Below, one piece after another: positions 1 through 64,000 of a stretch of 64,000 nt of DNA. Source of the DNA: an uncultured Candidatus Saccharibacteria bacterium (lineage in GTDB: Bacteria > Patescibacteriota > Saccharimonadia > CAILAD01 > JADZBC01). A program made the position numbers and the translations under genes. The notes beneath the pieces are model-generated. The model ran no database searches. It saw only the letters and a list, made by a program, of their open reading frames with translations, and was not told the origin of the DNA. The stretch covers positions 147,270 through 211,269 of the forward strand of contig CAZRJR010000001.1 in the NCBI GenBank assembly GCA_964600985.1, given 5' to 3'. How positions within the stretch are numbered: position 1 is the stretch's first letter; every line of letters begins with the position of its first letter.

Positions 1-1
1 G

Positions 2-1336
2 TATTTTCAAAAGAATCATCGCGACATTAAAACGCCGATTTTGGTGGAGAACATTGCCGATGTCGATTGGATTGTAACTAGCTCAGAGATCGAAGCACTC
101 TTCCTGGAATCGGAATTAGTGAAACGCCATAAGCCACTCTATAACATCGAGCTGCGTGATGACAAAAACTTCCTCTACATAAAAGTTACGACCAACGAGG
201 ATTTCCCCAGAGTGAGCTATGTGCGCCGGCCACAGGACGACAAGGCAACTTACTTCGGTCCATTCATATCGGGCGGAAGTGTGCGCACAGCAATGCGCTA
301 CCTGCGTCGTATTTTTCCCTACATTACTGATGCAGCCTGGCCCAATGTGAGTGCTCTGCAGCACCAGATTGGTGTATCGCCTCCACCCGACATTAGCTCG
401 GCAGAGTACAAAGCCAACATTCGCAAGCTCATGATGGTGCTAAGAGGAGACAGTACTAAGCTTGTGCGAGAGGTAGAACGCGACATGAACAAGGCTGCAA
501 AGGCCATAGACTACGAAGCTGCCGCCAAGCTACGCGATCAATACCTAGCGCTTAAGTCCTTGGCTCAAAAAACGGTGTTTGGCAAGGAAGAAACCTTCGA
601 CATTACGCTCGATCAGGCATTGAGTGGCTTAGCGCAGCGCCTTGGTTTACCCGAACCGCCAAAGCGGATTGAGGCATATGATATTTCCAACTTTGCTGGC
701 GGTGATGCGGTCAGTAGTATGATCGTATTTACCAATGGCCTACCAGATCATCGAGAGTACCGGCACTTTAAGATGCGCACCAAAGGCCCAAACGACTTTG
801 CGATGATGCAAGAGACTATGCGCCGGCGCTTTAGCGGCAAGCACGACTGGCGGCTGCCGGACGTAATACTGATTGATGGTGGCAAAGGGCAGCTTTCGGC
901 AGTTAATGAAGTCTTGATGGAGCTAGGTGTAAAGATTCCTCGCTTTGGCTTGGCTAAGCGGTACGAAGAGGTGATTCGGCTGAGCGACCAAGTGCAAGCG
1001 GCGGCCAGCATTCGACCCCAAGAAGGTGATGAATTGGTGCAGGAAGACACGTTTACCACACTGCGAATTCGTCATAGTTCACCTACCTTGCAGCTGTTGC
1101 AGCGAGTGCGAGACGAGGCTCACAGGTTTGCGGTGAGTTATCACACACATTTGCGAGACAAACGCACTAAGACCTCGGAACTTGATAATGTGCGGGGGGT
1201 AGGGCCAGTTTCGCGGCGTAAATTAGTGCGGGCCTTCGGCAGTGTAGCCGGCGTACGACGAGCTTCGCTAGCTGAGCTCCAGCAGGTGGTAGGGGCTACT
1301 GCAGTTGCGGTGTACGAGGCCCTCCACACTGATTGA
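2..1336 (+). CDS. uvrC: Excinuclease ABC subunit C, 5'-truncated at the window edge. The C-terminal part of the GIY-YIG domain, the UvrBC-interacting region and the RNase H-like/HhH C-terminus are present.
   Basis: Open frame runs from position 2 with no stop. The motif EALFLESELVKRHKPLYNIELRDDK is typical of the end of the UvrC GIY-YIG domain. The C-terminal HhH region (ELDNVRGVGPVSRRKLVRAFGS) is recognisable. Confidence 0.85.
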   Translation, partial: YFQKNHRDIKTPILVENIADVDWIVTSSEIEALFLESELVKRHKPLYNIELRDDKNFLYIKVTTNEDFPRVSYVRRPQDDKATYFGPFISGGSVRTAMRYLRRIFPYITDAAWPNVSALQHQIGVSPPPDISSAEYKANIRKLMMVLRGDSTKLVREVERDMNKAAKAIDYEAAAKLRDQYLALKSLAQKTVFGKEETFDITLDQALSGLAQRLGLPEPPKRIEAYDISNFAGGDAVSSMIVFTNGLPDHREYRHFKMRTKGPNDFAMMQETMRRRFSGKHDWRLPDVILIDGGKGQLSAVNEVLMELGVKIPRFGLAKRYEEVIRLSDQVQAAASIRPQEGDELVQEDTFTTLRIRHSSPTLQLLQRVRDEAHRFAVSYHTHLRDKRTKTSELDNVRGVGPVSRRKLVRAFGSVAGVRRASLAELQQVVGATAVAVYEALHTD

Positions 1337-1387
1337 GTCGGCGGTAGCAAGAACGACGCTAGAGCGCGAATATGCTATACTGAAGGA

Positions 1388-1744
1388 ATGCTAAAGCGCT
1401 TCTTTCTTAGCTGGGGAGCGAACTTTGTGGGGTTGGCGCTAGCGGCCTTATTCTTCTCCGGCATACAGTATCAGGACAAAATTAGAGTACTAGTGGTGGC
1501 GAGTCTGATTTTTGGCTTAGTCAATGCCCTGATTCGACCGGCAGTGGTTATACTTTCTTTGCCCGCAATTGTGCTCACCCTGGGGCTCTTTACCCTGGTG
1601 GTGAATACCGCTATGCTATATATAACGAGCGCGATCTATAAGCCGTTTCAGGTAACAAGCGTGTGGGCTGCCCTGGGTGCAGTGCTTGTGGTGTGGCTCG
1701 TAAACTACGTAATGGTAAGTCTTATAAAGGAACCAAAGTCGTGA
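1388..1744 (+). CDS. Small four-TM membrane protein, DUF360 (phage-holin superfamily IV-like).
   Basis: 118 aa with four hydrophobic segments. The pattern GLVNALIRP..LTLGLFTLVVN is typical of DUF360/YvlD-like proteins. Confidence 0.55.
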   Translation: MLKRFFLSWGANFVGLALAALFFSGIQYQDKIRVLVVASLIFGLVNALIRPAVVILSLPAIVLTLGLFTLVVNTAMLYITSAIYKPFQVTSVWAALGAVLVVWLVNYVMVSLIKEPKS

Positions 1745-1959
1745 AGCAATTATTGCAGTACATTACCCTCATATCTGCGGTACTCTTGGTGGTAGTTATA
1801 CTTCTACAGAACCAAGGTGCTGGCTTAGGTGGGGCATGGGGTGGAGAAGGTAACTTCTATCGTTCCAAGCGCGGTGCCGAGAAAGCGCTGTTTGTGGGGA
1901 CTATTGTGATCGCTATAGTGTTTGTGGCAAGTTTGCTGGGCGGTCTACTCGTTAAGTAA
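1741..1959 (+). CDS. secG: Preprotein translocase subunit SecG. The start is likely the GTG at 1741, overlapping the upstream stop.
   Basis: About 72 aa with two TM segments and the LLQ..G.GLGGAWGG...F motif of SecG. The longer annotated ORF (1663..1959) overlaps the upstream gene and is less likely. Confidence 0.6.
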   Translation: MKQLLQYITLISAVLLVVVILLQNQGAGLGGAWGGEGNFYRSKRGAEKALFVGTIVIAIVFVASLLGGLLVK

Positions 1960-3693
1960 ATGCTGTCGTATATTAAATTCCGCTGGCATCGGCAGATTCG
2001 GCGTTTGCGCAAACGACTCTGGGTGGGGCGGCGTTGGCTTAGTAATTATCTAGATAGGCACGTGTATGGCGCCTGGCAAAAGCTTGGTCCGCTGCGTTGG
2101 ATGTTTGTAGCATGGCTGGGGATTGTAGTCTTTGCCCTGTGGGGTGTGCTTGCTGGCATTGGCAAGCTAGACTCATACTTTGTTACTACCCAGCCGGTAC
2201 CTGGCGGGATTTATACCGAAGGCTTATTGGGTGAAGTACGCATTGTGAACCCAATTTTACCTGAGAATACCGCCACGAGTGATGTCGATAAGCTGGTGTT
2301 TAATGGTCTCACCAGGGTGAATACACAGCGCCAAATCGAACCAGATTTGGCCGAGCGCTGGGATGTATCGGCCGACCAAAAGACGTATACGTTCTACTTA
2401 CGCAAGGGAGTGAGTTGGCACGATGGTCAGCCGTTTACAGCCAAAGACGTTGCCTTTACTGTAGCGGCTATACAGAACCCTGATAGCAAGTCACCGCTGT
2501 CGGCCAATTGGCAGGGTATTAAGTACGAGGTGGTAGACGATAGCACGGTTAAGTTTGTGTTACCCAATAGTTATTCGTCATTTTTGTCGGCTACCACGGT
2601 AGGTATATTGCCGCACCACTTACTGGACTCCATCCGTCTCTCTACACTCCGTATCAATCCATTTAGCCAGCATCCCGTCGGTACTGGGCCCTACGCATTG
2701 TCCAGCCTAAGCAACGATAGTGGCTTAATAGTTTTAAAGGCTAATCAGCAGTACTTCCGGGGTAAGCCACTTATAGACGAGGTGCACTTTGCACTGTATA
2801 GTAGCCCGGCTGCACTGCTCGACGGCTATGCACGTAAGCAGATCTTGGGCATATCCGAGCTTAATCCCGACCAGTTGGCGATGGCCAAGAAGAACGACAA
2901 TCTCACGGTAAATGCCTTTAGTTTACCTGCCTACGTGGGTTTGTTCTTTAATACCAAAACACCATACCTGGCAGACGCTACTACCCGACAGGCAATCGCT
3001 CGGGCAATTGATCGCAAGCGTATTATAAGTAGTGCATTGTCTGATTCTGCTGTGCCCATTTATTATCCGCTTCTGCCGGGACAAGCAGGGTTTAATGCTA
3101 AGGCGGCGCGCTATAGCTACGACCCTACTGCTGCGGCAGCGGTACTCAAGACTAAAAAGCCCGCGCAGCCCCTGCGACTCGTAACACTTAAATCGCCAGA
3201 ATACAGTGCAGTAGCGCACGAAGTAGCCCAGGAGCTCAATCTTGCCGGCATACCAGTTGTGGTTACAGAGGCCGACATAGTCAGCTTGCAGCAGAATAAT
3301 ATACGGGCTCGTAATTACGACTTGTTACTGTATGGTCAGAATGCCGGTGTGGATTCCGACGTGTATTCGTTCTGGCACTCAAGCCAGGCGGCCGACCCGG
3401 GTCTGAATGTGTCGAATTACAAAAACGCCGAAGCCGATAAGCTCCTTGAGGCTGCCCGTTTGGCTCGGGATGCTAATTTGCGCGCTGCCAAATACGCAAG
3501 CTTTGTCGATGTATGGGCCAAAGACGCCCCGGCCGTATTGCTGTATAGCCCACGCTACCTATATGGCCAAGATGACCGCGTAGAGGGCTTAGTGGTAGGT
3601 AAGATTGCCGAGCCAAGTGATCGATTCTACCAGATAGAAAAGTGGTCTATGCGCCGAGCTCGTGTGCTCAAGCGCGACGCCGCGACCGAATAG
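1960..3693 (+). CDS. ABC transporter substrate-binding protein, family 5 (peptide/nickel type), with an N-terminal membrane anchor.
   Basis: 577 aa. An N-terminal TM helix is followed by an SBP_bac_5-like core (VFNGLTRV, YTFYLRKGVSWHDGQPFTAKDV, LLYG..AG.DSDVYSFWHSS). Confidence 0.8.
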   Translation: MLSYIKFRWHRQIRRLRKRLWVGRRWLSNYLDRHVYGAWQKLGPLRWMFVAWLGIVVFALWGVLAGIGKLDSYFVTTQPVPGGIYTEGLLGEVRIVNPILPENTATSDVDKLVFNGLTRVNTQRQIEPDLAERWDVSADQKTYTFYLRKGVSWHDGQPFTAKDVAFTVAAIQNPDSKSPLSANWQGIKYEVVDDSTVKFVLPNSYSSFLSATTVGILPHHLLDSIRLSTLRINPFSQHPVGTGPYALSSLSNDSGLIVLKANQQYFRGKPLIDEVHFALYSSPAALLDGYARKQILGISELNPDQLAMAKKNDNLTVNAFSLPAYVGLFFNTKTPYLADATTRQAIARAIDRKRIISSALSDSAVPIYYPLLPGQAGFNAKAARYSYDPTAAAAVLKTKKPAQPLRLVTLKSPEYSAVAHEVAQELNLAGIPVVVTEADIVSLQQNNIRARNYDLLLYGQNAGVDSDVYSFWHSSQAADPGLNVSNYKNAEADKLLEAARLARDANLRAAKYASFVDVWAKDAPAVLLYSPRYLYGQDDRVEGLVVGKIAEPSDRFYQIEKWSMRRARVLKRDAATE

Positions 3694-3757
3694 ACTCTGG
3701 GCACACGCTATAGCCTGTAGTACAATGCAATATGTTCTATATGTGGATCCGTATATT

Positions 3758-3970
3758 TGCCGCGGTGGTGCTGCGTGGATGTAAATATGTGTAGACACCA
3801 GCGTGTCACGGGGTTTAGTCTAGATTAGTATCCGACAGATTTTTAAAAGTAACAATACAATATACCGCGGTGGTGCTGCGTGAGAAACGTAAATATGTGT
3901 AGACACGAGCGTGTTGGCGGCGTAATCTGGGTGAGTATCCGACAGATCTTTAAGAGTAACAATAAAGTAT
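3758..3970 (+). repeat. Two tandem degenerate units of about 105 bp each. Each unit is a decayed copy of the tRNA-Leu 5' half plus its upstream promoter-like segment, lying immediately 5' of the intact tRNA-Leu(CAG).
   Basis: Unit 1 and unit 2 both begin ccgcggtggtgctgcgtg, contain gtaaatatgtgtagacac.agcgtg, and end gtatccgacagat.tttaa.agtaacaata.a.tat. The intact tRNA starts gccgcggtggtggaatggtagacacgctagc. Confidence 0.7.
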
Positions 3971-4056
3971 GCCGCGGTGGTGGAATGGTAGACACGCTAG
4001 CTTCAGGTGCTAGTGGGAGCAATCCTGTGGAGGTTCGAGTCCTCTCCGCGGTACCA
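3971..4056 (+). tRNA. tRNA-Leu (anticodon CAG), type II with a long variable arm. CCA is encoded.
   Basis: Acceptor stem GCCGCGG/CCGCGGT, anticodon stem-loop CTAGC-TTCAGGT-GCTAG, T-arm GGTTCGAGTCC. Closely resembles E. coli tRNA-Leu(CAG). Confidence 0.9.
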
Positions 4057-4098
4057 GCATAAAGCCCCAAGATAAGCTTGGGGCTTTATGCTGGTATG
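4057..4098. terminator. Bidirectional rho-independent terminator hairpin between tRNA-Leu and the convergent Rpf-like gene.
   Basis: gcataaagcccc aagataagctt ggggctttatgc: a 12-bp perfect inverted repeat flanked by A/T. Confidence 0.6.
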
Positions 4099-4110
4099 AA
4101 AGTTAGATAG

Positions 4111-4986
4111 CTAGGCTCGTGAGTAAATAAAGTTATAGCCTTTGTCGGTATTGCGGTCCCAGGTGTAGTAGGGGCTAAACAGGTAGAAGATGTTTTGGTA
4201 GGCATTTACACCGGCCTTTTGGTTCTCGTAGGTGCCGTCCTTGCTGTGTTCGGGGTTATTAGTGGTTTTAATGAGTGTGGAGCCCTCTGGTATGCCGCTT
4301 GTAGGGCGCAGGCAGAATGTAGTGCCACTCGGTACGCTTATGCTGAATTTACCCTCGGCGTTCGTCTTGGTGGTAAAGTCTTCGTAACAGGTCTGGAGCG
4401 TAACATCGGCCTGCGGTTGATCGTTTATGGTAATCTGCCCGGTAATGGTCACATTGTACGAGGCGACAGGGATAGTGGGTAGTAAGTCTGGTAGGGCCAG
4501 TGGTACAGGCTTGGGGGTGGCAGCACTAGACCAGCAGTAGTACGACGCGTTCCATGGTTGAGTGCCCCGGCGCGAAAAAGCCACACGGAAGGCTTCATCT
4601 TGTACAGCTGGTGGTGCATCGGACGCCTTGGGGTACTGGGCGGCTGTTTCGGCACTTACATTGCTGCGCCAGGTACCAATGTCGAACTGATAAGCGCCAT
4701 AGTGGGCAATACCATTAAAGGCAGTATAGTTGGGCGTACTGTTGGGCCCACTACCGCTTTCGCAGCCAGCTATGCGGGTGCGCCAATAATCTACATTGTC
4801 GGTATAAACCACGTAGCTGCCAGCTAGGCTGCGGTAAATTATATATACGCCGCAAAGGCAAAAAAGTGCAATAAATGCGTACAAAATAGGGTTACGGTGA
4901 TGTTGAACCTTGTGGCGGTGGTGCACCAGGTGCTTTTTATGATGTGGATGTTGATGCGCGTGGCGAGTTTTGTGTTTTTGTGGCAT
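4111..4986 (-). CDS. Membrane-anchored Rpf-like transglycosylase with a histidine-rich N-terminus and a C-terminal domain of unknown function.
   Basis: N-terminus HAHQHPHHKKHLVHHRHKVQHHRN is followed by a TM helix. The sequence IAGCESGSGPNSTPNYTAFNGIAHYGAYQFDIGTW matches the CESGG..N..YGGLQF..TW signature of resuscitation-promoting-factor/transglycosylase-like domains. Confidence 0.7.
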   Translation of the reverse strand: MPQKHKTRHAHQHPHHKKHLVHHRHKVQHHRNPILYAFIALFCLCGVYIIYRSLAGSYVVYTDNVDYWRTRIAGCESGSGPNSTPNYTAFNGIAHYGAYQFDIGTWRSNVSAETAAQYPKASDAPPAVQDEAFRVAFSRRGTQPWNASYYCWSSAATPKPVPLALPDLLPTIPVASYNVTITGQITINDQPQADVTLQTCYEDFTTKTNAEGKFSISVPSGTTFCLRPTSGIPEGSTLIKTTNNPEHSKDGTYENQKAGVNAYQNIFYLFSPYYTWDRNTDKGYNFIYSRA

Positions 4987-5046
4987 ATGCGTGTGTTAAC
5001 TTACTCCAAATATATAATGCTTATGTATATGTGTCAACAACTACGT

Positions 5047-6759
5047 ATGTCGCAGTATTCAAGCATAAGCAAAATTGGTATACTGGCAGATATGAAGGAC
5101 GTAGTAAACGAACTCGGCAGCTTACTTCTAGGGGAGATCACCACAGATTCTGCGGCGCGGGATTACTTTGCAACCGACGGTAGTGTGTTCGAGCTTAAAC
5201 CCCAAGTTGTAATTTACCCCAAGACCGAAAACGACGTTGTCCTGGCCGTAAAATACCTCGAAGCTAAGGCAAAGGCCGGCGAAAAGATCAGCCTTACCTC
5301 TCGCGGTAAAGGTACGGACCAAGGTGGTGGCGCACTGGGCGATGGCGCCCTCCTGGTTATGCCGGCCCATATGAAGCGCTTTGTGCGCATGGGTAAGCGC
5401 AGCATCACGGTAGAGTCGGGCATGATTTACCTTGAACTACAAGGCATACTCCACAGTCATGGTCGGTGGCTGCCACCGTACCCAGCCAGTATCGACTTCG
5501 CTACTATAGGCGGTGCAGTGGCAAACAACTCGGCCGGTGAGAAGACGATTAAGTACGGGTCTACACGCGACTACGTGCAGTCACTCAGGGTGGTGCTAAG
5601 CAATGGTGATGTGATTACCACCCGACGCTTAAGTCGTAAGGAGTTGGCTGCCAAGAAGCGCCAAGACGACTTTGAGGGAGAAATTTATCGACAGCTCGAT
5701 GAGCTCCTGAAGGCTAATAAGCAGATTATTAATGCCGCCCCGCCACAGACAAGCAAGAACTCAGCGGGCTATGATCTGTGGGATGTGAGGGGCCGCAACG
5801 GATCGTTTGATCTCTCGCAACTCATTGTGGGCTCGCAAGGCACACTTGGGGTAGTTACCGAAGCTACTTTGCGCACCGAAAAGCTCAACGAGCACACTAT
5901 TCTACTTACAGGGTTCTTTGAAACGGTCGAGGCTATGGCCGAGGCGGTGGATAAGATTATGCCGCTTGGTCCAAGTGCGCTCGAGGTGGTAGACTACCAT
6001 TTGCTTAAGTTCTTGCGCGATCACCACAACCACATTATTGATGGCTTAATCCCCGAGAAGTTACCAGCAGTAGCTTTGCTTGTGGAGTTCGACGACACCA
6101 AGCAGTCGCGTAGGTTGCGCAAGGCGCACAAGGTAGCCAAGGTGTTTCACGAACTAACCTACCAGTCTGGCTATGCGACTGATCCTGATGAACAAGCCGC
6201 CCTGTGGAAGATTCGCCGCAGCGCCGCCGCAGTTATATGGATGTACAACGGCCCCAAAAAAGCCCTACCAATTGTGGAGGACGGTGTAGTGCCGCTAAAG
6301 AATATGCCGGAGTTCTTGCGGGAGGTATACAAGCTGTTTGATAAGTACAAGATCCAAACTGCGGTGTGGGGACATGCGGGTAATGCCAACTTCCACCTGC
6401 AGCCATTCTTAGACCTCTCGAACTTTCGTGATCGCAAAAAGATATTTAAGCTCATGGATGAGTTTTACAAGTTGGTCATTCGGCTCGAGGGCTCTACTTG
6501 TGGTGAACACAACGACGGCATTCTGCGTGGCCCCTACCTTAAAAAGCTCTATGGTGCAGAGATCTTCGACCTGTTTTGTAAAGTCAAAGAACTGTTTGAT
6601 CCCTACAACTTTCTAAACCCTGGTGTTAAAACGGGAGCTACTCTAGAAGATGCCGAGGTGCATTTGCGCCGCGAATACTCCATGAAGCACCTCCACGACT
6701 TCTTCCCGAGCCTGAGCCACACCAAGCCCAAAGCTGTTAAAAAAGAAGAGTTTTTGTAG
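5047..6759 (+). CDS. FAD-binding oxidoreductase (FAD-linked oxidase, GlcD/D-lactate dehydrogenase-like). The true start is probably ATG 5047 or ATG 5092, not the 4897 start of the annotated ORF.
   Basis: FAD_binding_4 (PCMH) signature RGKGTDQGGGALGDGALLVM...GGAVANNSAGEKTIKYGSTRDYV and a C-terminal FAD-oxidase domain. The 4897 start would overlap the divergent upstream gene, and its first 50 aa are an implausible Met/Trp-rich leader. Confidence 0.8.
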   Translation: MSQYSSISKIGILADMKDVVNELGSLLLGEITTDSAARDYFATDGSVFELKPQVVIYPKTENDVVLAVKYLEAKAKAGEKISLTSRGKGTDQGGGALGDGALLVMPAHMKRFVRMGKRSITVESGMIYLELQGILHSHGRWLPPYPASIDFATIGGAVANNSAGEKTIKYGSTRDYVQSLRVVLSNGDVITTRRLSRKELAAKKRQDDFEGEIYRQLDELLKANKQIINAAPPQTSKNSAGYDLWDVRGRNGSFDLSQLIVGSQGTLGVVTEATLRTEKLNEHTILLTGFFETVEAMAEAVDKIMPLGPSALEVVDYHLLKFLRDHHNHIIDGLIPEKLPAVALLVEFDDTKQSRRLRKAHKVAKVFHELTYQSGYATDPDEQAALWKIRRSAAAVIWMYNGPKKALPIVEDGVVPLKNMPEFLREVYKLFDKYKIQTAVWGHAGNANFHLQPFLDLSNFRDRKKIFKLMDEFYKLVIRLEGSTCGEHNDGILRGPYLKKLYGAEIFDLFCKVKELFDPYNFLNPGVKTGATLEDAEVHLRREYSMKHLHDFFPSLSHTKPKAVKKEEFL

Positions 6760-6780
6760 TACAATAGCCTAGTTCATTTT

Positions 6781-6848
6781 GCGCGGTCGTGGCGGAACAG
6801 TAGACGCGCTAGCCCCGAAGGCCTCGCCTGGGAAAGTAAGATTGAGGG
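6781..6848 (+). pseudogene. tRNA-Leu 5'-half pseudo-copy (acceptor, D-arm and anticodon-stem start) with no T-arm.
   Basis: gcgcggtcgtggcggaacagtagacgcgctagcc parallels the 5' half of the downstream tRNA-Leu (gcggacgtggtggaatggtagacacgctagct). No GGTTCGA T-arm follows. Confidence 0.55.
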
Positions 6849-6900
6849 CTAGATGAGCATCGACCGATAAGTAATCACATTAAAAACAGAATATCTATGT

Positions 6901-6990
6901 GCGGACGTGGTGGAATGGTAGACACGCTAGCTTGAGGGGCTAGTGCCTAATATATCAGGCGTGGAAGTTCGAGTCTTCTCGTCCGCACCA
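6901..6990 (+). tRNA. tRNA-Leu (anticodon GAG), type II. CCA is encoded.
   Basis: Acceptor GCGGACG/CGTCCGC, anticodon stem-loop CTAGC-TTGAGGG-GCTAG, long variable arm, T-arm GAAGTTCGAGTCTTC. Confidence 0.88.
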
Positions 6991-7011
6991 GCAATTATTT
7001 TGGAGAGCACT

Positions 7012-7590
7012 ATGAAACTGTTTTTAATTAGACACGGAGAAACCACTGGAGATGTTGAAGATCGTTACGGCGGTAGTTATGACGACGATCTAACTACAAG
7101 GGGTCGAGAGCAGGCTGAGGATCTTGCAGATAAGTTAGCCGGTGAAAGTATTCAGAAGATTTTTTGCAGCCCTCTCGCTCGAGCTCGACAAACTGCAGAA
7201 TTTGTCCGCGCTAAGACTAACGCTGACTTAGTCGAGCTGCATGATGTTCGTGAACGGAACCACTACGGAATACTGAGTGGTATGACGAAGGCCGAAGCGA
7301 AGCGTGACTATCCTGAGCTGGTTGAGCTTGTTGCAGATAAGCTTAGTACTGTGGAGGGTGGCGAGTCGTACCACGATTTTGGCGCTAGAGTTGAGTCAGC
7401 CTTTGCTGAAATTAAGAATTCTAACCACGATACGGTGGCGGTACTAACTCACGGAGGAGTACTGCGTTATATCTTCCGAGACATATTAGGACTAGGTGAG
7501 ATAAAAGTAGGTGATTGTGGTTATGCGGAATTCAGGATTGTCGACGGTAGCCCGGAGTTGGTTAAGGCTCAAGGGATTAAGATACTCTAA
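7012..7590 (+). CDS. Histidine phosphatase family protein (phosphoglycerate mutase-like).
   Basis: MKLFLIRHGETTGDVEDRYGG...LTHGGVLRYI contains the RHGE catalytic motif. RBS ggagag lies 5 nt upstream of ATG 7012. The longer 6943 start would overlap the tRNA. Confidence 0.8.
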   Translation: MKLFLIRHGETTGDVEDRYGGSYDDDLTTRGREQAEDLADKLAGESIQKIFCSPLARARQTAEFVRAKTNADLVELHDVRERNHYGILSGMTKAEAKRDYPELVELVADKLSTVEGGESYHDFGARVESAFAEIKNSNHDTVAVLTHGGVLRYIFRDILGLGEIKVGDCGYAEFRIVDGSPELVKAQGIKIL

Positions 7591-8422
7591 AGTTCTTCGC
7601 GGCTTCTACCACATTGTTAAGTAGCATAATTACCGTAAGTGGCCCTACGCCGCCAGGTACCGGGGTAATAAATTCGGCCTTCTGTTTCACTGCGTCAAAG
7701 TCTACATCGCCAGCTAGTTTGCCAACTGATTCGTTAATTCCTACATCTACTACGGCTGTACCTGGTTTAATCATATCGGCCGTGACCAAGTTGCGACTCC
7801 CGGCAGCACTAATTACAATATCGGATTGCAGAGTTAGGCCCGGTATATCGGGGGTCTGCTTGTGCGCGACCAGCACCCTTGCTCCTCGTTGCTTAAGGAG
7901 GTGGGCAAGTGGTTTACCAACTAGGTTACTTCGGCCAATCACGCAAGCTGTTTTGTTGGCCACTGGTATATCTGCGCTTTCTAAAATCGCTATTACTCCA
8001 AGTGGGGTAGCGGGCACAGTGCCAGGCCGGCCATGTTCGAGCGCATCTTGGCTGGCGGAGGTAAGGCCATCTACATCCTTAGTGGGTGGAATGCAGTCAA
8101 TCAGGTCTTGTGGGTCATACCAGCCAGCTAAGGGTAGCTGACAAATTATGCCGTGCACGTCGGCGCGCTTGGCAGTTTCTTTGACGAACACTTTGCTACC
8201 ATGCTCGGTTTTGCCTGCTAGATTATAATACTCCGTGGCAATGCCCACCTCTTCGGCGCGTCGTTGCTTCATACGTATGTATACCTGAGCCCGCTCGTCG
8301 GGAGCCACTCCAACAATCACGAGCCGGGGAACTATACCTTGTTCCTTCAATCGAACAACCTCACTCGTAAGCCCTGTGGCTATGGAGTCGGCTAGTTGTT
8401 TTCCGTTTAACACTTTAGTCAT
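7577..8422 (-). CDS. folD: Bifunctional 5,10-methylene-tetrahydrofolate dehydrogenase/cyclohydrolase.
   Basis: Full-length similarity to FolD (MTKVLNGKQLA..., NAD(P)-binding GRSNLVGKPLA, PGGVGP motif). Start set at the Met matching FolD N-termini; the longer ORF start is unsupported. Confidence 0.9.
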   Translation of the reverse strand: MTKVLNGKQLADSIATGLTSEVVRLKEQGIVPRLVIVGVAPDERAQVYIRMKQRRAEEVGIATEYYNLAGKTEHGSKVFVKETAKRADVHGIICQLPLAGWYDPQDLIDCIPPTKDVDGLTSASQDALEHGRPGTVPATPLGVIAILESADIPVANKTACVIGRSNLVGKPLAHLLKQRGARVLVAHKQTPDIPGLTLQSDIVISAAGSRNLVTADMIKPGTAVVDVGINESVGKLAGDVDFDAVKQKAEFITPVPGGVGPLTVIMLLNNVVEAAKNFRVS

Positions 8423-8440
8423 GCTCGTTATTGTAACAAA

Positions 8441-8466
8441 AAAGACCCTCAAGCGGGTCTTTTTAT
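8441..8466. terminator. Strong hairpin flanked by T-runs on both strands. It lies 18 nt upstream of the folD start codon, on the minus strand.
   Basis: aaaaagaccctc aagc gggtctttttat. Confidence 0.55.
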
Positions 8467-8473
8467 AAGTACT

Positions 8474-8490
8474 GGTGGGTGATGAGGGGT
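8474..8490 (-). repeat. 17-nt direct repeat of the 3' end of tRNA-Val(TAC), from the T-stem 3' strand through CCA. It lies 152 bp downstream of that tRNA gene.
   Basis: tggtgggtgatgagggg at 8474-8490 is identical to the first 17 nt of the tRNA gene at 8642-8658 (plus-strand reading). Confidence 0.75.
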
Positions 8491-8511
8491 GGTTGCTGGC
8501 GCAACCTTCGT

Positions 8512-19929: not shown

Positions 19930-20354
19930 GCAAGAATGATCACAAACCTAACGCTGCTGGCGTATTTGCACTGGGCGCTGCAGTTGGTGCCCTGGTAGGT
20001 GCTGCCGCAGGTGTTTTCTTGGCACCCGGAAGTGGCAAGGAAAACCGTGCTGCTGTAGCCAAGATGTTTCACGATGTAGTAAGTGAGCTAGATCGTGAGA
20101 TTAAACAACTCAAAAAGATCGGTACTAAAGAAGCTAATGATTTAATCAAAAAGGCCGAGTCGCTCAAGGCAAGCCTGACTAAGAAGGCCGAAGAGATTGG
20201 CAAAGACGGTAAAGAGCTCTCAGAAGATGCAGTGAAGGAAGCCAAAAAGTTGATCGCTGACGCCAATAAACTAGTAGATGAGCTCGCTAAGTCGACTGCC
20301 AAGGTAGCTGCGGACGCTACCAAAGAAGTCAAGAAAGTAACTAATAACAAATAG
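19926..20354 (+). CDS. YtxH-like general-stress coiled-coil protein.
   Basis: N-terminal GALVGAAAGVFLAPGSGKENR, then Lys/Glu/Ala-rich helical repeats. Typical of the YtxH family. Confidence 0.6.
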   Translation: MSKNDHKPNAAGVFALGAAVGALVGAAAGVFLAPGSGKENRAAVAKMFHDVVSELDREIKQLKKIGTKEANDLIKKAESLKASLTKKAEEIGKDGKELSEDAVKEAKKLIADANKLVDELAKSTAKVAADATKEVKKVTNNK

Positions 20355-20635
20355 TGGCGCAGAGCAAGGAACAGACCCAAGAGCTAAAGCAAGCTGGCAA
20401 GGCTTCGTCCAAGGTGGGCATGCAGGAGTTTATAGAGCTACTCAATAGTCCTGGCCGCCTTGCATGGCTGAACTTCTCGACTGGTTTAGTACGGGGTATT
20501 GGCGGGGTAGTGGGCGCTGCGCTGGCAATCGTTTTGATTGGTGCGGCGGTAACGTATTTGGGTGCCCTTCCGTACATTGGGCAGTTTATTAATAAGATTG
20601 CAGCGGCAGCCAGCATAACTACAACCGGACAATAG
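20354..20635 (+). CDS. Hypothetical small membrane protein. Third gene of the DUF948/YtxH cluster, with a GTG start.
   Basis: 93 aa. LAWLNFSTGLVRGIGGVVGAALAIVLIGAAV is a single hydrophobic hairpin. Confidence 0.45.
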   Translation: MAQSKEQTQELKQAGKASSKVGMQEFIELLNSPGRLAWLNFSTGLVRGIGGVVGAALAIVLIGAAVTYLGALPYIGQFINKIAAAASITTTGQ

Positions 20636-20786
20636 TCTGGCAACCAGACAATAGCTCGGCCGAATCGGCTACATAAGCTTACAACGATACAAAAAATCCA
20701 AGGTCGCAAGACTTATGCTGCTTACGGTTTGGGACTATAATAGTAAGTAACGTAGTAAGAGTGAGCTGAGGAGGGGTAGAACTCGC

Positions 20787-23700
20787 GTGTCTTCAAAAAC
20801 CGAAACAGATACGAGTACGCCGGCGGGCAAGCAGACCACCGTGGACTTTGTGCATCTTCACAACCACACGCACTATAGCTTGCTCGATGGTCTGCAGAAG
20901 ATCCCGCAGCTCTTAGACCAGGTGGAGGCCTTGGGACAAAAAGCTGTTGCTATCACCGATCACGGAACATTGTCTGGCGCAATTGAGTTCTACAAGGAAT
21001 GCACCAAGCGGGGCATAAAGCCGATCATCGGTATGGAGGCCTACGTAGCGCCACGCAAGCACACTGACAAGAACTCTAAAGAAGACCGTACGCCATACCA
21101 CCTTACGTTACTTGCCAAGAACGAACAGGGGTACAAGAATCTCATGAAGCTTTCGACCATTGCTTGGCTAGAGGGTTTTTACTACAAGCCTAGGATTGAT
21201 CGCGACTTGCTCGAGAAGTATCACGAAGGCCTAATCTGCTTGACTGGCTGCATTGGTGGTGAACTGGGAACGCACATTCTTAATGGTGATCCGGATGATG
21301 CTATGGAGGCGGCCGAGTGGTACAAAAACCTCTTTGGGGCCGAGAATTACTACCTAGAGGTCCAGCCACATATTGGCTGGAAGCCGCAAGATAGGGTAAA
21401 CGCTGGTTTGCAGGTTATAGCCAAAACACTCGGGCTGGGCTTGGTAGCGACTGGCGACGCCCACTATACCAAAGACACCGACCACTATGTTCACGATATT
21501 CTGCTCTGTGTACAAACCGGTAGCTTGCTCGAAGATCCCAATAGAATGAAGCTTGACCAAGATCTCTCGGTGCGTAGCGGTGAGTTCTTTGCCGAGAAAT
21601 TCCCTGATCTTCCGCAGGCAATTACCAATACGGTAAAGATCGCCGACATGTGTGATCTTACTATCGAGCTTGGTCAGATCTTGATCCCGAAGTTCGATGT
21701 GCCCGAGGGTGAAACCGAGAATAGCTATTTGCGCAGCCTCGTGTTTCGGGGCGCAGCCTGGCGCTACCTTAAGACTCCTAAGGAAGACTTGGCGTCTATG
21801 GCCGAGGCAGAGGTGCGGGCTAAGTTGGAGCCACGTGTGCTCGAGCGGATTGAGTATGAGCTCGAAGTTATCGCCAATATGGGTTACGAGGGTTACTTCT
21901 TGATCGTAGCCGACCTCATTAACTGGAGTAAGAACCAAGGAATTATTTGTGGTCCCGGGCGTGGTAGTGCGGCTGGGTCAATTATTGCCTATCTAACCAA
22001 TATAACTGATCTCGATCCACTGGCTTACGATTTGCTGTTTGAGCGCTTTTTGAACCCAGACCGCATATCTATGCCAGATATCGATATGGACTATGCCGAC
22101 GATAGGCGTGAAGAAGTCATAGCTTATGCCACCGAAAAGTACGGCCAAGATAGAGTGGCGCAGATTATTACCTTTGGTACCATGGCGGCTCGTAACGCCG
22201 TGCGTGATACGGGTAGAGTACTGGGTATGCCTTATGGTGAGGTCGATGCCATAGCCAAGCTCATTCCTGCCCCAGTGCAGGGTCGGCACATACCACTCGC
22301 TAAATCAATTGTAGACGATCAAGACCTGGCTCGTGAGTATAATTCTAATCCACGCGCCAAGAACGTAATTGACGTAGCCATGCAGCTCGAGGGTACGATT
22401 CGTAATGCCGGCACGCACGCGGCCGGCGTGGTAATTGCACCCGAAGCAATCGTAGAGCGCGTGCCGCTCACACGCGCTTCCAAGGGCGGTATTGCCACTC
22501 AATACACTATGGGCCCGGTCGAAGAATTGGGCTTGCTCAAGTTCGACTTTCTGGGGCTTTCGAACCTTACGATTATCAAGAACACGCTGCGAATTATGCG
22601 TAGGGTGTACAACGTAGAGCTGGATCCGTCCGAGATTCCGCTCGATGACGAAAAAACATACCAATTGCTGGCGCATGGTGATACCACTGGTGTATTCCAG
22701 CTGGAATCATCGGGTATGAAGCGTTATCTGCGGGAGCTTAAGCCAGATCGGTTCGACGACATCGTGGCTATGTGTGCCCTGTATCGTCCAGGGCCGTTGT
22801 CGGCCGGGCTGACCGATAGCTTTGTTCGGCGCAAGAACGGCCTCGAGGAGGTGACTTATGATCATCCGTCTATGGAGCCGTCGCTTAAGACTACTTATGG
22901 TGTATTGGTCTACCAGGAGCAGGTCATGCAATTCTCTAAAGATGTCTGTGGTTTTACCGGTGGTGAGGCCGACACACTACGCAAAGCGATTGGCAAGAAA
23001 CAAGTCGAAACAATGGCCAAGATGAAAAAGGCGTTTATAGAGGGCGGGGTGAGTCACTCCAAGGTGCCGCTCGAGATTATGGAACGCTTCTGGGATCACC
23101 TACTTGGCTTTGCTGACTACTGCTTTAACAAATCGCACTCTGCTTGCTACGGCTTAATTGCAGTTCAAACGGCCTACCTTAAGGCTCACTACCCCGCAGC
23201 CTTTATGGCGGCGCTTATGACTAGTGACTACGGTAATCTTGATCGCATTGCTATTGAGGTTACTGAATGCCGCAAGATGGGCATCGAGCTTTTGCCACCA
23301 GATGTAAATGAGAGCTTTTACGAATTTGCCGTAGTGCCCGGAACTAATAACATTCGTTTTGGCTTAGCGGCGGTCAAGAACGTTGGTTCGGGGCCAATTC
23401 AAGCTATTATGGACGCGCGCGAGGAGGGTGGTGCCTTTGCCTCGATCGAGGACTTTGCCAAACGCGTGGATGCTGCCCATGTAAATCGCAAGACCATGGA
23501 AAGCCTGATTAAGGCCGGGGCATTCGATGGTATGGGTGACCGTGACACCTTCTTAGAAAACGTGGACAAGATTACCTCATATGCTACTCGTGCGCAAAAG
23601 AACGCACTGTCGGGCCAGATTGATATATTTGGCGCTATCGGAATGCAAGAAGAAATGCCCCCACTCCAGCTCGATATACCCACTACCAAGCCAGATTTGC

Positions 23701-24398
23701 GTCAACATCTACTATGGGAAAAGGAGCTACTCGGTCTTTATATTTCTTCTCACCCGCTTGATGAGTACGATACATACCTAGATGACCAAACCATGCCGCT
23801 CAGTAAGCTGAATTCATCGCTCGAGGGCCGCTCAGTACACATTGGTGGCATTATAACTGCGTTCCGAAGAATCACCACCAAAACTGGCTCGGCCATGGCA
23901 TTTGTAGTGCTCGAAAGCAAAGACGGCGACGTGGAGTTGATCGTGTTCCCCAAGGCCTACGAGCGTTACCAGTCTGTGCTGCAAGTAGATATGGTAGTTG
24001 AAATCGAAGGCAAAGTAAGTACCAAGGACCGCGATGGCAAACTCGGTGGCGACCTCAAGATCCTACTTGATAGCGCTAAACTTATTGATATAGAGAAAGC
24101 TCGCAAATGGTTGCCCAAAAAGCCCAAAGCACAGGTGGAGGACGACGCACCAGCTTTGCCCGCCCAAAAGCTCTATGTGCACCTTGATAGTGTTAAGGAC
24201 ACCACGCAGCTCCTGGCGGTTAAGAAGGTACTTGAGTCTCACAAAGGAGTATGCGAAAGCTACCTGGTGCTGGGCGAAGACAAGCGCCAGCTGGTGAAGT
24301 TGCCCTACAAGGTGGCGATAAACGATATTCTCCTAAGCGAGCTCAATGAGCTACTTGGTGCCGACCAGGTTGTGATTAAGACACCTCAAAACGCTTAA
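20787..24398 (+). CDS. dnaE: DNA polymerase III alpha subunit.
   Basis: 1203 aa. PHP domain (FVHLHNHTHYSLLDG), polymerase core, OB-fold. RBS gaggagggg lies upstream of the GTG start. Confidence 0.95.
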   Translation: MSSKTETDTSTPAGKQTTVDFVHLHNHTHYSLLDGLQKIPQLLDQVEALGQKAVAITDHGTLSGAIEFYKECTKRGIKPIIGMEAYVAPRKHTDKNSKEDRTPYHLTLLAKNEQGYKNLMKLSTIAWLEGFYYKPRIDRDLLEKYHEGLICLTGCIGGELGTHILNGDPDDAMEAAEWYKNLFGAENYYLEVQPHIGWKPQDRVNAGLQVIAKTLGLGLVATGDAHYTKDTDHYVHDILLCVQTGSLLEDPNRMKLDQDLSVRSGEFFAEKFPDLPQAITNTVKIADMCDLTIELGQILIPKFDVPEGETENSYLRSLVFRGAAWRYLKTPKEDLASMAEAEVRAKLEPRVLERIEYELEVIANMGYEGYFLIVADLINWSKNQGIICGPGRGSAAGSIIAYLTNITDLDPLAYDLLFERFLNPDRISMPDIDMDYADDRREEVIAYATEKYGQDRVAQIITFGTMAARNAVRDTGRVLGMPYGEVDAIAKLIPAPVQGRHIPLAKSIVDDQDLAREYNSNPRAKNVIDVAMQLEGTIRNAGTHAAGVVIAPEAIVERVPLTRASKGGIATQYTMGPVEELGLLKFDFLGLSNLTIIKNTLRIMRRVYNVELDPSEIPLDDEKTYQLLAHGDTTGVFQLESSGMKRYLRELKPDRFDDIVAMCALYRPGPLSAGLTDSFVRRKNGLEEVTYDHPSMEPSLKTTYGVLVYQEQVMQFSKDVCGFTGGEADTLRKAIGKKQVETMAKMKKAFIEGGVSHSKVPLEIMERFWDHLLGFADYCFNKSHSACYGLIAVQTAYLKAHYPAAFMAALMTSDYGNLDRIAIEVTECRKMGIELLPPDVNESFYEFAVVPGTNNIRFGLAAVKNVGSGPIQAIMDAREEGGAFASIEDFAKRVDAAHVNRKTMESLIKAGAFDGMGDRDTFLENVDKITSYATRAQKNALSGQIDIFGAIGMQEEMPPLQLDIPTTKPDLRQHLLWEKELLGLYISSHPLDEYDTYLDDQTMPLSKLNSSLEGRSVHIGGIITAFRRITTKTGSAMAFVVLESKDGDVELIVFPKAYERYQSVLQVDMVVEIEGKVSTKDRDGKLGGDLKILLDSAKLIDIEKARKWLPKKPKAQVEDDAPALPAQKLYVHLDSVKDTTQLLAVKKVLESHKGVCESYLVLGEDKRQLVKLPYKVAINDILLSELNELLGADQVVIKTPQNA

Positions 24399-24443
24399 TT
24401 CACTCTTGCCTAGGTGGGCGCAATATGCTAGACTTGTTAAGTT

Positions 24444-25076
24444 ATGAATGCCACAGAACTTATTCAATCAGTCGAAAAGAGCAGCCTCAAGGCTAAATTG
24501 CCAGACGTACGTCCCGGCGACACCGTGCGGGTGCACCAAATGATTCGCGAAGGCAACAAGCAACGCGTACAGATATTCGAAGGTGTAGTAATCCGTCGCA
24601 AGAGTATGAATAGCTTGCAGGCGAGCATTACTGTGCGTAAGATTGCCTCTGGTGTAGGGGTGGAGAAAACTTGGTTTATGCACTCACCCAATGTGGTTAA
24701 GATCGAAGTTGTGCGCCGTGCCAAAGTACGCCGCGCTTTCTTGGGCTACATGCGTGGGCTCCGTGGTAAGGCTGCTCGCATGGCCGAACAAGAGTTTGAC
24801 CGTGCTGCAGCTAACGAGGCTGATGCTCGCACCGGCGCGCAGATAGCTGCCGAAGCCCAGGCCGAGGTAGAGGCTGCAGAAGCTCCTGCCGGGGATGCTG
24901 GTGCAGACGTAATGCAGCAGGCCGACACAGTATCGACCGAAGAAGTGGCCAAGGCAGAAGAAAAAGAAGCTAAGCAAGCAGACCCAGAAAAGGACGCCAA
25001 TGCTGCCGACGACGAAGCAGTTGCCGAGAAGGTAGAAGCTGAGCAAGGCGAAGCCAAGGCCGAACCAAAAGCTTAA
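24444..25076 (+). CDS. rplS: 50S ribosomal protein L19 with a roughly 90-aa Ala/Glu-rich C-terminal extension.
   Basis: The first 115 aa match L19 (RPGDTVRVH..IREGNKQRVQIFEGVVI...). The remainder is low-complexity AEAQAEVEAAEA... Confidence 0.9.
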   Translation: MNATELIQSVEKSSLKAKLPDVRPGDTVRVHQMIREGNKQRVQIFEGVVIRRKSMNSLQASITVRKIASGVGVEKTWFMHSPNVVKIEVVRRAKVRRAFLGYMRGLRGKAARMAEQEFDRAAANEADARTGAQIAAEAQAEVEAAEAPAGDAGADVMQQADTVSTEEVAKAEEKEAKQADPEKDANAADDEAVAEKVEAEQGEAKAEPKA

Positions 25077-25092
25077 ATCTAAGGCTAACTAC

Positions 25093-25121
25093 TAAAAGCC
25101 CCTCATTGCGAGGGGCTTTTA
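25093..25121. terminator. Bidirectional rho-independent terminator after rplS.
   Basis: aaaagcccctc attgcg aggggctttt. Confidence 0.75.
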
Positions 25122-25144
25122 GATTGGAAAGTTTAATAACGGTA

Positions 25145-25708
25145 AAAGGTTCATTAAACGTAGAAGGGCCCTGGTCTTCTGACCAGGGCCAGCGCGATTG
25201 CGCTACCAGAGCCGGAATGCCACCGGTTGGCTTTTTATCCGATCATTGACCGGCATGGCCCAAAAGGGCGAGAAGGGGAGAAAAGAGCTGACTATTGGCT
25301 AGTCATTCTGAGTGCTCTCGCCGGGCAAGCCCACCTTGGTGGGGTCCTCCATACTGCCAAGCCTTTACCTTCGGTTTAAGCGCCGTGGTTCGCTTCACCA
25401 GTTAATTCTGGTCCAGGCCCTCTTTTCTCCGGAATGGGCACTATTCCGTGACTCTCCGCTTCCCCCACAGCGTAGGGGGTTAATCGGTCTGTCGGTACGT
25501 TTCGGGCGTCCATCTCCGATGCAAGAAAGTGAGCAGACGTATACTCACCCCCGGTATCCCTTGCCGGTGCACGTTCAGCTTCGCTGGGATTATGCGAGCC
25601 TAGTCTCTCCTCAGAGACGGTTCAGGTTTGGGTCCAGATCCCCATTCCCTAGCTAAGCAACGGTAGTATTGCTACGCTTAGCATGCAGGTTACCCGAAGG
25701 TAACCGAA
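25145..25708 (-). ncRNA. Candidate large structured ncRNA of about 560-580 nt, class unknown, in an ORF-free gap behind a consensus sigma70 promoter.
   Basis: On the minus strand, TTGACA (25739-25744), a 17-nt spacer and TACAAT (25716-25721). The region has many stable hairpins, for example ggttacc ttcg ggtaacc, gctaagc...gcttagc, cccac caag gtggg and gggccctggtc ttct gaccagggcc. No credible ORF is present: the 114-aa frame translates to Pro/Ser/Arg-rich nonsense. Confidence 0.4.
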
Positions 25709-25715
25709 CTTATGT

Positions 25716-25744
25716 ATTGTACTACACTATAGGCACAATGTCAA
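25716..25744 (-). promoter_or_regulatory. Near-consensus sigma70 promoter (TTGACA-N17-TACAAT) driving the candidate ncRNA on the minus strand.
   Basis: Plus-strand attgta at 25716-25721 and tgtcaa at 25739-25744, with 17-nt spacing. Confidence 0.6.
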
Positions 25745-25771
25745 TACTTTTTATATGCTATACTCATTCGT

Positions 25772-26371
25772 ATGATATGGGCCGGTTATGAGTATGAAGA
25801 AATGGCGCGAAGCCAGGGTTTGAAATTTATTACTGGGGCTGACGAGGTGGGGCGGGGTTGTTTGGCTGGGCCTATGGTAGTAGGTATGGCGGTTTTGCAG
25901 GACGAGTGCGGGCTTCAGGTGGCGGACTCGAAACTCCTCAGCGCCAAGAAGCGAGCAGTATTAGCGGATTTGATTAAGCAACAAGCCCACGCCTGGTCGA
26001 TCGGCAGGGTAGAATGTACCGAAATAGATGAATTAGGCCTGAGTACTGCCCTCAGATTAGCCTACCAGCGAGCGCTCGATAATCTCGGTGTTCAGCCTGA
26101 CAGATTGGTGATAGATGGACCACACAGAATATTGGACCACGACTTCATTGAGCCGATCGTTAAAGCAGATCAGCAGATTGCTTGCGTAGCTGCAGCGTCC
26201 ATACTAGCCAAAGTAGAGCGCGACACGTGGATGCAAACGCAGGCGGACGTGTACCCGCAGTATGGGTTTGCTACCAACGTAGGCTATGGCAGCGCCCAGC
26301 ACTTAGCTGCCTTGCGCGAGCATGGCCCAAGCCCGTTACATAGGCGCAGCTTTAAGGTTAAGAGGCTCTAG
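25772..26371 (+). CDS. rnhB: Ribonuclease HII.
   Basis: ITGADEVGRGCLAGPMVVGMAV matches the RNase HII active-site D-E-V-G-R-G region. 199 aa. Confidence 0.9.
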   Translation: MIWAGYEYEEMARSQGLKFITGADEVGRGCLAGPMVVGMAVLQDECGLQVADSKLLSAKKRAVLADLIKQQAHAWSIGRVECTEIDELGLSTALRLAYQRALDNLGVQPDRLVIDGPHRILDHDFIEPIVKADQQIACVAAASILAKVERDTWMQTQADVYPQYGFATNVGYGSAQHLAALREHGPSPLHRRSFKVKRL

Positions 26372-26373
26372 TA

Positions 26374-26736
26374 GTGGCTACGAACACCACCGCAATTGGT
26401 AACACGGCCGAAGACATTGCCGCGAGCTACTTACAGCAGCACGGCTACCAAATTATTGCCCGCAATCATCGCACACGCTTTGCCGAACTCGACATAGTGG
26501 CCATCAACAAGGAGGTAGTTGCATTTGTGGAGGTAAAGTACCGCAAGCATACTGGATTTGGTGGTGGGGTGGGCGCGATCACTAGCGACAAACTACGGCG
26601 ACTTACTAATGCTGCAAGCGCGTGGTTAGTGGAGCATGCTGAGTTTGAGCACATGCAGCCACGTATAGATGTAGTCACGGTCGAGGGCGACTTAACGGAC
26701 CCTAAGATTGAGCATGTAGAGAACATATCAACTTGA
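26374..26736 (+). CDS. yraN: YraN/UPF0102 family endonuclease.
   Basis: GE..A..YL...GY.I.ARN.R....ELDIVA...E..VFVEVK.R pattern. 120 aa, GTG start. Confidence 0.8.
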   Translation: MATNTTAIGNTAEDIAASYLQQHGYQIIARNHRTRFAELDIVAINKEVVAFVEVKYRKHTGFGGGVGAITSDKLRRLTNAASAWLVEHAEFEHMQPRIDVVTVEGDLTDPKIEHVENIST

Positions 26737-26892
26737 CGAATAGTGCCCGATTAGCTACAATGAGGTCATTCTGATAGTCATTACTTCAGTCGGTCTTTTG
26801 TAAGAGCCCGGCTTTTTTTGACCCCACTACCTTAATTACGGTCAAATAATATAGCTAAATGAGATCAGCCACTAACCAGAAAGGAGTCAACT

Positions 26893-28005
26893 ATGACCAA
26901 CCAATTTATATCTGCAATCGAACAGATTTGCGACGAAAAAGGCCTGAGTAAAGACATCGTACTCGAAGCAGTCGAACAGGCCTTGGCCGCCGCATACAAA
27001 AAGGATTACGGCGATCGCGACCAAGAAGTGCGCGTACAGCTTGATCCCAGCAGTGGCGAGCCACGGATATTTGTGAGCAAAGAAGTTGTGGACGAAGTAG
27101 AGAACCCATTCCTACAAATTAGTGTGGCCGATGCACAAAAGCACAAAAAGGGCGCCAAGGTCGAGGATGTAGTGGAGTACGAGGAAGACAACAAAGAGTT
27201 TGGTCGTGTAGCTGCCCAGACCGCCAAGCAGGTGATTGTGCAGCGCATACGAGAAGCCGAGCGCGAAGTAGTATTTAGCGAGTATAGCGACAAGGAAGAT
27301 ACCATACTCAATGCCGTAGTACAGCGAGTAGAGGGCAACAATGTATTTGTAGACCTTGGCAAGGCCTCTGGGATTATGTTCCCAGCCGAGCAAATCCGCG
27401 GCGAACACTATTACCCTGGCCAGCGACTCAAGGTGTACATAGTACGCGTAGAGCAGACTGCTCGCGGCCCACAGATTGTAGTAAGCCGATCGCACCCCGA
27501 TATGATCCGTCGCTTGTTCGAAATGGAAGTACCAGAGATCGAAAACGGCACAGTAGAAATCAAGGGCATAGCTCGTGAAGGCGGTGCTCGCACCAAGATC
27601 GCTGTGCTGTCTAATGCCGATGGCGTAGACGCTGTGGGTACCTTTGTGGGTGGTCGCGGCGCTCGTGTGCAGGCGGTAATGGCTGACTTAGGTGAAGAAA
27701 AGATCGACATTATTCCCTACAGCGACGACCCGAAGACCTTTATAGCCTCAGCACTTAGCCCTACCAAGGTTCTTAGTGTGACCCTACACGAGGATGAGCA
27801 GAAGGCAGTAGTGCGTGTACCAGAGGATCAGCTTTCGCTGGCAATTGGCCGCCAAGGGCAAAACGTGCGCCTAGCTGCCAAGCTAACTGGCTGGAATGTA
27901 GACATAGAGAGTGCCGATGATGCTGGTATAGAGGCTACTGCCGAAGCAGCCGAGGAGCAAGCTACGCCAGAAGCCGACCAAGAAGCACCAGCGAACGAAG
28001 AGTAA
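26893..28005 (+). CDS. nusA: Transcription termination/antitermination factor NusA.
   Basis: N-terminal NusA domain, S1 domain and two KH domains (AIGRQGQNVRLAAKLTGW), with an acidic C-terminal tail. RBS aaggag. Confidence 0.93.
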   Translation: MTNQFISAIEQICDEKGLSKDIVLEAVEQALAAAYKKDYGDRDQEVRVQLDPSSGEPRIFVSKEVVDEVENPFLQISVADAQKHKKGAKVEDVVEYEEDNKEFGRVAAQTAKQVIVQRIREAEREVVFSEYSDKEDTILNAVVQRVEGNNVFVDLGKASGIMFPAEQIRGEHYYPGQRLKVYIVRVEQTARGPQIVVSRSHPDMIRRLFEMEVPEIENGTVEIKGIAREGGARTKIAVLSNADGVDAVGTFVGGRGARVQAVMADLGEEKIDIIPYSDDPKTFIASALSPTKVLSVTLHEDEQKAVVRVPEDQLSLAIGRQGQNVRLAAKLTGWNVDIESADDAGIEATAEAAEEQATPEADQEAPANEE

Positions 28006-28120
28006 AATTAGCACTGTCAACCCCCGAGTGCTAATTCCAGATCAAAACCGTACGTAAATTGTACGGTTTTTGGTTACCCAATATGCTATAATAGATATAG
28101 TAATTTAGGAGTGTGCAAAA

Positions 28121-30598
28121 ATGTCTCCAGAGTTTGATCGATTTACCGAGAATGCTAAGCGCAGCCTGCAAAATGCGGGCGAATTAGCTATGAGTTTGGG
28201 TGCAGCCTATGTGGGCACCGAGCACTTATTGCTTGGTGTACTCAAGCAGCAAACTTCGATTGGCTCTAAGATACTTAAGGATATGGGTGTGTCGCTGGAT
28301 CGGCTTAATCTGAGCATGGTGCCAAGCCTGCAACCAGGCCAAGCTGGCGCTACGCCGCAGGCTCTCAGTGCTACAGCGCGTAAGACTATTACTTTGGCGC
28401 TACGGGTAGCACAGGAGTATGGTCAGCCCTATGCAGGCACGGAGCACTTGTTATTTGCAATCCTAGGCCAAGATAACGCTCGGGCGAACGTGTTGCTGCG
28501 TGGCATAAAGGTAGACCCAGTAGACATCCGCTCGGAGCTCGAGAACTTCTTAAACGCTCAGTCGTACGCGTACGAGGAGCAAGCCACCAAACAAGCCGGC
28601 CGTGGTAAGCAAAAGGGCAACAAGACCCCTACACTTGATCACTTTGGGATTGATTTGACTGCTCGGGCAAGCGCCGAGGAGCTAGATCCAGTAGTTGGTC
28701 GTGCGCAACAGATTGATCGTATGATCTCGATCCTGAACCGTCGACAAAAGAATAACCCAGTGCTGATAGGCGAGCCAGGCGTGGGTAAAACGGCCATAGT
28801 AGAAGGTTTGGCTCAGCGTATAGTTAACGATGAAGTGCCAGAAATGCTTGCGGGCAAGCGGGTGGTAATGCTCGATATGGCCAGCATAATTGCCGGCACT
28901 AAGTACCGTGGTGAATTCGAAGAACGACTCAAGAAGCTGATTGAAGAAGCCAAGGCGCACAAAGAAGTAATCCTATTTATAGACGAGCTGCATACTGTAG
29001 TAGGTGCCGGTTCGGCCGAGGGTGCGATTGATGCTGCCAACATCCTAAAGCCCGCCCTAGCCCGCGGCGAGGTACAGACTATAGGTGCTACTACGCTCGA
29101 AGAATACCGCAAGCATATAGAAAAGGACACAGCCCTGGAGCGCCGGTTCCAGCCGGTAATTGTGCCCGAGACTACGGTCGAAGAGACCATTGACGTACTA
29201 AAGGGCTTACGCAAACACTACGAAGACTTTCACAAGGTAGAGATTACCGATGACGCAATCGAGGATGCAGCTAAGCTCGCTGCGCGCTACGTGGCGGATC
29301 GGTTTATGCCCGACAAGGCTATAGACCTAGTGGACGAGGCGGCCTCGCTGGCCCGAATTCGCAAAGGTGGTAGCAGTAAGCGGCTCAAGGAACTGCAGAA
29401 TAAGCTTGGTGTAATTATGGAGCAGATAGACGATGCGGTGTACGACCAAGACTTCGAGCAAGCTGCCAAGCTAAAGTCCGAAGCTAGTGTGCTCGAGCAA
29501 AAGATCTCGGCTCAGCTATCGCGCGACGAAAAGCAAGGCAAGATTAGCATTACATCCGAGGACATCGCGGCTGTAGTAAGTCAGATGACCGGTGTACCAC
29601 TTACTAAGCTCATAAAGACCGAATCCGAGAACCTTGTAAAACTAGAGCGCACGCTTAAGCGTCGTATAATTGGCCAAGACGAAGCGGTTACCGCTGTAGC
29701 GCACGCCATGCGCCGCTCGCGTACAGGCATTGCCGATAGTGATCGGCCGATCGGATCCTTTATATTCCTTGGCCCTACCGGTGTGGGTAAAACTGAGCTG
29801 GCGCGTACACTGGCCCAAGAGGTTTTCCATGACAAAGATGCGCTCATTAAGGTAGATATGAGTGAGTTTATGGAGCGTCACAACGTAGCTCGATTAGTTG
29901 GCGCGCCGGCTGGATACGTGGGCTATGACGACGGTGGCCAGCTTACGGAAAAGGTACGTCGTAAGCCCTATAGCTTGATCTTGTTTGACGAAATCGAAAA
30001 GGCCCACCCCGAGGTGTTTAATATGCTCCTGCAGGTGCTCGAGGATGGCTTTTTGACCGATGCTAAAGGCCGCAAAGTAGACTTCCGAAATACCATCATC
30101 ATCATGACTTCTAACGTTGGGGCTAAACTCTTGAACCAAGAGGCAGCGCTTGGATTTACCACCGAAACTGCAGCCGAAGAACGCAAGCTGGAGCTTATGC
30201 ATAAACGTATGGAAAAAACTATTCATACCGAGCTCAAGAAGGCATTTCGACCAGAGTTCTTGAACCGTATTGACCACATTGTGATCTTCCGTGCGTTGTC
30301 TAAGCTTGATGTACGCTCAATTGTCGATTTGCAGCTTACTAGTTTAGCCCAACGCTTGCTGACAAAAGGCGTAGGCATTAGCTTTACCAGGGGGTTAAAG
30401 GACCTGCTTATAGAAAAGGGTTACGACGTAGAGCAAGGTGCTCGACCGCTCCGTAGGGCCATCCAGCGTATGGTGGAGGACAAGCTGGCATTAGCTATGC
30501 TAGAAGACGATGTTAAGGCTGGAGATAACGTAAAGGTAGGCGCTAAGGGTGGTGAAGTAGTGCTCGACACCAATACGCCTGCCCCTGCCACGACATGA
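28121..30598 (+). CDS. clpC: ATP-dependent Clp protease ATP-binding subunit ClpC (class III Hsp100).
   Basis: Two Clp_N repeats, two AAA+ modules ([16 protein letters not shown]), UVR-like linker, ClpB_D2-small domain. 825 aa. Confidence 0.93.
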
Positions 30599-31182
30599 AG
30601 ATCGCCATCGACATAGATGAGGTGTTGGCTCGCGGCCTAGCTACCTACCTAAATTACTTCAATGAGACTTATGGCACGAGCTTTAGCGAGGCCGACTTTG
30701 GCCCTGAAAAGAAGTTCTGGGATGTGCTCGGGGTGACCGAAGAAGATGTGGCGGGTGTAGAGGCGCACTACCGGGCTAGTAAGCATTCTAAGGATTGGCT
30801 GCTCGTGCCAGGTGCTCAACAAGCTATAGCGCAGTTAGCGCGTCGCCACGAATTGGTAATAATATCCAATCGCCAACCGGCCGGCCATGAGCCTACTCGT
30901 ACTTGGCTTACTAAGAACTTTGGTACTGCGTTTAGCGAGGTGTACTTTACCGAAGCCGAACGGGTGGGAGACAAGCGGCCCACTAAAGCCGAAATATGTA
31001 TACGAATAGGTGTAGATGTGTTGGTAGAAGACGAGCTGCCAGAGGTAGCCGCATGTACTGAGCATGGAATTACGGTGGTCCTGTTTGATACCGTGAGTAA
31101 TCAAGGATTTGAGCACAAGGATGTAGTTAGGGTTCACAACTGGTCTGAAGCTACCGAAGCGATTAGCTCACTCAATAAATAG
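30595..31182 (+). CDS. 5'(3')-deoxyribonucleotidase-like HAD hydrolase (NT5C family).
   Basis: [12 protein letters not shown] DxDxV/T motif. 195 aa. Overlaps the clpC stop (ATGA). Confidence 0.65.
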
Positions 31183-31218
31183 TTTGTTCGTAAAGTGTAC
31201 GCATGCTATACTGTAAGT

Positions 31219-32562
31219 ATGGCAAAGCAAAAAGCACAATTTGTATGTGAGGCTTGCAACGCTACGTTTTCTAAATGGAGCGGCCGGTGTCTTAACTGTG
31301 GTGCCTGGGAGACAATTCACGAACTGGAAACCGCTCAGTTGGCGCCTGGTCAAAAGGCAGTCAAGCGTATGCAGGTATCCAGGCTTGGCGATGTAGAATC
31401 AGCCGAGATTGAGCGTATAGTTACCAAAATGAGCGAAGTAGACACTGTGCTGGGGGGTGGCATAGTGCCCGGCTCGCTCGTATTATTGGCTGGTGATCCT
31501 GGCATAGGTAAGTCCACGCTTGTACTCCAATTAGCCAGCAATGTAGCCAAGCAACGCCGGGTACTCTATGTGAGCGGCGAGGAGTCACCCTCGCAGATTA
31601 AACTACGGGCCGATCGCCTAAGCGGCATTTCTACAGAATTCGACTTCTTGGCTTCGACCGACGCTGACCAAGTTATGGCTCAGGCTGGCGATGGCGACTA
31701 CGATCTGATCATAGTGGATTCAATCCAGACGCTCGTAAGCTCGGACGCAACTGCGGCAATTAGTACTGTGGGGCAGATTACTAACACTACCGCGCGCATT
31801 ATGAACGTGGCAAAGGCTACTCATACTGCCTTTATCATCATCGGCCATGTTACCAAGGAGGGTAATGTGGCTGGTCCGCGTGTGCTCGAACACTTGGTCG
31901 ACGCCGTGCTTTATCTCGAAGGTGAGCGTTATGGCTCGCTTAAGGTGCTGCGCGCCCAGAAAAATCGGTTTGGGTCTACGAATGAGGTTGGAGTATTCGA
32001 AATGACCGATAAGGGCCTTGCAACGGTCGAGAATCCTTCTGCCATGCTGCTCGAAGAGCGCCAACAACTGCCGGGCTCTGTAGTATTTGCTGCTATGGAG
32101 GGTAGCCGGCCAATCTTAGTAGAAGTACAAGCCCTGGTGTCACCTTCGGTGTTTGGTTACCCTAAACGTACGGCAGTTGGTGTGGACATGAATCGCCTTG
32201 GCTTATTGGCGGCGGTGATGACGAAACGAGGTGGCATTAACTTGAGCTCATCGGATATTTATGTTAACATTGTAGGCGGTCTCAAGATACAAGAGCCAGC
32301 AATTGATCTCGCAATTATTCTAGCAATAGCCTCTGCCCACAAGGGTGCCGTGCTCCCTCCGGAGCTTATGGCGTTTGGTGAGGTTGGTCTGAGCGGCGAG
32401 TTACGATCGGTAAGTTTCGCTGGCCGTAGACTCGAGGAAGCATACAAGCTTGGCTTCAGTACGGCAATTGTACCCCCGCAGACCAAACAGCAAGCTCATG
32501 GTTCTAAATCTCTCAGGGCCAAGACAATTGCTGAAGCAATAAAGCTTGTGAATACTAACTAA
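31219..32562 (+). CDS. radA: DNA repair protein RadA/Sms.
   Basis: N-terminal C4 zinc finger (FVCEACNATFSKWSGRCLNCGAW), Walker A GDPGIGKST, KNRFG motif, Lon-protease-like C-terminus. Start set at MAKQ. Confidence 0.93.
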   Translation: MAKQKAQFVCEACNATFSKWSGRCLNCGAWETIHELETAQLAPGQKAVKRMQVSRLGDVESAEIERIVTKMSEVDTVLGGGIVPGSLVLLAGDPGIGKSTLVLQLASNVAKQRRVLYVSGEESPSQIKLRADRLSGISTEFDFLASTDADQVMAQAGDGDYDLIIVDSIQTLVSSDATAAISTVGQITNTTARIMNVAKATHTAFIIIGHVTKEGNVAGPRVLEHLVDAVLYLEGERYGSLKVLRAQKNRFGSTNEVGVFEMTDKGLATVENPSAMLLEERQQLPGSVVFAAMEGSRPILVEVQALVSPSVFGYPKRTAVGVDMNRLGLLAAVMTKRGGINLSSSDIYVNIVGGLKIQEPAIDLAIILAIASAHKGAVLPPELMAFGEVGLSGELRSVSFAGRRLEEAYKLGFSTAIVPPQTKQQAHGSKSLRAKTIAEAIKLVNTN

Positions 32563-32580
32563 TCAAGGAATTATACGTTC

Positions 32581-33501
32581 ATGAATACAGCCCTCTTAGT
32601 GGCACTTGTGTTATCGCTACTTTTTACCGCTGTGGTGGTAATTATGTTCTACACTCAGCAGCAGTTTTTTACTCAGTTTTTGGCTCGTTCAAACAAGCCA
32701 GCAAAAGCTAAAACTCCTAAATCAACCACCCCTGCTAGCGAAGCACCTCAAGTATTGGTAGACACATCGGCAATTATAGATGGCCGCATAGCCGACATTA
32801 TTAAAACCGGCTTCGTGCCTGGTAAGCTCTTGGTGCCACGCTTCGTACTCGCCGAGCTGCAGAATATAGCCGATAGCGATGATGCTATGCGTCGTGGTCG
32901 TGGTCGCAGGGGGCTAGAGATGCTCAACATTATGCGACAGGATCCTAACGTAGAACTCGACATAATCGAAGAGAACCCCGAGGATGTGAAAGAAGTTGAC
33001 CACAAGCTTGTGTACCTGGCTAAGAAGTTTAATACCAATATTCTCACTACTGACTACAATCTGAACCGCGTGGCTACGATTGATACCGTTAAGGTACTCA
33101 ACGTAAACGAGTTAGCCAATGCTATTCGACCAGTGGTTTTACCCGGTGAAGAGCTGGTAGTAAAAGTAGTGCAGCCAGGCAAAGAAAAGAATCAGGGCGT
33201 AGGCTACCTGGCTGACGGCACTATGATTGTGGTCGAAAACGGCGACAAACTAATGGGCAAAGAAGTGACTACCGAGGTAACACGTATATTTCAAACTGTA
33301 GCGGGCAAAATGATCTTCGCTACCGAAAAGCGTAGTGGCGGCAACGGCCATGCAGCTAAACGACCGCAGCAGCCACAAAATGGCAATGGCGGTAATCGCA
33401 ACCAGCAAGCGCGCAACAACAATATCCGTCACGCTAACAACGCTCGACATACTAGAAACACTAATCAAGCAGCAGCCGTTGCCGAAGTTAAGAAAGCATA
33501 G
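32581..33501 (+). CDS. PIN/TRAM domain-containing membrane protein (YacL-like).
   Basis: N-terminal TM, PIN domain (VLVDTSAIIDGRI...TTDYNL), TRAM-like domain (VVKVVQPGKEKNQGVGYLADGTMIVVENG), then an Asn/Gln/Arg-rich tail. Confidence 0.75.
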   Translation: MNTALLVALVLSLLFTAVVVIMFYTQQQFFTQFLARSNKPAKAKTPKSTTPASEAPQVLVDTSAIIDGRIADIIKTGFVPGKLLVPRFVLAELQNIADSDDAMRRGRGRRGLEMLNIMRQDPNVELDIIEENPEDVKEVDHKLVYLAKKFNTNILTTDYNLNRVATIDTVKVLNVNELANAIRPVVLPGEELVVKVVQPGKEKNQGVGYLADGTMIVVENGDKLMGKEVTTEVTRIFQTVAGKMIFATEKRSGGNGHAAKRPQQPQNGNGGNRNQQARNNNIRHANNARHTRNTNQAAAVAEVKKA

Positions 33502-33540
33502 ACTTCAGCAGCATCTAGCGCATTCAGGTTCGTACCAATT

Positions 33541-33571
33541 AAATAACACCTCAGATGAGAGGTGTTATTTA
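33541..33571. terminator. Bidirectional terminator hairpin between the convergent yacL-like gene and the PBP gene.
   Basis: aaataacacctc agatgag aggtgttattt. Confidence 0.7.
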
Positions 33572-33592
33572 ATTAACGAGACTATGGTAGTT

Positions 33593-36448
33593 CTATGGAA
33601 AGTATTTGTTGTAGGTACCATTGGCATCGGTTACCACTAGCTTAGCTGTTTTAGATGAGTTCCAGCCGCTCCAGGTGTGTGAGGAGCCTGATACTGCTGG
33701 CCCGAATGCAACGTTATCATAGTAAATTCTCATATAAATTGGTGCTGCACCCCCGACTACATTAGCCGTACAGCTTGAAAGCGCGCAACTTAGGTTAATC
33801 GTTGGAGCCGATGCTGTGGTCGTCGTTACATTCACGGTATTGCTCGTGTCGCTATACAGAGCTGAGTCGATCACCTTGGCGCTAAATTGGTGGGAACCAG
33901 TAGTTGTAGGAGTGTACTCAAATGGGTACGAGCCGCTACCGCCAATGTTTTGGTTTGCAATCTCTGCGCCATCCATGTAAAAGATCACTTTGTTTGCAGG
34001 ATAGCGACCACTCGATACCGCCGCTGTTATGGTGAAGCTTGCACCAGTGGACTTGTCGGTACTTACTACAACTGTTGGCTTGGCGTCGCCACAACTGTGT
34101 ATGTCATCCTTCTCGTTTGGTATGCTGCCGCCGCTCATGCCAAGTGATGCTGCGAGGGCCGATACCGGTGGCTGCCAACGCGCGTAGGAAATATCGGTTG
34201 GCGGAACTTCGGCATTAATCAGTCCGGCCGTAATCGTGTCTATAGCATCTGCTGGAGTACATTCGGTTGCTAGTTTGCCACTCACCTTGTCTATCTTGGC
34301 TTGTTGGTCATTGCTTGGCTGCGGCACTACATACCATGAAGGGAAGATGTCGGTACGAGTCTTCTTGGTGCCAGCACTTGGTGCTTTACCGGTATTTGCG
34401 TCGAGCGTGACTTCCTTAATGCCACTTGGTCGCTTAAATTGCTCTACTGGCGTGCCTTTGGTAACTGCCGACATGTAGGTTTGCCAAATTGGCGCCGCTA
34501 CAATGCTGGAGGCTTGGTTCATTGGTTGGTTATTGTTGTTGCCAGCCCATACGCCCACTGTTACTCCTGGTGTGTAGCCCATAGTCCAGGCGTCCTTGAA
34601 GTCGTTGGTAGTACCTGTTTTGGCGGCCACCGGACGGTCGGAAAGCGTGAGGGGGTTGGCGCAAGGGAAGGTACCAAGACTACAGCGTGCGCCATTGTCG
34701 GAGATAATGCTTGATATCAGGTAAGCAATTTGCGGGTCGAGTACTTGCTTACCCTTGTTGTCCTTAGGCTTGCTCTCTTGCAGCACTTTGCCAGACGAGT
34801 CGGTAACCTTGCGAATGCTAACTTGGTCATGGTGCTTGCCTTCGGTGGCAAAGGTAGAGTAGGCTTCTACCATTTCAGTAAGCTTAACCTCGCCACTACC
34901 CAGGGTGAGTGATAAGCCGTAGTCGTTCTTAGCGTCTAGGGTTGTTATACCTAAATCCTTGGCGGTCTGTAGAGAGTTGTCGAGTCCAGCAAGGTATAGA
35001 GCCTTCACAGCCGGGATGTTGAGTGAACTAGCTAGGGCTTGGCGGACACTCACTACACCATAGTTACGTAGGGTGTAGTTTGTGGGCTTGTAGCCTCCAC
35101 CGAAGTCAGTCGGTACGTCGTAGAGGGTAGTCCCCGCACCATAGTTCTTCTTAAAGAGAGTAGAGTATACAATCGGTTTGAATGACGATCCGGGCTGACG
35201 GTTGGCCGTAGCGGCGTTAAAGCTCCCGAAATCCTGATCGCCATAGTCATAGCTCCCGACCATGGCTTGAATCTCGCCTGTAGTTGGGTCGGCGGCAACG
35301 AGTGCAGCGTTGGATCCGTTAGCGCGGCGTACACCTGCCATGCCTTTGGCCACGGCGTCTTCGGCTATCTTTTGCTTGGAAATGTCGAGCGTAGTAATGA
35401 CCTTGAGGCCACCTTCGTTTACACGCTTAATGCCATATTCATTCTCGAGCTGTTCGCGCACATACTGTACAAAGTGCGGTGCGGTTACATTGGCGTACGG
35501 TCGGTAAGGTACAAGCTGGGCCAGGATGTCTTCCTTCATCGCTGCATCTGCCTGGGCTTTGGTAATGTATTTTTGCTCCGCCATGTTGCTCAGTACTTTG
35601 TGTTGACGGCGAATCAGTACGGCTTTGTTGGGTCCGTAGGGTGAGTAGTAGCTGGGCGCCTGGGGCATAGCTGCAAGGAGGGCACTTTGGGCCAGCGTGA
35701 GGTCTTTGGCGTCTTTGCCAAAGTAAGTTTTGGCGGCGGCTTGTACTCCGTAAGCCGTGGAGCCATAGGGAATTTCGTTGAGGTACAGCTTGAGAATGTC
35801 ATCCTTTTTGTATAGCTGCTCAATTTCGATTGCTAGAATTAATTCCTTGATTTTACGGCTGACGCTACGCTCGTCGGTGAGGAGCGCATTCTTAACATAC
35901 TGCTGGGTGATGGTGGAGCCCCCCTGCGTGTTGCGCTTAAAGATCGTATAGTAAAAGGCGCGACCCAAGCCCTGCACACTAAATGCCCCGTGCTTGTAGA
36001 AGTCTTTGTCCTCGATCGCGATCGTAGCGTCCTTAATACTCTTGGGCATTTCGTTAAACTCAATTAGGCTACGGTTCTTGTCGCCATACACCTCGAGAAG
36101 TAGGGTCTGACCATCGTTGGCGTAGATCTTGGTGGTCTGAGCATTTAAGCGAGCATTAATCTTGTTTGGGCTCGGGAGGTCCTTGGAAAACCATAAAAAC
36201 AGCGCAAAGAGGGTGGCGAGGCAAGCGGCGGCAGTGCCAACCACAATTCGCTTGCCCTTAGGGGTCTTGGCCCAAGCTATGATGTTGCTTGGCGCAAGCT
36301 TAGCGAGGCCCTTGGGCTTAGCGCTGCGACTGCGTGGTGAGGCTGGTAGAGCGCTACTTGTACGCGAAGATGTCGCAGGTGCGCTGCGGAGCTTCACTTT
36401 GCGTTTACCAGTTAGTTTTGGCGTTAATTTAGGCCGTGATTTGGGCAT
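33593..36448 (-). CDS. Class A penicillin-binding protein (glycosyltransferase GT51 plus transpeptidase) with a long C-terminal Ig-like/beta-rich extension.
   Basis: N-terminal TM. GT51 motifs (EDKDFYKHGAFS, GGSTITQQ). Transpeptidase SXXK (GSSFKPIVY), SXN and KTGT motifs. 951 aa. Confidence 0.92.
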   Translation of the reverse strand: MPKSRPKLTPKLTGKRKVKLRSAPATSSRTSSALPASPRSRSAKPKGLAKLAPSNIIAWAKTPKGKRIVVGTAAACLATLFALFLWFSKDLPSPNKINARLNAQTTKIYANDGQTLLLEVYGDKNRSLIEFNEMPKSIKDATIAIEDKDFYKHGAFSVQGLGRAFYYTIFKRNTQGGSTITQQYVKNALLTDERSVSRKIKELILAIEIEQLYKKDDILKLYLNEIPYGSTAYGVQAAAKTYFGKDAKDLTLAQSALLAAMPQAPSYYSPYGPNKAVLIRRQHKVLSNMAEQKYITKAQADAAMKEDILAQLVPYRPYANVTAPHFVQYVREQLENEYGIKRVNEGGLKVITTLDISKQKIAEDAVAKGMAGVRRANGSNAALVAADPTTGEIQAMVGSYDYGDQDFGSFNAATANRQPGSSFKPIVYSTLFKKNYGAGTTLYDVPTDFGGGYKPTNYTLRNYGVVSVRQALASSLNIPAVKALYLAGLDNSLQTAKDLGITTLDAKNDYGLSLTLGSGEVKLTEMVEAYSTFATEGKHHDQVSIRKVTDSSGKVLQESKPKDNKGKQVLDPQIAYLISSIISDNGARCSLGTFPCANPLTLSDRPVAAKTGTTNDFKDAWTMGYTPGVTVGVWAGNNNNQPMNQASSIVAAPIWQTYMSAVTKGTPVEQFKRPSGIKEVTLDANTGKAPSAGTKKTRTDIFPSWYVVPQPSNDQQAKIDKVSGKLATECTPADAIDTITAGLINAEVPPTDISYARWQPPVSALAASLGMSGGSIPNEKDDIHSCGDAKPTVVVSTDKSTGASFTITAAVSSGRYPANKVIFYMDGAEIANQNIGGSGSYPFEYTPTTTGSHQFSAKVIDSALYSDTSNTVNVTTTTASAPTINLSCALSSCTANVVGGAAPIYMRIYYDNVAFGPAVSGSSHTWSGWNSSKTAKLVVTDANGTYNKYFP

Positions 36449-36550
36449 TGAATTCCTAGTAATTTACTACCTGTATTATACCACGATCAGCCTAAAACAA
36501 GCGGTTTTACCGATCCTCTCGAACGACCCGAGTGAAGGTGATATAATGGC

Positions 36551-37762
36551 TTGTATATGAGTAAACATGACGACATTGAAGAACTGCTGAATCGTGCGAT
36601 CGATACCATTTACCCGTCGCGCGAGGAACTAGCGAAGGTGCTGGCAAGTGGCAAAAAGCTGAATGTATATATGGGGATTGACCCAACTGCAGACTACATT
36701 CACCTGGGCCACTCTACAAATTACCTTCTACTCGAGCGATTTCATGCTTTGGGCCACAATATCACCGTGCTTGTAGGTGATTTTACCGCTATGATCGGCG
36801 ATCCGAGTGACAAATCGGCTGCGCGCCAACGACTCACCAAAGAACAGGTAAAGCATAACTTCGAAAGTTACAAGCAGCAGATTGGCAAAATCCTTGATTT
36901 AAATAATAAATCTAACCCAATCCATTTTAAGTTTAACTCTGAGTGGCTGGCTAAACTTACCTTTGAAGACACCGTTGATTTAGCATCGAATTTCACCGTA
37001 CAACAGATGCTCGAGCGAGACGCCTTCGCCAAGCGAGTAGATGAAAAAAAGCCCTTATATGTGCACGAATTCTTCTACCCACTTATGCAGGGCTATGACT
37101 CCGTAGCACTCGAGGCTGACTTGGAAATTGGTGGTACAGATCAGACTTTTAATATGCTCGCTGGCCGCACATTGGTAAAACGATATCAAGATCGCGAAAA
37201 GTTTGTGATTACTACTACGCTTCTTGAGGATCCGCTTACTGGTGAGAAGATGATGAGTAAAAGTTTAGGCACGGGGGTTTCGATAAAAGAACAGCCATTT
37301 GAGATGTTCGCAGGCGTAATGCGCTTACCAGATAGCGGGATTATACAGGTATATGTGGACTGTACGCGCCTTTCGATGGAGAATATTGAACAGATTAAGC
37401 ATGCGCTCGTGCAGGGCGAGAACCCACGAGACATGAAGCTACAACTGGCCGCCGAGATAGTCGGCATGTACCACGGTGTTGAAGCAGCAGCTCAAGCCAA
37501 AGACGCTTGGTTAGCGCAGGTGAGTGGCAATGAGCTACCTGAAGAAATCGAGCAGTTTGGTCTAAAACCTGGTAAGCACGACCTAGTCGAACTAGTGAGC
37601 CAGCAGTTCGAGCTCAGCAAGTCGGAGGTGCGACGCCTGCTTGAACAAAAAGGCATAAAGATCAATAGTGCCGCGGTTGAGGTGCAGGAATACAAACCAG
37701 CCGATGGCGACATTTTGCAGGTAGGTAAGCGTAGGTTTAAACAAGTTAAGCTACAAAAATGA
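36551..37762 (+). CDS. tyrS: Tyrosyl-tRNA synthetase.
   Basis: HIGH-type motif (HLGH), KMSKS (EKMMSKSLG), GGTDQTFN, C-terminal S4-like domain. 403 aa. The start may instead be ATG 36557. Confidence 0.85.
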   Translation: MYMSKHDDIEELLNRAIDTIYPSREELAKVLASGKKLNVYMGIDPTADYIHLGHSTNYLLLERFHALGHNITVLVGDFTAMIGDPSDKSAARQRLTKEQVKHNFESYKQQIGKILDLNNKSNPIHFKFNSEWLAKLTFEDTVDLASNFTVQQMLERDAFAKRVDEKKPLYVHEFFYPLMQGYDSVALEADLEIGGTDQTFNMLAGRTLVKRYQDREKFVITTTLLEDPLTGEKMMSKSLGTGVSIKEQPFEMFAGVMRLPDSGIIQVYVDCTRLSMENIEQIKHALVQGENPRDMKLQLAAEIVGMYHGVEAAAQAKDAWLAQVSGNELPEEIEQFGLKPGKHDLVELVSQQFELSKSEVRRLLEQKGIKINSAAVEVQEYKPADGDILQVGKRRFKQVKLQK

Positions 37763-39816
37763 CCTCAGCCGGGGTAGGACTCACAACCCCACTCAGCAGC
37801 CTAAATGGTGTGGGGCCTGTCGTGGCGCGGGGGCTGGGTCGACTGGGTTTATACACCGTGCGTGATCTGCTTGATTACTTTCCACGACGTTGGGATGACT
37901 ATAGTGAGGTACAAACGATTTCTCAGTTGCGTCCAGGACTAGTTACGGTTCGTGGGCGTGTGGAGCAAATTGCGAATCGACGATCGTTTAAAAACCGGCG
38001 ACTCAGCGTTACCGAGGCTATTATAGCTGATCATACAGGCACTATTCGGGCAGTCTGGTTTAATCAGTCTTATATTACAACGCAAGTAAAAGCCGGCCAG
38101 CTGTATGCCTTTAGAGGAAAGTTCGAGTTTAAGAACAACTATCTAAGCTTGCAAAACCCAACTACCGAGCTAGTGACCGAAAACACAACCGCTCGTGCTG
38201 GCGGTCACATCGTGCCTATATATGGTGAGAACAATGCTATTACTTCTAAGTTACTCACCAAGCTTATTGATCAGGTGATTGACCTTGTTAATGAGCTCGA
38301 AGATGTATTACCTGAGCAAGTTCGTACGCAAGAAGGTCTTATGACTTACTCTCAGGCGGTTCGGGAACTTCACCATCCCACTTCCACTCTTGACCTCCAG
38401 GGGGCTCGTGACCGATTGGCCTTCGAAGAGCTGTTCATGCTCATGACCACTTCGCTGGCTATAAAGCACGATATTCAGACCGAACCGGCACGCCCGATAT
38501 CGTTTGATTTGGCCAAGGTTCAGGAGGTGCTAGCGAGTTTAAAGTTCGACTTAACTCCTGCCCAAAAGAAAGCTGCTTGGGCAATATTTAAAGACATGGA
38601 GCGTGATAAGCCCATGAATCGATTGCTCGAGGGTGATGTGGGTAGCGGTAAAACCATCGTAGCTTTTCTGGCGGCCTATAGTGCAATCAGGCAAGGCTTT
38701 CAGGTAGCTCTTATGGTGCCAACCGAAATTTTGGCTCGGCAGCATCTTGCCACGGCCCAAAAACTGTTCGATCCACTGGGGGTGGAGGCTGGGTTCTTGG
38801 CAGGTAGTTTAACAGGTGCGCAAAAGAAGGCCGTAAAAGATCAGATTAGCAATCATAAGGTTCAGTTAGTAATTGGCACCCATGCGCTGCTCGAAGAGAA
38901 CGTGATCTTTGATAATCTAGGGTTAGTTATAATCGACGAGCAACACCGCTTTGGCGTGAGTCAGCGCCGCATGCTCAAAGCCCAGTCAGATACTATGCCG
39001 CACGTACTTACCATGACGGCCACGCCGATTCCCCGCAGCTTAGCGTTGGTAGTGTATGGTGAACTTGATGTGAGCGTAATCGACGAACTACCACCAGGAC
39101 GCCAGCCAATCACCACGAAACTCATCCAGGCTACTGGTAGGAATGAAATGGAGCAGCACATAGACTGCTTGATTGGCGAGGGTCGCCAGGTCTTTGTGGT
39201 TTGTCCACTTATCGATGAGTCGGACAGCCTAGGGGTGAAGAGTGTTCAAGCGGAGTTTGGGCGGCTCAGTGGTGGCGTATTTGCTCATCGGCGGCTGGAG
39301 GTTTTGCACGGTAAGCTCAAACCAAGCGAAAAAGAAGCTGTCATGACTGAATTTGTGTCAGGAAATATTGATATTTTAGTTGCTACCACGGTGATTGAGG
39401 TGGGTGTAGACATTCCTAACGCGAGCGTAATGGTGATTGAGAGCGCCGAGCGGTTTGGTTTGGCTGCATTGCACCAGTTGCGTGGGCGGGTAGGGCGCGG
39501 GAAGTATAGTTCGTATTGCTATTTACTCACTGAGAGTGAAAACCCGGCTACACTCAAGCGATTGCGGGCTATGGAGCGCACTAGTGACGGTTTTAGGCTT
39601 AGTCAGATTGATCTGGAAATGCGCGGGCCCGGCGAGATTTACGGCGCACGGCAGCACGGCGTGCTGGATTTGCGGATGGCAAATATTATGGACACAAAAC
39701 TCATTACGAGAGTGCGCAATCGGGCTGAAGCTTTCTTGGCCCAGGGTAACATGCTAGACTATCCATATATGCTTAAGCGAGTTAATCAGCTTAAGGCTAT
39801 AACGACACTTGATTAG
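37759..39816 (+). CDS. recG: ATP-dependent DNA helicase RecG.
   Basis: Wedge domain. SF2 helicase motifs (GDVGSGKT, DEQHRFGV, TATPIPRS, QLRGRVGRG). 685 aa. Confidence 0.93.
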   Translation: MTSAGVGLTTPLSSLNGVGPVVARGLGRLGLYTVRDLLDYFPRRWDDYSEVQTISQLRPGLVTVRGRVEQIANRRSFKNRRLSVTEAIIADHTGTIRAVWFNQSYITTQVKAGQLYAFRGKFEFKNNYLSLQNPTTELVTENTTARAGGHIVPIYGENNAITSKLLTKLIDQVIDLVNELEDVLPEQVRTQEGLMTYSQAVRELHHPTSTLDLQGARDRLAFEELFMLMTTSLAIKHDIQTEPARPISFDLAKVQEVLASLKFDLTPAQKKAAWAIFKDMERDKPMNRLLEGDVGSGKTIVAFLAAYSAIRQGFQVALMVPTEILARQHLATAQKLFDPLGVEAGFLAGSLTGAQKKAVKDQISNHKVQLVIGTHALLEENVIFDNLGLVIIDEQHRFGVSQRRMLKAQSDTMPHVLTMTATPIPRSLALVVYGELDVSVIDELPPGRQPITTKLIQATGRNEMEQHIDCLIGEGRQVFVVCPLIDESDSLGVKSVQAEFGRLSGGVFAHRRLEVLHGKLKPSEKEAVMTEFVSGNIDILVATTVIEVGVDIPNASVMVIESAERFGLAALHQLRGRVGRGKYSSYCYLLTESENPATLKRLRAMERTSDGFRLSQIDLEMRGPGEIYGARQHGVLDLRMANIMDTKLITRVRNRAEAFLAQGNMLDYPYMLKRVNQLKAITTLD

Positions 39817-39834
39817 TATTATTAACTCATCCTT

Positions 39835-40626
39835 ATGAATTCAGGTTTTCTCACATTTGCAACCAAGGGCAAGGCCTTTCGCTCGGTCGGTACTCACCAG
39901 CGCTTTGACCGCGAGGCGTTTCGGCTACTATCCCCATTGGTTGATCATAAGCACTTCCCAAGGCGCAAAGACATCTTGCTGTTTGAGGGCGTAGGCGGCC
40001 CCGATGGCCTTAAGTTTAAAGGTAATTACAATACGAACCACCTATATGATCCGATTAACGAAATCGGTCAATTGCCGCTTTGGATCGAAAGTCACCTGGG
40101 TAATATGGCTCGAGCACTTAAGGATGGCGACATGGTCGAAGCCAGCTTTCATGCCGGGTGGATGGCCCACTATTTAACTGATAGCCTAACGCCTGCTCAC
40201 CATGTAAGTCATGATCTGATTGCTGCCGAGTATGAAGAAAAAAGTAAGACTCGTCAGCGCTGGCTGTACTGGGGTCGCAAAGGGCTTATGAGCTCACACG
40301 TTGCCTTCGAAGCGGGTATATCGACCACAATGTTTTTATCGCCAATCAAAGCTAATTTCGATACGGCTCTCTTTAAGCGCATGCAAAAAGACGGCTTAGC
40401 TGCTTGTGTAAAGGAAGAATCATACAAGATCGCCAAGCTCGGGATTTATGATCGTTACCTCAAGGTGGGTTGGAGTAATAAGTTGGCTCGTGAGATTAAG
40501 CTTTCGGTGGTGCCGCGCATACCGCAACTTATCTCAGCCGCATGGCTACTTGCGTACGAGCAGGCTGGCTATGCGCCGCGCGCTGTTTCAACCTCGGCGG
40601 CTCGTTCTCGTAAATCGATCGGATAG
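39835..40626 (+). CDS. Hypothetical protein with a His-rich HAGWMAHYLTDSLTPAHH segment. Possibly a zinc-dependent phospholipase C / P1-nuclease-like fold; uncertain.
   Basis: 263 aa with no TM. Its 3' end overlaps the convergent purF by about 58 nt. Confidence 0.45.
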   Translation: MNSGFLTFATKGKAFRSVGTHQRFDREAFRLLSPLVDHKHFPRRKDILLFEGVGGPDGLKFKGNYNTNHLYDPINEIGQLPLWIESHLGNMARALKDGDMVEASFHAGWMAHYLTDSLTPAHHVSHDLIAAEYEEKSKTRQRWLYWGRKGLMSSHVAFEAGISTTMFLSPIKANFDTALFKRMQKDGLAACVKEESYKIAKLGIYDRYLKVGWSNKLAREIKLSVVPRIPQLISAAWLLAYEQAGYAPRAVSTSAARSRKSIG

Positions 40627-41990
40627 TTACCGCTAAAACAAGCAGTGCAAAGCTGATCTTCTGGCACGCCAATTGCACGCACCATGCGTTCGTACGACAA
40701 AAACGCCAAGCTATCAGCACCAATAAGCTTGCGGACTTGCTCGACGGATTTTTTGACCGCAATTAATGCTGATTGATCGGGCGTGTCGATGCCGTAAAAG
40801 TCAGGGTATAGAATTGGTGGCGAGCTGACGCGCACGTGCACTTTGCCCACCTTGCAGTGGCGCAGCATGCGAATTATTTGCTTCATAGTGGTGCCACGCA
40901 CGATAGAATCATCAACGAGGATAATGTCTTTACCAGCTAGCGTACTCGCAAGTGGATTAAGCTTCATTTGTACGGCTCGCTCGCGCAAGGCTTGGCTGGG
41001 TTGAATGAACGTGCGATGAATGTAGCGGTTCTTTATAAGGCCGTGATCAAACGGGATCTTGCTAACCTCACTATACCCGAGTGCTGCCGGGATAGACGAG
41101 TCGGGTATAGGCACCACTAAATCAGCCTTAACGGGCACTTCGTGAGCAAGCTCAAAGCCGAGTCGACGCCGTACTTCATTGACGCTTTGGCCTAGCAGTA
41201 TGCTGTCGGGCCGGGCAAAGTAAATGTATTCAAACACCTCGAGCTTAAGGTTGGGTTTTTGGAGCTGGGTACTAGTTAAGCCATCTTGATTTATCGCGAT
41301 GAGTTCACCGGGCTTTACGTCACGCGTAAAGTGCGCCCCAACTATGTCGAGTGCGCAAGTTTCGGATGCCACCACATAGCCGTTCTTGAGTTTGCCGAGC
41401 GAAAGTGGGCGAATACCGCAGTGGTCGCGAAAGGCATATAGGCCGTCTTTGGCCAGAACCACAATCGAGAAGGCGCCAGTAAACAATGGCCAGGCAAGCT
41501 TAATTGCCTCAGCCGTGGTCCTACCCTGATACATGTAGTAGCGGATGGCATCGGCCATCATTTCTGAATCGTTGCTACCGCGCTTAAAGGTACCCTTGGC
41601 TTTTAAGAATTGCTCGAGGTCGGTATTAGAGGGTAGATTGCCATTATGAGCAAGAGCAATTAAGTCATCGCTACGTAGTACGGGTTGGGCATGCGTGTCG
41701 TGCTTGCCGCCCGAGGTCGCGTAGCGGTTGTGGCCAATTGCCACTTCGCCTGGTAGCTTTGCTAAGTTTGCTTCACTAAACACCTGCGCTACAAGTCCGG
41801 CTCCAATGTGTTTGTGAAATTCACCCTCGTCTTGCGACACTATACCCGAGCTTTCTTGGCCACGGTGCTGTAGGGCCGAGAGTGCAAAGTACGTGAGTCG
41901 CGCGGCCTCTTCACCCTTGCTATATACCCCAACCACACCACATTTTTCATGCAGTTTGTTTTGGTTTAGACCTTTGTGTTCATCCCTCAT
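40569..41990 (-). CDS. purF: Amidophosphoribosyltransferase.
   Basis: N-terminal nucleophile CGVVGV, class-II glutamine amidotransferase domain, PRTase motif LVDDSIVRGTT, C-terminal Cys cluster. 473 aa. Confidence 0.9.
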   Translation of the reverse strand: MRDEHKGLNQNKLHEKCGVVGVYSKGEEAARLTYFALSALQHRGQESSGIVSQDEGEFHKHIGAGLVAQVFSEANLAKLPGEVAIGHNRYATSGGKHDTHAQPVLRSDDLIALAHNGNLPSNTDLEQFLKAKGTFKRGSNDSEMMADAIRYYMYQGRTTAEAIKLAWPLFTGAFSIVVLAKDGLYAFRDHCGIRPLSLGKLKNGYVVASETCALDIVGAHFTRDVKPGELIAINQDGLTSTQLQKPNLKLEVFEYIYFARPDSILLGQSVNEVRRRLGFELAHEVPVKADLVVPIPDSSIPAALGYSEVSKIPFDHGLIKNRYIHRTFIQPSQALRERAVQMKLNPLASTLAGKDIILVDDSIVRGTTMKQIIRMLRHCKVGKVHVRVSSPPILYPDFYGIDTPDQSALIAVKKSVEQVRKLIGADSLAFLSYERMVRAIGVPEDQLCTACFSGNYPIDLRERAAEVETARGA

Positions 41991-42030
41991 TACTAGCTAT
42001 TATAGCCCGTGCCACTCTATAATGTGAACC

Positions 42031-42570
42031 ATGCTGCGAATAATTGCCGGTGCATATGCCCAAAAACGACTTGAATTACCGCCCGCCAACATTACTCGAC
42101 CAGTCAGTGAGAAGGCGCGTGGCGCGATCTTTAACATGCTGGATGATAGGATTGTTGGTGCCAAGGTACTCGATGTGTATGCGGGTAGCGGGGCGCTGGG
42201 ACTAGAGGCTTTAAGCCGGGGCGCTGCGTCTGTCGACTTTGTAGAAAAGAACGGTCGGGTATCTGGGGTGCTACAGAACAATGTGGCGGAGCTGGGCGCG
42301 GGTGAGCGTGCAGAGGTGTTTGTGCGCACAGTTGATCAGTTTCTGCGTCATATTAAGGCCGAGTATGACGTTGTGTTTATGGACCCGCCATATGCAGATT
42401 TTGACCCAACTATGGTCGAACGGGTAGGGAATTTGCTACAATACGGCGGTACCATGGTGGTAAGTACCTCGAGTAAGGTAGAATTTGCAGCGCCCAAAGG
42501 CCTAGAGATAGCCCGCCAGAAGGTGTATGGTGACAGTATGATCACTATTCTAGAGCGAACTGCAACTTAA
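42031..42570 (+). CDS. rsmD: 16S rRNA (guanine966-N2)-methyltransferase RsmD.
   Basis: LDVYAGSGALGLEALSRGA and DPPY motifs. 179 aa. Confidence 0.88.
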   Translation: MLRIIAGAYAQKRLELPPANITRPVSEKARGAIFNMLDDRIVGAKVLDVYAGSGALGLEALSRGAASVDFVEKNGRVSGVLQNNVAELGAGERAEVFVRTVDQFLRHIKAEYDVVFMDPPYADFDPTMVERVGNLLQYGGTMVVSTSSKVEFAAPKGLEIARQKVYGDSMITILERTAT

Positions 42571-42579
42571 GTACAATGC

Positions 42580-42666
42580 GCGGATGTGGTGGAATTGGTA
42601 GACACGCTAGCCTTAGGAGCTAGTGAGGTAACACTCGTGAAGGTTCGAGTCCTTTCATCCGCACCA
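42580..42666 (+). tRNA. tRNA-Leu (anticodon TAG), type II. CCA is encoded.
   Basis: GCGGATGTGGTGGAATTGGTAGACACGCTAGCCTTAGGAGCTAG...GAAGGTTCGAGTCCTTTCATCCGCACCA. Confidence 0.88.
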
Positions 42667-42744
42667 ACAGAAATTATTTGTTGCATTTTTAACTAATGCG
42701 GCGTATATTCTCCTCATCGGGCTCCTGATGAAGGGTTTTGAAAA

Positions 42745-43089
42745 ATGAGTACTAACGAGCAAGCTATAGAAGTCTGCAATCTACCTGCGCTTCGCAGGCA
42801 TCAAGCGCATGAAGAAGCACTTAAGGCGGTAAAGGCAAAGCTTGGTCGTGAGCTCTTTGGCGACGAAGTATCGGCGGTGTCGGCTGCTGTTTCTGCAACG
42901 CTTGAGGTCTTGGAGCGCAACACAGAACGAGTAATGCTGTGTCCCGAGTGCTATCGCATGCTGGACTGCACCGACGGTCGTCATGCAATATGTGCTGAAC
43001 ATGGGAGTGTAACGGTTACACAATACTTCCCCGGAGCGGTAAAGACAAATGCCAAGCTGGCAGTAATCTTTGAGCCGCTAGGTGGATAA
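42745..43089 (+). CDS. Hypothetical small protein with an N-terminal helical region and a C-terminal Cys/His cluster (zinc-ribbon). Possibly DksA/TraR-like.
   Basis: 114 aa with CPECYRMLDCTDGRHAICAEHG. The spacing differs from the canonical DksA CxxC-x17-CxxC, so family assignment is tentative. Confidence 0.45.
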   Translation: MSTNEQAIEVCNLPALRRHQAHEEALKAVKAKLGRELFGDEVSAVSAAVSATLEVLERNTERVMLCPECYRMLDCTDGRHAICAEHGSVTVTQYFPGAVKTNAKLAVIFEPLGG

Positions 43090-43205
43090 TCGGTAGCGCT
43101 ACCTCAAGCCAATCATTAGGACTACCTCGAAAGGGGTGGTCCTCTTTCGTTATAAGGGTTTATCGCCCTGTTCAATCTGGCTACTTTCTGCTAAGATAGG
43201 AAACT

Positions 43206-44489
43206 ATGATTAAACATGAAACAATTTCCAATAAAAATTCACAAGTTGAAATCAAAGTGGAGCTTTCGGCTGATTACCTAGCACACGTAAAGCAAACGGT
43301 CGTAAGTCGTATGAAAACCGGTGTAAAAGTTGCTGGGTTTCGCCCTGGTAAGGCCCCCGATAATATAGTAGAGCGCCACTTGGATCAGAACCAACTACAG
43401 TCCGAAGTGATCGAGGCTGCTGTGGCGCGTTCGTATGCCGACGCGGTGGTAGCAGAAAAACTAGAGACCATTGCGGCGCCCAAGGTAGAGTTAAAGAAGT
43501 TCGTGCCATATAGCGAGCTAGAGTACACGGCTACTGCTGCAATTATGCCAAAGATTGAGTTTGATCCTAGCAAGCTCAAAGTAAAAACTACCGATGTTAA
43601 AGTAGAGGCTAAAGACGTGGACGATACAATCGAAGGCCTGCGCAAGCAGATGGCTAGCGAAAAGTCTGGCAAAGGTCCAGCCAAACTAGGCGACAAAGTT
43701 AAGATCGACTTTGAAGGAAGTCGCGAGGGCAAGCCAGTAGAGGGCGCTACTGGTACCAATAGTGAGCTAACACTGGGCGAAGGTAGGTTTATACCAGGGT
43801 TCGAAGACAACATAGTTGGGCTCAAAGTAGGTGATGAAAAGGAATTTGAGCTAACCTTCCCTAAGGACTACCATGCAAAGGAGTTGGCAGGCGCCAAGGT
43901 GGTATTTAAGGTAAAGCTCGGTGAGCTAACGATAGTAGAGCTACCAAAGGCCGACGATGAATTTGCTAAAGCGGTGGGGGACTTTGGTACGTTGGCTGAG
44001 CTGCGCAAGGACGTAGAGGCCAAGATTAAACTCCAAAAGGCCGATCAAGCCCAGCAAGAATACGAACAGCAGGTTATGGCCGAAGCACTTAAGTTGGCTA
44101 AAATCCAAGTAGCTCCGCTCCTGATCGACGAACAGAAGCATCGCTTGCAGCATGAGGTAGAAGAGAACTTGCAGCAAAGTGGGCTGGATGTAGAAAAATA
44201 CCTTACGGTGAGTGGCAAGGCACGCGAAGAGTTTGAGCGCGAGCTCGACGAGGAAGCTAGTAAGCGTGTAGCCACAGGACTACTGATTCGCCATATAGTT
44301 GAGCAGAATAATCTAGAGGTAAGCGACGAAGAGGTCGATAAAGAACTCCAGCTTATGCGTACCCGATACACCGACAAGCATATGCAAGAGGAAATGTCGC
44401 ACGGACACTTCCGCGACGACTTAGCACAGCATTTGCTTGCTACCAAAGCTCGTCAGCTCTTGGTACAATATGCTTCAGACAAGAAGTAG
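43206..44489 (+). CDS. tig: Trigger factor.
   Basis: N-terminal ribosome-binding domain, FKBP-type PPIase domain (GFRPGKAP...), C-terminal chaperone domain. 427 aa. Confidence 0.92.
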   Translation: MIKHETISNKNSQVEIKVELSADYLAHVKQTVVSRMKTGVKVAGFRPGKAPDNIVERHLDQNQLQSEVIEAAVARSYADAVVAEKLETIAAPKVELKKFVPYSELEYTATAAIMPKIEFDPSKLKVKTTDVKVEAKDVDDTIEGLRKQMASEKSGKGPAKLGDKVKIDFEGSREGKPVEGATGTNSELTLGEGRFIPGFEDNIVGLKVGDEKEFELTFPKDYHAKELAGAKVVFKVKLGELTIVELPKADDEFAKAVGDFGTLAELRKDVEAKIKLQKADQAQQEYEQQVMAEALKLAKIQVAPLLIDEQKHRLQHEVEENLQQSGLDVEKYLTVSGKAREEFERELDEEASKRVATGLLIRHIVEQNNLEVSDEEVDKELQLMRTRYTDKHMQEEMSHGHFRDDLAQHLLATKARQLLVQYASDKK

Positions 44490-44508
44490 TTAAACGGAGA
44501 ACTATTAT

Positions 44509-45093
44509 ATGCTTATTCCAACAGTGATTGAAAAGTCAGCCACGGGTGAGCGTGCCTACGATATTTACTCAAGGTTACTCAAGGATCGCATTATATTCTT
44601 AGGTAGCGCCATCGACGACGACGTAGCAAATATAGTTATTGCCCAAATGTTGTTCTTGCAGAGCGAGGACGCTCATGAAGACATAAAGCTCTACATTAAT
44701 TCGCCAGGTGGTAGCGTCTCGGCCGGCCTAGCCATGTACGACACCATGCAGCACATTAAGCCAGATGTATCTACGATTGTGGTCGGTATGGCTGCGAGTA
44801 TGGCCGCGGTGCTAACTGCCGCTGGCGCCAAAGGTAAACGATTTATACTACCAAATTCTCGCGTTATGATTCACCAGGGTTCAGCTGGATTCTCGGGTAC
44901 GCCAAGTGATATCGAAATTACTGCCAAAGAAGTTCTAAAAAGCCGTCAAAAACTCGATCAGCTTCTAAGCAAGCATACCGGGCAGACGCTTGCAAAAGTC
45001 ACCAAAGATACGGATCGGGATTACTGGATGAGTGCCGATGAAGCGAAAGCTTATGGCGTGGTTGACAGTGTACTAACAAGCACCGACAAGTAA
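44509..45093 (+). CDS. clpP: ATP-dependent Clp protease proteolytic subunit.
   Basis: Ser-His-Asp triad context ([12 protein letters not shown]). 194 aa. RBS ggagaa. Confidence 0.93.
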
Positions 45094-45106
45094 ACGGCAC
45101 AAGCTG

Positions 45107-46354
45107 GTGGGGTACCGTAGCTTACTACGAAACTCAAACTTCGATAAGCTGTGGGGTGCGCAGCTGTTCTCGCAACTAGCTGCCAACATTCTCAACTTTG
45201 CCTTGGTTATACGTGTGTACGAGCTAGCGGCCGGTACACGCTACGCTAACATTGCAGTAAGTCTGCTCATTCTTTCATTTGGCATTCCGTCGATATTTTT
45301 TGCCGTGTTTGCCGGGGCATTGATTGACCACCTTGACCGTAAAAAGGTCCTCGTACTCACCAACATCCTTAGGGCTGGTTTGGTGCTATGCTTTTTTGCC
45401 GTCGAGAAGAACTTATTATTGGTGTACGGACTTATATTTGTCATCTCTACCATTACCCAGTTTTTTGTACCAGCCGAAGGCTCGGCATTACCAAATTTAG
45501 TAAAGAAGAATGGCTTAGTATCCGCTAACTCGTTGTTTTTATTTACACTCTATGGCTCGTTCATAGTTGGGTACTCTATGGCCGGACCGATCATCGGTAA
45601 GTGGGGGATAGAGACGGTGTACTGGATTACCTCTGCCTGTTTCTTAATCGCCGCGCTTTTAAGCGCATGGTTGCCGTCATTGCGAGCGGTCGACAAGCGC
45701 GACGTATCGATCTTTGCAGTCGCCAGGCAGGTAACACATGGTTTGCGCCAGAACTTGCGCAATATTTATCGTGACAAGAAGTTACTCTTCCCAATCTTAC
45801 AGCTCACTATTGCACAGGGTTTAACCAATGTAATAATCGTGCTAGCGCCATCACTCTCGCTCTTAGTACTCGGCAAAAGTTTAAGTAATGCTAGTGAGGT
45901 GTTAATAGTGCCGGCTGGCATAGGCATGGTGGCTGGAGCAGTGCTGATCGGTCACTTTCTAAAGAATAAAAACCAAGCACGACTTATTGAAATAGGCTTA
46001 CTTTTGGCGGCTACGTGTTTATTCGCCCTCGGTATGATTAAGAAGTTCCCTCAGAATAATATTGCGCTCCTTGTAGCTATCTTGGTTCTCGCTCTGGGCT
46101 TCGCTAACGCACTGGTGAGCGTTTCGGCTCAAACACTCCTCCAGCTTAATAGTAGCGAAGAGACTCGAGGTAAGATTTTTGGCGCCCTTAATATGATGGT
46201 GAATGTTGCCGCCACCGTGCCAGTTTTGTTGGCAGGGGTAACGGCAGATTTGGTGTCACCACTAAGCGTGCTGGTGGTGGTCGCCGCACTGATTATGCTC
46301 TATCTGGTTTTTCAGCGTCGTACATTCGCCAAAATAGAAGCAAAAAACCCTTGA
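45107..46354 (+). CDS. MFS transporter.
   Basis: 415 aa with about 12 TM segments and a GR/K-type loop motif between TM2 and TM3. Confidence 0.75.
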   Translation: MGYRSLLRNSNFDKLWGAQLFSQLAANILNFALVIRVYELAAGTRYANIAVSLLILSFGIPSIFFAVFAGALIDHLDRKKVLVLTNILRAGLVLCFFAVEKNLLLVYGLIFVISTITQFFVPAEGSALPNLVKKNGLVSANSLFLFTLYGSFIVGYSMAGPIIGKWGIETVYWITSACFLIAALLSAWLPSLRAVDKRDVSIFAVARQVTHGLRQNLRNIYRDKKLLFPILQLTIAQGLTNVIIVLAPSLSLLVLGKSLSNASEVLIVPAGIGMVAGAVLIGHFLKNKNQARLIEIGLLLAATCLFALGMIKKFPQNNIALLVAILVLALGFANALVSVSAQTLLQLNSSEETRGKIFGALNMMVNVAATVPVLLAGVTADLVSPLSVLVVVAALIMLYLVFQRRTFAKIEAKNP

Positions 46355-46587
46355 CAAACTCCTCGCTACTCCTATACGATTAACTGTAAGAGGATGCTTA
46401 AACGAGAATACCGGAATAGCCATAAATCCTAAATAGGTCGGCCTGCCGGTTTTTTGTCGGTTTAGAAAAACCTTCTTTATCACGTTTTTATTTACGTAAC
46501 ATCAAAGTCTTCCTATATTGCACCTGAGCGGTTTATGGCTGTTCGGAGTAGTGTGTGCGAGGCTATAACCTAGGAGAATGTGTTTCT

Positions 46588-49500
46588 ATGCCCCAAAAAG
46601 CAGCAGCAAGCCGTATTTATTTAAACGAGAATAAAGAAGTACTACCGTTACCGAATCTCATAGACATCCAGACCGAATCATATGATTGGTTTGTGCGCGA
46701 AGGTCTCACCGAGCTCTTTAACGAAGTTTCGCCTGTACAGGACTTTACTGGCAAGAAGTTTGATCTTTACTTTAAAGATCACTTCTTCGAGGAGCCAAAA
46801 CTGAGCGAAGAGCAGGCTAAGGAAAAGAACCTGTCGTACGAGGCATCATTGCGGGCCAACATTGAGCTCGTAATTAAAGAAACCGGTGAGGTGCGCACCC
46901 AAGAAATCTTCCTCGGTGACTTCCCGATTATGACGGATCGCGGTACGTTTATTATTAATGGTGTAGAGCGTGTAGTTGTGTCACAGTTGGTACGTAGCCC
47001 GGGCGTGTTCTTTACTCGTGCTGACTCGGGGCTCAATGAATACTTCGGCGCTAAGATTATCCCAAGTCGGGGCGCGTGGCTAGAAATTGAAACTGCCCTT
47101 AATGGCGTTATGACCGTAAAGATTGACCGTAAGCGCAAGCTGCCGGTTACTACGTTGTTGCGTGCTTTTGGTTTTGGCACGGACGAAGAGCTCAAGCAGC
47201 TCTTTGCTCATGTTGATACCGGCGATGTTAAATTCATTGACGAAACGATTGCAAAGGATTCATCGAAGACCACGGCTGAAGCATTGATGGAAGTATACCG
47301 ACGCATTCGCCCAGGTGACCTGGCTACTGTTGAAAACTCCAAGAGCCTGATCGATAGTATGTTCTTCGACTTTAAGCGCTATGATTTCTCTAAAGTCGGT
47401 CGCTACAAGCTCAATAAGCGCCTTGGCCTCGACGTGCCAAACACACCAGAAAATCGCGTTTTACGACGTGAGGATCTAATTGCGATTATCGCTGAGACTA
47501 TCCGTATGTCGAACGCTGGCGAAATGAGCGAGGACATTGACCACTTGGCAAACCGCCGTCTTAAGATGGTGGGCGAACAAATCCAGCAGCGCTTCCGCTT
47601 AGGTATTCTCCGTATGGAGCGAATTATTAAGGACCGCATGGGTGTGGCCGACATCGAAAATGTAGCACCCGGCCAACTTATTAACGTGCGACCAATTGTA
47701 GCGAGCGTAAAAGAGTTCTATGCCTCTCACCAACTTTCGCAGTTTATGGAGCAGATTAACCCACTCGCAGAGCTTGTACATAAACGTCGATTAAATGCGA
47801 TGGGGCCAGGTGGCTTGAGCCGCGAGCGAGCTGGCTTCGAAGTGCGTGATGTGCACCGAACTCACTACGGTCGTATATGCCCCATCGAAACTCCAGAAGG
47901 TCCAAACATCGGTTTGGTTTCTACGTTGGCATCGTATGCCAAAGTAAACGAGTACGGCTTCATTGAAACTCCTTACATCAAGGTAATTAATGCAGCAGAG
48001 CCTACCAAAGCAGCTGGTGAAATTGCCAGCGCCAATGTAAAAGATGCTAAAGGCACCATACTGGTTAAAAAGGGCGAGAAGATTACCGACGCTATCGCTA
48101 AGAAACTAACCAAGGCCGGTATCGAATCAGTTCCCGTAAAGGCTCGCTTAACCAACGAGGTAGTTTATCTAGATGCCGCTGACGAAGAAAAGTGCGTAAT
48201 TACTCAGGCCAATACCCCAACTGACGAGAATGGTTACTTTATTAAGTCTCGTTTGTCGGTACGTGGTGTAAACGGCGAGGCCGATGAAGAAGACGCTAAC
48301 AATGTGCAATATATGGATGTATCCTCCAAGCAGACCGTGAGTGTTTCGACCGCGTTGATTCCATTCTTGGATCACGACGACCCTAAGCGTGCACTGATGG
48401 GTGCTAACATGCAACGCCAGGCTGTAGCAGTAGTTCGTCCGCAAGCACCAGTAGTGGGTACCGGAATCGAAGCTAAGGCAGCGGTTGATTCAGGCCAAGT
48501 TATTCTTGCTGAGCAAGACGGTGAAGTGGTTGGTTCTACGGCTCAAGAGATTACCGTAAGCTACAAAAAGGGCGAGAAAAAAACCTATAAGCTTACCAAC
48601 TTTGTACGCTCAAATGCTGGTGCAGCCATTCACCAACGCGCAGCGGTGTTGGCCGGCCAAAAGGTTAAAAAGGGCGATGTGTTGGCAGACGGTATGAGTA
48701 CTGTAAACGGTGAGCTAGCACTTGGTCAGAACGTGCTGGTTGCCTTCATGCCATTCGACGGTTACAACTACGAAGACGCCATCATCCTCTCTCAGCGTTT
48801 AGTGCAAGATGATCGCTACACCTCGATTCACATTGAAGATCACCAGATCGACGTGCGGGACACAAAGCTCGGGCCAGAGGTCGTCACGCGTGATATCGCC
48901 AATGTGAGCGAAGAATCACTCAAGGACCTCGATGAAAACGGTATTGTGCGAATTGGCGCCGAAGTAGTGGCAGGCGACATATTAGTCGGTAAAATTACGC
49001 CAAAGGGTGAAACTGATCTGTCGAGCGAAGAGCGGCTCTTGCGCGCGATCTTTGGTGAAAAGGCTCGCGATGTAAAGGACACCAGCCTAACCATGCCAAA
49101 CGGTTCATCTGGCAAGGTAGTAGGCATAAAGATTCTTTCCAAAGAGAATGGTGACGACCTGCCAAGCGGTGTATTGCAGCAGATTTATGTATCGGTAGCA
49201 GAGCTACGCAAGATATCGGTGGGTGACAAAATGGCTGGTCGACACGGGGACAAGGGAGTGATCTCACGCGTACTACCAGTCGAGGATATGCCATACACCG
49301 AGGATGGCACACCGGTCGACATTATACTCAACACACTTGGTGTGGGTACGCGAATGAACTTAGGGCAGATTCTCGAAACACACCTTGGCTGGGCTGCCAA
49401 CGCACTTGGCTACAGCGTAGCTACACCGGTATTTGATGGCGTAACCATCGATCAAATAAAAGGCGAACTCAAAAAAGCCGGCTTGCCAGAAGACGGTAAA

Positions 49501-50133
49501 GCTCAGCTCTATCACGGATTTAGTGGCGAGCCGTTTGACCAAAAGACAACCATTGGCTATAAGTACATGCTCAAGTTACACCACATGGTAGACGACAAGA
49601 TCCACGCGCGATCCACTGGTCCATACGCTATGGTCACTCAGCAGCCGCTTGGTGGTAAGGCGCAAATGGGCGGTCAGCGTTTCGGTGAAATGGAAGTGTG
49701 GGCACTCGAGGCCTATGGCGCCGCCAATACCTTGCAAGAAATGCTTACCATTAAGTCCGACGATGTAATTGGCCGATCCAAGGCTTACGAATCGATCATT
49801 AAGGACGAAGCCATTAAGGGCTCACGCATTCCAGAATCATTCAATGTGCTCGTGAAGGAACTGCAGAGTCTTACGCTGGCAGTTGACTTAGAGAAGGCCG
49901 CAGGCTTAGAAATTGATGCCGAAGACGCTCTGGCCATTGCTACCGATGACGAAGCACTCGACCTTGGTGACACCGAGCTGATCGTAGGGGACGCAGCGGC
50001 AGAAGTTGCGGGTGATGCAGTGGTTGACTTAGATGGCGCAGACGAAGAAAGTTTCGAGGTGCTTGCGCAAGTAGCCGAAGAAATGGGGCCAGATGAGGAA
50101 GAACTAAAACAAGTGGAAGGAGAGGAGGTCTAG
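46588..50133 (+). CDS. rpoB: DNA-directed RNA polymerase beta subunit with an acidic C-terminal tail.
   Basis: Full-length RpoB homology. RBS aggaga lies 9 nt upstream of ATG 46588; the 46555 start of the ORF track adds an unsupported 11 aa. C-terminal [16 protein letters not shown]...[12 protein letters not shown]. Confidence 0.95.
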
Positions 50134-50134
50134 A

Positions 50135-53100
50135 ATGGAAACTGCTCACGAACAACAGGTGATAGACTTTGAGGCAATTAAGCTCTCACTGGCTTCACCA
50201 GATCAAATTCTACAGTGGTCTCATGGTGAGATTACTAAGCCAGAAACCATTAACTACCGTACTCAAAAGCCAGAAAAAGACGGTCTCTTCTGTGAAAAAA
50301 TCTTTGGGCCCACCAAAGACTGGCAGTGTTACTGTGGCAAATACAAGGGTATTCGCTACAAAGGGATAACTTGTGATAAGTGTGGTGTATTGGTTACTCG
50401 CAGTATTGTACGCCGCGAACGCCTTGGCCACATTAACCTTGCTGTGCCCGTAGCGCACATTTGGTTCTTGCGTGGTACGCCATCGACCATTAGCTTAGTG
50501 CTCAATATGGGCGTGCGCGATCTAGAGCGCGTAGTGTACTTTGCTAACTTTATTGTTAAAAGCGTAGACGAAGGTGCTCGCAAGCAAGCATTGACTGATC
50601 TCGAAGCTGACTTTAAGTCGCGTCGTGCAGACATCATTAAGAAGCACCAGGCCGAAGACGCTAAAGAAGGCGCAGAAATGAGCCCAGAGGCCTTGCGTGA
50701 GCTCGAAGAGCTTGATGTAAACTACGCTAATGCTAAGGCTGAGTTGACTGCTTTCGCTAAGTACCAACTATTACCTGAAAGCCGCTACCGCGACCTAAAC
50801 CTCAAGTACGGCAACGTCTTTAGCGCTGGCATTGGTGCCGAAGCAATCCGCGATTTACTTGTAGAAATTGACCTGGGTGAGTTGGCGGATCGCTTACGCG
50901 AAGAGTCTGAAAGCTCGGTTGGCCAGAAGAAAAAGAAGGCCCTTAAGCGTCTTAAGGCTATCGAGGGTATGATTCAGGCCGAGATTCGCCCAGAATGGAT
51001 GATTACCACGGCACTTCCAGTAATTCCACCCGACCTGCGCCCCATGGTCCAGCTCGACGGTGGTCGGTTTGCCGCCTCGGACCTTAACGATCTGTATCGT
51101 CGGGTCATTAACCGCAATAACCGACTCAAAAAACTCTTTGCCCTCGAAGCGCCAGAGGTGATTTGCCGTAACGAAAAGCGCATGCTGCAAGAAGCGGTCG
51201 ATGCGTTAATCGACAACAATGCTCGCCGTGAACGTGCCGTTAGCGCCACTGGTAACCGCAAGAAGCTTAAGAGTCTCACCGACTTACTCAAGGGTAAGCA
51301 AGGTCGCTTCCGACAGAACTTACTCGGTAAGCGTGTTGACTACTCAGGTCGCTCGGTAATTGTAATTGGTCCACACCTAAAGATCGACCAATGTGGTATT
51401 CCTAAGAAAATGGCACTCGAGCTCTTTAAGCCATTTGTGATCGGCAAGCTTATTTCACAAGGCTATGCACATAATGTGAAATCAGCTGCCCGTATGGTAG
51501 AACGTGCCCGCGACGAAGTATGGGACACGCTCGATGAAGTGATTGCCGACAAGTATGTGTTGCTCAACCGCGCACCTACCCTGCACCGTCTCGGTATCCA
51601 GGCGTTTAAGCCGGTACTGATCGAAGGTAAAGCTATTCAACTGCACCCCATGGTATGTACGGCATTTAACGCTGACTTCGATGGTGACCAGATGGCAGTA
51701 CATGTTCCGTTGAGTGAAGCGGCCCAGCGTGAAGCACGCGACATCATGCTTTCTCGCCACAACTTGCTCCGTCCATCCAGCGGTGAGCCAATTGTAAGCG
51801 CCTCCCAAGATCTTGTGCTCGGTTGTTACTTCCTAACCCTCGACAAGCCAGGTGCTAAGGGCGAAGGCAAGGTATTCGCAGATGCTAAGGAGGCAATCTA
51901 CGCCTACCAGGATCGTCACATAGACTTGCAAGCCGTAGTAAAAGTACGCATTGACGGTAAAATCATCGACACGACTGCTGGACGATTGTTCTTTAATGAA
52001 GTGTTGCCAGAAGGTATCGAGTACAAGAACCAGACGCAAGACAAGGCTTCGCTTAAGGCAGTTATGGCAGAGGTGTTTGCCAGGTATGGCAACGATGCTA
52101 CAGCCGACTTGGCCGACTCCATGAAGCAACTTGGCTTCAGATACGCTACACTATCTGGTTTCTCGATCGGTATGGACGACCTAATTACACCAAAGAACAA
52201 GCCGCAGTTGATCGAAGAAGGTGATAGTAAGACCGCTGATCTGCTTGCGCAATACAACCAAGGTTTGATTACCGAGGAAGAACGTCGCGAAAAGGTTGTC
52301 GAAAACTGGAAGAGTATAGCAGCCCGAGTAGAGGCCGAGATCGAGAGCGAGCTTACCCCCGAGAACTCAACCTTTGCTATGGATATAGCATCGGGTGCCA
52401 AGTCGGGACTCAAGCAGGTAAATCAAATGGCTGGTATGCGTGGCTTGATGCTCTCGCCAGCTGGTCGGATTATTGAACTACCAGTGAAGTCAAACTATAA
52501 AGAAGGTCTTTCGGTGCTTGAGTACTTTATATCTACCCACGGTGCCCGTAAGGGTCTTACCGACACGGCGCTTCGTACAGCTGAATCTGGTTACCTAACC
52601 CGGCGCTTGGTCGATGTGTCGCAGGACATCCTAATTACCGAGCACGACTGTGGTGATAAGGATGGCTATTTGGTTACTCAGAACGAGGCGGTTGCTGCGG
52701 GCGAAGCTTCGATTGCTCCATGGATTATCGGTCGCACCGCGCTTACTAAGGTTGTACACCCCAAGACCGGTGACACAATCGTGAAGAAGCATGAGCTCAT
52801 AACTGAAGCTATTGCAGCACAAACTGTTGAAGCTGGCGTAGAGGAAGTTAAGATCCGCTCGATTCTAACCTGTAAATCACTCTGGGGTATCTGTCAGAAG
52901 TGTTATGGTGTGGACCTTGCTAAAGGCTCCCCTGTGGAGCTCGGTGAAGCAGTCGGTATTATGGCGGCGCAAAGTATTGGCGAACCAGGTACGCAGCTCA
53001 CCATGAACACCAAGCACCTTGCTGGCGTCGGAACCGACATTACCCAGGGTCTACCACGAGTAGAAGAGATCTTTGAAGCACGTAACCCTAAAGGTCAAGC

Positions 53101-53917
53101 GATTCTAGCCGATGTAGCCGGAGTAGTGAAGATCAAGAGTGATGACAACAAGCACACCATTACTATCTCGCAGCCTGATACCAAGGTTACCGAGTACGAA
53201 TTGGGAGACATGAAGCCACTCGTTAAATCTGGCCAAGTAGTTGGTCATGGTGACATCATGGCGCAGAGCAAAGATGGTAGCCGTACGATTAAGTCTAAGG
53301 CTGCCGGTACGGTTCGCCTAAGTAAGGCAGCCATCGAACTTACTCATGACGGTGGTAATACCCGCGAGTACGTAGTTCCTGTAAGTACCGGATTGAACGT
53401 AAAACATGGCCAGCTTGTGTCGGTGGGTGATCGCTTAAGCGAGGGATCCGTAAACCTTCAAGACATGCTCAAGCTCTTGGGCGAGGAAGCTGTGCAGCGC
53501 TACGTAGTAGATGAAGTGCAAGCGATTTACTCCTCGCAAGGACAGTCAATTGCCTCTAAGCACATCGAGGTGATTATTCGCCAGATGTTCTCACGAGTAC
53601 GCATTGAAGAGCCAAATGACACCGACTTCATAGCAGGGGACACTGTGTCCAAGGCGATGCTCGACGAACAGAACCGTAACGCTGTGGCCGAAGGCAAAAA
53701 GCCTGCCAGCTACGAGCAGCTGCTTATGCCAATGACCAAGGTTTCGACCTCGTCGGACAGCTGGCTGTCTGCGGCAAGCTTCCAAGAAACCACCAAGGTG
53801 CTGATTGGTGCCGCCACTCGTGGTAAGACCGACAAGCTTCGTGGGCTTAAAGAGAATGTGATTATCGGTCGGTTAATTCCGGTTGGTACAGGGTTCCGTG
53901 ATGAGGAGGACGTATAG
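50135..53917 (+). CDS. rpoC: DNA-directed RNA polymerase beta' subunit.
   Basis: Zn-binding [13 protein letters not shown] and NADFDGD catalytic motif. 1260 aa. Starts 1 nt after the rpoB stop. Confidence 0.95.
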
Positions 53918-53968
53918 GTTGCTTGACCAGATGATTCTAATCTGATAAAGTAACAAAGTTGTAACACT

Positions 53969-54388
53969 ATGCCGACAATCAATCAACTCATCCGAAACCC
54001 ACGTTCTAAGGCTCGCAAAAAGAGTAAATCGCCTGCAATGGCGCGCAGCTTAAACACGCTCAAAAATAAGACGACCCAGAATCAATCGCCGTTTAAGCGT
54101 GGTGTGTGTGTAAAGGTGTTTACTGCTACCCCACGTAAGCCTAACTCCGCCCTTCGTAAGGTTGCTCGTGTGCGCCTTACCAATGGTATGGAGGTCACGG
54201 CCTACATTGGTGGAGTTGGCCATAACCTACAGGAACACTCGGTTGTGTTGGTACGTGGCGGACGCGTTAAGGACCTTGGTGGTGTGCGCTACCACATTGT
54301 GCGTGGCGCACTCGACACCGCCGGTGTGGCCGGTCGCAAGCAGGGTCGCAGTAAGTACGGTGCTAAATTAGAGAAAGCAAAGGCCTAG
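53969..54388 (+). CDS. rpsL: 30S ribosomal protein S12.
   Basis: MPTINQLIR..., [19 protein letters not shown]. 139 aa with a short internal insertion. Confidence 0.93.
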
Positions 54389-54391
54389 AAA

Positions 54392-54868
54392 ATGCCAAGA
54401 AAAAAGACAAAATCGTTAAAGCGCGAATTGCCAGCCGACATTGTGTATAACAATGTTATGGTTACCCGTATGATTAACAAGGTAATGCGCAGCGGCAAGA
54501 AGCGCTTGGCTGAGCAGTTGGTGTACGACGCACTCAAAGAAGCTAGCGAGAAGACTCAGAAGGATGCTCTCGAGGTATTCGAAGGTGCGATCAAGAATGT
54601 GTCACCTCAAGTACAGGTTAAAAGTAAACGTATTGGCGGTACCAACTACCAGGTACCAATGGAAGTTAAGGGAGATCGCAAAATCCATCTCGCCATGAGC
54701 TGGATCCTTACAGCTGCTCGTAACCGCAAAGGCAAGTCGTTTGATCGCTTGCTAGCAGTAGAGCTGGTGGATGCCTATAACAACACCGGTGAAGCCGTGA
54801 AGAAGAAGCAAGATACCCACCAGATGGCCGAAGCCAACAAGGCTTTTGCTCACTTCGCTCGATACTAA
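54392..54868 (+). CDS. rpsG: 30S ribosomal protein S7.
   Basis: Typical S7 sequence. 158 aa. Confidence 0.93.
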   Translation: MPRKKTKSLKRELPADIVYNNVMVTRMINKVMRSGKKRLAEQLVYDALKEASEKTQKDALEVFEGAIKNVSPQVQVKSKRIGGTNYQVPMEVKGDRKIHLAMSWILTAARNRKGKSFDRLLAVELVDAYNNTGEAVKKKQDTHQMAEANKAFAHFARY

Positions 54869-54881
54869 AGCTAGTCAGCAT

Positions 54882-54918
54882 AAACTAAAAACACCTCTCA
54901 TTTGGAGGTGTTTTTAGT
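54882..54918 (+). terminator. Rho-independent terminator after rpsG, separating it from fusA.
   Basis: aaaaacacctc tcattt ggaggtgttttt agtttt. Confidence 0.75.
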
Positions 54919-55053
54919 TTTGGTGTCACACCTGGCACTTGCGTAAGTGCCTGCTTTTCTCTATAATTACCAAGGAATAAAGCACGGAGCATTCTTCTGG
55001 TATCCTGGCTTTTTTGTTTACGTTAGACTAACTACAAGGAATTTATAACTCAC

Positions 55054-57162
55054 ATGGCTCGCGAATACTCACTCGAAAATACTCGTAACATTGGTACCAT
55101 TGCTCATATTGATGCTGGTAAAACTACCGTAACTGAAGCAATTTTGTACCGCACCGGACGCGTACACAAGATCGGTGAAGTTCACGAGGGTGCTGCAACC
55201 ATGGACTGGATGGAGCAAGAGCAAGAGCGCGGTATAACCATTACTTCCGCCGCTACTACGTGCTTCTGGAATGGGAACCGAATTAACATCATTGATACCC
55301 CAGGCCATATCGACTTTACGGTAGAGGTAGAGCGTAGTTTGCGTGTACTCGATGGTGCGGTAGTGCTTTTTGACGGCAAGATGGGCGTAGAACCACAAAG
55401 TGAAACGGTATGGCGCCAGGCCGACAAGTACGGCGTGCCACGTATTTGCTTCATTAATAAGATCAACCAGACTGGGGGGGACTTTTATAAATCACTCGAG
55501 TCGATTCACGCGCGATTAACGAAGCGGGCGTATGCTATCCACCTGCCAATCGGTTTCGAACAGAGCATTAATGGCTTGGTTGATTTAGTCGAAATGAAGG
55601 CGTACGAGTACAAGAACTACGCCGACAAAGAACTTAAAGAAATCCCAATCCCTGATGATATGACCGAGAAGGTCGCACACTACCGCCAGCACCTTATCGA
55701 GGCTGCCGTAGAGTCCGACGACGCAATTATGGAGAAGTACCTAGAAGGTAACGAGCTTACGGTAGAAGAGGTCAAGACAGTTGTTCGTAAATCAGTTCTA
55801 ACTGGCCAGTTTGTAGTTGTATCTGGTGGTGACGGCCGTGGTGTAATTGTAGAAAAGCTGCTTGATGCCATGATTGACTACCTGCCAAATCCACTAGACA
55901 TTACCGCGCCAATTGCTAAGGATGTGAAGACCGGCGAAGACAAGGTGATTGAAGTCTCCGACGACGCACCATTTGCTGGGCTAGCGTTCAAGATCGCCAC
56001 CGATCCATTTGTAGGTAAGCTGGCTTTCTTCCGGGTATACTCAGGTGTGCTTAAGAGCGGGAGCTATATTCTAAATGCTTCTACGGGGGAGAAAGAGCGG
56101 GTAGGTCGTATCGTGCGTATGCATGCTAACAACCGGGAAGAAGTTAGTGAGGTATACGCCGGCGATATTGCGGCCGCAGTCGGGCTCAAAAACACCATTA
56201 CCGGTAACACAATTTGTGATCCAGCTCACCCCGTTATGCTAGAGTCAATTACCTTTGCTGAGCCAGTTATCTCGATTGCAATCGAGCCTAAGACCAAGGC
56301 CGATCAAGAGAAGATGGGTATTGCCCTCTCGCGCTTAGCCGAAGAAGATCCAACCTTCCGTGTGCACACCGACGAAGACAGTGGCCAGACTATTATTGAT
56401 GGCATGGGTGAATTACACCTTGAAGTGTTGGTGGACCGTATGAAGCGGGAATTTAAGGTAGAGGCAAATGTTGGTCGCCCTCAGGTAGCATACCGTGAAA
56501 CCATTCGCAAGAGTACCCAGGTAGAAGGTAAGTTTGTACGTCAATCTGGTGGGCGTGGTCAGTATGGTCATGTATGGATCGAGTTGAGTCCGCTGGTGCA
56601 CGAGGAAGGCGCCGAAGAGCGCAAAACCTTTGAGTTCGAGAACGCGATTGTGGGCGGTGCAGTGCCTCGTGAGTACATTAAACCAGTCGAAGAAGGAATA
56701 CGTGAAGCTCTCGCTAACGGTGTAGTGGCGGGCTATCCGGTAGTAGATGTACACGCCAAGCTCTACGACGGCTCATACCACGACGTAGACTCCTCAGAAA
56801 TGGCCTTTAAAATCGCCGGATCTATGGCGCTCCAGGCGGGTGTACGTCAGGCCGATCCAGTTATTCTGGAGCCTATGATGAAGGTTGAGATTACTACCCC
56901 AGAGGAGTTTATGGGTGATGTGATCGGCGACGTTAATGCTAAACGTGGTCGGGTGGAGAAAATGGAAGACCGCATGGGGGCCAAGGTGATCAATGCTTAT
57001 ATACCGCTCTCGGGCATGTTTGGTTACGCTACAACTCTGCGCTCTATGACTCAGGGCCGCGCCAGCTCGGCGATGGAATTTGACCACTACGCTGAAGTAC
57101 CGCGCAATGTGGCCGAAGAGCTCATTGGCAAGCGCCAAGCGGCAGTCGAAGAGGGTCGTTAG
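55054..57162 (+). CDS. fusA: Elongation factor G.
   Basis: GTP-binding [21 protein letters not shown]. 702 aa. Confidence 0.95.
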
Positions 57163-57237
57163 TTTTCTATTTCTCAAGCCACATAGTTAATTAAAGCCCT
57201 GGCCTCGGAGCCTTTAATATTGACAGGTGGTCTTGTC

Positions 57238-57266
57238 AAAGGTATTATATACTTGATCGGTAACGG
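57238..57266 (+). promoter_or_regulatory. Near-consensus sigma70 promoter (TTGACA-N17-TATTAT) downstream of fusA.
   Basis: ttgaca at 57238-57243, 17-nt spacer, tattat at 57261-57266. Confidence 0.6.
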
Positions 57267-57269
57267 TCG

Positions 57270-57792
57270 TACCAGCGCACTATAGTAGGTCGAGGCGTCT
57301 AGGTGTCGGGTGAGGGCCCCGACACCATAGTACGAACTAGGTTAGAGACCTGGTCCTCTTCCGAAACCTCCTATTGCTCCTTGCTCCGGCTAGGGTGGCT
57401 TGATCTGCACCAGGTTGAGACAAGTAAGAGGGGAGAGTAGTGCGTGCGGTACAGCTACAAGCTCTGGAGTTGGGGCGAAAAGTTTCGTGCACAAACTTCG
57501 GAGACTCGACGGTACCGTCGAGAGTTCGAATTGCGGCCGAGAATTACTTAGGCCGGGGAAGAACTTTGTAGTGTAGGTAGCGTTCTCATGCCTACGCACC
57601 TCCGCCACTCCTCCTACGCCTCCGGGAGGACTACAAGGGTAGTGGCGACAAGGTGGCGGCCAGGGCATAGGCCTTGCCCAAATGGCCACTCGGCGAAATT
57701 TTGATTGCTCCTGCCTGGAGGAGATCCCGCTCTCAAAACTCGCCAACACGGGCCCGACCTCCCAGAGGTCGGGCCCGTTCTGCCTCTTTATG
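57270..57792 (+). ncRNA. Candidate large structured ncRNA of about 520 nt, class unknown. It lies between fusA and tuf and is bounded by its own promoter and a terminal hairpin. The tuf promoter follows immediately.
   Basis: ORF-free on the + strand. The antisense 119-aa ORF is Pro/Ser-rich nonsense. Dense hairpins include gtgtcgggtgagggccccgacacc, ccgccact...agtggcg and ggccgag...ctcggcc (approx.). It ends with cgggcccgacctc ccag aggtcgggcccg followed by tctgcctcttt. Confidence 0.4.
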
Positions 57793-57802
57793 GTTAAAAC
57801 CC

Positions 57803-57831
57803 TTTACAATCACGGCTTTTTTACCTATAAT
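57803..57831 (+). promoter_or_regulatory. Promoter for tuf (TTTACA-N17-TATAAT).
   Basis: tttaca at 57803-57808, 17-nt spacer atcacggcttttttacc, tataat at 57826-57831. Confidence 0.6.
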
Positions 57832-57915
57832 CGAAAAGTCTAAGGCCTAGACATATTTTTATGTATCTAGGGCCGAAAGCTGAATAATTAATAAATCATC
57901 CAACAAGGAGACCAC

Positions 57916-59103
57916 ATGGCAGCAGAATCATTTGACCGTAGTAAACCGCACGTAAACGTCGGTACAATGGGGCATGTAGACCACGGTAAAACTACTCTTA
58001 CCGCCGCTATTACCCACGTATTGTCTAAGAAACTTCCGAGCGCAGTTAATAAGGCTATTAACTACGACGAAATCGACAAAGCTCCGGAAGAGCGCGAACG
58101 TGGTATCACCATCGCTACTTCTCACCAGGAATACGAGAGCGAAAAGCGACACTATGCGCACGTAGATATGCCCGGTCACGCTGACTATGTAAAGAACATG
58201 ATTACCGGTGCAGCTCAGATTGACGGTGCCGTACTCGTAGTATCGGCTGCTGATGGTCCTATGCCGCAGACTCGTGAGCACGTATTGCTTGCTCGTCAGG
58301 TAGGCGTGCCGTACATTCTTGTATATATGAACAAGATGGACATGGCCGATCCAGAGCTAGCCGAACTTGTAGAACTGGAAATCCGCGAGCTTCTTGCCAA
58401 GAATGGCTACGACGAAAACGCCCCAGTGGTTAAGGGTTCTGCCCTTAAGGCTCTCGAGGGTGACGCTGCTGCCGAAGACTCAATCATGGAGCTTGTAAAG
58501 GCCATGGACGAAAGCATACCAGAGCCAAAGCGCGAAATCGACAAGCCATTCCTGATGCCAGTCGAAGACGTATTCTCGATCAAGGGTCGTGGTACGGTTG
58601 CAACTGGTCGAATCGAGCAGGGTATCATCAAGGTTGGTGAAGAAATCGAGATCATCGGTTTGCACGATAGCAAAAAGACTACGGTAACTGGTGTAGAAAT
58701 GTTCAAGAAATTGCTCGACGAAGGTCGCGCAGGTGACAACGTAGGTGTATTGCTGCGTGGTGTGGAGCGAACCGACATTGAGCGTGGTCAAGTGCTTGCT
58801 AAGCCAGGTTCAATTACCCCACACACCGAGTTTGAATCTGAAGTGTACGTACTTAAGAAGGAAGAGGGCGGTCGACACACTCCATTCTTCAAGGGCTACA
58901 AGCCGCAGTTCTACATCCGTACTACCGATGTAACAGGTGAAGTTACGCTTCCAGACGGCGTAGAAATGGTTATGCCAGGCGATAACATCAAGATGAAGGT
59001 TAAGCTGATTGCTCCTATCGCCATGGAAGAAGGCCTTCGCTTCGCTATTCGCGAGGGTGGCCGCACTGTAGGTGCCGGTGTTGTAACGAAAATCAACAAG
59101 TAA
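57916..59103 (+). CDS. tuf: Elongation factor Tu.
   Basis: [22 protein letters not shown]. 395 aa. RBS aaggag. Confidence 0.96.
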
Positions 59104-59131
59104 CACGCGCTAAGAACGAACGGACCTTTAC

Positions 59132-59452
59132 ATGCCAGAACAAGCTACAAAACAACGCATCCGCATTCGCCTCAAGGCCTACGACAGCAAGATCATTGAT
59201 CAGTCAGCTAAGCAGATCCTGGACACCGCTATTCGAACTGGTGCCCAGGTAGCAGGGCCGGTGCCTTTGCCTACCGACAAAAACAAGCTTACGGTGCTCT
59301 CTAGTCCGCACGTGTTCAAGGACGCACGCGAGCAGTTTGAGATGCGTACGCACAAGCGACTAATCGACATTACCGAACCAACTCCTAAGACGATTGACTC
59401 GCTGATGAATCTCAACCTGCCAGCGGGTGTAGACATCGAAATCAAAATGTAG
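59132..59452 (+). CDS. rpsJ: 30S ribosomal protein S10.
   Basis: [11 protein letters not shown]...GPVPLPT...106 aa. Confidence 0.93.
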
Positions 59453-59465
59453 CATTGCCAAGGCA

Positions 59466-59497
59466 TACTAAAAACCCCTCTAAGTGAGGGGTTTTTA
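59466..59497 (+). terminator. Rho-independent terminator directly after rpsJ, where rplC would normally follow.
   Basis: aaaaacccctc taagtg aggggttttt agtatt. Confidence 0.75.
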
Positions 59498-59588
59498 GTA
59501 TTGGAGGGATAGATAGTATATATTGAAAATAATCACGTAATATGATAAAGTAATAGTGTCATCCACGAAGACGATGGGAGCAAGCAGT

Positions 59589-59867
59589 ATGACTGTAGTA
59601 ACGGTTTACTCACCTCGTCTTAAGGACGATATTGAGCTCGTGCCGAGGTGTGTTCGAGATGTCCTCGGGCCAATGGGGTTAAAGGTAAATCGTGTCTTTG
59701 AGCGAATTGATTCCAATATCCCTCAGGGCAGTCATCGCATAGTCGTTGAGCTGTTGGCTGAAGTTGACTCGCGTGTTAGCCAAGACGCCATTGGGGAGGC
59801 GCTCAAGCGGCTGTTCAATCACGTGCCTCCACGCCGTGAGGTTACGGTTGAATTCAAAGCTGCGTAG
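59589..59867 (+). CDS. Hypothetical protein (island gene A).
   Basis: About 92 aa from ATG 59589, which has a ggag 9 nt upstream. GTG 59556 is an alternative start. No recognisable domain. Confidence 0.4.
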   Translation: MTVVTVYSPRLKDDIELVPRCVRDVLGPMGLKVNRVFERIDSNIPQGSHRIVVELLAEVDSRVSQDAIGEALKRLFNHVPPRREVTVEFKAA

Positions 59868-60024
59868 GTGAGCGACATACGACGACAAGACGTGGCAAGA
59901 GCCCGCCCGGGTTTAACCTGGGCGGGCATTATGCATTTGAATGAATGTATACGTAAAATAGTGTGGCAATACTCAGCTAATCCTGTTACTATAATGGTCC
60001 GTCAATCTTTCTAGAGGAGTGTTC

Positions 60025-60384
60025 ATGCGCGTAGAATTCAAGTGTTTTCGGCGTAATGCTGCTGCCTCTGCGGCTGTAATGCGGCTGAAGCAGTATGCCA
60101 ACACTGCGATCATCGAGGTCCTCGAACTGGATCCCAACGACCATCCGGTCAACAGCTTGCCCTGCTCGTTCCCACCCTCGAACGAGGCTGGCATCGAGCT
60201 CAACATCAGTGCGGAAGAGCATGACTACCCAGGCGACGGCAACCCTGCCGAGCAGATCTACGCCTGGGTCAAGCATCGTGGTGGCTTCGGGACCGCGGGG
60301 GCAACTGTTACCATCCGTTGTCGCAAAAACGGACAGGTGAAGAAGTTCACGGCTGGTTCGACTAGGGTCCTCCAGTCGGTCTGA
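60025..60384 (+). CDS. Hypothetical protein (island gene B), visibly G+C-richer than the surrounding DNA.
   Basis: RBS gaggag lies 6 nt upstream of ATG 60025. 119 aa with no recognisable domain. Followed by two stem-loops (cccgcctgagtcac ttcg gtgactcaggcggg, and aaagcaccac ttaaa ctggtgcttt). Confidence 0.45.
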   Translation: MRVEFKCFRRNAAASAAVMRLKQYANTAIIEVLELDPNDHPVNSLPCSFPPSNEAGIELNISAEEHDYPGDGNPAEQIYAWVKHRGGFGTAGATVTIRCRKNGQVKKFTAGSTRVLQSV

Positions 60385-60585
60385 TCGGTTGACGGCACCC
60401 GCCTGAGTCACTTCGGTGACTCAGGCGGGAATTCCGAATTTATACACTTTAACTAAGCTAAAAGCACCACTTAAACTGGTGCTTTTAGCTTAGACAGAAC
60501 AAAAGTATTAAGTAGTTAATAGCTTGGTTCCGCCCACCTGGCCCCGTTGAAGGGGCCAGGTGGTACGTTATTGACTCGTGACGAA

Positions 60586-60906
60586 TCAGGCAGAAAGGGC
60601 AGCAACGGCCGTGTGGCCGCTCGGAGGTTCCCAGGGAATCAGCGCAGGGTAGATCTCCAGAGCCGGGATGAGTAGGTAGCGCTCCACGGTATCAGCAATA
60701 ACTGCTGCCTCTGTAGGGCTGATTGCTGGGGTCCCTCGACGCGGCCTGATCCGGATGACCTTTCGGTCGGGGAAGCCGTGTGCTTCAACTTTGTAGCGAT
60801 CACCTAGTCTCCGGGAGAGATCTGCGATCGTGGCATCACACGGAGCCGTACCCCGCAGGAGGGCACGCTTCCCACTCCACACCAGTCGGATGGCGCTTGC
60901 TTGCAT
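60586..60906 (-). CDS. Hypothetical protein (island gene C), G+C-rich.
   Basis: 106 aa. A hairpin (cacctggcccc gttgaa ggggccaggtg) lies just downstream of its stop. No recognisable domain. Confidence 0.4.
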   Translation of the reverse strand: MQASAIRLVWSGKRALLRGTAPCDATIADLSRRLGDRYKVEAHGFPDRKVIRIRPRRGTPAISPTEAAVIADTVERYLLIPALEIYPALIPWEPPSGHTAVAALSA

Positions 60907-61757
60907 GGCTTTCTCCTTTCGGGGTTGCTTGGGCCAGGCACACTACTCACAGTAAGTGTGGGCAGCGTGCCGCGTCCAAGACAATCCAGTCTCTGCCTGA
61001 TTTGTAAAAGAAACTAGAGCATCATGCGTGCCCTAATGAGTACAGATAATACTCTAAATATGTGGATAAGTCAATCTAATTCCTTACTAAACTATAGACA
61101 AGTAGTATGTAGTATGATACTATAGGTGTCTAAGTTTGGCGTTCACGCCAAATTGCACCTTATACACCTCGGACTTCGGTCCGTAGAATCAGCTCTCGAC
61201 GCGACCAGTGATGTTGTCAAGGCTTGATTCTACGGACTGATCCACGAACCCGGTTAGGGTACGCGGTAAGTCCAGCTCCGGGTCGATAGGAGGTGTAGTG
61301 GTGGGCCACTGAATGCCAGTGTAGCTTTCTCGCTCAGGCGACGATTGCTCCTCGCATGTCTAAAGCCATACCGCTCTACTTCCAAAAGATCCGGGCAAAT
61401 TCTCCCGCCATGCCACAAGCATGGTGGGCCTGGAGGGGTGGATTCCGCCCCCCTCCAAGGCTTGGCGCACTAAACTCGCGCGATTTAGGTCGCTGCAGTT
61501 GGTGTGTCGCCCGAGATGGCCATCCCGCCGGCCATCTCGTGGTTCGCGTCGTGCATTATATATTCACGGCCACAGTCGGAGACACGCCCGCGTCTCCGCC
61601 CCCGCAGCACGCGATCATCGCCCGCTTGCTGCCTCCGAGGGTGGGGCCGACCTTCACGGTTGGCCCCACCCTCCGCCCCTCTATATGAGGGGCTTTTGAT
61701 TTTGGTATTATTCCGACAGCTTAGACAGTCCAAAGCTTTTGTGCTTAAATAGAAGCT

Positions 61758-62021
61758 ATGAAGTCCAGCGCGAAAACAAAACGCTACTATGAGTCTGACT
61801 TTGCATTCTTGGTTAAGGCGGCGCTCTACCTTATACTTGGTCTCACCTGGTTATCTATTAGCTCACATCGCATAATTCCAATCGGCGTTATGCTTGGTTT
61901 TGCTTTTTCAAAGGTCGATGCCCTGCGGATTGATCGCAAAATAGAATATGCTCTCCTGGTGGTAGGTGCCCTGCTTGGGCTGGTATTTACTGGCATTGGC
62001 TTAACTTTAGCAATTGGTTAG
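61758..62021 (+). CDS. Hypothetical small membrane protein (two TM segments).
   Basis: 87 aa with two hydrophobic segments. Confidence 0.45.
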   Translation: MKSSAKTKRYYESDFAFLVKAALYLILGLTWLSISSHRIIPIGVMLGFAFSKVDALRIDRKIEYALLVVGALLGLVFTGIGLTLAIG

Positions 62022-62030
62022 GGCACTCGC

Positions 62031-62405
62031 GTGGTGAACATGGGGGGCCTAAACCCTACGCCGGCCTTTATAGTTAGCTTGCTGCCGATTCCATTCCTGC
62101 TCTACTATAATGTGATTGTAATGCGCTTGGTTTGGCAGGTGCGCATGCACGCGCGTAGCAAACATTTGCGTTACCCAGCGATTTATCAGCAGGGGAGGGC
62201 GCTTGGCTTGCTGTCGGCTTGTTTTGCGCTGGTGCCCGCAGTGGCTGAGTGGCGTGTATTTGTGCTTAACCCATACTGGGCGGTTTCGTACATAATTGGT
62301 GGAATTTTGGGTGTGTGGGCGCTTATTATGGTTCGCAAAGGTCTCGAGCAGGAGCTACGGCGCATTCCAGCAGCACGCTCAACTGGCTCTAAGCACAAAA
62401 AGTAG
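62031..62405 (+). CDS. Hypothetical membrane protein (three to four TM segments).
   Basis: 124 aa. Hydrophobic segments are separated by basic loops. Directly follows the preceding small membrane gene. Confidence 0.45.
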   Translation: MVNMGGLNPTPAFIVSLLPIPFLLYYNVIVMRLVWQVRMHARSKHLRYPAIYQQGRALGLLSACFALVPAVAEWRVFVLNPYWAVSYIIGGILGVWALIMVRKGLEQELRRIPAARSTGSKHKK

Positions 62406-62560
62406 TTGACACTCCTGTTATTTATCTGTTACACTAGCCACTGGTCAAAACAATTCCAAAGGCTTTACAGCTGGGAAGTGATTAGGTCCGGACTCCAACC
62501 TGGAAACCCATCTACTTGCCAGGATTTGTTTTTAGAACTAACAAATAATCAAGGATAACC

Positions 62561-63163
62561 GTGAAAGCTTTGCTCGCAAAAAAAATCGGCATGACCCAGA
62601 TCTTCGATGAATCGGGTGTTATGACTCCAGTCACCGTGCTGGAGGCTGGCCCATGCGTGATTACTCAGCTTAAATCAGTAGACCGCGATGGCTACAGTGG
62701 TGTGCAAATTGGTTTTGGTCAGGCTAAGCACCAGCCAAAGCCCCAGGCTGGCCACCTGGCTGCCGCCAAGGCTAATAGCCGGCACTTAGCCGAGGTGCGC
62801 ACTGATGAACCTGCCGATATGTCGGTTGGCGATGAAGTAAAAGCAGATGTTTTTGCCGTCGGTGATAGCGTGCAAGTAAGTGCTATTTCCAAGGGCAAAG
62901 GCTTTGCCGGCACCATTAAGCGTCATAACTTCAAGCGTGGACCAAAGACCCACGGTAGCCACAATTATCGCGCTCCGGGATCGATTGGTGCGGGCTACCC
63001 ACAGCACGTGTTTAAGGGCCAGAAAATGGCCGGTCAAATGGGCAACAAGCAGGTTACTGTAAAGAACCTTAAGATCATGGAAGTTGACGTTGCCAATAAC
63101 GTGCTCGTAGTGCGTGGCGCAGTGCCTGGCCCTAAGAAAAGTTTAGTAATGGTGAAGGGCTAG
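62561..63163 (+). CDS. rplC: 50S ribosomal protein L3.
   Basis: GTG start. ALLAKKIGMTQIFDE..., FKGQKMAGQMG. 200 aa. RBS aagga. Confidence 0.93.
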   Translation: MKALLAKKIGMTQIFDESGVMTPVTVLEAGPCVITQLKSVDRDGYSGVQIGFGQAKHQPKPQAGHLAAAKANSRHLAEVRTDEPADMSVGDEVKADVFAVGDSVQVSAISKGKGFAGTIKRHNFKRGPKTHGSHNYRAPGSIGAGYPQHVFKGQKMAGQMGNKQVTVKNLKIMEVDVANNVLVVRGAVPGPKKSLVMVKG

Positions 63164-63166
63164 GCT

Positions 63167-63796
63167 ATGAAGGTACCAACTTATACTAAAACTGGCACCA
63201 AGGCTACTACCGAAGTTGCACTCGACAAGTCTGTGTTTGAATTAACGCTCAATCCAGAATTGCTCAGCCTGGCCTATCGTCGGGCTTTGGCTAACCGCCG
63301 TACTAACAATGCCCAGACCCTTACTCGTGGTTTGGTGGCTGGTGGCGGCAAGAAGCCCTGGCGCCAAAAGGGCACCGGCCGCGCGCGTGTTGGTTCGAGT
63401 CGTACGCCTCTCTGGCGTACCGGGGGTATTGTGTTTGGTCCAACTGGCAACGAAAACTACAGTATTGACATGACGCGCAAGATGATTCGTGGCTCTATAG
63501 CTCAGTCGCTCAGCGCCCAAGCTAAGAATGTACGTGTAATTGAGGCATTTGCTCCAGTCGAAGCCAAAACCCGCGCTGCAGTTGACCTGCTGGCCAAGCT
63601 CGGCGTAGAGGGGCGTGTACTTATTGTGGTGGAAAAGATGAACGACACGATCGTTCGTGCAGTTGCAAACTTGCCGCAAGTGCAGGCTGTAACCGTACCA
63701 CGAGTAACCGCCTTTGATGTACTAAATGCCGACGCAATTATTATCGAAAAACCAGCCCTTGACAGCCTTAAAACCTGGCTAGGAGGGACTAAGTAA
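63167..63796 (+). CDS. rplD: 50S ribosomal protein L4.
   Basis: 209 aa. [16 protein letters not shown] motif. Confidence 0.93.
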
Positions 63797-63805
63797 TGGC
63801 ACAAC

Positions 63806-64000
63806 TTATACTCAAGCCAGTTATCTCCGAAAAAAGCATTATGCTTGCCTCAAGCCGTGTGTATACATTTGAAGTTCCTATGGCGACCAATAAGATTGAA
63901 GTTGCGCGCGCTATTAAGTCTGCGTTTAACGTTGACGCCACCGCTGTACGCATGATTATTACTAAAGGTAAGATAAAACGCTTTAAGGGTCAGACTGGAC
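63806..64000 (+). CDS. rplW: 50S ribosomal protein L23, 3'-truncated at the window edge.
   Basis: [14 protein letters not shown]...KIEVARAIKSAFNV is typical of L23. Confidence 0.9.

What the first reader, a model, noticed from the sequence alone, without database searches (positions are those of the whole stretch)
3700..4056. Two tandem decayed copies of promoter plus tRNA-Leu 5' half precede the intact tRNA-Leu(CAG). A similar 5'-half pseudo-copy precedes tRNA-Leu(GAG) at 6781-6848.
Units at about 3758-3864 and 3865-3970 both start ccgcggtggtg..., retain gtagacac.agcgtg (D-arm to anticodon stem) and share the tail gtatccgacagat.tttaa.agtaacaata. The intact gene follows immediately. At 6781 gcgcggtcgtggcggaacagtagacgcgctagcc mimics the 5' half of the neighbouring tRNA-Leu but has no T-arm. 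The fragments are on the left (5') side for + strand Leu genes, while the minus-strand tRNAs have 3'-end repeats on their left. This hints either at a strand-independent local duplication process or at gene replacement events leaving 5' remnants. The spurious 60-aa ORF at 3880-4062 lies within this repeat.
Basis: seen in the sequence. Interest (0 to 1): 0.5.

Follow-up and report, generated by a model that had tools for sequence, protein, structure and literature searches.

The report
Conserved tRNA-Leu 5'-fragment leader repeats
Between the promoter and an intact leucine tRNA gene of a Saccharibacteria genome lie two tandem ~106-base units, each a remodelled copy of the gene's first ~45 bases plus its leader; related species carry 0, 1 or 2 such units and conserve them far better than neutral DNA, so they are probably a working part of the tRNA precursor rather than decaying junk.

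Summary
TRF finds a 2.1-copy tandem array of period 107 at 3760-3982. It ends in tRNA-Leu(CAG) at 3971-4056. An independent Logan assembly reproduces it.

Each unit has two parts. "A" is a remodelled 5' tRNA fragment: GCCGCGGTGGTG, a 20-nt insert, GTAGACAC, then CAGCGTGTC. "T" is the gene's native leader.

The units are not simply decaying. Nine related Saccharibacteria lineages carry the same A unit with the same non-tRNA insert, although their synonymous sites are saturated. Copy number is 0, 1 or 2. In one sister genome (92% identical) the intact tRNA sits exactly where A sits in its relative.

A folds as a hairpin specific to the + strand, but covariation support is weak.

The second locus (6781-6900, before tRNA-Leu(GAG)) has the same architecture. 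It is conserved even in distant Saccharimonadia, including a 2.3-copy array in one of them.

No integrase or cargo is present.

Best reading: an old partial tandem duplication of leader plus 5' gene part. It is kept by selection as part of the pre-tRNA-Leu leader, and its copy number changes by unequal recombination. Its function is not established.

The "left-side, strand-independent" idea is not supported. The minus-strand 3' repeats belong to a separate structured RNA element found downstream of tRNA genes.

The parts
3698..3726 (+). P0: conserved promoter-like site (TGGGCA-17-TACAAT; core TGTAGTACAATGC) upstream of the whole array
   Evidence: Promoter scan. The same core lies after the SBP gene in all relatives, with or without units. 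Exact TAGTACAAT also precedes tRNA-Leu(GAG) and tRNA-Leu(TAA).
3759..3811 (+). Unit 1, A core: remodelled 5' part of tRNA-Leu(CAG). It reads GCCGCGGTGGTG, then a 20-nt insert, GTAGACAC, then CAGCGTGTC. It can form a hairpin.
   Evidence: CM R1 gives 72.1 bits. MFE -19.6 kcal/mol.
3812..3864 (+). Unit 1, T tail: copy of the native 5' leader, with a promoter-like CCGACA-18-TACAAT
   Evidence: The tails are 74-75% identical within a genome and about 39% between genomes.
3865..3919 (+). Unit 2, A core (the leading G is replaced by A at 3864)
   Evidence: CM R1 gives 70.4 bits.
3920..3970 (+). Unit 2, T tail: the leader that directly precedes the intact gene
3971..4056 (+). Intact tRNA-Leu(CAG)
   Evidence: ARAGORN. 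Rfam tRNA model, 52.4 bits.
4052..4096 (+). Perfect 20-bp hairpin that starts inside the tRNA 3' end (TACCA...). It looks like a terminator but has no T run.
   Evidence: the repeat finder I1. The terminator scan found no canonical terminator.
6757..6765 (+). P0' core TAGTACAAT upstream of the tRNA-Leu(GAG) locus
   Evidence: It is conserved in L005, L066, L069 and L070.
6781..6852 (+). A': pseudo 5' part of tRNA-Leu(GAG). 6781-6814 covers the acceptor 5' strand, the D arm and the anticodon-stem 5' strand. 6815-6841 is an insertion. 6842-6852 is ttgagggctag, matching the anticodon loop and 3' stem strand.
   Evidence: 26/31 identity, z=10.3. Homologues occur in L066, L068, L069, L070, L007, L009, L010, L012 and L014.
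6853..6900 (+). T1': leader between A' and the intact tRNA-Leu(GAG)
6901..6990 (+). Intact tRNA-Leu(GAG)

Best explanation
The feature is a short tandem array inside the 5' leader of the tRNA-Leu(CAG) gene.

How it arose and changes:
- An ancestral gene had the layout promoter P0, leader T, tRNA. It underwent a partial tandem duplication of the leader plus the first ~45 nt of the gene. This gave P0-(T0)-A-T1-tRNA.
- The event is old. It is shared by at least nine lineages of one Saccharibacteria clade.
- The displaced 5' fragment (A) was remodelled. It gained an insert in the D-loop position and a new 3' segment. These are complementary to the retained tRNA-like blocks, so A folds on its own as an imperfect hairpin of about 16 bp that pairs the acceptor-like 5' strand.
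- A has since been kept by purifying selection.
- Copy number changes by unequal recombination or replication slippage between the 11-12-nt identical heads (GCCGCGGTGGTG). This gives 0, 1 or 2 units in different lineages, and 2 in this genome.
- The same kind of event at tRNA-Leu(GAG) produced the 6781-6900 element. That element is older still and is kept across distant Saccharimonadia.

Shown here: the anatomy, the homology, conservation above the neutral level, the copy-number variation, and the absence of mobile-element genes.

Inferred, not shown:
- The array is transcribed from P0 as part of the precursor and removed when RNase P cuts at the tRNA 5' end.
- The conserved A hairpin acts at the RNA level, for example as a leader stabiliser or as a minihelix-like processing module that keeps the same -1..+12 context as the tRNA.

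The actual function is not established.
For: Anatomy:
- TRF period 107, 2.1 copies.
- An independent assembly, L057, is identical.

Distribution of homologous A units:
- Found in L001 (at least 2 copies), L002, L003/L004/L065, L058, L059, L060/62/63, L064 and L068.
- Absent from L005, L066, L067, L069 and L019.

Conservation:
- Four-fold degenerate sites of the adjacent SBP gene are saturated: 26-37% identity against 25% random.
- Between genomes, the tRNA-like columns of A are 0.90 identical, the non-tRNA columns 0.67 (up to 0.93), and the tail 0.39.

Gain and loss:
- L058 and L069 are 92% identical in their flanks and differ by exactly the 103-nt A-T unit. In L069 the intact tRNA sits where A sits in L058.
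- T0 and T1 are homologous wherever both exist: L002, L060, and L070/L009/L012 at locus 2.

Structure:
- The consensus hairpin has 16 pairs with 88% of cells paired.
- The forward strand folds much better than the reverse complement: -19.0 against -10.8 kcal/mol, in 9 of 10 units, Wilcoxon p=0.004.

Specificity and context:
- CM R1 finds A only in tRNA-Leu(CAG) leaders across 352 kb.
- The locus-2 element is conserved in distant genomes, where the SBP protein is only 46-49% identical. L007 carries a 2.3-copy array of period 114.
- No integrase or transposase lies among the neighbours.
Against: - Covariation is almost absent. Only one compensatory pair was found, and 47-110 of 500 shuffles reach the observed values. 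Single-sequence z-scores range from -3.1 to +1.4.
- Some lineages (L059, L060, L068) are visibly more diverged. L058 and L059 prefer a shifted helix.
- The unit has been lost without obvious consequence in L069, and it is absent in L005 and L066. It is therefore dispensable.
- Equilibrium folding of the whole 324-nt precursor does not show that the evolved A protects the tRNA acceptor stem better than an unmodified duplicate would.
- There are no expression or 5'-end data, so transcription from P0 and the processing steps are assumptions.
Confidence: 0.55

Rival explanations
1. The units are neutral remnants: non-functional by-products of slippage or unequal crossing-over. They persist because arrays keep being regenerated. 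They look conserved because gene conversion with the adjacent tRNA gene, and between units, homogenises them.
For: - The most conserved columns are the tRNA-identical ones (0.90).
- The acceptor strand of the locus-2 fragment tracks that of the true tRNA in each clade, for example GCCGTGG in both in L007.
- There is lineage-specific decay in L059 and L068 and outright loss in L069.
- Covariation is lacking.
Against: - Gene conversion from the tRNA cannot maintain the 20-nt insert or the CAGCGTGTC block, because neither has a template in the tRNA. These columns are still 0.67-0.93 identical between genomes with saturated synonymous sites, while the adjoining tail is at about 0.39.
- A mosaic of 12-nt and 8-nt tRNA blocks around a stable insert is not what conversion tracts would leave.
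- Locus-2 elements persist across very distant Saccharimonadia, which have roughly 1-Mb streamlined genomes.
Confidence: 0.2
2. The units are displaced 5' tDNA fragments. They were left by site-specific integration of a mobile element, or by gene replacement through incoming DNA, that carried its own promoter and 5' tRNA part. The element body was later deleted.
For: - A 5' fragment upstream of the tRNA gene in the same orientation is a configuration accepted for integrase-made islands (Islander configuration filter, PMC4383910).
- In L069 (locus 1) and L005 (locus 2) the intact gene sits exactly where the fragment sits in sister genomes, directly after the native promoter.
Against: - No integrase, transposase or cargo is present in any of about 15 loci. 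Only 50-90 nt separate fragment and gene.
- Arrays have regular periods of 106-114 nt.
- The sequence between fragment and gene (T1) is homologous to the native leader T0, and to the leader of genomes that lack the fragment: L005 and L066 at locus 1, L013 and L017 at locus 2.
- Pattern scans of viral and metagenome collections found no unit on any other element.
Confidence: 0.1
3. The units are tandem promoter modules. Each tail is an active promoter and each A is its initially transcribed region, so the array multiplies transcription initiation for tRNA-Leu, as with the tandem promoters of stable-RNA operons.
For: - The scan finds CCGACA-18-TACAAT in the tail of unit 1. The tail of unit 2 has CCGACA-18-TAAAGT.
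- A GAC-containing, -35-like motif and an AT-rich stretch are shared by tails in most relatives.
Against: - The -10-like hexamer ends only 2-3 nt before the tRNA +1, so a normal start site would fall inside the tRNA.
- The distance from the GAC motif to +1 varies from 21 to 29 nt among relatives (reading).
- The AT-rich stretch next to +1 is equally what an RNase P leader looks like (own knowledge).
- This reading does not explain conservation of the insert inside A.
- The scan is a consensus match only.
Confidence: 0.12
4. The two-unit array is an assembly artefact, for example a mis-joined or duplicated repeat.
For: Several short-read contigs of relatives end inside the units (L001, L064, L057), which shows that assemblers struggle here.
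Against: - The two units differ at 17% of positions, so they are not a collapsed or duplicated identical repeat.
- A contig from another assembler carries both.
- L001 and L007 independently show two-unit arrays.
Confidence: 0.03

Closest known systems
E. coli tyrT/tyrV operon 178-bp repeats encoding RttR (RtT RNA, Rfam RF00391)
   Same: A tandem array directly attached to a tRNA gene. Its units are delimited by a partial copy of that tRNA and are co-transcribed with it. I checked this in E. coli K-12: period 178, 3.1 copies, each unit ending in the tRNA-Tyr 3' end TCCTTCCCCCACCACCA. [quoted passage not shown] Copy number there is thought to change by unequal crossing-over (own knowledge).
   Different: [quoted passage not shown] The units here lie on the 5' side, carry the 5' end, and sit between promoter and gene. 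There is no sequence relation to A or T. The true counterpart of RtT in this window is the separate 3' element at 8473-8641 and 9624-9782.
Displaced tDNA fragments at the ends of integrase-mediated genomic islands (Islander principle)
   Same: A partial tRNA copy in the same orientation on the expected side of a regenerated, intact tRNA gene (PMC4383910).
   Different: No integrase and no island are present. Only 50-90 nt separate the copy from the gene. The copies form regular tandem arrays. The fragment is remodelled and conserved across species. The intervening DNA is the gene's own leader.
Functional spacer RNAs released from tRNA precursors, e.g. 3'ETS-leuZ in E. coli
   Same: A transcribed spacer of a tRNA-Leu precursor that is conserved beyond neutral expectation and could act after release by tRNA-processing enzymes. 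The comparison rests on my own knowledge of Lalaouna et al. 2015 and was not checked here.
   Different: Here the spacer is 5' and derives from the tRNA itself. No target or partner is known.
Hairpin or minihelix model substrates of bacterial RNase P
   Same: A is a long helix whose 5' strand is the acceptor strand. It is preceded by the same -1..-3 context as the tRNA in each genome (tat|G, tga|G, tag|G; reading). A purine follows the helix.
   Different: There is no 3' CCA after the helix and no T-loop. Cleavage has not been tested. This is a resemblance only (own knowledge of RNase P substrates).

Membership tests
Functional tRNA gene | Cloverleaf with T arm and acceptor 3' strand, detectable by ARAGORN or the Rfam tRNA model | tested here: not met
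   ARAGORN finds no gene at 3759-3970 or 6781-6900. Rfam RF00005 gives no match there even at E<=10. No T arm or 3' acceptor strand is visible in the sequence.
Tandem repeat with variable copy number (VNTR-like locus) | Head-to-tail copies of one unit | tested here: met
   TRF period 107, 2.1 copies, 83% matches.
Tandem repeat with variable copy number (VNTR-like locus) | Copy number differs among related genomes at the orthologous site | tested here: met
   0 copies in L005, L066 and L069. 1 copy in L002, L003, L058, L059, L060 and L068. 2 or more in the window and L001. Variation within a species was not tested.
Integrase-made genomic island (attL/attR with displaced tDNA fragment) | Fragment on the correct side and in the correct orientation | tested here: met
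   The 5' fragment lies upstream on the same strand. The rule comes from PMC4383910.
Integrase-made genomic island (attL/attR with displaced tDNA fragment) | Integrase gene and island body between fragment and tRNA gene | tested here: not met
   Only 50-90 nt lie between them. The neighbours are SBP_bac_5, a transglycosylase-like protein, an FAD oxidase and His_Phos_1.
RtT RNA (RF00391), considered for the linked 3' element and not for the 5' units | Match to the Rfam covariance model at the gathering score | tested here: not met
   The best match is 17.8 bits against a gathering score of 45, E=0.32, at window 8473-8608(-). The Phe, L068 and L012 copies give no match. The reciprocal model R2 hits the E. 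coli units only at E~0.1.
Conserved structured RNA (for the A core) | Sequence conservation above the neutral level | tested here: met
   Non-tRNA columns are 0.67 identical between genomes, against 0.26-0.37 at 4-fold sites.
Conserved structured RNA (for the A core) | Base pairs supported by compensatory changes | tested here: inconclusive
   1 of 16 pairs shows a double change. 47 of 500 shuffles reach the covariation score. There are only 10 sequences and they are mostly invariant.
Sigma-70 promoter (for the tail T) | -35 and -10 hexamers at a distance that puts the start site at or before the RNA 5' end | tested here: inconclusive
   The hexamers are found, but the -10 ends 2-3 nt before +1 and the geometry varies among relatives. 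No transcript data exist.

The most novel reading that the evidence does not exclude
tRNA-Leu genes of Saccharimonadia carry a conserved, functional class of cis-acting leader RNA built from the gene's own 5' part. It would be a self-folding mimic of the acceptor and D arm that keeps the tRNA's 5' processing context. It would be cut out by RNase P or another tRNA-processing enzyme and would tune maturation or dosage of tRNA-Leu. Module number would be adjustable by unequal recombination. Together with the RtT-like 3' modules found after tRNA-Val, -Phe and -Leu, this would mean that tRNA genes in these reduced genomes are routinely flanked by small-RNA cassettes delimited by tRNA fragments.
Probability: 0.3. 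Interest if true: 0.7.

Novelty: new variant of a known kind. Interest (0 to 1): 0.5.

Why it matters
- **Annotation.** The region should be labelled neither as a pseudo-tRNA left to decay nor as the 60-aa ORF.
- **Assembly.** Short-read assemblies break here. Three contigs of relatives end inside units.
- **Strain typing.** The copy number (0, 1 or 2) is a ready-made strain or species marker for this Saccharibacteria clade.
- **Biology.** If the conserved A hairpin is functional, it is an example of a tRNA gene spawning a new cis-acting RNA from its own 5' half. That would be unusual on the 5' side, because the known cases (tyrT/RtT, island fragments) are on the 3' side.
- **Testability.** Saccharibacteria have recently become genetically tractable (own knowledge), so the idea could be tested directly.

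Tried and rejected
1. **Collection scans for more units.** A metagenome and a viral scan with GGTGGTGCTGCGTG-N(8-26)-GTAGAC returned only chance hits.
2. **Known RNA family.** Rfam gives nothing at the units even at E<=10.
3. **Coding.** All small ORFs over the units differ between relatives through 1-3-nt indels.
4. **Small hairpins.** ACG-N-CGT and GACAC-N4-GTGTC show no covariation and have mismatches in some units (reading).
5. **"Insulation" idea.** I asked whether the evolved hairpin stops the decoy acceptor strand from mispairing with the tRNA 3' strand. Partition-function folding of the full precursor gave the opposite trend: correct acceptor pairing 0.065 in the native sequence against 0.50 in a hypothetical fresh duplicate. 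Equilibrium folding of 324 nt is unreliable, so the idea is not supported rather than refuted.
6. **Consensus fold of the locus-2 element.** RNAalifold across both clades was uninformative: only invariant pairs, and the alignment is uncertain.
7. **Phage origin of the 3' element.** 54 viral contigs match its 18-base motif, but all belong to one GC-rich phage gene. None has a tRNA or a model match.
8. **Homology of the 3' element to RtT.** Suggestive motifs are shared and there is one weak full-length hit, but the result is not reproducible across copies.
9. **Literature.** Searches found no description of these leader units in Saccharibacteria.

Full report
**What is there.** The window comes from a Saccharibacteria (TM7, Patescibacteria) genome. 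The peptide-binding protein gene that ends at 3693 has its closest relatives in "Candidatus Saccharibacteria" MAGs. Between that gene and tRNA-Leu(CAG) at 3971-4056, Tandem Repeats Finder reports an array at 3760-3982 with period 107, 2.1 copies and 83% matches. The repeat finder shows three in-register blocks.

Each unit has two parts.
- **"A"** occupies 3759-3811 and 3865-3919. It starts with the first 11-12 nt of the tRNA (GCCGCGGTGGTG). A ~20-nt insert follows where the D loop should be (CTGCGTG..ACGTAAATATG). Then comes the tRNA block GTAGACAC, and then CAGCGTGTC in place of the anticodon arm.
- **"T"** occupies 3812-3864 and 3920-3970. It is an AT-rich tail containing gtatCCGACAgat...

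Formal local alignment to the four tRNA-Leu genes of the window scores only the exact head, and only against the CAG gene (z 5.1 and 3.7).

At the second locus, 6783-6813 matches the first 31 nt of tRNA-Leu(GAG) at 26/31 (z 10.3). After a 27-nt insertion the anticodon loop and 3' stem strand (ttgagggctag) reappear.

A Logan contig from run SRR14932662, made by a different assembler, carries both units with identical sequence.

**Relatives.** I fetched the orthologous intergenic region from 15 related contigs through the two flanking proteins.
- The A unit, with the same non-tRNA insert, is present once in L002, L003/L004/L065, L058, L059, L060/L062/L063 and L068.
- It is present at least twice in L001. 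It is also present at the broken end of L064.
- It is absent from L005, L066, L067, L019 and L069.

A covariance model of A finds nothing else in 352 kb of Saccharimonadia DNA. A scan of public metagenome and viral contigs with a unit-specific pattern gave only chance matches.

L058 and L069 are 92% identical over 3.8 kb of flank and differ by exactly the 103-nt A-T unit. In L069 the intact tRNA follows the promoter and the leader "atatgttctcttg" at the very base where A starts in L058. This is what recombination or slippage between the 11-nt identical heads would produce. L069 is nested among unit-bearing lineages, so it is a loss.

Where a leader copy also precedes A (L002, L060, L064), it is homologous to the leader that precedes the tRNA, and to the single leader of genomes without A (L005, L066). 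The unit is therefore a duplicate of "native leader plus the first ~45 nt of the gene".

**Not decaying.** Between these genomes the 4-fold degenerate sites of the adjacent gene are saturated, at 26-37% identity against 25% expected from composition. Yet between genomes the columns of A behave differently.
- The tRNA-like columns are 90% identical.
- The non-tRNA columns are 67% identical. They reach up to 93%, and 80-87% between the window and L002/L003.
- The tail is at 39%, close to what an optimised alignment of unrelated DNA gives.

Gene conversion from the neighbouring tRNA could hold the tRNA-like blocks, but it has no template for the insert. The two units of the window are each closer to the L002 unit in the core than to one another. 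Their tails, by contrast, resemble only each other. This fits constraint on the core plus a lineage-specific amplification. Some lineages (L059, L068, L060) have drifted further, so the constraint is not uniform.

**Structure.** RNAalifold proposes one imperfect hairpin. The acceptor-like strand and the D-stem 5' strand plus CTGCGT pair with GCGTAG, the D-stem 3' strand and CAGCGTG. In other words, each "novel" block is complementary to a retained tRNA block.
- On 9 units, 88% of cells are paired. Only one pair shows a double change, and shuffles often do as well.
- Single-sequence z-scores run from -3.1 to +1.4. L058 and L059 prefer a shifted partner for the same 5' strand.
- The forward strand folds far better than its reverse complement: -19.0 against -10.8 kcal/mol, in 9 of 10 units. 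This points to an RNA-level, sense-strand helix, although the G-rich strand is favoured by G-U pairs in any case.

I therefore treat the hairpin as plausible but unproven.

**Promoters.** The scan finds TGGGCA-17-TACAAT at 3698-3726. Its core, TGTAGTACAATGC, is conserved in every relative, with or without units. Exact TAGTACAAT also precedes tRNA-Leu(GAG) and tRNA-Leu(TAA).

The tail of unit 1 also matches (CCGACA-18-TACAAT). However, its -10 ends 2-3 nt before the tRNA-like +1, and the spacing of the GAC motif to +1 varies from 21 to 29 nt among relatives. I therefore regard the tail as the gene's leader and possibly, not demonstrably, a second promoter. In each genome the three bases before A match those before the tRNA (tat|G, tga|G, tag|G).

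**Second locus.** In L005 the intact tRNA-Leu(GAG) follows the promoter after 19 nt, exactly where the pseudo-half sits in the window.
- L069 has promoter-A'-T1'-tRNA with a nearly intact 5' half.
- L070 and L068 have promoter-T0'-A'-T1'-tRNA.

Unexpectedly, the same architecture is present in distant Saccharimonadia, where the SBP protein is only 46-49% identical: L007, L009, L010, L012, L014, and also L066. It consists of:
- the acceptor 5' strand and D arm, with a hairpin insert in the D loop in L009 and L012;
- CGCGCTAGC;
- a 26-37-nt insert;
- GGCTAG;
- the leader hairpin TAGCCCCTCC...GGGGAGCTA;
- an AT-rich stretch, and then the tRNA.

L013 and L017 have only the leader hairpin. L007 has a 2.3-copy array of period 114 at 95% identity. 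The acceptor strand of the fragment follows that of the true tRNA in each clade. So 5' partial duplications of tRNA-Leu genes are ancient, recurrent in form, amplifiable and retained in genomes of about 1 Mb.

**Mobile elements.** No integrase, transposase or cargo gene lies in or next to any of these loci. The neighbours are housekeeping genes. The configuration (5' fragment upstream) is one that island-finding software accepts (PMC4383910). Integration or gene replacement therefore cannot be excluded for the founding event. However, the 50-90-nt spacing, the regular arrays and the T0/T1 homology all favour local duplication.

**The "left side" remark.** The minus-strand tRNAs do have perfect copies of their last 17-21 nt on their left:
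- Val: 8473-8489 and 8642-8658;
- Gly: 9370-9390 and 9530-9550;
- Phe: 9624-9642 and 9782-9800.

For a minus-strand gene, left is downstream, so these are ordinary 3' fragments. In relatives, plus-strand tRNAs carry them on the right.

Between the tRNA and its fragment (for Val and Phe, and for Leu in relatives) lies a conserved structured RNA of about 105 nt. RNAalifold gives 18 pairs, 9 of them with compensatory double changes in only 6 sequences. A model built from it finds further copies after tRNA-Leu(GAG) in L005 and after tRNA-Val in L009, L012 and L014. In L012 it forms a 171-nt-period array of [tRNA 3' 17 nt, terminator, core].

This is the architecture of the E. coli tyrT/tyrV 178-bp repeats that encode RttR. 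I verified those on the K-12 genome (PMC3318445). The two share AAGCGCGCAGCG and AAGGTTCG. Model-based tests of homology are weak and not reproducible.

**Verdict.** The finding is real and its description is accurate. Its interpretation needs correction. These are not decaying relics and they do not reflect a strand-blind process. They are an old, selectively retained, copy-number-variable module of the tRNA-Leu leader, made from the gene's own 5' part. What the module does is not known. My best guess (inference) is a role at the RNA level in precursor stability or processing.

It is a new variant of a known kind of thing, namely tRNA-fragment-delimited repeats attached to tRNA genes. It is of moderate interest. 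The interest would be higher if the conserved hairpin, or the companion 3' RNA, turns out to be functional.

Noticed in passing
window 8473-8641 (-) and 9624-9782 (-); also L068 4275-4441, L059 ~5971-6135, L060 ~4539-4703, L070 2974-3126, L005 11153-11315, L012 12332-12664, L014 8455-8562, L009 7079-7188: A conserved structured RNA of about 105 nt lies 50-60 nt downstream of tRNA-Val, -Phe, -Leu(CAG) and -Leu(GAG). It is followed by a direct copy of that tRNA's last 17-19 nt (including CCA) and a terminator. 9 of 18 predicted pairs show compensatory changes in 6 sequences. It is tandemly repeated (period 171) in L012. No Rfam family reaches threshold. The architecture matches the E. coli tyrT/RttR repeats, and it shares the motifs AAGCGCGCAGCG and AAGGTTCG with them, but homology is unproven.
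   Followed up: partly
window 9370-9531 (-): tRNA-Gly(GCC) also has a 21-nt copy of its 3' end (90% identical) 160 nt downstream, followed by a terminator. The intervening sequence does not match the Val/Phe element model.
   Followed up: no
L007 10362-10622: A distant Saccharibacterium (LBMAG epi.bin1) has a 2.3-copy array of period 114 at 95% identity. Each unit is a pseudo-5'-part of tRNA-Leu(GAG) plus the leader hairpin, and the array lies directly upstream of the intact gene.
   Followed up: partly
window 10775-10859: The leader of tRNA-Leu(TAA) contains the same TAGTACAAT core and a GTCCAGTAT..AAACTG motif. That motif also occurs in tRNA-Leu(CAG) leaders of relatives (L002, L003, L005, L060, L064). 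This suggests a leader motif shared among tRNA-Leu genes.
   Followed up: no
window 4052-4096; similar hairpins after other tRNAs, e.g. 8613-8640: A perfect 20-bp hairpin begins inside the 3' end of tRNA-Leu(CAG) (TACCAGCATAAAGCCCCAAG / CTTGGGGCTTTATGCTGGTA), so the CCA end would be paired in the primary transcript. No T run follows it.
   Followed up: no
window 4098-4135: The sequence atgaaagttagatagctaggctcgtgagt resembles the first ~30 nt of the 3' element that follows tRNA-Leu(CAG) in L059, L060 and L068. The element appears to have been largely deleted in this genome. This is an alignment by eye.
   Followed up: no
window 8719-9531: tRNA-Val and tRNA-Gly are about 810 nt apart here, with a DUF1428 gene between them (Pfam E=2e-24; the likely start is near 9279, not 9426). 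In L003 and L066 the two tRNAs are 10-13 nt apart. This is an insertion next to tRNA genes without any recombinase.
   Followed up: partly
window tRNA 5' flanks, e.g. 42572-42579, 3962-3970, 6890-6900, and relatives: An AT-rich, -10-like hexamer very often ends only 2-4 nt before the mature 5' end of tRNA-Leu genes and of the pseudo-halves. Examples are TACAAT gc|G, TAAAGT at|G and TATAAT ct|G. That is too close for a normal start site, and it may reflect RNase P leader preferences or unusual start-site geometry.
   Followed up: no
window 11515-11591: tRNA-Val(CAC) starts 10 nt before the stop of the NUDIX-domain ORF 10961-11524, so gene and tRNA overlap or abut without a visible promoter.
   Followed up: no

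What the first reader, a model, noticed from the sequence alone, without database searches (positions are those of the whole stretch)
25093..25760. ORF-free block of about 560 nt behind a perfect TTGACA-17-TACAAT promoter (minus strand), between rplS and rnhB: candidate large structured ncRNA of unknown class
Intergenic spacing is short throughout this compact window, yet about 650 bp here carries no credible ORF. The only long frame, 25312-25656, translates to Pro/Ser/Arg-rich nonsense. On the minus strand a consensus -35/-10 pair (tgtcaa 25739-25744, attgta 25716-25721, 17-nt spacer) points into the block. Near-consensus promoters of this kind are typical of abundant stable RNAs. The predicted transcript begins with ggttacc-ttcg-ggtaacc and contains many further stable helices. 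It ends near a long stem (gggccctggtc ttct gaccagggcc) and the bidirectional rplS terminator. I looked for RNase P RNA hallmarks (AAGUCCGG/CCGGCUUA P4 strands, GGUAAGAGCGCACC), a tmRNA tRNA-like 3' end and tag frame, and SRP domain IV. None was convincingly present. One stretch (GAAUGACUAGCCAAUAGUC) weakly recalls the P18 region of type-A RNase P.
Basis: seen in the sequence. Interest (0 to 1): 0.75.

Follow-up and report, generated by a model that had tools for sequence, protein, structure and literature searches.

The report
New large structured RNA in Saccharibacteria
The gap between the ribosomal protein L19 gene and the RNase HII gene holds a gene for a roughly 550-base, intricately folded non-coding RNA with its own strong promoter; it matches no described RNA family and occurs only in some members of one small group of Saccharibacteria.

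Summary
The 695-bp rplS-rnhB gap is the largest tRNA-free gap in the window. It has no conserved ORF and carries a TTGACA-17-TACAAT promoter on the minus strand.

The block is a real RNA gene. Eleven further distinct homologues, all in Saccharibacteria MAGs or contigs, sit in the same gap on the same strand. Each keeps the promoter at a fixed distance from a conserved 5' hairpin, and 11 of the 12 have a GC-rich terminator-like hairpin.

Two covariance models (5' and 3' domains, 96 base pairs, 19 helices) give 92-95% canonical pairing, against 33-48% in slid controls. Fifty-four pairs show compensatory double changes. One loop-loop pseudoknot covaries.

Rfam 15 gives no match, even at E<=10. 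ARAGORN finds no tmRNA. Phage, plasmid, viral and metagenome searches find nothing.

The gene is accessory: close relatives have an empty site. Other relatives carry up to three unrelated large RNA genes in tandem in this gap, and some have a fourth between dnaE and rplS. The window holds a second candidate at 57256-57790.

Function is unknown. My best guess is a trans-acting scaffold or RNP RNA. I class it as a new class of large structured bacterial RNA.

The parts
25716..25744 (-). Sigma-70-type promoter: -35 TTGACA (25744-25739), 17-nt spacer, -10 TACAAT (25721-25716).
   Evidence: One of only 2 such sites in the window, 0.13 expected. TTGACA-N17-TAnnAT is present in all 10 homologues tested, 35 nt (33 in L004) before the conserved GUU(C/A)(G/C)G start.
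25453..25709 (-). 5' domain of the RNA. The inferred start is about 25709. Helices: P1 25705-25688, P2 25682-25652, P3a/P3b 25651-25623, P4 25618-25603, P5 25600-25577, P6 25567-25551, P7 25550-25527, P8 25519-25502 (loop AGAUGGAC). A conserved CCGACAGAC lies at 25495-25487, followed by a variable hairpin at 25479-25462.
   Evidence: Model R1 and alignment A6: 50 pairs in 9 helices; 94.6% paired against 33-48% when slid; 29 pairs with double-sided changes against 3-6 when slid; 0 of 500 shuffles reach the observed values. Coordinates.
25556..25590 (-). Candidate loop-loop pseudoknot PK1: P5 loop AUCCC (25590-25586) with P6 loop GGGAU (25560-25556).
   Evidence: Read by hand. The pairing is AUCCC x GGGAU in six subtype-1 sequences (window, L047, L069, L048, L050, L004), AUCUC x GGGAU in L049, UUCC x GGAG in L068, and GUUCC x GGAAC in the 4 subtype-2 sequences. 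Two positions covary. This was not tested with a formal statistic.
25269..25458 (-). 3' domain. H0 5' strand GGAGAG 25457-25452; H1 25451-25426; purine tract GGAGAAAAGAG 25430-25420; conserved GCCUGGA 25418-25412; H2 25412-25397; H3 25395-25378; H4/H5 25360-25321 with internal loop AUGGAGGA; H6/H7 25319-25283 with internal loop UCAGAAU; pyrimidine tail UUCUCCCCUUCUCG 25282-25269.
   Evidence: Model R2 and alignment A8: 46 pairs in 10 helices; 92.1% paired against 34-48% when slid; 25 pairs with double-sided changes against 2-11 when slid; 0 of 500 shuffles. GGAG (loop, 25350-25347) x CUCC (tail) is complementary in 12 of 12 but invariant.
25191..25268 (-). Variable 3' extension: two small hairpins (25269-25258, 25253-25239) and a ~46-nt module, A-rich-GCCAACCGG-loop-CCGGCUCUGGUAGC-hairpin (25236-25191). 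The module recurs in other RNA genes of this locus.
   Evidence: The pattern is found once in the window with 0 expected. It also occurs in RNA-B tails of L042, L043 and L046 and inside RNA-A of L006, L048 and L051. The RNA-A HMM hits the window only here. Read on the + strand it resembles an intrinsic terminator.
25156..25190 (-). Probable terminator of the RNA: 10-bp GC-rich hairpin GGCCCUGGUC-AGAA-GACCAGGGCC followed by CUUCUACGUUU. This would give a transcript of about 550 nt.
   Evidence: (I8). An equivalent GC-rich hairpin followed by (C)UUCU..UUU lies 44-270 nt after the core in 11 of 12 homologues, with different stem sequences.
25092..25122 (.). Bidirectional rplS terminator (CTAAAAGCCCCTC-ATTGC-GAGGGGCTTTTAG). 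It acts as a backstop for the RNA transcript and marks the lower boundary of the inserted block.
   Evidence: I2. Relatives with an empty site go from this terminator straight to the rnhB -10 (TGCTATACT), so the window's extra block is about 25122-25756.

Best explanation
Shown: this is an independent gene for a large structured non-coding RNA of a family not described before, which I call RNA-B. It lies on the minus strand. It folds into two domains with at least 19 helices that are maintained by compensatory evolution.

Inferred from the conserved promoter and terminator-like hairpin, with no expression data: the RNA starts at about 25709, behind a near-consensus sigma-70 promoter, and ends at its own GC-rich terminator hairpin (about 25156). 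That gives roughly 550 nt.

Inferred tertiary contacts: the 5' domain (P1-P8) is probably compacted by a covarying loop-loop pseudoknot (P5 loop x P6 loop), and possibly by pairing of the P3b loop GUCUG with CAGAC. The 3' domain (H0-H7) is probably closed by pairing of its pyrimidine 3' tail (UUCUCCCC) with a conserved GGAG internal loop.

It does not overlap or precede a gene on its own strand, so it acts in trans rather than as a leader, riboswitch or antisense RNA. It is an accessory gene, absent from an otherwise identical site in close relatives. It is one cassette in a variable array of unrelated large RNA genes.

Guess on mechanism, about one chance in three: a stable scaffold that displays its invariant unpaired motifs (AGAUGGAC loop, UCAGAAU and AUGGAG internal loops, CCGACAGAC, CUGGA) to a protein or RNA partner encoded elsewhere, working as an RNP in the manner of OLE or 6S RNA. 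RNA-only self-assembly of the ROOL/GOLLD type or catalysis are the next most likely options.
For: - Homologues: 11 further distinct homologues, all in the rplS-rnhB gap on the minus strand.
- Promoter: conserved at a fixed distance from the conserved 5' end in all 10 homologues tested, and one of only two such sites in the window.
- Covariation: 94.6% and 92.1% of cells paired against 33-48% in slid controls; 29 of 50 and 25 of 46 pairs with double-sided changes; 0 of 500 shuffles reach the observed values.
- Strand: G.U 102 cells against A.C 19.
- Pseudoknot PK1: covaries between subtypes.
- Terminator: a GC-rich terminator-like hairpin in 11 of 12 homologues.
- Not coding: no conserved ORF and no codon periodicity; no Pfam hit.
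- Not a known family: no Rfam match at gathering or at E<=10 in the window or in relatives; no tmRNA.
- Accessory: empty site in L001, L002, L003 and L041. L051 and L006 also lack RNA-B but carry RNA-A and RNA-C in the gap.
- Sequence diverges while structure is kept: halves fall to about 35-40% identity although flanking RnhB is 72-76% identical.
Against: - There are no expression data. The transcript ends are inferred from the promoter and terminator sequence only.
- Only 12 sequences from one narrow clade are available, so many 'compensatory' cells descend from a few events, mainly the subtype-1 versus subtype-2 split.
- The counted alignments were fitted to the models' structures, which inflates pairing.
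- The models align P5-P8 of the three subtype-2 sequences L043, L046 and L005, and parts of the subtype-2 3' domain, poorly.
- PK2 and PK3 are invariant complementarity without covariation. An alternative 11-bp pairing, GGAGAAAAGAG x CUCUUUUCUCC, exists in the window (I5).
- Nothing in the data identifies a partner or an activity. The scaffold/RNP mechanism is inference by analogy.
Confidence: 0.82

Rival explanations
1. It is a very diverged copy of a universal housekeeping RNA (RNase P RNA, tmRNA, SRP RNA or 6S RNA) that the Rfam models fail to recognise in this lineage.
For: The size (about 450-550 nt), the strong promoter typical of stable RNAs and the multi-helix fold fit such RNAs in general. 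None of these four RNAs is found elsewhere in the 64-kb window, so I cannot show that the genome has a standard copy.
Against: No RNase P, tmRNA, SRP or 6S hit even at E<=10 on the block or on two divergent homologues. ARAGORN finds no tmRNA. There is no P4-type long-range helix with the GGAAAGUCC/ACAGAA signature in any of the 12 sequences. The gene is missing from the same site in close relatives, which would be odd for an essential RNA. 6S and SRP RNAs are much smaller and have a different shape.
Confidence: 0.04
2. It is the RNA of a selfish or mobile cassette (an ORF-less retroelement or intron remnant, a satellite-like element or a recombination cassette). It persists because it spreads, not because it serves the cell.
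For: Presence is patchy, with a clean empty site. The locus shows cassette-like tandem arrays and shuffling of RNA-A, RNA-B and RNA-C. Alleles are domain mosaics. A 46-nt module is shared between unrelated RNAs.
Against: There are no terminal inverted or direct repeats at the insert ends. No integrase, reverse transcriptase or transposase lies within 3.5 kb in any locus. All 12 copies sit in the same gap and there is only one copy in the window. Phage, plasmid and viral searches give no match. Rfam gives no group II intron hit on the RNA strand.
Confidence: 0.07
3. It is a sponge or decoy RNA. It would titrate a GGA-binding or Shine-Dalgarno-binding factor (a CsrA-like protein, or the anti-SD of 30S subunits) through its repeated GGAG/UGGA motifs.
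For: GGAG is about 2-fold enriched (4-8 per RNA against about 2.6 expected) while CUCC occurs about once per RNA. Several conserved unpaired motifs contain GGA: AGAUGGAC, AUGGAGG, CUGGA.
Against: GGA itself is only weakly enriched (z about 1-2), far from the 18-22 sites of CsrB as I recall them (own knowledge). At least one GGAG is predicted to pair with the RNA's own CUCC tail. An elaborate covarying fold with pseudoknots is not needed for a sponge. No csrA gene was looked for or found.
Confidence: 0.05
4. It is not a functional RNA. The block would be a decayed protein gene or neutral spacer, or only a cis element (insulator, terminator or divergent-promoter region) for rplS and rnhB.
For: The RNA promoter lies back-to-back with the rnhB promoter region (25716-25765). 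The shared module looks like a + strand terminator. MFE z-scores are equal on both strands.
Against: Compensatory changes in 54 of 96 pairs cannot be explained by a spacer or a pseudogene. There is no Pfam hit and no conserved frame. Relatives express rplS and rnhB from a 64-bp spacer without the block.
Confidence: 0.02

Closest known systems
OLE RNA (ornate, large, extremophilic; Rfam RF01071)
   Same: About 600 nt. Many helices interspersed with invariant unpaired nucleotides. It is a stand-alone, highly expressed RNA restricted to one bacterial lineage, its biochemical function is unknown, and it acts as part of an RNP (abstracts of PMC3413148 and PMC9723947, listed).
   Different: No sequence or structure match (cmscan). 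From my own knowledge, OLE is found in Firmicutes and is genetically linked to partner protein genes (oap). RNA-B is in Saccharibacteria, has no linked protein gene and is present or absent among close relatives.
ROOL and GOLLD RNAs (Rfam RF03087, RF01998)
   Same: Large ornate RNAs with pseudoknots, no associated protein gene and a patchy, accessory distribution. They form RNA-only homo-oligomers (PMC12286853 abstract), which is a possible model for RNA-B.
   Different: No match to either model. From my own knowledge, ROOL and GOLLD are typically found in prophages or next to tRNA arrays in Firmicutes and relatives. RNA-B sits between core housekeeping genes and has no match in phage or viral collections. 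Oligomerisation of RNA-B is untested.
Bacterial RNase P RNA (Rfam RF00010/RF00011)
   Same: Similar size, a two-domain multi-helix architecture with conserved unpaired motifs, a stable-RNA-type promoter and variable peripheral insertions around a conserved core.
   Different: No covariance-model hit at E<=10. No P4 helix or CR-I/IV/V signature. The gene is dispensable at this locus in close relatives.

Membership tests
Bacterial RNase P RNA (type A/B) | Match to the RNaseP_bact_a/b covariance models. | tested here: not met
   cmscan of the block and of two divergent homologues at E<=10/5 lists no RNase P family. Nothing at gathering in the window or in L001-L006.
Bacterial RNase P RNA (type A/B) | Long-range P4 helix with the conserved GGAAAGUCC...ACAGAA(N)CCGGCUUA strands. 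| tested here: not met
Neither strand motif is present in any of the 12 sequences printed.
tmRNA | tRNA-like domain formed by the 5' and 3' ends, plus a tag reading frame. | tested here: not met
   ARAGORN finds only tRNAs in the window and nothing in six related loci. No Rfam tmRNA hit.
6S RNA / SRP RNA | About 180-nt rod with a central bubble (6S); domain IV helix with a symmetric loop and a GNRA loop (SRP); match to the Rfam models. | tested here: not met
   No hit at E<=10. The covarying structure is a branched fold of 19 helices over about 440 nt.
OLE, ROOL, GOLLD, raiA, HEARO (large ornate RNA classes held in Rfam) | Match to the class covariance model. | tested here: not met
   No hit at gathering or at E<=10.
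ROOL/GOLLD-like RNA-only assemblies | Homo-oligomerisation into a defined quaternary complex. | not testable with these tools
   This needs native gels, mass photometry or cryo-EM of the in-vitro transcript.
Group II intron / retroelement RNA | Domain V/VI hairpins, a GUGYG 5' end, insertion within a host gene and often an intron-encoded reverse transcriptase. | tested here: not met
   No group II intron hit on the RNA strand (the only group II hit is on the opposite strand of L004 at E=1.7). The RNA has its own promoter and lies between genes. No RT gene within 3.5 kb.
Riboswitch / cis-regulatory leader | Lies upstream of, and on the same strand as, the regulated gene. | tested here: not met
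   On the minus strand the next gene is rplS in the opposite orientation, beyond two terminators.
CsrB/RsmZ-type protein sponge | Many (more than 10-20) GGA motifs displayed in hairpin loops. | tested here: inconclusive
   11-20 GGA per RNA against about 9 expected (z 0.6-4.0, mostly 1-2). Several lie in stems or in predicted tertiary pairs.
New family 'RNA-B' (defined here) | TTGACA-17-TAnnAT promoter 35 nt before GUU(C/A)(G/C)G; 5' domain P1-P8; 3' domain H0-H7 ending in UCUCCCC; match to models R1 and R2. | tested here: met
   The window scores 254 bits (R1) and 181 bits (R2). All 12 sequences are found with E<=0.01 and there are no other hits in 195 kb. The window was part of both seeds, so its own score is by construction.

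The most novel reading that the evidence does not exclude
RNA-B may be one of a battery of at least five mutually unrelated large ornate RNAs. RNA-A, RNA-B and RNA-C lie in the rplS-rnhB gap, RNA-D between dnaE and rplS, and RNA-E between the EF-G-sized and EF-Tu-sized genes of this window. A small clade of ultra-small epibiotic Saccharibacteria would keep these behind rRNA-grade promoters despite a very compact genome (the contig that one search lists for this RnhB protein is 486.8 kb). In this reading they form an exchangeable RNA-based toolkit, with RNA-B a ribozyme or a self-assembling RNA machine of a new class used in the epibiont's interaction with its host or its phages.
Probability: 0.15. 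Interest if true: 0.9.

Novelty: categorically new. Interest (0 to 1): 0.72.

Why it matters
Large, intricately folded bacterial RNAs are rare. The few known classes have turned out to be ribozymes, RNP machines or, recently, RNA-only nanocages.

Here a new class appears in the candidate phyla radiation, whose members have tiny genomes with little spare DNA. Even so, this clade spends 0.5 to almost 2 kb of one intergenic site on up to three strongly promoted structured RNAs that come and go between close relatives.

That gives a concrete, testable entry point into RNA-based biology of uncultured epibionts. There are defined transcripts, covariance models and predicted tertiary contacts. It also suggests that CPR genomes are an untapped source of new RNA classes.

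The novelty is at the level of RNA class. Orphan large structured RNAs as a phenomenon are already known, and the function here is not established.

Tried and rejected
- Rfam at gathering and at permissive E-values, on the window, the block and relatives: only tRNAs and chance hits.
- ARAGORN for tmRNA: none.
- Metagenome-wide scan with a promoter plus P1 pattern that matches all 10 homologues known at that point: 12 hits, all ordinary promoters in front of ORFs, and none matches the family HMM.
- Viral-contig scans with the shared module and with an H4 motif: 133 loci, all chance, with no HMM hit. The first pattern was too degenerate.
- blastn against phage and plasmid collections: no match.
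- Protein-coding or pseudogene reading: no Pfam hit, no conserved frame, no periodicity.
- Transposon reading: no terminal repeats or target duplication.
- CsrB-like sponge: GGA enrichment too weak.
- MAFFT Q-INS-i was not installed, so structure-aware alignment was done with two Infernal models instead. One script died without output.
- RNAalifold on the whole-length MAFFT alignment proposed a long-range UCCCAG x CUGGA helix. I dropped it because it does not hold in subtype 1 when checked by hand.
- Literature searches for large ncRNAs in Saccharibacteria, Patescibacteria or CPR found nothing relevant. One preprint could not be opened.
Full report
**What is there**

The window is from a Saccharibacteria (TM7) genome. 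Its RNase HII is 72-76% identical to proteins of six Saccharibacteria/Patescibacteria MAGs. The local gene order is dnaE, rplS, gap, rnhB, yraN, nusA, clpB-like; the Pfam labels come from the same genes in relatives.

The gap between the rplS stop (25076) and the rnhB start (25772) is 695 bp. It is the largest stretch of the window without an ORF or tRNA. The minus-strand promoter TTGACA-17-TACAAT (25744-25716) is real and matches 11 of 12 consensus positions. It is one of only two TTGACA-N17-TAnnAT sites in 64 kb, where 0.13 are expected.

**It is conserved, but only in some relatives**

I used RnhB as an anchor, through one genome-collection scan and 12 look-ups of encoding contigs. This gave about 20 loci from the same clade. 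nhmmer and a family HMM find the block in 11 further distinct sequences: L004, L005, L042, L043, L046, L047, L048, L049, L050, L068 and L069. A twelfth, L071, comes from another sample and is identical to the window. All lie in the rplS-rnhB gap on the minus strand.

In the ten homologues known when it was tested, the pattern TTGACA-N17-TAnnAT-N4-7-GTT(A/C)(C/G)GT... matches. The -35 always lies 35 nt (33 in L004) before the conserved GUU start. In 11 of 12 sequences a GC-rich hairpin of 8-14 bp, followed by (C)UUCU..UUU, lies 44-270 nt after the conserved core. The stem sequences differ between homologues. In the window this hairpin is 25190-25167 and the U-rich tail is 25166-25156. The inferred transcript therefore runs from about 25709 to about 25156, roughly 550 nt. 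The bidirectional rplS terminator (25122-25092) is a backstop.

**It is not protein-coding**

- The 114-aa + strand frame and four other frames have no Pfam match.
- In homologues the longest frame changes strand and phase.
- Indels between close pairs are mostly 1-2 nt.
- Substitutions are spread evenly over the three codon positions.

**It is a structured RNA**

The sequences fall into a subtype 1 (window, L047, L069, L048, L050, L049, L004, with L068 divergent) and a subtype 2 (L043, L046, L042; L005 only in its 5' half). Halves of the molecule drop to 35-45% identity between subtypes, although the flanking proteins stay above 70% identical.

I built two covariance models from subtype-1 alignments, using hand-checked RNAalifold structures: R1 for the 5' domain and R2 for the 3' domain. 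I searched 195 kb of window plus loci with both. Each model finds exactly the 12 sequences and nothing else.

| Measure | 5' domain (A6) | 3' domain (A8) |
|---|---|---|
| Pairs / helices | 50 / 9 | 46 / 10 |
| Cells forming standard pairs | 94.6% | 92.1% |
| Same, 3' partners slid by 1-3 columns | 33-48% | 34-48% |
| Pairs with a change on both sides | 29 | 25 |
| Same, slid controls | 3-6 | 2-11 |
| Shuffles (of 500) reaching the observed percentage paired, double-change counts or covariation score | 0 | 0 |

These alignments were fitted to the model structures, which favours pairing. Many compensatory cells also go back to the single subtype split. Even so, the contrast with the slid controls is large, and most helices carry several different pair types.

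G.U cells outnumber A.C cells 102 to 19. This fits the minus strand as the RNA strand.

**Tertiary contacts**

These were read by hand.

- **PK1.** The P5 loop pairs with the P6 loop. The pairing is AUCCC x GGGAU in six subtype-1 sequences, AUCUC x GGGAU in L049, UUCC x GGAG in L068, and GUUCC x GGAAC in all four subtype-2 sequences. Two positions therefore change on both sides.
- **PK2.** The P3b loop GUCUG is complementary to CAGAC (subtype 1, within the invariant CCGACAGAC) or CAGAU (subtype 2). It does not vary. L005 and L004 do not fit cleanly.
- **PK3.** The internal-loop GGAG(R)(R) pairs with the tail (Y)(Y)CUCC in 12 of 12 sequences, with only one-sided changes. In the window an alternative 11-bp pairing of the same tail with GGAGAAAAGAG exists (I5). 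The tail may therefore switch partners or form a triplex, but that is speculation.

Invariant unpaired motifs are the P8 loop AGAUGGAC, the H6 internal loop UCAGAAU, the H4 internal loop AUGGAG, and GCCUGGA.

**It matches nothing known**

- Rfam 15 (4227 families) gives only tRNAs at gathering in the window and nothing in L001-L006.
- At E<=10 on the block, and E<=5 on two divergent homologues, there are only chance hits, mostly on the other strand or at terminators.
- ARAGORN finds no tmRNA.
- blastn against 50,697 phage and 72,556 plasmid records finds nothing.
- A metagenome-wide pattern scan and two viral scans returned only chance matches.
- Full-text searches found no report of large ncRNAs in Saccharibacteria or CPR bacteria.

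**Genomic behaviour**

L001, L002, L041 and L003 have only 64-138 bp between rplS and rnhB. In L001 and L041 the rplS terminator is followed directly by the rnhB -10 (TGCTATACT). This marks the window's extra block as about 25122-25756. There are no terminal repeats or target duplications, and no mobility gene lies nearby.

In other relatives the same gap holds up to three tandem minus-strand units, each with its own TTGACA-17-TAnnAT promoter and terminator:

- RNA-A is next to rnhB (L004, L048, L051, L006).
- RNA-B is the element studied here.
- RNA-C is next to rplS (L004, L047, L048, L051, L006).

A, B and C are unrelated in sequence. A and C also show compensatory hairpin changes. None has an Rfam match.

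A fourth unit, RNA-D, lies between dnaE and rplS in L001, L002, L005, L041 and L046. It is also on the minus strand and has its own consensus promoter.

A 46-nt module (A-rich-GCCAACCGG-loop-CCGGCUCUGGURGC-hairpin; window 25236-25191) is shared between RNA-B tails and the interior of RNA-A. RNA-B alleles are domain mosaics: the L005 5' half is 80% identical to L046, while its 3' half is 57-63% identical to subtype 1 and 41-46% to subtype 2. The locus therefore behaves as a recombining array of RNA cassettes, and RNA-B is accessory.

**How it probably works**

Shown: conservation, covariation, strand, independence from neighbouring genes, and accessory status.

Inferred: transcription from the conserved promoter to the conserved terminator hairpin, and a compact two-domain fold with pseudoknots.

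Guessed: function. The RNA cannot be a leader, riboswitch or antisense regulator, because no gene lies downstream on its strand and it overlaps no coding sequence.

The combination of a rapidly diverging sequence, a maintained fold and a handful of invariant unpaired motifs is what is seen in RNAs that present a surface to a partner or an active site. My preferences are:

- A trans-acting scaffold or RNP component, about one chance in three.
- RNA-only assembly or catalysis, about one in five together.
- A selfish cassette, about 7%.
- A GGAG/GGA sponge, about 5%. GGAG is 2-fold enriched but GGA only weakly so.
- A diverged housekeeping RNA, about 4%.

**Verdict**

This is a new family of large structured bacterial RNA, so far confined to 12 sequences of one Saccharibacteria clade. 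Its function is unknown, and it is embedded in an unusual array of other orphan large RNAs. The main weaknesses are the lack of expression data, the shallow and narrow alignment, and the absence of any functional lead.

Noticed in passing
window 57220-57790 (+): A second candidate large ncRNA, 'RNA-E'. The only other exact TTGACA-N17-TAnnAT site in the window (57220-57248) points into a 750-bp ORF-free gap between an EF-G-sized ORF (55054-57162) and an EF-Tu-sized ORF (57916-59103). The ~535-nt stretch ends in a 12-bp GC hairpin followed by GUUCUGCCUCUUU (57751-57790). It folds with z = -6.75, has no Rfam hit and has no similarity to RNA-A, B, C or D.
   Followed up: partly
L004 3460-3925 and 2306-2743; L048, L051, L006 and L047 equivalents (minus strand of the rplS-rnhB gap): Two further unrelated ~430-500-nt units, RNA-A and RNA-C, each with its own consensus promoter and terminator. 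They lie in tandem with or instead of RNA-B. Alignments show compensatory hairpin changes. No Rfam hit. Both begin with AUGUCAC.
   Followed up: partly
L001 2581-3312, L041 2081-2813, L005 1799-2575, L046 1325-2112 (minus strand, between dnaE and rplS): A ~730-790-bp ORF-free island, 'RNA-D', with TTGACA-17-TATTAT facing away from rplS and ending at the dnaE bidirectional terminator. It is conserved among four loci, absent from the window (46-bp spacer) and has no Rfam hit.
   Followed up: partly
window 25191-25236 (-); L042 834-858, L043 2855-2880, L046 2856-2888, L048 3164-3188, L051 3170-3195, L006 1933-1958: A ~46-nt module (A-rich, GCCAACCGG-loop-CCGGCUCUGGURGC-hairpin) is shared by RNA-B tails and the interior of RNA-A. 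On the + strand it reads as an intrinsic terminator (hairpin followed by GGCTTTTT). Its role is unknown; it could be a protein site, a processing signal, an antisense terminator or a recombination joint.
   Followed up: partly
L005 3459-3924 compared with L046 and the window: RNA-B alleles are domain mosaics. The L005 5' domain is subtype 2 (80% identical to L046) and its 3' domain is subtype-1-like (57-63%). L050 and L049 show the reverse asymmetry relative to the window. This suggests recombination between alleles at the domain boundary.
   Followed up: partly
L042, L068 and L005 tails (sequences printed): Another shared tail block (..GUGGCGCGCGGAAAUACCGCCCCA..) recurs downstream of the RNA-B core in three loci. 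L068 carries a ~380-nt tail. The tails look like mosaics of small modules.
   Followed up: no
window 25716-25772: The RNA-B promoter lies back-to-back with the rnhB promoter region: the -10-like TATACT at about 25760-25765, then ATG at 25772. In relatives with an empty site the rnhB -35 position falls in the rplS terminator. The insertion therefore changes the upstream context of rnhB, and divergent-promoter interference is possible.
   Followed up: no
window 60906-61356: A 449-bp stretch without an ORF of 70 aa or more, upstream of a run of small + strand ORFs. There is no Rfam hit at gathering. It was not examined and could be a ribosomal-protein-operon leader or another RNA.
   Followed up: no
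window 24444-25076: Ribosomal protein L19 carries a ~95-residue Ala/Glu/Lys-rich acidic C-terminal extension (210 aa against about 115 aa for typical L19, the latter from my own knowledge). The extension is conserved in the relatives, which are 198-211 aa.
   Followed up: no

Follow-up and report, generated by a model that had tools for sequence, protein, structure and literature searches.

Organization of the fusA–tuf spacer

The locus described here lies in a 64-kb stretch of DNA from an uncultured Saccharibacteria bacterium (hereafter, the window), in which a 753-bp spacer separates the end of fusA (57162) from the start of tuf (57916). A first-pass annotation had described a split of about 750 bp carrying an ORF-free unit that runs from a promoter to a terminal hairpin, and our measurements confirm what it observed at this site. 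The split is unusual, because the fusA–tuf gap is 0–402 nt, and mostly below 220 nt, among the matches listed for non-Patescibacteria loci fetched with EF-G. The spacer is also richer in G+C than its surroundings, as had been noted, with values of 0.53–0.605 inside and 0.40–0.53 in the flanks.

Two promoters and a hairpin frame the unit (Table 1). The consensus promoter reported after fusA is present, but the positions first given for its two elements (57238 and 57261) were ~18 nt too far right. Its pattern, TTGAC[AC], a spacer of 16 or 17 nt and TAT(T/G/A)(A/G)T, is common to all six lineages in which we compared the spacer. The separate promoter ahead of tuf exists as described and, together with the start of the tuf leader, is nearly invariant in the alignment of these lineages; the conserved start of the leader includes a hairpin (57844–57874) that lies outside the RNA and bounds it. 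The GC-rich terminal hairpin also stands, and a hairpin occupies this position in 6/6 lineages, each time with a different sequence. In every lineage it lacks a U-run, which is why a terminator scan makes no call there. Its 3′ end is only ~25 nt ahead of the tuf −35 element, and the tuf ribosome-binding site lies ~130 nt downstream of the end of the fold, without overlap.

No + strand ORF of at least 60 aa was found at 57250–57790, in agreement with the earlier claim of ~520 nt free of + strand ORFs; several of 30–58 aa are present, and the ~525-nt unit holds no credible one. Gene callers are silent in the orthologous spacers, save for one inconsistent 68-aa call in lineage L082 that is missing from the 99.7% identical spacer of L081. 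Apart from the conserved tuf promoter DNA, searches of the spacer by tblastx and tblastn return no match, and they give no coding signal.

Table 1 Predicted elements of the fusA–tuf spacer, numbered by position in the window
Feature	Position	Strand	Description
RNA promoter	57220–57248	+	TTGACA 57220–57225, 17-nt spacer, TATTAT 57243–57248; 11/12 consensus matches
Proposed RNA gene	57255–57780	+	~525 nt; ends inferred from promoter and terminal hairpin
5′-terminal hairpin	57255–57268	+	GAUCG-GUAA-CGGUC, starting at about +1; MFE folds
Domain I	57269–57452	+	closed by long-range helix P1, 57269–57283 with 57437–57452
Domain II, four-way junction	57454–57572	+	closing stem 57454–57460/57566–57572
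Domain II hairpin A	57462–57503	+	GAAAA loop
Domain II hairpin B	57505–57522	+	
Domain II hairpin C	57523–57565	+	
Kissing loop KL1, 5′ partner	57539–57544	+	GAGAAU, apical loop of hairpin C
Hairpin III	57573–57595	+	7-bp stem, 9-nt loop GCGUUCUCA
Kissing loop KL1, 3′ partner	57582–57587	+	GUUCUC, loop positions 3–8 of hairpin III
Domain IV	57597–57655	+	MFE folds; size varies by lineage
Hairpin V	57658–57687	+	MFE folds; size varies by lineage
Domain VI	57692–57744	+	long irregular hairpin, 4-bp apical stem 57708–57711/57720–57723
Terminal hairpin	57748–57778	+	GC-rich, 14 bp, loop CCA, then UCUGCCUCUUUAUGG
tuf promoter and start of tuf leader	57803–57874	+	TTTACA 57803–57808, 17 nt, TATAAT 57826–57831; 11/12 matches

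Predicted fold

Judged from the promoter, transcription would start near 57255. The predicted folding energy of the + strand is −241 kcal/mol (z = −5.1), a value that none of 100 shuffled sequences reaches; two coding windows of equal length, used as folding controls, give z = −1.1 and +0.2. The orthologous RNAs have z of −3.35 to −5.57, and each of the six RNAs is folded much more stably than its shuffles.

The predicted architecture is a series of domains (Table 1). Hairpins analogous to the 5′-terminal one are predicted in L085 (with a UUCG loop), L081 and L177. Domain I, which contains a hairpin with CCAGGU in its loop (57410–57415), is closed by a helix of a type (10–15 bp over 167–202 nt) that is predicted independently in all six lineages, from differing sequences. 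Beyond the four-way junction and hairpin III, Domain IV and hairpin V have counterparts in L081, L177 and L085 and are reduced in L083. The apical loop of Domain VI is a conserved 8-nt sequence, UGCCUGGA (57712–57719), kept as UGCCUGRR in five of the six lineages. This loop may pair with the CCAGGU loop of Domain I, a candidate second kissing interaction that we denote KL2.

Covariation and covariance models

The primary sequence is almost unalignable among the six spacers, and the architecture is common to them. Because MAFFT aligned neither the spacer nor its modules in a structurally correct way, we used instead alignments to covariance models built from a single sequence and then iterated. 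In the four-way junction and hairpin III, 95% of cells are paired and 30 of the 42 pairs are altered on both sides among five sequences, counts that are inflated because the covariance models fitted the alignments to the structure. Pairing of this central domain is as high in none of 500 shuffles and falls to 29–41% in slid controls, which argue against an alignment artefact. In hairpin III (helix 6) alone, eight of the nine pairs are altered on both sides. G–U pairs make up ~11% of the paired cells of the central domain, favouring the + strand; the ~22 G–U cells would be C–A mismatches on the other strand.

The loop–loop contact KL1 behaves in the same way: 29 of 30 cells are paired across five lineages, with 43–57% in slid controls, and 5/6 pairs are altered on both sides. 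In L083, its two partners take the form of the palindrome UGAUCA. For KL2, 40 of 45 cells are paired and only one pair covaries.

Covariance models also recover the element by position. A model of a single relative (L081) finds the syntenic sites of L177 (2e-12), L085 (3e-8), L083 (3e-7) and the window (3e-4). Model R2, made from four relatives, has its best match in the 64-kb window at 57453–57603 (E = 2.5e-4), the sole significant one in the whole window, with the next at E = 1.6. Model R3, made from L081 alone for Domain VI, matches L083 (1e-4), L177 (3e-4), the window at 57686–57780 (E = 0.049) and L085 (0.24); it also matches, weakly and spuriously, unrelated GC-rich hairpin pairs. Neither R2 nor R3 has a homologue in ~95 other loci or in the sister lineages, and the models fail to recognize L174, whose core has diverged.

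Distribution

All comparisons rest on six distinct sequences from one clade. Apart from the window, five lineages with EF-G 91–93% identical have an ORF-free spacer of 693–722 bp and the same promoter, so that the arrangement of the fusA–tuf junction is retained in six. Synonymous sites are saturated among these lineages (fusA third-codon identity of 44–50%), and spacer identity is 44–62%. The fold has thus been kept by compensatory changes while the sequence drifted at about the rate of saturated synonymous sites. Compensatory changes occur in several lineages and no reading frame is conserved in the six orthologous spacers of 693–753 bp, both being marks of a structured non-coding RNA gene.

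In sister lineages with EF-G 81–84% identical, the RNA is absent and small ORFs stand at the site, unrelated to one another and, by tblastx and tblastn, to the spacer. The RNA family is therefore narrow, and the element is young or dispensable. Its distribution is one genus-level clade of Saccharibacteria. A metagenome scan with a conserved 20-mer of the tuf leader gave no match, and one with a variable EF-G segment gave only distant relatives, at most 63% identical among the matches listed, whose loci served solely as negative controls. Nothing was found by blastn and nhmmer when the spacer was compared with at least 80 EF-G loci of species-representative genomes, which included no close relative among the matches listed. 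Exact searches with the EF-G and EF-Tu sequences of the window itself found neither on record. The 64-kb window holds no further copy of the element, phage and plasmid collections hold no meaningful similarity to it, and we found no described RNA of this kind in the literature on Saccharibacteria and Patescibacteria.

A candidate large non-coding RNA

These data suggest that the spacer is probably the gene for a new, clade-specific, independently transcribed, structured non-coding RNA of ~525 nt. Among the options raised by the first-pass annotation, the evidence favours that of a large non-coding RNA outside known families, given a promoter, a length and a covarying multi-domain fold that are conserved in six lineages, and no Rfam match; its interpretation as a whole is partly supported.

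In the model that we propose, the near-consensus, sigma-70-type promoter would start transcription and the transcript would end, or be trimmed, at the GC-rich terminal hairpin, giving the RNA its own transcription and termination. The transcript would fold into a compact multi-domain structure in which the 5′ hairpin and Domain I, with its long-range helix, precede a four-way junction and hairpin III that would be locked together by the 6-bp contact between the loops of hairpins C and III. Two variable modules would follow, then the long hairpin whose UGCCUGRR loop may reach back to the CAGG loop in Domain I, with the terminal hairpin as the last element of the fold. Such an RNA would presumably act in trans as a stable folded molecule, either as a scaffold or partner of protein or by self-association. 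Against a non-coding RNA stands the very poor conservation of unpaired nucleotides, an uncommon trait in ribozymes and in RNAs that bind precise ligands.

Three further proposals were considered for individual motifs and rejected. Mimicry of the sarcin–ricin loop would rest on AGUACGA (57338–57344), which is present in the window only; the CCUCC/GGAGG strings of an anti-Shine–Dalgarno decoy are not conserved outside helix strands; and no consistent receptor was found for a GNRA tetraloop with an 11-nt receptor.

Alternative explanations

Alternatively, the block may be the first stretch of a long transcript of tuf, made from a distal promoter in tandem with the proximal one. It would then serve as a structured 5′ leader adjusting tuf expression or as a stable RNA released from the co-transcript by processing. 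We consider this unlikely, although several observations fit it: all six lineages keep the block beside tuf, the terminal hairpin ends just before the tuf −35 element, and with no U-run in any lineage, and no terminator call, read-through into tuf is possible, so processing of a longer tuf transcript could yield the RNA. However, the near-consensus, almost invariant promoter between the block and tuf makes tuf independent of the distal promoter, and the sister lineages L087 and L180 keep this promoter without the RNA. A length of ~525 nt, a four-way junction and loop–loop contacts far exceed known leaders, and no part of the fold reaches the tuf ribosome-binding site. This conserved promoter and the distance between the fold and the ribosome-binding site speak against a tuf 5′ leader or riboswitch; because tuf has its own promoter directly after the RNA, the RNA is probably not a leader of tuf.

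It is very unlikely that the block is non-functional, whether it is what decay has left of a gene or mobile element that inserted at a recombination hotspot, or consists of GC-rich hairpins that do no more than insulate fusA from tuf. The variable fusA–tuf junction across Saccharibacteria, with its unrelated small ORFs in sister lineages, would suit such an origin, as would the barely conserved primary sequence and the restriction of the family to one clade. The covariation largely refutes it: the promoter, the length, the junction and KL1 have all been kept despite synonymous saturation. In addition, the tblastx and tblastn searches, which count against the remnant suggested in the first-pass annotation if it is read as that of a protein gene, reveal no coding remnant, and the block has neither further copies in the window nor similarity to phages or plasmids.

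The element matches no known RNA family. Rfam 15 at the gathering score yields only tRNAs in the whole window and nothing in eight related loci, and all 4227 families run against 57100–57950 (851 bp) at E ≤ 10 with permissive filters give only noise. Given these results, we regard as extremely improbable a highly divergent member of a known family (RNase P RNA, tmRNA, a group I or II intron or a large ornate RNA) that the models have missed, even though the size and complexity would suit a ribozyme-class RNA and unusual RNAs and introns are a known feature of Patescibacteria (PMC13011429). The element shares with RNase P RNA and tmRNA a length of several hundred nucleotides, many helices and long-range pairings, and it lacks their diagnostic features. 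For RNase P RNA, one of the identities first suggested, there is no Rfam match in 57100–57950 even at E ≤ 10 and none in the orthologous loci, and neither P4 strand (GGAAAGUCC-like or ACAGAA...GGCUUA-like) nor a close variant was seen by eye in 57250–57790. The suggestion of an atypical or permuted tmRNA fails similarly: ARAGORN calls nine tRNAs and zero tmRNA in the 64-kb window, Rfam gives no tmRNA match even at E ≤ 10, and there is no tRNA-like domain, tag ORF or 3′ CCA context, the ends of the RNA being separate hairpins. The T-loop-like motif that had been pointed out, GAGTTCGAATTG at 57521–57532, is present, but it runs from the last nucleotides of hairpin B into the 5′ strand of helix C. 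Within GAGUUCGAAUUG (57521–57532), AGUUC pairs with GAACU and 4/5 pairs of the helix are altered on both sides, identifying the motif as one strand of a covarying helix and not a T-loop. Group I and II introns were rejected in view of the lack of an Rfam intron match and the location between two complete genes, with a promoter of its own and no flanking exons. The Rfam models of OLE, ROOL, GOLLD, HEARO and raiA have no match in the window, the spacer or its relatives.

Finally, the 119-aa antisense ORF (57390–57749, − strand), correctly described earlier as low-complexity and Pro/Ser-rich, is the longest ORF of the spacer, but it has virtually no chance of being a real protein gene, with a GTG start, no Pfam match, no counterpart found by tblastn or tblastx in any of the orthologous spacers, no call by gene callers other than the inconsistent one in L082, and a conserved promoter that sits on the + strand.

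Comparison with other large RNAs

Bacteria have few structured non-coding RNAs longer than 400 nt, and those that are understood are ribozymes, cores of ribonucleoproteins and, recently, self-assembling RNA cages. Saccharibacteria are epibionts whose genomes are typically small, with scarce non-coding DNA, so that half a kilobase of folded RNA implies a real selective benefit. Natural competence has been reported for Saccharibacteria (PMC10187176). In Escherichia coli, four tRNAs are co-transcribed upstream of tufB in the thrU-tyrU-glyT-thrT-tufB operon. The proposed non-coding RNA gene resembles this arrangement in that a structured stable RNA, here a predicted one, would be encoded directly upstream of an EF-Tu gene behind a strong promoter; it differs in that the element is not a tRNA and is followed by a conserved promoter for tuf.

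A closer parallel in distribution is the smtA motif (‘Soda Lake RNA’), an RNA of more than 350 nt found only in Thioalkalivibrio (PMC11109978). Both are large and ORF-free, with several covariation-supported stems, occur in one genus-level group and are too long for a cis-regulator. They share no sequence or model similarity, however, and the element described here lies between fusA and tuf (the str region) in a Patescibacteria lineage, can be assigned its own promoter and has conserved very little of its primary sequence.

OLE, ROOL and GOLLD belong to the ornate large RNAs and assemble into homo-oligomers made of RNA alone, in part through kissing loops (PMC12286853). Their sizes and that of the element are comparable (roughly 500–800 nt); the element has a multi-domain, ornate predicted fold, and its loop–loop complementarity could act within or between molecules. 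Unlike these RNAs, it is not recognized by their Rfam models and has no prophage or tRNA-gene context; whereas they are widespread and have many conserved nucleotides, it occurs in a single clade, and what it conserves is mainly structure. There is a small chance that the element is the first example of a new class of ornate RNAs belonging to the candidate phyla radiation. In such an RNA, covarying contacts between loops would promote compact tertiary folding or the assembly of RNA alone or of a ribonucleoprotein, as in OLE, ROOL and GOLLD, and the RNA might act as a scaffold, ribozyme or ribosomal-site mimic linked to the translation-factor locus. The narrow distribution limits its general importance, and the non-coding RNA itself is a prediction. 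The family nevertheless offers a natural experiment, in which sequence is nearly free to vary and the architecture and one tertiary contact are fixed, which can inform structure prediction and the question of what an RNA of this kind requires to work.

The same window contains a second ORF-free structured unit at 25100–25760. Pairwise comparison, proposed in the first-pass annotation, revealed no sequence similarity between the two, and Rfam at E ≤ 10 gave only noise on this block. Our covariance models match it only weakly, at its GC-rich terminal hairpin (E = 0.35–0.91), and we regard the two units as unrelated. If the fusA–tuf element does found a new class, this lineage with its reduced genome would, counting the 25100–25760 unit, invest in several large non-coding RNAs.

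Conservation of the fusA–tuf spacer

The fusA and tuf genes lie 753 bp apart in the window, and the layout drawn from the sequence in a first-pass annotation (a gap of about 750 bp) largely holds. The + strand carries no ORF of at least 60 aa in the RNA region, the antisense 119-aa ORF is present, the block ends in a GC-rich hairpin, a separate TTTACA-17-TATAAT promoter precedes tuf, and G+C is 0.53–0.605 inside the spacer and 0.40–0.53 in the flanks. The promoter proposed after fusA is also found, at coordinates about 18 nt lower than those first assigned.

Features of the fusA–tuf spacer and of the 25100–25760 block
Feature	Position	Strand	Details
fusA	55054–57162		
tuf	57916–59103		
RNA promoter-like site	TTGACA 57220–57225, 17 nt, TATTAT 57243–57248	+	consensus scan, 11/12 matches
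tuf promoter-like site	TTTACA 57803, 17 nt, TATAAT to 57831	+	consensus scan, 11/12 matches
GC-rich hairpin	57748–57778		14 bp
Antisense ORF	57390–57749	-	119 aa, GTG start
Block, putative promoter	TTGACA (complement of 25739–25744), 17 nt, TACAAT (complement of 25716–25721)	-	
Block, 5′ UUCG hairpin	complement of 25688–25705	-	
Block, GC-rich terminal hairpin	~25166–25190		then UUCUACGUUUAAU

Judged from its EF-G, the source organism is a member of the Saccharibacteria (Patescibacteria); among the matches listed, the named homologues at 77–84% identity carry the label ‘Candidatus Saccharibacteria’. A tight group of EF-G proteins is 91–93% identical to that of the window, and the DNA fetched around them gave, with the window, six distinct lineages (window and loci L081, L083, L085, L174 and L177), some sampled several times. 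All six share the interrupted junction, in the order fusA, an ORF-free gap of 693–753 bp and tuf–rpsJ. Their fusA genes are 78–82% identical in DNA and just 44–50% identical at third codon positions, indicating that neutral sites are saturated. Spacer identity is 44–62% after MAFFT alignment, and blastn between spacers picks up only the last 60–180 nt, comprising the tuf promoter and leader.

Promoter elements are kept at both sides of the spacer in all six lineages: TTGAC[AC], 16 or 17 nt, TAT(T/G/A)(A/G)T on the 5′ side and CTTTACA-17-TATAAT on the 3′ side. Near-invariance across the six lineages extends over the tuf promoter and about 30 nt at the start of its leader (window 57800–57874; CCTATAATCGAAAAGTCTAAGGCCTAG, then a hairpin at 57844–57874); with synonymous sites saturated, a signal in the DNA or RNA must be strongly constrained here. 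A conserved 20-mer of this leader had no match in the metagenome collection.

The str region has been repeatedly rearranged within the clade. Between rpsG and fusA, L081 (2421–3262), L083 (2461–3260) and L178 (1422–2263) carry a gene for thymidine kinase and a small opposite-strand ORF, where the window has a 185-bp spacer alone (54869–55053). L081 and L178 are 96% identical in fusA (third positions, 89%), show no aligned difference in the spacer and are 100% identical in tuf, a pattern that points to a recently recombined or transferred RNA–tuf segment, or to a chimeric assembly. In L083 (5630–5665) and L081 (5630–5670), the RNA promoter has its -35 hexamer within the fusA terminator hairpin, a compact arrangement that reads AAAAAACAACCCC-ATTGACA-GGGGTTGTTTTTT in L083.

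A common fold supported by covariation

The + strand of 57250–57790 folds at -241 kcal/mol, with z = -5.1 against dinucleotide shuffles (- strand, -4.2; two equal-length coding controls, -1.1 and +0.2), and the RNAs of all six lineages beat their shuffles by far (z = -5.1, -3.35, -4.9, -5.6, -4.7 and -4.5). Independent minimum-free-energy folds of the lineages give one common plan. A 5′ hairpin beginning at about +1 is predicted in four of six lineages (window, L085, L081 and L177), and a long-range helix P1 of 10–15 bp encloses domain I, of ~170–200 nt. These are followed by a four-way junction that carries hairpins A (GAAA-type loop) and B and the longer hairpin C, then by hairpin III with a loop of 8–9 nt, variable modules IV and V, and domain VI, a long irregular hairpin whose 4-bp tip carries the loop UGCCUGRR. 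The plan closes with a GC-rich terminal hairpin.

Because MAFFT could not align the structural modules correctly, covariance models were used in its place. R1, built from the L081 junction and hairpin III only, recognises the syntenic region of L177 (E = 1.9e-12), L085 (3.4e-8) and L083 (3.2e-7) and, with filters off, window 57493–57599 (E = 3e-4). R2, built from the L081, L177, L085 and L083 sequences, was searched against both strands of the window with filters off; its sole significant match is 57453–57603 (E = 2.5e-4; runner-up, 1.6). R3, from L081 domain VI and terminal hairpin, matches the syntenic sites of L083 (1e-4), L177 (3e-4), the window (57686–57780, E = 0.049) and L085 (0.24), and yields some spurious matches to other GC-rich hairpins.

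In the five-sequence alignment, 95.0% of cells are standard pairs and both partners vary in 30 of 42 pairs (four-sequence alignment, 93.8% and 25 of 43), counts that are inflated by fitting the alignments to the structure. In 500 column shuffles, none of the five measures was reached. When the 3′ partners are slid by 1–3 columns, pairing falls to 29–41%; this control, and prediction of the same helices from each sequence alone, speak against an artefact. About 22 of 202 cells are G–U or U–G, which would become C–A mismatches on the opposite strand; together with the promoter, they fix the + strand. Selection demonstrably keeps a specific multi-domain + strand fold with a promoter ahead of it, and we regard the structural claim as strong.

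Candidate loop–loop contacts

In each tabulated lineage, hairpins C and III have complementary loop segments (candidate contact KL1): the 6 nt immediately 5′ of the conserved UWCUYR in the hairpin C apical loop match positions 3–8 of the hairpin III loop. The sequences differ between lineages.

Complementary segments of KL1 in five lineages
Lineage	Hairpin C	Hairpin III loop	Remark
Window	GAGAAU	GUUCUC	
L085	GGGGGU	ACCCUC	
L081	GGAAUC	GAUUUC	
L177	GAGAUC	GAUCUC	
L083	AUGAUC	GAUCAC	5/6 pair

A gap-free alignment of the extracted segments pairs 29 of 30 cells, with both-side changes in five of six pairs; slid versions pair 43–57%, and 0 of 500 shuffles reached the paired fraction or covariation score. 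Because the segments were picked by structural landmarks, the evidence for this predicted contact is good but not blind. A second candidate, KL2, joins the domain VI loop UGCCUGRR to a YCAGGN hairpin loop of domain I; 40 of 45 cells pair, but the core is invariant and a single pair covaries. We treat it as a lead, not a finding.

A narrow distribution at a variable site

The RNA family is narrow. R2 found no match in ~95 other Patescibacteria and other loci nor, with filters off, in sister loci and the divergent member L174. The gaps are larger in lineages at 81–84% EF-G identity (L087, 1072 bp, 5694–6765; L180, 1248 bp, 5110–6357; L090, 1753 bp, 5628–7380) and hold small ORFs unrelated to each other and to the RNA and without Pfam matches; the two in L087 resemble membrane proteins. 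In L093, tuf does not adjoin fusA. The junction spans 124 to 2963 bp across the Patescibacteria loci fetched and is <220 bp in most other bacteria fetched. These variable contents and lengths point to an insertion hotspot, taken up in this clade by the probable RNA gene, so that the location beside fusA and tuf is weak evidence of a translation-related role.

Transcript and identity

We consider a free-standing RNA gene the probable reading, and the claim of a distinct transcript moderate. Transcription would start at ~57255, directly at the 5′ hairpin; a hairpin right at the start is typical of stable RNAs. The 3′ end would lie at the terminal hairpin. The main rival reading is a structured block within a long tuf transcript, either co-transcript or leader: the hairpin lacks a U-run, so termination may be leaky, and stable RNAs are co-transcribed upstream of tuf in the E. 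coli tRNA–tufB operon. Against such an arrangement, which we think rather unlikely, the RNA is separated from tuf by a near-invariant tuf promoter, which is also in use in sister lineages that lack the RNA.

A known family, protein gene or remnant deserves little weight. At gathering score, Rfam 15 finds nine tRNAs and nothing more in the 64-kb window; a permissive scan of 57100–57950 (E ≤ 10) returns noise alone, topped by an Acinetobacter sRNA model on the terminal hairpin (20 bits, where the cut-off is 47). Rfam gave zero matches on eight orthologous or sister loci, ARAGORN found no tmRNA, and phage and plasmid collections held no similar sequence, leaving the suggested tmRNA and RNase P RNA without support. 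The supposed T-loop GAGUUCGAAUUG (57521–57532) combines the end of hairpin B with the 5′ strand of helix C, whose partner covaries (helix 4), and the RNA has no other resemblance to a tRNA-like domain. The antisense ORF has no Pfam match, and none of the orthologous spacers contains a counterpart. As for a remnant or frameshifted protein gene, tblastx between spacers detects just conserved promoter DNA, in all frames, the mark of nucleotide conservation and not of coding.

Among the identities first suggested, a large ncRNA outside known families is favoured, given the conserved fold and promoter in related lineages and the lack of Rfam matches. A free-standing RNA might act in trans, as a folded scaffold, with a protein partner or by self-association; our claim to a mechanism is weak.

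Comparison with known large RNAs

The closest type of analogue is the orphan large ncRNA, such as the genus-restricted smtA ‘Soda Lake’ motif (PMC11109978), likewise narrow. In size and ornateness the spacer RNA is analogous to OLE, ROOL and GOLLD, which form RNA-only homo-oligomers by cryo-EM with kissing loops among their contacts (PMC12286853). All models fail to match, excluding membership of these four, and the spacer RNA differs from them in keeping nearly no primary sequence. Our search of the Saccharibacteria and Patescibacteria literature turned up no RNA of this kind, and we rate it a new RNA class, the interest of which is tempered by its narrow distribution.

Other regions of the window

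The 25100–25760 block, another candidate large ncRNA, lacks ORFs, is structured (z = -4.0 for the + strand and -3.3 for the - strand) and has no Rfam match. Its sequence signals best fit a minus-strand unit, with an ending in the same style as that of the spacer RNA. Comparison of the two discounts kinship: there is no sequence similarity and no R2 match, and R3 matches the GC-rich terminal hairpin weakly (E = 0.35–0.91).

A stretch of 3.1 kb (59452–62561) separates rpsJ from rplC. The intervening ORFs have no significant Pfam match, and the first alone (59556–59867) has a counterpart in a relative; of the 3.1 kb, the comparison covers the 0.25–1.6 kb past rpsJ at which the fetched loci end. 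G+C reaches ~0.6 at 60100–61000, and a pair of GC-rich hairpins lies at 61636–61697.

Follow-up and report, generated by a model that had tools for sequence, protein, structure and literature searches.

A candidate large structured RNA gene and lineage-specific small genes in the split rpsJ-rplC junction of a Saccharibacteria S10 locus

We analyzed a 64-kb stretch of DNA (the window), in which the translation genes fusA (55054-57162), tuf (57916-59103) and rpsJ (59132-59452) are separated from rplC (62561-63163) and rplD (63167-63796). To our knowledge the rpsJ-rplC junction is near-universal in bacteria. The initial annotation had described it as interrupted here, with rplC resuming at a GTG codon at position 62561, and we indeed find a gap of 3108 bp between the end of rpsJ at 59452 and this start codon. 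All five small open reading frames that had been named in the gap are present (orfA to orfE). None of them has a significant match in Pfam, PHROG, PADLOC or NCBIfam, in agreement with the reported lack of recognizable domains, and the dN/dS ratio is below 1 in all small-ORF families of the gap. We likewise found no integrase or transposase in the gap, as had been noted. The strong terminator described after rpsJ is a perfect 16-bp hairpin between an A-run and a T-run (59465-59501), a bidirectional form, and an equivalent hairpin also lies directly 3' of rpsJ in the related locus L083.

The best matches of RpsJ are found in Saccharibacteria MAGs. The spacing between rpsJ and rplC is 701-4788 bp in all 10 measurable Saccharibacteria species representatives or loci, compared with 16-85 bp in 69 non-Saccharibacteria bacterial loci, and the break is thus as unusual as had been claimed. 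Among the closer relatives, the junction is split in all seven whose contigs span both genes. Relatives with an RplC at least 83% identical share the layout of the window as far as their contigs extend: variable small ORFs come first, then a small ORF on the reverse strand, 550-680 nt without annotation, orfD and orfE, and finally a conserved promoter and leader for rplC. In other species the junction contains pyrG, LPG synthase, NUDIX, HAD or DEAD-box helicase genes, the helicase occupying the equivalent position in L094, L095 and L097. Because every measurable Saccharibacteria locus is split, a recent insertion is not indicated, and rpsJ was probably uncoupled from rplC long ago in Saccharibacteria (TM7, Patescibacteria), as an old, lineage-wide trait with lineage-specific filling.

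The initial annotation had instead read the 3.1 kb as cargo recently acquired by horizontal transfer, possibly from a high-GC (actinobacterial) host or partner, and the composition of the gap lends this reading some support. Across the window, G+C averages 0.502 (sd 0.026, 500-bp windows), and the highest 500-bp value (0.614) is located within 60047-61928. The reported enrichment is borne out by the windowed profile: G+C is 0.568 at 60030-60960 and 0.627 at 61350-61700, and no same-length window outside the gap in the 64 kb is as G+C-rich. The AT-rich break at 61000-61130 is sharp, because G+C there is 0.321, but it corresponds to a conserved divergent promoter region. The gap is also as dense in hairpins as described. 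Fold z-scores in 200-nt sliding windows range from -7.7 to -10.8 at 60300-60600 and from -8 to -12 at 61100-61800, against a background mean of -0.35 (sd 1.45). Inside the orfB and orfC coding regions the score is near 0.

The first small gene, orfA (59589-59867, + strand), encodes a fast-evolving protein of 92 aa with a predicted ferredoxin-like beta-alpha-beta-beta-alpha-beta fold. It is probably a distant member of a family located after rpsJ in L083, L090 and L091. We rejected orfA as a paralogue of ribosomal protein S10, since it has no profile-level sequence similarity to uS10. A G+C-rich hairpin is seen in the sequence after orfA (59901-59927, + strand) and has only a weak, sub-threshold Rfam match. 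orfB (60025-60384, + strand, 119 aa) carries a GAGGAG Shine-Dalgarno sequence and is followed by two terminator hairpins, of which one is a perfect stem of 14 bp (60398-60429) and the other is bidirectional and 20 bp long (60453-60493). It matches only itself among 5.8 billion proteins and is absent from every relative, and neither orfB nor the gap DNA matched anything in phage or plasmid collections. orfB is the only species-specific ORFan of the gap and its only candidate for recent gain; with an atypical GC3 of 0.70 and no counterpart in other species, it may have been acquired recently, as a small addition to the gap. The products of orfA, orfB and orfC contain no hydrophobic 19-residue segment.

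orfC (60586-60906, - strand) encodes a protein of 106 aa. The small-protein family to which it belongs is hypervariable, carries an [FW]E[PD]P motif at the C terminus and is predicted to adopt a ferredoxin-like fold. The AlphaFold2 model of orfC (pLDDT 63) returned only generic Foldseek matches (E at least 6e-3), and a single-sequence search of the 5.8 billion proteins found no homologue outside the species. Positional homologues are present in all close relatives, with promoter, 5'UTR and Shine-Dalgarno sequence in common, and the family dN/dS is 0.30. The conserved, AT-rich divergent promoter region (60907-61127) lies between orfC and a candidate RNA gene described below; the predicted orfC promoter (61074-61046, - strand, TTGACT-17-TATTAT) is followed by the 5'UTR and the Shine-Dalgarno sequence. 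At the other end, a conserved ~75-nt 3'-UTR element of the orfC family (60494-60565, - strand) includes a hairpin at 60534-60563, the stem of which shows compensatory changes. This block is 79-88% identical in L083, L088, L091 and L093, where neighboring ORFs are unalignable, and it is kept regardless of the orfC-family coding allele.

Comparison of L091 and L092 revealed that the orfC-family coding sequence has been exchanged precisely between flanks that are 97-98% identical, with the start codon and the 3'UTR hairpin as the exact breakpoints. Competent bacteria exchange some loci by natural transformation, as allelic "idiomorphs" or cassettes, pherotype and immunity-type loci being examples. 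The orfC slot resembles them in having near-identical flanks around unalignable coding sequences in a naturally competent host lineage, but differs in that its products are soluble proteins of ~90-130 aa that are predicted to fold like ferredoxins and lack a recognized partner. The coding sequence is swapped whole between strains while promoter, 5'UTR, Shine-Dalgarno sequence and 3'UTR hairpin stay, probably by natural transformation and homologous recombination via the conserved flanks. Natural competence is established in Saccharibacteria, which can recombine linear DNA carrying flanks of ~1 kb (PMC10633639). The swap between near-identical strains hints at diversifying or balancing selection on the small protein.

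Divergently from orfC, the + strand of 61128-61700 appears to specify a structured RNA of ~570 nt, with a predicted promoter at 61095-61123 (TAGACA-17-TACTAT, TG upstream), a G+C-rich 3' hairpin at 61637-61673 and an intrinsic terminator at 61675-61693. Both promoter and terminator are conserved in the alignment of relatives. The 5' domain is composed of a hairpin P1, an invariant AAAUUGCACCUUAUA motif and a ~22-bp hairpin P2, and the center is a variable hairpin array, in which many loops are of the UUCG type. The fold z-score of 61128-61700 is -13.2 on the + strand and -8.9 on the - strand; six homologues score -13 to -16 versus -7 to -9.5, the + strand being consistently 5-8 SD stabler. In the 5' domain 10 of 32 pairs show double changes, and 91% of cells are paired compared with 28-45% when partners are slid. 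The 3' domain shows double changes in 12 of 23 pairs, and its slid controls collapse. For both domains none of 500 shuffles matches the covariation score, in a sample of six distinct sequences from one narrow clade and with a shuffle control that ignores phylogeny. The central region is alignable within sub-clades only, and a full-length three-species alignment contains compensatory changes in 48 of 159 pairs. Among homologues, 61128-61700 holds no frame-consistent, conserved ORF, and gene callers annotated nothing in this stretch in seven relatives. Conserved, structured and covarying, it is a candidate for a previously undescribed stand-alone RNA gene; its transcription and promoter, like transcription of the small ORFs, are predicted from sequence signals.

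At gathering threshold, Rfam covariance models detected only tRNAs in the whole window. At E ≤ 5 only terminator-like matches appeared (best 25.7 bits compared with a threshold of 49.5), five relatives gave no Rfam match, and ARAGORN found no tmRNA. We thus rejected assignment to OLE, ROOL, GOLLD, RNase P, tmRNA, 6S, SRP, group I/II introns, riboswitches or other Rfam families, all covariance scores being sub-threshold. A search of the literature on structured or non-coding RNAs in Saccharibacteria and Patescibacteria, and on the Saccharibacteria S10 operon, found no such RNA described. The G+C of the RNA is 0.59, a value inside the range of three tRNAs compared (0.54-0.61). In every close relative, RNA and orfC family have a G+C of 0.55-0.62, compared with 0.48-0.53 for the locus.

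These findings bear on the origin of the gap DNA. The G+C-rich segments, the lack of homologues of orfB and orfC in the protein search, and an orfB of high GC3 that relatives do not have would all suit a recent arrival. Against it, the junction is split throughout the lineage, and the RNA, the orfC family, orfD and orfE share position and composition in all relatives with RplC at least 83% identical, as far as the contigs extend. Moreover, the gap contains no phage or plasmid match and no mobility gene, we found no direct repeats flanking it, and among 5.8 billion proteins orfB and orfC have no homologue outside the species, in actinobacteria or elsewhere, to indicate the high-GC donor that had been suggested. 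The G+C peak, together with most of the hairpin density, is accounted for by the RNA, because its stems are G-C-rich, and not by coding cargo. We thus regard recent horizontal acquisition of the 3.1 kb as very improbable. The gap was also rejected as a genomic island: its composition is that of an island, but it lacks patchy presence, mobility genes, repeats and a donor, and only orfB is unique.

Two further genes follow on the + strand, both encoding membrane proteins, as had been recognized. orfD (61758-62021) specifies a conserved protein of 87 aa with two hydrophobic 19-residue segments. Close relatives have versions that are 80-85% identical, and in five GTDB species the identity is 30-44%. 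The protein has 38 cluster representatives at E ≤ 1e-3 among 1.84e9 proteins, is found only in Saccharibacteria-like genomes and is under purifying selection (dN/dS 0.06). orfE (62031-62405, 121-124 aa, ATG at 62040) has three hydrophobic segments, an identity of 59-73% in close relatives and 40% in L097, and also evolves under purifying selection (dN/dS 0.28). A putative orfD promoter at 61722-61750 (+ strand; TAGACA, 17 nt, TGC-TTAAAT) ends 7 nt from the ATG and is conserved in the alignment; a promoter scan did not flag it. The orfD mRNA may be leaderless.

In all eight loci the RNA immediately precedes orfD in the same orientation and closes with an intrinsic terminator 58 nt before the orfD ATG. 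This arrangement could suggest an exceptionally long 5' leader or attenuator that acts in cis on orfD-orfE, and perhaps on rplC, through conditional read-through of the terminator. The promoter-like element between terminator and orfD argues against this, as do orfD and/or orfE genes that occur without the RNA in L094, L095, L097 and five GTDB species. There is no family-wide anti-terminator pairing, a pairing between the 5' motif and the terminator being missing in the sub-clade of L088, L091 and L093, and a separate, conserved promoter and leader serve rplC. A role as cis-acting leader is thus unlikely.

The configuration recalls OLE RNA of Bacillota, which is ~600 nt long and has the membrane-protein gene oapA downstream (PMC12265935), and which has been linked to the ribosomal protein bS21 (PMC12054373). 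Our candidate shares with OLE its size of ~600 nt, heavy base pairing, its own (predicted) transcription signals and, immediately downstream on the same strand, a gene for a small multi-pass membrane protein. In contrast to OLE, it has no match to the OLE covariance model, its primary sequence is little conserved outside the 5' domain, and it is confined to one narrow Saccharibacteria clade; neither orfD nor orfE resembles OapA or CNNM-type domains. Because sister clades that lack the RNA still have orfD and/or orfE, their association with it is positional only. We therefore rejected an OLE-type RNP, as orfD and orfE have no family match and do not strictly co-occur with the RNA. ROOL and GOLLD are other large, ornate bacterial RNAs (PMC12286853). 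Like them, the candidate is >500 nt long, strongly structured and without coding potential, but it matches neither covariance model, shows no association with phage or tRNA genes, and forms chiefly a linear string of hairpins instead of a multi-junction fold.

Many of its stems are long and near-perfect, and such stems are commoner in terminators, palindromic elements and RNase III substrates than in ornate functional RNAs. This, a - strand that also folds well (z -7 to -9.5), and a helicase gene at the equivalent site in L094, L095 and L097 could indicate that 61128-61700 acts at the DNA level or has no function, as REP/MITE-like palindromes, stacked terminator insulators or a decayed gene such as a DEAD-box helicase. 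However, the + strand is 5-8 SD stabler, invariant G-U pairs favor a + strand RNA, and promoter and terminator are conserved on that same strand. The UUCG-type tetraloops, and compensatory changes that keep pairing as the sequence diverges, also speak for an RNA. Units repeated within the stretch or elsewhere in the window, or residual similarity to the helicase, were not found. We consider a DNA-level or non-functional element to have little probability.

Arrays of stem-loop TIGR guide RNAs, with a Nop-domain Tas protein, box C/D and two spacers per loop, have been reported in Patescibacteria and their phages (PMC12045711), and the tandem, variable, palindromic stem-loops seen here are likewise in a CPR genome. 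There is, however, no adjacent Nop-domain (Tas) protein, the neighbors being proteins of 87-124 aa without a Pfam match, nor any repeated unit or tandem periodicity. Most apical loops in the folds inspected measure 4-8 nt and are too short for two 8-12-nt spacers plus box C/D, which makes a TIGR-like array extremely unlikely.

Our best guess is that the stand-alone RNA acts in trans, as the structural or scaffold RNA of a ribonucleoprotein. More specifically, it might represent a new RNA class (~550-680 nt) of this Saccharibacteria clade, forming an RNP with the adjacent hypervariable proteins of predicted ferredoxin-like fold and/or orfD-orfE in the slot held by a DEAD-box helicase in sister clades, with a role in ribosome or RNA metabolism or in epibiont-host interaction; this fuller scenario is speculative and rather doubtful.

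The last part of the gap appears dedicated to rplC. A predicted operon promoter (62406-62435, + strand, TTGACA-18-TACACT with TG) precedes a conserved leader of ~120 nt (62442-62560, + strand), which contains a long interrupted hairpin (62471-62523) and then AUUUGUUUUU. Nine relatives, among them the distant L094 and L095, retain the leader, which shows compensatory changes in 6 of 24 predicted pairs and looks like an attenuator-type element. The leader of the E. coli S10 operon undergoes L4-mediated transcription attenuation. The leader described here follows the same logic, with a long hairpin and then a U-run ~30 nt ahead of rplC, the first gene of its operon, but it precedes rplC and not rpsJ and shows no sequence or Rfam similarity. 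A conserved hairpin with U-run is thus present as in L4-type leaders, by analogy with which L4 binding and attenuation are putative.

Taken together, our analysis suggests that the gap would comprise several separate transcription units in the source species. The first would consist of orfA and then orfB, the latter specific to the species and both with a hairpin at the end, and the second of orfC on the opposite strand. The ~570-nt RNA, transcribed divergently from orfC on the + strand up to its intrinsic terminator, would be the third and the conserved membrane-protein pair orfD-orfE the fourth, while the fifth would provide a dedicated promoter and attenuator-like leader for the operon starting with rplC-rplD.

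The rpsJ-rplC break is a lineage marker throughout the Saccharibacteria examined, and the junction is a site of gain and loss of lineage-specific genes. The split S10 block bears on annotation, synteny-based binning and phylogenomics that assume contiguity. The locus also calls for caution, as a local G+C peak and ORFans at a conserved junction mimic horizontal transfer, where here a candidate RNA gene and fast-evolving native genes are found. Structured bacterial RNAs of >500 nt are rare, and nearly all (OLE, ROOL, GOLLD) are mechanistic puzzles. Saccharibacteria are epibionts with reduced genomes, in which each retained non-coding kilobase is costly. Because it is conserved, extremely stable, driven by its own predicted promoter and located inside the ribosomal-protein superoperon of a reduced genome, the RNA is a concrete experimental candidate, and one that is open to experiment now that Saccharibacteria are transformable.

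We analyzed the interval between rpsJ (59132–59452) and rplC (62561–63163, GTG start, rplD next), which follows fusA (55054–57162) and tuf (57916–59103). The S10 operon is interrupted here as initially annotated, with 3108 bp (59453–62560, hereafter the gap) separating rpsJ from rplC. The strong terminator proposed to follow rpsJ corresponds to a perfect 16-bp hairpin (59465–59501), and all five of the small ORFs reported previously are present: orfA (59589–59867) and orfB (60025–60384) on the forward strand, orfC (60586–60906) on the reverse strand, and orfD (61758–62021) and orfE (62031–62405) on the forward strand. orfD and orfE contain two and three hydrophobic segments, respectively, consistent with their assignment as membrane proteins; orfA, orfB and orfC contain none. 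The ORFs had been described as free of recognizable domains, and none of the five yields a significant match in Pfam, PHROGs, PADLOC or NCBIfam. The mean G+C content of the window is 0.502, and a windowed profile places the 500-bp maximum of the entire 64 kb (0.614) within the gap. The two segments noted as G+C-rich, 60030–60960 (0.568) and 61350–61700 (0.627), exceed all windows of the same length outside the gap, and the reported drop to AT-rich DNA is seen at 61000–61130 (0.321). The gap is also hairpin-dense, as noted: fold z-scores in 200-nt sliding windows reach −7.7 to −10.8 at 60300–60600 and −8 to −12 at 61100–61800 (background −0.35 ± 1.45), and are ∼0 within the orfB and orfC coding bodies.

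The initial annotation had interpreted the gap as a recent insertion of horizontally acquired, high-GC cargo. A blastn search of the gap DNA against phage and plasmid collections returned no match. The nearest RpsJ sequences (one genome per GTDB species) belong to Saccharibacteria MAGs, with up to 84% identity. Among 80 retrieved loci, rpsJ and rplC are spaced by 16–85 bp (median 27) in all 69 non-Saccharibacteria loci (Actinomycetota, Bacillota and others), so a break at this junction is indeed unusual; the spacing is 701–4788 bp in the 10 Saccharibacteria-like loci having both genes. Two of the compared loci, L003 (DATIJU010000023.1) and L011 (RFTN01000004.1), are labelled “Bacillota bacterium” and “bacterium.” Since both fall with Saccharibacteria by fusA, tuf, rpsJ and rplC similarity, and L003 by orfD as well, these database labels are probably wrong or unresolved.

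We then compared contigs of relatives chosen via RplC homologues (93–74% identity). Every relative with an RplC at least 83% identical (loci L083, L085, L087, L088 and L090–L093) keeps the layout of the window as far as its contig reaches, the L087 contig covering orfE and rplC but just the 3′ end of orfD. The shared order is rpsJ with its terminator, up to two small ORFs, a conserved block of ∼75 nt, an ORF of ∼90–130 amino acids on the opposite strand, 700–940 bp left empty by gene callers, and finally orfD, orfE and rplC. With the same layout in near relatives and the split in all 10 Saccharibacteria-like loci, the gap is very probably ancestral and lineage-specific, and the recent-insertion reading is not supported.

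The AT-rich “break” at 61000–61130 corresponds to a conserved region of divergent promoters. A conserved, predicted minus-strand promoter (TTGACT-17-TATTAT) serves orfC, and a likewise conserved plus-strand promoter (TAGACA-17-TACTAT, with an upstream TG) is directed into the G+C-rich stretch, which is closed by an intrinsic terminator (61675–61693) followed by a T-run. The 573 nt at 61128–61700 have a fold z-score of −13.2 on the plus and −8.9 on the minus strand. Homologous regions were bounded in seven relatives by the invariant 15-nt motif AAATTGCACCTTATA and a conserved box upstream of orfD, giving six distinct sequences (544–676 nt, G+C 0.55–0.60) with z-scores of −13 to −16 (plus) and −7 to −9.5 (minus). 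The 5′ domain consists of a hairpin P1, the invariant motif and a ∼22-bp hairpin P2. In its 32 consensus pairs, 91% of the alignment cells are paired, compared with 28–45% when the partners are slid; 10 pairs show changes on both sides, and three are G-U pairs throughout the alignment or in the majority of sequences; on the opposite strand these would give C-A mismatches. The 3′ domain contributes 23 pairs, with double changes in 12. For either domain, the covariation score was reached by none of 500 shuffles, which ignore phylogeny. When the three species that align best were compared over the full length, 159 pairs were predicted, 48 of them with compensatory changes; many UUCG-like loops occur in the folds. 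These numbers describe six distinct sequences, all of a single narrow clade, whose central part is alignable only within sub-clades. Palindromes or insulators acting at the DNA level are a less likely reading of this palindromic stretch with its strand-asymmetric folding and G-U pairs, and so are hairpins processed by RNase III.

We found no frame-consistent conserved ORF in the stretch; translated matches occur in all frames and across strands, which is what G+C-rich, palindromic DNA would be expected to give. No internal repeats were found. Rfam searches at gathering and permissive E-values, with the window and five relatives, matched the RNA to no family, and ARAGORN detected no tmRNA. Strings resembling RNase P (GGUAAGUCC in the window, GGAAGAGCGCAC in L091) are, by eye, not conserved across homologues, and this identity was discarded. 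A TIGR array was likewise rejected, as its defining features fail for the element. A covariance model of the 5′ domain matches just the eight known loci of the window's clade, with no match in the rest of the window, in 11 GTDB Saccharibacteria loci or in the more distant loci L094, L095 and L097. A pattern scan with the invariant motif in metagenome and viral collections gave no further copies (one unrelated metagenome contig, no viral contig), and no complementary target beyond chance exists within the window. Long-range pairing of the motif with the terminator, suggested by the full-length alignment, is not conserved in the other sub-clade and was rejected. One relative, L090 (GCA_964436255.1), carries an N run, poly-G/poly-C and unrelated sequence within the 3′ hairpin region of the RNA (∼7090–7150), across which a 181-amino acid ORF has been called; this insert, situated at a hairpin of very high stability, appears to be an artefact of assembly or scaffolding.

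An alternative reading of the element is a giant leader of orfD. A conserved promoter-like TAGACA-17-TGcTTAAAT lies downstream of the RNA's terminator and ends 7 nt before the orfD ATG. Because it separates that terminator from orfD, we regard the RNA as a transcription unit in its own right and the leader as less likely. orfD has no Shine-Dalgarno sequence (61745–61760), and this arrangement suggests that it may be transcribed separately, perhaps as a leaderless mRNA. Judged from sequence, we consider it quite likely that 61128–61700 encodes a stand-alone structured RNA.

The membrane proteins next to the RNA are under constraint. orfD is 80–85% and orfE 59–73% identical to the window's proteins in close relatives, with dN/dS of 0.06 and 0.28, respectively. 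orfD homologues also lie at the rpsJ-rplC junction of five species that are more distant, and a library of 1.84 billion proteins contains 38 cluster representatives; no relative of orfD was found in viral contigs. Relatives with 74–78% identical RplC retain orfE, and L094 and L095 also orfD. In L094 (5766–6965), L095 (5745–6944) and L097 (3950–5149), all of this RplC range, a reverse-strand DEAD-box helicase sits between rpsJ and orfD/orfE, in the slot of orfC and the RNA. A decayed helicase was rejected as an origin of the RNA stretch, as no remnant of it is detectable in the window. By anatomy, the closest analogy to the element is OLE RNA, which is ∼600 nt long and whose usual immediate downstream neighbour encodes OapA, a membrane protein that binds OLE (PMC12265935). 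The defining features of OLE membership fail for the element, and sister clades carry orfD and/or orfE but lack the RNA.

Reverse ORFs in the orfC slot have in common a promoter, a 5′UTR, the Shine-Dalgarno sequence GAAAGGAGG and, at the C terminus, an [FW]E[PD]P motif; the orfC-family proteins of L088 and L093 match with E = 1e-41 and a dN/dS of 0.30. Among 5.8 billion proteins, orfC and orfB each match just themselves. Because the orfC family (G+C 0.56–0.62) and the RNA (0.55–0.60) are equally G+C-rich in every relative, against locus values of 0.48–0.53, the composition signal belongs to both as a conserved trait. orfA weakly matches a family following rpsJ in L083, L090 and L091 (E 0.03–0.19; dN/dS 0.33 within that family), with agreement in the terminal strands. 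That relatives carry related ORFs at corresponding positions shows that orfA and orfC are not foreign. Single-sequence AlphaFold2 models of orfA (pLDDT 77.5) and orfC (pLDDT 63) both adopt a β-α-β-β-α-β ferredoxin-like fold, for which structure searches returned generic representatives only (ACT, S6, S10-like and designed proteins). A negative profile comparison (hhalign) ruled out that orfA is a divergent paralogue of S10, and a Foldseek hit of orfC to an HUH/REP-associated transposase (4er8, E = 7e-3) was dismissed, orfC being ∼40 amino acids too short, of a generic ferredoxin fold and free of the HUH motif. orfB alone departs from this pattern: its GC3 is 0.70 (0.51–0.57 in the four longest genes checked), it is absent from all relatives compared, and tblastn found no match in phage and plasmid collections. 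orfB may have been gained recently or may be a young gene.

In L091 (6123–6413) and L092 (335–644), the orfC-family coding sequences are unalignable, and the flanks are 97–98% identical on both sides. The breakpoints fall exactly at the start codon and at a conserved 3′UTR hairpin, and L092 carries an allele of the L088/L093 type. Since Saccharibacteria possess natural competence and can integrate linear DNA via ∼1-kb homologous flanks (PMC10633639), the swap could have occurred by natural transformation and homologous recombination through the flanks, with no need for an integrase. The ∼75-nt block (60494–60565 in the window; L083 1727–1798, L088 1427–1496, L091 6046–6121) is more conserved than the neighbouring coding sequences. 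It combines a G+C hairpin of 12 bp, whose loop is GNUGAA, with a further ∼45 nt, starts with AGCTTAGACAG, a string found identically upstream of orfD (61718–61728), and is probably a 3′UTR element of the orfC-family mRNA, which might act in stability, as an anchor for recombination or as a promoter in antisense.

Further upstream, the fusA-tuf spacer (57163–57915; 753 bp, G+C up to 0.60) lacks a credible ORF. It contains a near-consensus promoter (TTGACA-17-TATTAT, 57220–57248) and a perfect 14-bp hairpin (57748–57778) immediately upstream of a conserved tuf promoter, with z-scores of −5.4 (plus) and −4.1 (minus). L090 and L091 have an equal-sized spacer with the same promoter (z −4.8); small ORFs take its place in L094, L095 and L097. 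The spacer has no Rfam match and may be another RNA gene of the str-S10 region that has escaped annotation.

rplC has its own near-consensus promoter (TTGACA-18-TACACT with TG, 62406–62435) and a ∼120-nt leader, both common to nine relatives including the distant L094 and L095. The leader folds into a long interrupted hairpin (62471–62523) followed by AUUUGUUUUU, ∼30 nt upstream of the rplC start, with compensatory changes in 6 of 24 predicted pairs; 62406–62560 matches no Rfam family. It resembles an attenuator of the rplC-rplD... operon and is a candidate r-protein autoregulatory leader, one that would share its logic with the E. coli S10 leader.

Gap contents differ between species, with a CTP synthase and an LPG-synthase-like protein in locus L007, a NUDIX protein in L003 and a HAD hydrolase in L010. 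Our literature search found no published description of rpsJ-rplC uncoupling in Saccharibacteria. Because every Saccharibacteria-like locus having both genes is split, and with contents that vary by species, the uncoupling is a trait of the whole lineage, not an event in the genome of the window.

What the first reader, a model, noticed from the sequence alone, without database searches (positions are those of the whole stretch)
61430..61715. G+C-rich non-coding stretch packed with long perfect hairpins, including a 14-bp stem, inside the island
Within about 280 bp there are several hairpins: gagatggcc atcccgcc ggccatctc; ggagacacgcccgcgtctcc; gggtggggccgacc ttcac ggttggccccaccc (14-bp perfect stem); and a terminator-like cccctc tatatg aggggctttt. 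Every reading frame here gives overlapping arginine/proline-rich ORFs on both strands, typical of non-coding GC-rich DNA. The density of long perfect stems is far above that of the rest of the window. It suggests a structured RNA, an array of recombination or binding sites such as element ends, or the decayed end of a mobile element.
Basis: seen in the sequence. Interest (0 to 1): 0.55.

Follow-up and report, generated by a model that had tools for sequence, protein, structure and literature searches.

The report
New large structured RNA in Saccharibacteria
The hairpin-rich stretch is the 3' half of a roughly 580-nucleotide non-coding RNA gene with its own predicted promoter and terminator, conserved in structure across seven related Saccharibacteria lineages, matching no known RNA family and of unknown function.

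Summary
Window 61430-61715 folds far better than shuffles (z = -8.8). One detail is wrong: the "14-bp perfect stem" contains a G.T wobble.

The interval is the 3' half of a longer unit, about 61128-61705 on the + strand. That unit has a promoter-like site (TAGACA-17-TACTAT), a 270-nt multi-helix 5' domain, nine consecutive hairpins and an intrinsic terminator.

Contigs carrying close homologs of the downstream membrane gene (m87) show the same gene-free unit in six further lineages, 50-72% identical. All fold on their own into the same order of hairpins (z = -8.9 to -15.2), and the + strand is always the more stable. Covariation is strong: 40 of 57 pairs changed on both sides and 96% of cells paired, on a model-fitted alignment.

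A covariance model built from relatives alone finds the window at 61541-61706 (E about 1e-18). Substitutions show no codon periodicity, the longest ORF has no real protein homolog, and there are no attC cores, no extra copies and no Rfam match.

Loops of several hairpins share a CCGCC motif (14 of 100 loops, 0.35 expected).

Verdict: a new, clade-restricted large structured non-coding RNA. Function is inferred only; a scaffold or sponge that presents CCGCC loops is my best guess.

The parts
61095..61123 (+). Promoter-like site of the RNA gene: -35 TAGACA, a 17-nt spacer containing TG, -10 TACTAT
   Evidence: Found by the consensus scan. In all 7 lineages both hexamers (T[AT][GT]ACA and TAnnAT) and the 17-nt spacing are kept while the spacer sequence varies (alignment).
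61128..61705 (+). Whole predicted non-coding RNA gene, about 578 nt. The 5' end is inferred from the promoter and the 3' end from the terminator T-run.
   Evidence: MFE -297.6 kcal/mol with z = -11.9 on the + strand, against -280.5 and z = -8.8 on the - strand. Homologous units occur in L085, L087, L088, L089, L090, L100, L101, L102 and L103. No gene was called here on Logan contig L083.
61133..61154 (+). P1 hairpin (AAGTTTGGC / GCCAAATT)
   Evidence: 7 pairs are kept in 9 of 9 sequences, with GC to AU and CG to UA exchanges (sequence-only alignment).
61155..61167 (+). Conserved single-stranded segment TTGYACCTTWTAC
   Evidence: This is the most conserved primary sequence of the family. It is part of the pattern that hits every member and nothing else among 103 loci.
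61176..61240 (+). P3 long hairpin of the 5' domain
   Evidence: Inverted repeat I3. About 19 pairs are kept in 9 of 9 sequences, several with changes on both sides.
61241..61397 (+). Rest of the 5' domain: P4 and a long-range helix P5 that encloses further hairpins
   Evidence: Independent MFE folds of all lineages show the same nesting. P5 covaries, for example GGACUCC/GGAGUCC against GGAUUCC/GGAAUCC against UGGUUCC/GGAACCA.
61405..61427 (+). Ha, a lineage-variable hairpin
   Evidence: Present in the window, L088 and L102/L103 only.
61428..61461 (+). Hb hairpin, with loop AUUCCGCC
   Evidence: Found at the same place in 8 of 9 sequences. The loop motif U[UC]CGCC is conserved. It lies inside the R2 model hit 61427-61541.
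61464..61508 (+). Hc hairpin
   Evidence: Found at the same place in all lineages, with variable length.
61509..61543 (+).
   Evidence: The base CCCGA/TCG.GG is conserved. Inner pairs covary: G-C/C-G/A-U, A-U/G-C and U-A/A-U.
61548..61570 (+). He hairpin
   Evidence: Helix 1 of model R1: 8 of 15 pairs changed on both sides and 94% of cells paired.
61575..61599 (+).
   Evidence: Helix 2 of R1: 9 of 9 pairs changed on both sides. The loop carries UCCGCC in most relatives.
61604..61632 (+). Hg hairpin, with conserved loop GAUCAUCGCCC
   Evidence: Helix 3 of R1: 7 of 11 pairs changed on both sides. The loop sequence is conserved.
61637..61673 (+).
   Evidence: 100% of cells paired and 11 of 13 pairs changed on both sides. 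On a sequence-only alignment the 10 core pairs are largely kept across the 9 sequences (3 of 90 cells broken), with 4 pairs changed on both sides.
61675..61703 (+). Ht, the intrinsic terminator: a 7-bp GC stem, a 5-nt loop and TTTTGATTTT
   Evidence: Found by the terminator scan. Present in all lineages, and L088 and L101 have different stem sequences.
60586..60906 (-). Gene C, a small fast-evolving ORF transcribed divergently from the RNA. It belongs to the same clade-specific module; a functional link is not shown.
   Evidence: A small minus-strand ORF sits in this position in every lineage whose contig reaches that far. Only a C-terminal P-x-[WF]-E..P motif is shared. It has no homologs in the protein database. 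The single-sequence AF2 model has a low-confidence ferredoxin-like fold.
59589..59867 (+). Gene A, a small ORF family in the same module

Best explanation
Window 61430-61715 is the 3' domain of an independently transcribed, + strand, roughly 578-nt structured non-coding RNA gene at about 61128-61705. The gene belongs to a previously undescribed family restricted to one clade of Saccharibacteria (CPR/Patescibacteria).

Layout, shown from sequence and comparison:
- a conserved sigma-70-like promoter with an extended -10;
- a 270-nt 5' domain: P1, a conserved single strand UUGYACCUUAUAC, a multi-helix junction and a long-range helix;
- a modular string of GC-rich hairpins, Hb to Hh, with lineage-specific gains and losses of hairpins;
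- an intrinsic terminator, Ht.

The downstream membrane gene m87 has a promoter-like site of its own, so the RNA is a separate transcription unit.

Mechanism, inferred and not shown: the RNA accumulates as a stable molecule. Its hairpin array displays a repeated C-rich loop motif (YCCGCC) on two to four hairpins, chiefly Hb, Hf and Hg/Hd. It would therefore work as a scaffold or sponge that binds several copies of one partner, either a protein or a G-rich RNA. The partner might be encoded by the fast-evolving small ORFs next to it.

I put about 0.9 on 'conserved structured RNA gene of a new family' and about 0.3 on the scaffold/sponge mechanism specifically.
For: 1. Structure beyond chance. 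z = -8.8 for the interval, -14.0 for 61125-61705 and -11.9 for 61128-61705.

2. Homologs. Contigs that carry m87 homologs at 78-87% identity all have a gene-free 800-900 nt stretch at the same place. These stretches align at both ends with the window but are only 50-72% identical overall.

3. Same architecture. Each of the 7 lineages, folded on its own, gives the same ordered set of hairpins, with z = -8.9 to -15.2.

4. Strand. The + strand is more stable than the - strand by 13-44 kcal/mol in 7 of 7 lineages.

5. Covariation on sequence-only alignments.
- The closer subclade (5 sequences) has 90% of cells paired against 38-46% when the partners are slid, and 21 pairs changed on both sides against 2-7 when slid. 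No shuffle of 500 reached this.
- P1 and P3, in all 9 sequences including the window, give 26 pairs, 10 of them with changes on both sides.
- Hh has 10 core pairs largely kept across 9 sequences, 4 of them changed on both sides.

6. Model test. A covariance model built only from L089 and L090 finds exactly one place in the 64-kb window, 61541-61706 on the + strand, at 72.6 bits and E = 4e-18, matching the full model. It also finds all the other lineages and nothing in unrelated Saccharibacteria loci. A second model finds 61427-61541 at 32.3 bits, E = 3e-4. On the model-fitted alignment of orthologous hairpins, 96.3% of cells are paired against 42-48% when slid. 40 of 57 pairs changed on both sides, against 5-7 when slid and 20.7 +/- 2.9 when shuffled.

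7. Non-coding. Substitutions fall 45/45/43 and 51/45/43 over the three codon phases, and most indels are not multiples of 3. The ORFs have no Pfam, PHROG, PADLOC or NCBIfam hit. The 110-aa ORF gets only four weak hits, to 20-38-aa stretches inside long proteins, among 1.84 billion proteins.

8. Own transcription signals. Both promoter hexamers and their spacing are conserved while the spacer varies. The terminator is conserved. m87 has its own -35/-10 between Ht and its ATG, also in relatives that lack the RNA.

9. Loop motif. CCGCC lies in 14 of 100 predicted hairpin loops across the 7 lineages, against 0.35 expected from unpaired composition. The complement GGCGG lies in 0.
Against: - No expression data exist. 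The transcript, its ends and its stability are all inferred.
- Only 7 lineages (9 distinct sequences) are known, all from metagenomic contigs, so covariation statistics rest on a small and related sample.
- The strongest pair counts come from alignments fitted to the model's structure. In one search the model aligned non-orthologous hairpins in L085 and L088.
- The loop-motif statistic treats homologous loops as independent. In the window itself only one loop (Hd) carries CCGCC fully unpaired in the MFE fold.
- No binding partner is identified. The neighbouring ORFs have only a generic ferredoxin-like fold and no recognisable RNA-binding family.
- The pattern scans found no member in the JGI metagenome or IMG/VR collections. 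The family is therefore rare, or those collections do not hold this clade.
Confidence: 0.85

Rival explanations
1. It is a very long cis-regulatory leader or attenuator for the downstream m87-m124-rplC-rplD ribosomal-protein genes. Transcription from the 61095-61123 promoter would end at Ht or read through it, depending on a ribosomal protein or another signal. This would resemble L4-mediated attenuation in the E. coli S10 leader.
For: It has the same orientation as m87-m124-rplC and lies directly upstream of them. It ends in an intrinsic terminator 65 nt before the m87 ATG. The insertion of this module has separated rplC from rpsJ, so downstream genes need new transcription input.
Against: A conserved -35/-10 pair (TAGACA-17-TGcTTAAAT) lies between Ht and the m87 ATG. 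The ATG is 7 nt after the -10. Relatives that lack the RNA have an equivalent -10 close to the ATG. A further promoter-like site precedes rplC at 62406-62435. At 540-645 nt with about 20 helices it is several times larger than the ribosomal-protein leaders I know of (E. coli S10 leader about 170 nt, from memory). No alternative anti-terminator pairing competing with Ht was seen in the folds.
Confidence: 0.08
2. It is a DNA-level element: an array of recombination sites (attC-like), REP-type palindromes, or the decayed end of a mobile element. This covers the first reader's second and third options.
For: The hairpins are mostly Watson-Crick and also fold on the - strand (z = -8.5). The surrounding module is absent from more distant relatives, and the rpsJ|m87 junction carries different cargo in other clades. 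A terminator-like 30-mer is repeated at 59475 and 61676.
Against: - There are no attC core sites in 59400-61800.
- The window holds no other copy of any hairpin.
- No terminal inverted repeats were found.
- Phage, plasmid and viral collections give no match.
- The + strand is favoured in 7 of 7 lineages through G-U pairs.
- The locus is syntenic, with compensatory changes, which is not expected of decaying DNA.
- The repeated 30-mer is the generic terminator form of this genome, also seen at 25092 and 54882.
Confidence: 0.03
3. It is a highly divergent version of a housekeeping RNA (RNase P RNA, tmRNA, SRP RNA, 6S RNA) or an ORF-less group I or II intron.
For: It has the size and tetraloop-rich, GC-rich helices typical of stable cellular RNAs. 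CPR bacteria are known for unusual RNAs, and none of these RNAs was found elsewhere in the 64-kb window. A short string AAAGGAGUCCGGGCA in the relatives superficially recalls RNase P CR-I (from memory).
Against: No Rfam 15 model scores at E of 1 or better on the window or on any of 7 homolog loci. ARAGORN finds no tmRNA. The RNase-P-like string is one strand of the long-range helix P5 and is not conserved in the window. The 5' and 3' ends do not pair. The RNA is absent from this locus in other Saccharibacteria and evolves much faster (about 53% identity) than the neighbouring L3 protein (roughly 85% by eye over the part of L3 present in L085; sequences).
Confidence: 0.03
4. It is protein-coding or a pseudogene of GC-rich foreign origin, or its structure is a by-product of composition.
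For: ORFs of 82-110 aa cover the interval on both strands. In L102 a gene caller even called a 183-aa ORF across the homologous region.
Against: No family hits. No real homolog among 1.84 billion representative proteins. No codon periodicity, and the indels break the frame. Dinucleotide-preserving shuffles never reach the observed energy.
Confidence: 0.01

Closest known systems
OLE, ROOL and GOLLD: large 'ornate' bacterial non-coding RNAs of about 500-800 nt (Rfam RF01071, RF03087, RF01998; accession numbers from memory)
   Same: Similar size (540-645 nt). Many conserved helices supported by covariation. A narrow phylogenetic range. Function not obvious from context. Own transcription unit.
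   Different: No covariance-model match at E of 1 or better. The architecture differs: a compact 5' domain followed by a linear string of independent hairpins. Primary sequence is poorly conserved, whereas OLE has many invariant nucleotides. It is not linked to oapA-type genes (OLE), and it has no match in phage or viral collections (ROOL and GOLLD are often prophage- or tRNA-associated). It is found in CPR bacteria. The properties of the known families are from my own knowledge.
CsrB/RsmZ-type protein-sponge RNAs
   Same: A tandem array of stem-loops whose number varies between lineages. A short motif is repeated in several hairpin loops of one molecule. It has its own promoter and a Rho-independent terminator.
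   Different: The motif is YCCGCC, not GGA. No CsrA-like partner is known here. There is an additional large structured 5' domain. It is about 1.5-2 times longer than CsrB-type RNAs. Only 2-4 loops per RNA carry the motif.
6C RNA of Actinobacteria and other C-rich-loop small RNAs (RsaE/RoxS type)
   Same: Hairpins that expose C-rich loops, which in those RNAs pair with G-rich mRNA sites.
   Different: Those RNAs are about 60-120 nt with two or three loops and C-runs. Here the loops read UCCGCC, with a central G, inside a 0.6-kb RNA. There is no Rfam match.
Ribosomal-protein operon leaders (E. coli S10 leader with L4 attenuation; the rpsJ motif of PMC11109978)
   Same: It lies inside the S10/spc ribosomal-protein gene cluster and ends in a terminator upstream of rplC-rplD.
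   Different: It is not upstream of rpsJ. It is several times longer. A separate predicted promoter for the next gene intervenes. The rpsJ motif described in PMC11109978 is a 5'-UTR element of Peptostreptococcaceae.
Integron attC sites and REP/MITE-type palindromic DNA
   Same: A dense run of imperfect palindromes in non-coding DNA next to small orphan ORFs.
   Different: No R''/R' cores, no integrase, no repetition in the window, strand-asymmetric pairing, and syntenic conservation with compensatory changes.

Membership tests
Any Rfam 15 family (including OLE, ROOL, GOLLD, HEARO, raiA, RNase P, tmRNA, SRP, 6S, group I/II introns, ribosomal-protein leaders, 6C, CsrB/Rsm) | The covariance-model score reaches the family's gathering threshold | tested here: not met
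   Window 57000-64000 at E of 1 or better gives only anti-hemB at 25.7 bits (gathering 49.5), which sits on Hh and the terminator. The other hit, ftsZ-DE, lies elsewhere. The 7 homolog loci give three sub-threshold chance hits. The whole window at gathering threshold gives tRNAs only.
tmRNA | A tRNA-like domain plus a tag-peptide reading frame | tested here: not met
   ARAGORN finds 9 tRNAs and no tmRNA in the window.
Integron attC site array | R'' (RYYYAAC) and R' (GTTRRRY) core sites flanking each imperfect palindrome of 57-141 bp | tested here: not met
   A regular-expression search of 59400-61800 on both strands found none. Neither core occurs in 61430-61715.
Integron attC site array | An integron integrase or a cassette array nearby | tested here: not met
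   All ORFs between rpsJ and rplC lack any Pfam, NCBIfam, PHROG or PADLOC family.
MITE, IS end or REP element | Multiple dispersed copies in the genome | tested here: inconclusive
   There is no second copy in the 64-kb window and none in 103 fetched loci outside the syntenic position. The rest of the genome could not be searched.
MITE, IS end or REP element | Terminal inverted repeats and a target-site duplication | tested here: not met
   No inverted repeat joins the ends of 61128-61705 or of the module. The 30-nt direct repeat at 59475 and 61676 is the genome's generic terminator form.
Intrinsic (Rho-independent) terminator (applies to Ht only) | A GC-rich stem-loop followed directly by a T-run | tested here: met
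   61675-61693 has 7 pairs, 6 of them G-C, and a 5-nt loop, followed by TTTTGATTTT. It is conserved in all lineages.
Csr/Rsm-type sponge RNA | Several hairpin loops per molecule carry the same short motif | tested here: met
   CCGCC lies in 14 of 100 loops against 0.35 expected, in 1-3 loops per RNA under the strict criterion, in 7 of 7 lineages. This is an analogy only.
Csr/Rsm-type sponge RNA | The motif is (A)GGA and a CsrA/RsmA partner is present | tested here: not met
   The loops carry YCCGCC, not GGA. No Csr/Rsm model matches. The presence of CsrA in the genome is not testable here.
Cis-regulatory ribosomal-protein leader | It forms the 5' UTR of the regulated gene, with no promoter in between | tested here: not met
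   A conserved -35/-10 pair lies between Ht and the m87 ATG, also in relatives without the RNA. The promoter is predicted, not mapped.
Protein-coding gene | A conserved reading frame, codon periodicity, or protein homologs | tested here: not met
   See (no periodicity, frame-breaking indels; no homolog spanning the ORF; no families).

The most novel reading that the evidence does not exclude
This is the founding member of a new class of large (about 0.6 kb) structured non-coding RNA, specific to one clade of Saccharibacteria. I found none described for CPR bacteria in Rfam 15 or in three literature searches. It would work as a ribonucleoprotein: its modular hairpin array presents repeated YCCGCC loops to a dedicated partner, possibly the fast-evolving ferredoxin-fold proteins encoded beside it. 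The whole RNA-plus-small-ORF module was acquired at a variable hotspot inside the S10 ribosomal-protein operon.
Probability: 0.3. Interest if true: 0.8.

Novelty: new variant of a known kind. Interest (0 to 1): 0.68.

Why it matters
Large, highly structured bacterial RNAs are rare. Those I know of (ribosomal RNAs, RNase P, tmRNA, group I/II introns, and later OLE, ROOL, GOLLD and raiA) have tended to repay study with unexpected biochemistry.

CPR/Patescibacteria have tiny genomes. Spending about 0.6 kb on a conserved RNA, with a promoter and terminator of its own, inside the otherwise very stable S10 ribosomal-protein cluster argues for a real function.

The family also gives a clean natural example of structure kept while sequence drifts to about 50% identity. 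Whole hairpins are gained and lost, and one loop motif is repeated.

The claim can be tested at once. The coordinates, a search pattern and two covariance models are in hand, so public metatranscriptomes and Saccharibacteria co-cultures can be checked for the transcript and its partners.

Tried and rejected
- Rfam scans of the window and of the homologs gave nothing.
- blastn of the 3.1-kb rpsJ-rplC spacer against phage and plasmid collections gave no match.
- Target-site-duplication idea. The 30-nt repeat at 59475 and 61676 looked like an insertion scar, but the same terminator form occurs at 25092 and 54882, so I rejected it.
- 'Private island' idea, rejected. Genes B and C have no homolog in the protein database. 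However, the layout is shared by relatives.
- The L3-based scan of GTDB genomes found only distant relatives at 63% identity or less. Their rpsJ-rplC gaps hold ordinary ORFs with fold z near 0.
- Pattern scans for more members. The first found 0 in metagenome contigs and 0 in viral contigs. A looser pattern gave 77 hits, all chance matches with no S10, L3 or m87 and no P1.
- L104, the closest relative's contig, covers only the last 45 nt of the RNA.
- MAFFT alone misaligns the variable hairpins. I therefore used a subclade alignment and covariance models built from two relatives.
- In one search the model aligned non-orthologous hairpins for L085 and L088. I recounted without them.
- Alternative pairing of GAGCC, GGCUC and GAGCC as a switch: the folds show the outer strands form helix P2 around P3, so this is not an obvious switch.
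- Neighbour proteins as clues.
  - Profile searches against PDB and Pfam gave nothing significant.
  - Single-sequence models give a generic ferredoxin-like fold.
  - The idea that gene A is a diverged S10 paralog, or related to gene C, was rejected by hhalign.
- Literature searches for a Saccharibacteria or CPR large non-coding RNA found nothing relevant.
Full report
**Context.** The window has about 50% G+C. Its L3 protein is at most 59-63% identical to any GTDB representative, and the best hits are Saccharimonadales/Saccharibacteria MAGs. The finding lies in a 3.1-kb spacer between rpsJ (59132-59452) and rplC (62561-63163). The spacer holds:
- gene A (+, 59589-59867);
- gene B (+, 60025-60384);
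- a cluster of strong hairpins (60398-60563);
- gene C (-, 60906-60586);
- an AT-rich zone with divergent promoter-like sites (61046-61123);
- a G+C-rich stretch (about 61128-61705);
- two small membrane-protein genes, m87 (61758-62021) and m124 (62031-62405).

**Observation.**
- As RNA, 61430-61715 folds to -153.9 kcal/mol, against -108.3 +/- 5.2 for 200 dinucleotide-preserving shuffles (z = -8.8).
- The - strand gives z = -8.5.
- In 200-nt tiles across the window, 61401-61600 and 61601-61800 rank 2nd and 5th of 320.
- The '14-bp perfect stem' has one G.T wobble, G61650 opposite T61661. This is a G-U pair only on the + strand.
- Only one perfect stem of 9 bp or more lies in the interval. 'Perfect' is overstated, but the excess of stable structure is real.

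**The unit is larger than the interval.** A promoter-like site (TAGACA-17-TACTAT with TG, 61095-61123) precedes the structured stretch, and an intrinsic terminator (61675-61693 plus a T-run) ends it. Folding 61125-61705 gives -304.5 kcal/mol and z = -14.0. The + strand beats the - strand by about 20 kcal/mol.

**It is not a known RNA, phage or plasmid sequence.**
- Rfam 15 at E of 1 or better gives only a sub-threshold terminator-like hit.
- The whole window at gathering thresholds yields only tRNAs, and ARAGORN finds no tmRNA.
- blastn of the spacer finds nothing in phage or plasmid collections.
- Genes B and C match only themselves in 5.8 billion proteins.
- None of the spacer ORFs has a Pfam, PHROG, PADLOC or NCBIfam family.

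**Relatives.**
- Contigs with the identical S10 or gene C are the same strain and carry no variation.
- The downstream m87 protein has homologs.
- Contigs encoding the closest ones (78-87% identity) show the same layout: rpsJ, one to three small ORFs including a minus-strand ORF next to the gap, an 800-900-nt gap with no called gene, then m87 and rplC, with an m124 homolog after m87 in most.
- More distant m87 homologs (about 65%) have rpsJ directly followed by m87, or a DEAD-box helicase in between.
- GTDB Saccharibacteria with long rpsJ-rplC gaps hold ordinary ORFs with fold z near 0.

So the module is specific to one clade, and it sits at a junction that varies among Saccharibacteria.

**Homology of the gene-free stretch.** The stretches align with the window at both ends (blastn 72-80%). 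Full alignment gives 50-72% pairwise identity among seven lineages: the window, L085/L087, L088, L089/L090, L100, L101 and L102/L103. Conserved features are:
- the two promoter hexamers and their 17-nt spacing, with a variable spacer;
- the 5' hairpin P1;
- a single-stranded UUGYACCUUAUAC;
- the long hairpin P3;
- GGUUCG after Hd;
- the Hg loop GGAUCAUCGCCC;
- the GC-rich hairpin Hh;
- the terminator;
- the m87 promoter.

A degenerate pattern from the 5' part hits every member and nothing else in 103 loci.

**Same architecture, folded independently.** Each lineage, folded alone, gives the same nesting in the 5' domain and the same ordered hairpins in the 3' domain: [Ha] Hb Hc Hd He Hf Hg [insertions] Hh Ht.
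- In the window these hairpins are at 61405-27, 61428-61, 61464-61508, 61509-43, 61548-70, 61575-99, 61604-32, 61637-73 and 61675-93.
- All seven lineages have z between -8.9 and -15.2 on the + strand.
- The + strand is more stable than the - strand by 13-44 kcal/mol in 7 of 7 lineages.

**Covariation on sequence-only alignments.**
- For the closer subclade (5 sequences), using the MFE structure of L089, 90% of cells pair, against 38-46% when the partners are slid.
- In the same set, 21 pairs changed on both sides, against 2-7 when slid. No shuffle of 500 reached this.
- For P1 and P3 in all nine sequences including the window, there are 26 pairs, 10 with changes on both sides and almost none broken.
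- For Hh, the 10 core pairs are largely kept across nine sequences (3 of 90 cells broken), and 4 pairs changed on both sides.

**Covariation by covariance model.**
- Model R1 was built only from L089 and L090 (He to Ht, 170 positions). It finds a single place in the 64-kb window, 61541-61706 on the + strand, at 72.6 bits and E = 4e-18 over the full model.
- R1 also finds every other lineage and nothing in unrelated Saccharibacteria loci.
- Model R2 (Hb to Hd) finds 61427-61541 at 32.3 bits, E = 3e-4. Together the two hits tile the finding.
- In the first fitted alignment, the model paired non-orthologous hairpins for L085 and L088.
- Without those two, 96.3% of cells pair, against 42-48% when slid.
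- In that recount, 40 of 57 pairs changed on both sides, against 5-7 when slid and 20.7 +/- 2.9 when shuffled (0 of 500).
- Per helix, the pairs changed on both sides are He 8 of 15, Hf 9 of 9, Hg 7 of 11, Hh 11 of 13 and Ht 4 of 7.
- These last counts lean towards the structure because the alignment was fitted to it.

**Not coding.**
- Substitutions between relatives fall evenly over the three phases (45/45/43 and 51/45/43), and most indels are not multiples of three.
- Against 1.84 billion representative proteins, the longest ORF over the interval (110 aa) gets four weak hits, to 20-38-residue stretches of long proteins.
The second (shuffles) supports the finding.

**Not a DNA recombination or mobile element.** There are no attC cores, no other copies, no terminal inverted repeats, and no viral hit. 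The locus shows syntenic inheritance with compensatory change. The 30-nt 'direct repeat' at 59475 and 61676 is the genome's usual terminator form.

**A separate transcription unit.** Between Ht and the m87 ATG lies a conserved TAGACA-17-TGcTTAAAT, with the ATG 7 nt after the -10. Relatives without the RNA also have a -10 just before the ATG. This weakens the idea that the RNA is a leader for m87-rplC.

**A clue to mechanism.** Predicted hairpin loops repeatedly read (U)CCGCC. The motif occurs in 14 of 100 loops across the seven lineages, against 0.35 expected from unpaired composition. It sits on Hb, Hf and Hg or Hd. The complement GGCGG never occurs in a loop. The 3' domain also gains and loses whole hairpins between lineages. 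A variable array of stem-loops showing one motif resembles protein-sponge RNAs of the CsrB type. The motif differs, however, and no partner is known. This step is inference.

**Neighbours.**
- Gene A belongs to a small family kept in the module at 28-35% identity.
- The minus-strand ORFs next to the RNA share only a C-terminal motif.
- Profile searches against PDB and Pfam are negative.
- Single-sequence AF2 models give beta-alpha-beta-beta-alpha-beta ferredoxin-like folds: gene A has pLDDT 77 and gene C pLDDT 63.
- hhalign shows no relation of gene A to S10 or to gene C.
- The neighbours therefore neither support nor exclude a ribonucleoprotein.

**Distribution and literature.** Two pattern scans of the JGI metagenome collection and one of IMG/VR found no further member. 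Literature searches found no description of such an RNA.

**Verdict.** The finding is real. It is the 3' half of a previously undescribed, clade-restricted, roughly 0.58-kb structured non-coding RNA gene. Its existence as a conserved structured element is well supported (about 0.9). Transcription is inferred from conserved signals and strand asymmetry. Function is unknown; my best guess, at about 0.3, is a stable scaffold or sponge that presents YCCGCC loops.

Noticed in passing
window 59453-62560; loci L092-L099, L005, L020, L036, L048: The rpsJ|rplC junction of the S10 operon is interrupted in Saccharibacteria. Conserved small membrane genes (m87, m124) always sit there. Upstream of m87 the content varies by clade: nothing, a DEAD-box helicase, assorted ORFs, or the RNA module described here. 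It looks like an insertion hotspot inside a normally invariant operon.
   Followed up: partly
window 61722-61760: m87 appears to be leaderless. Its ATG lies 7 nt after the -10 (TAGACA-17-TGcTTAAAT, then agaagct, then ATG), with no Shine-Dalgarno sequence. The arrangement is conserved in all relatives, including those without the RNA.
   Followed up: partly
window 60398-60563: Three strong hairpins lie between gene B and gene C. They are a 14-bp perfect stem at 60398-60429, a 17-bp perfect stem at 60453-60493 flanked by A- and T-runs (like a bidirectional terminator), and a 12-bp stem at 60534-60563. Tile 60401-60600 has the most negative fold z of the whole window, -9.0.
   Followed up: no
window 59589-59867, 60025-60384, 60586-60906: Small orphan ORFs sit beside the RNA. 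Genes A and C belong to families that are only 28-35% identical or barely alignable between lineages whose L3 looks roughly 85% identical by eye over the part of L3 seen in L085. Gene B has no homolog at all. A and C are predicted to have ferredoxin-like folds.
   Followed up: partly
window 61027-61053: A 26-nt block (consensus ATGCCCTAATGTGCACAAAnCATACTA) in the divergent promoter and 5'-UTR zone of gene C is more conserved across lineages than a promoter alone would need. It may be an operator or a 5'-UTR element.
   Followed up: no
window 4052-4096: A 20-bp perfect hairpin overlaps the 3' end of tRNA-Leu(CAG) at 3971-4056. It is the longest perfect stem in the window.
   Followed up: no
window 25092, 54882, 59465, 61675: Intrinsic terminators of this genome share a near-identical form, AAAAnCCCCTC-loop-GAGGGGnTTTT. 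This can mimic direct repeats or target-site duplications.
   Followed up: yes
window about 62535; locus L083: Logan contig L083, from another sample, is identical to the window over 59951-62534. It then goes out of register, indicating an indel just upstream of rplC.
   Followed up: no
locus L102 458-1009: In one relative (NCBI GCA_020050275.1) the record lists a called 183-aa Pro/Arg/Ser-rich ORF across the homologous RNA region. It is probably a spurious protein annotation.
   Followed up: partly
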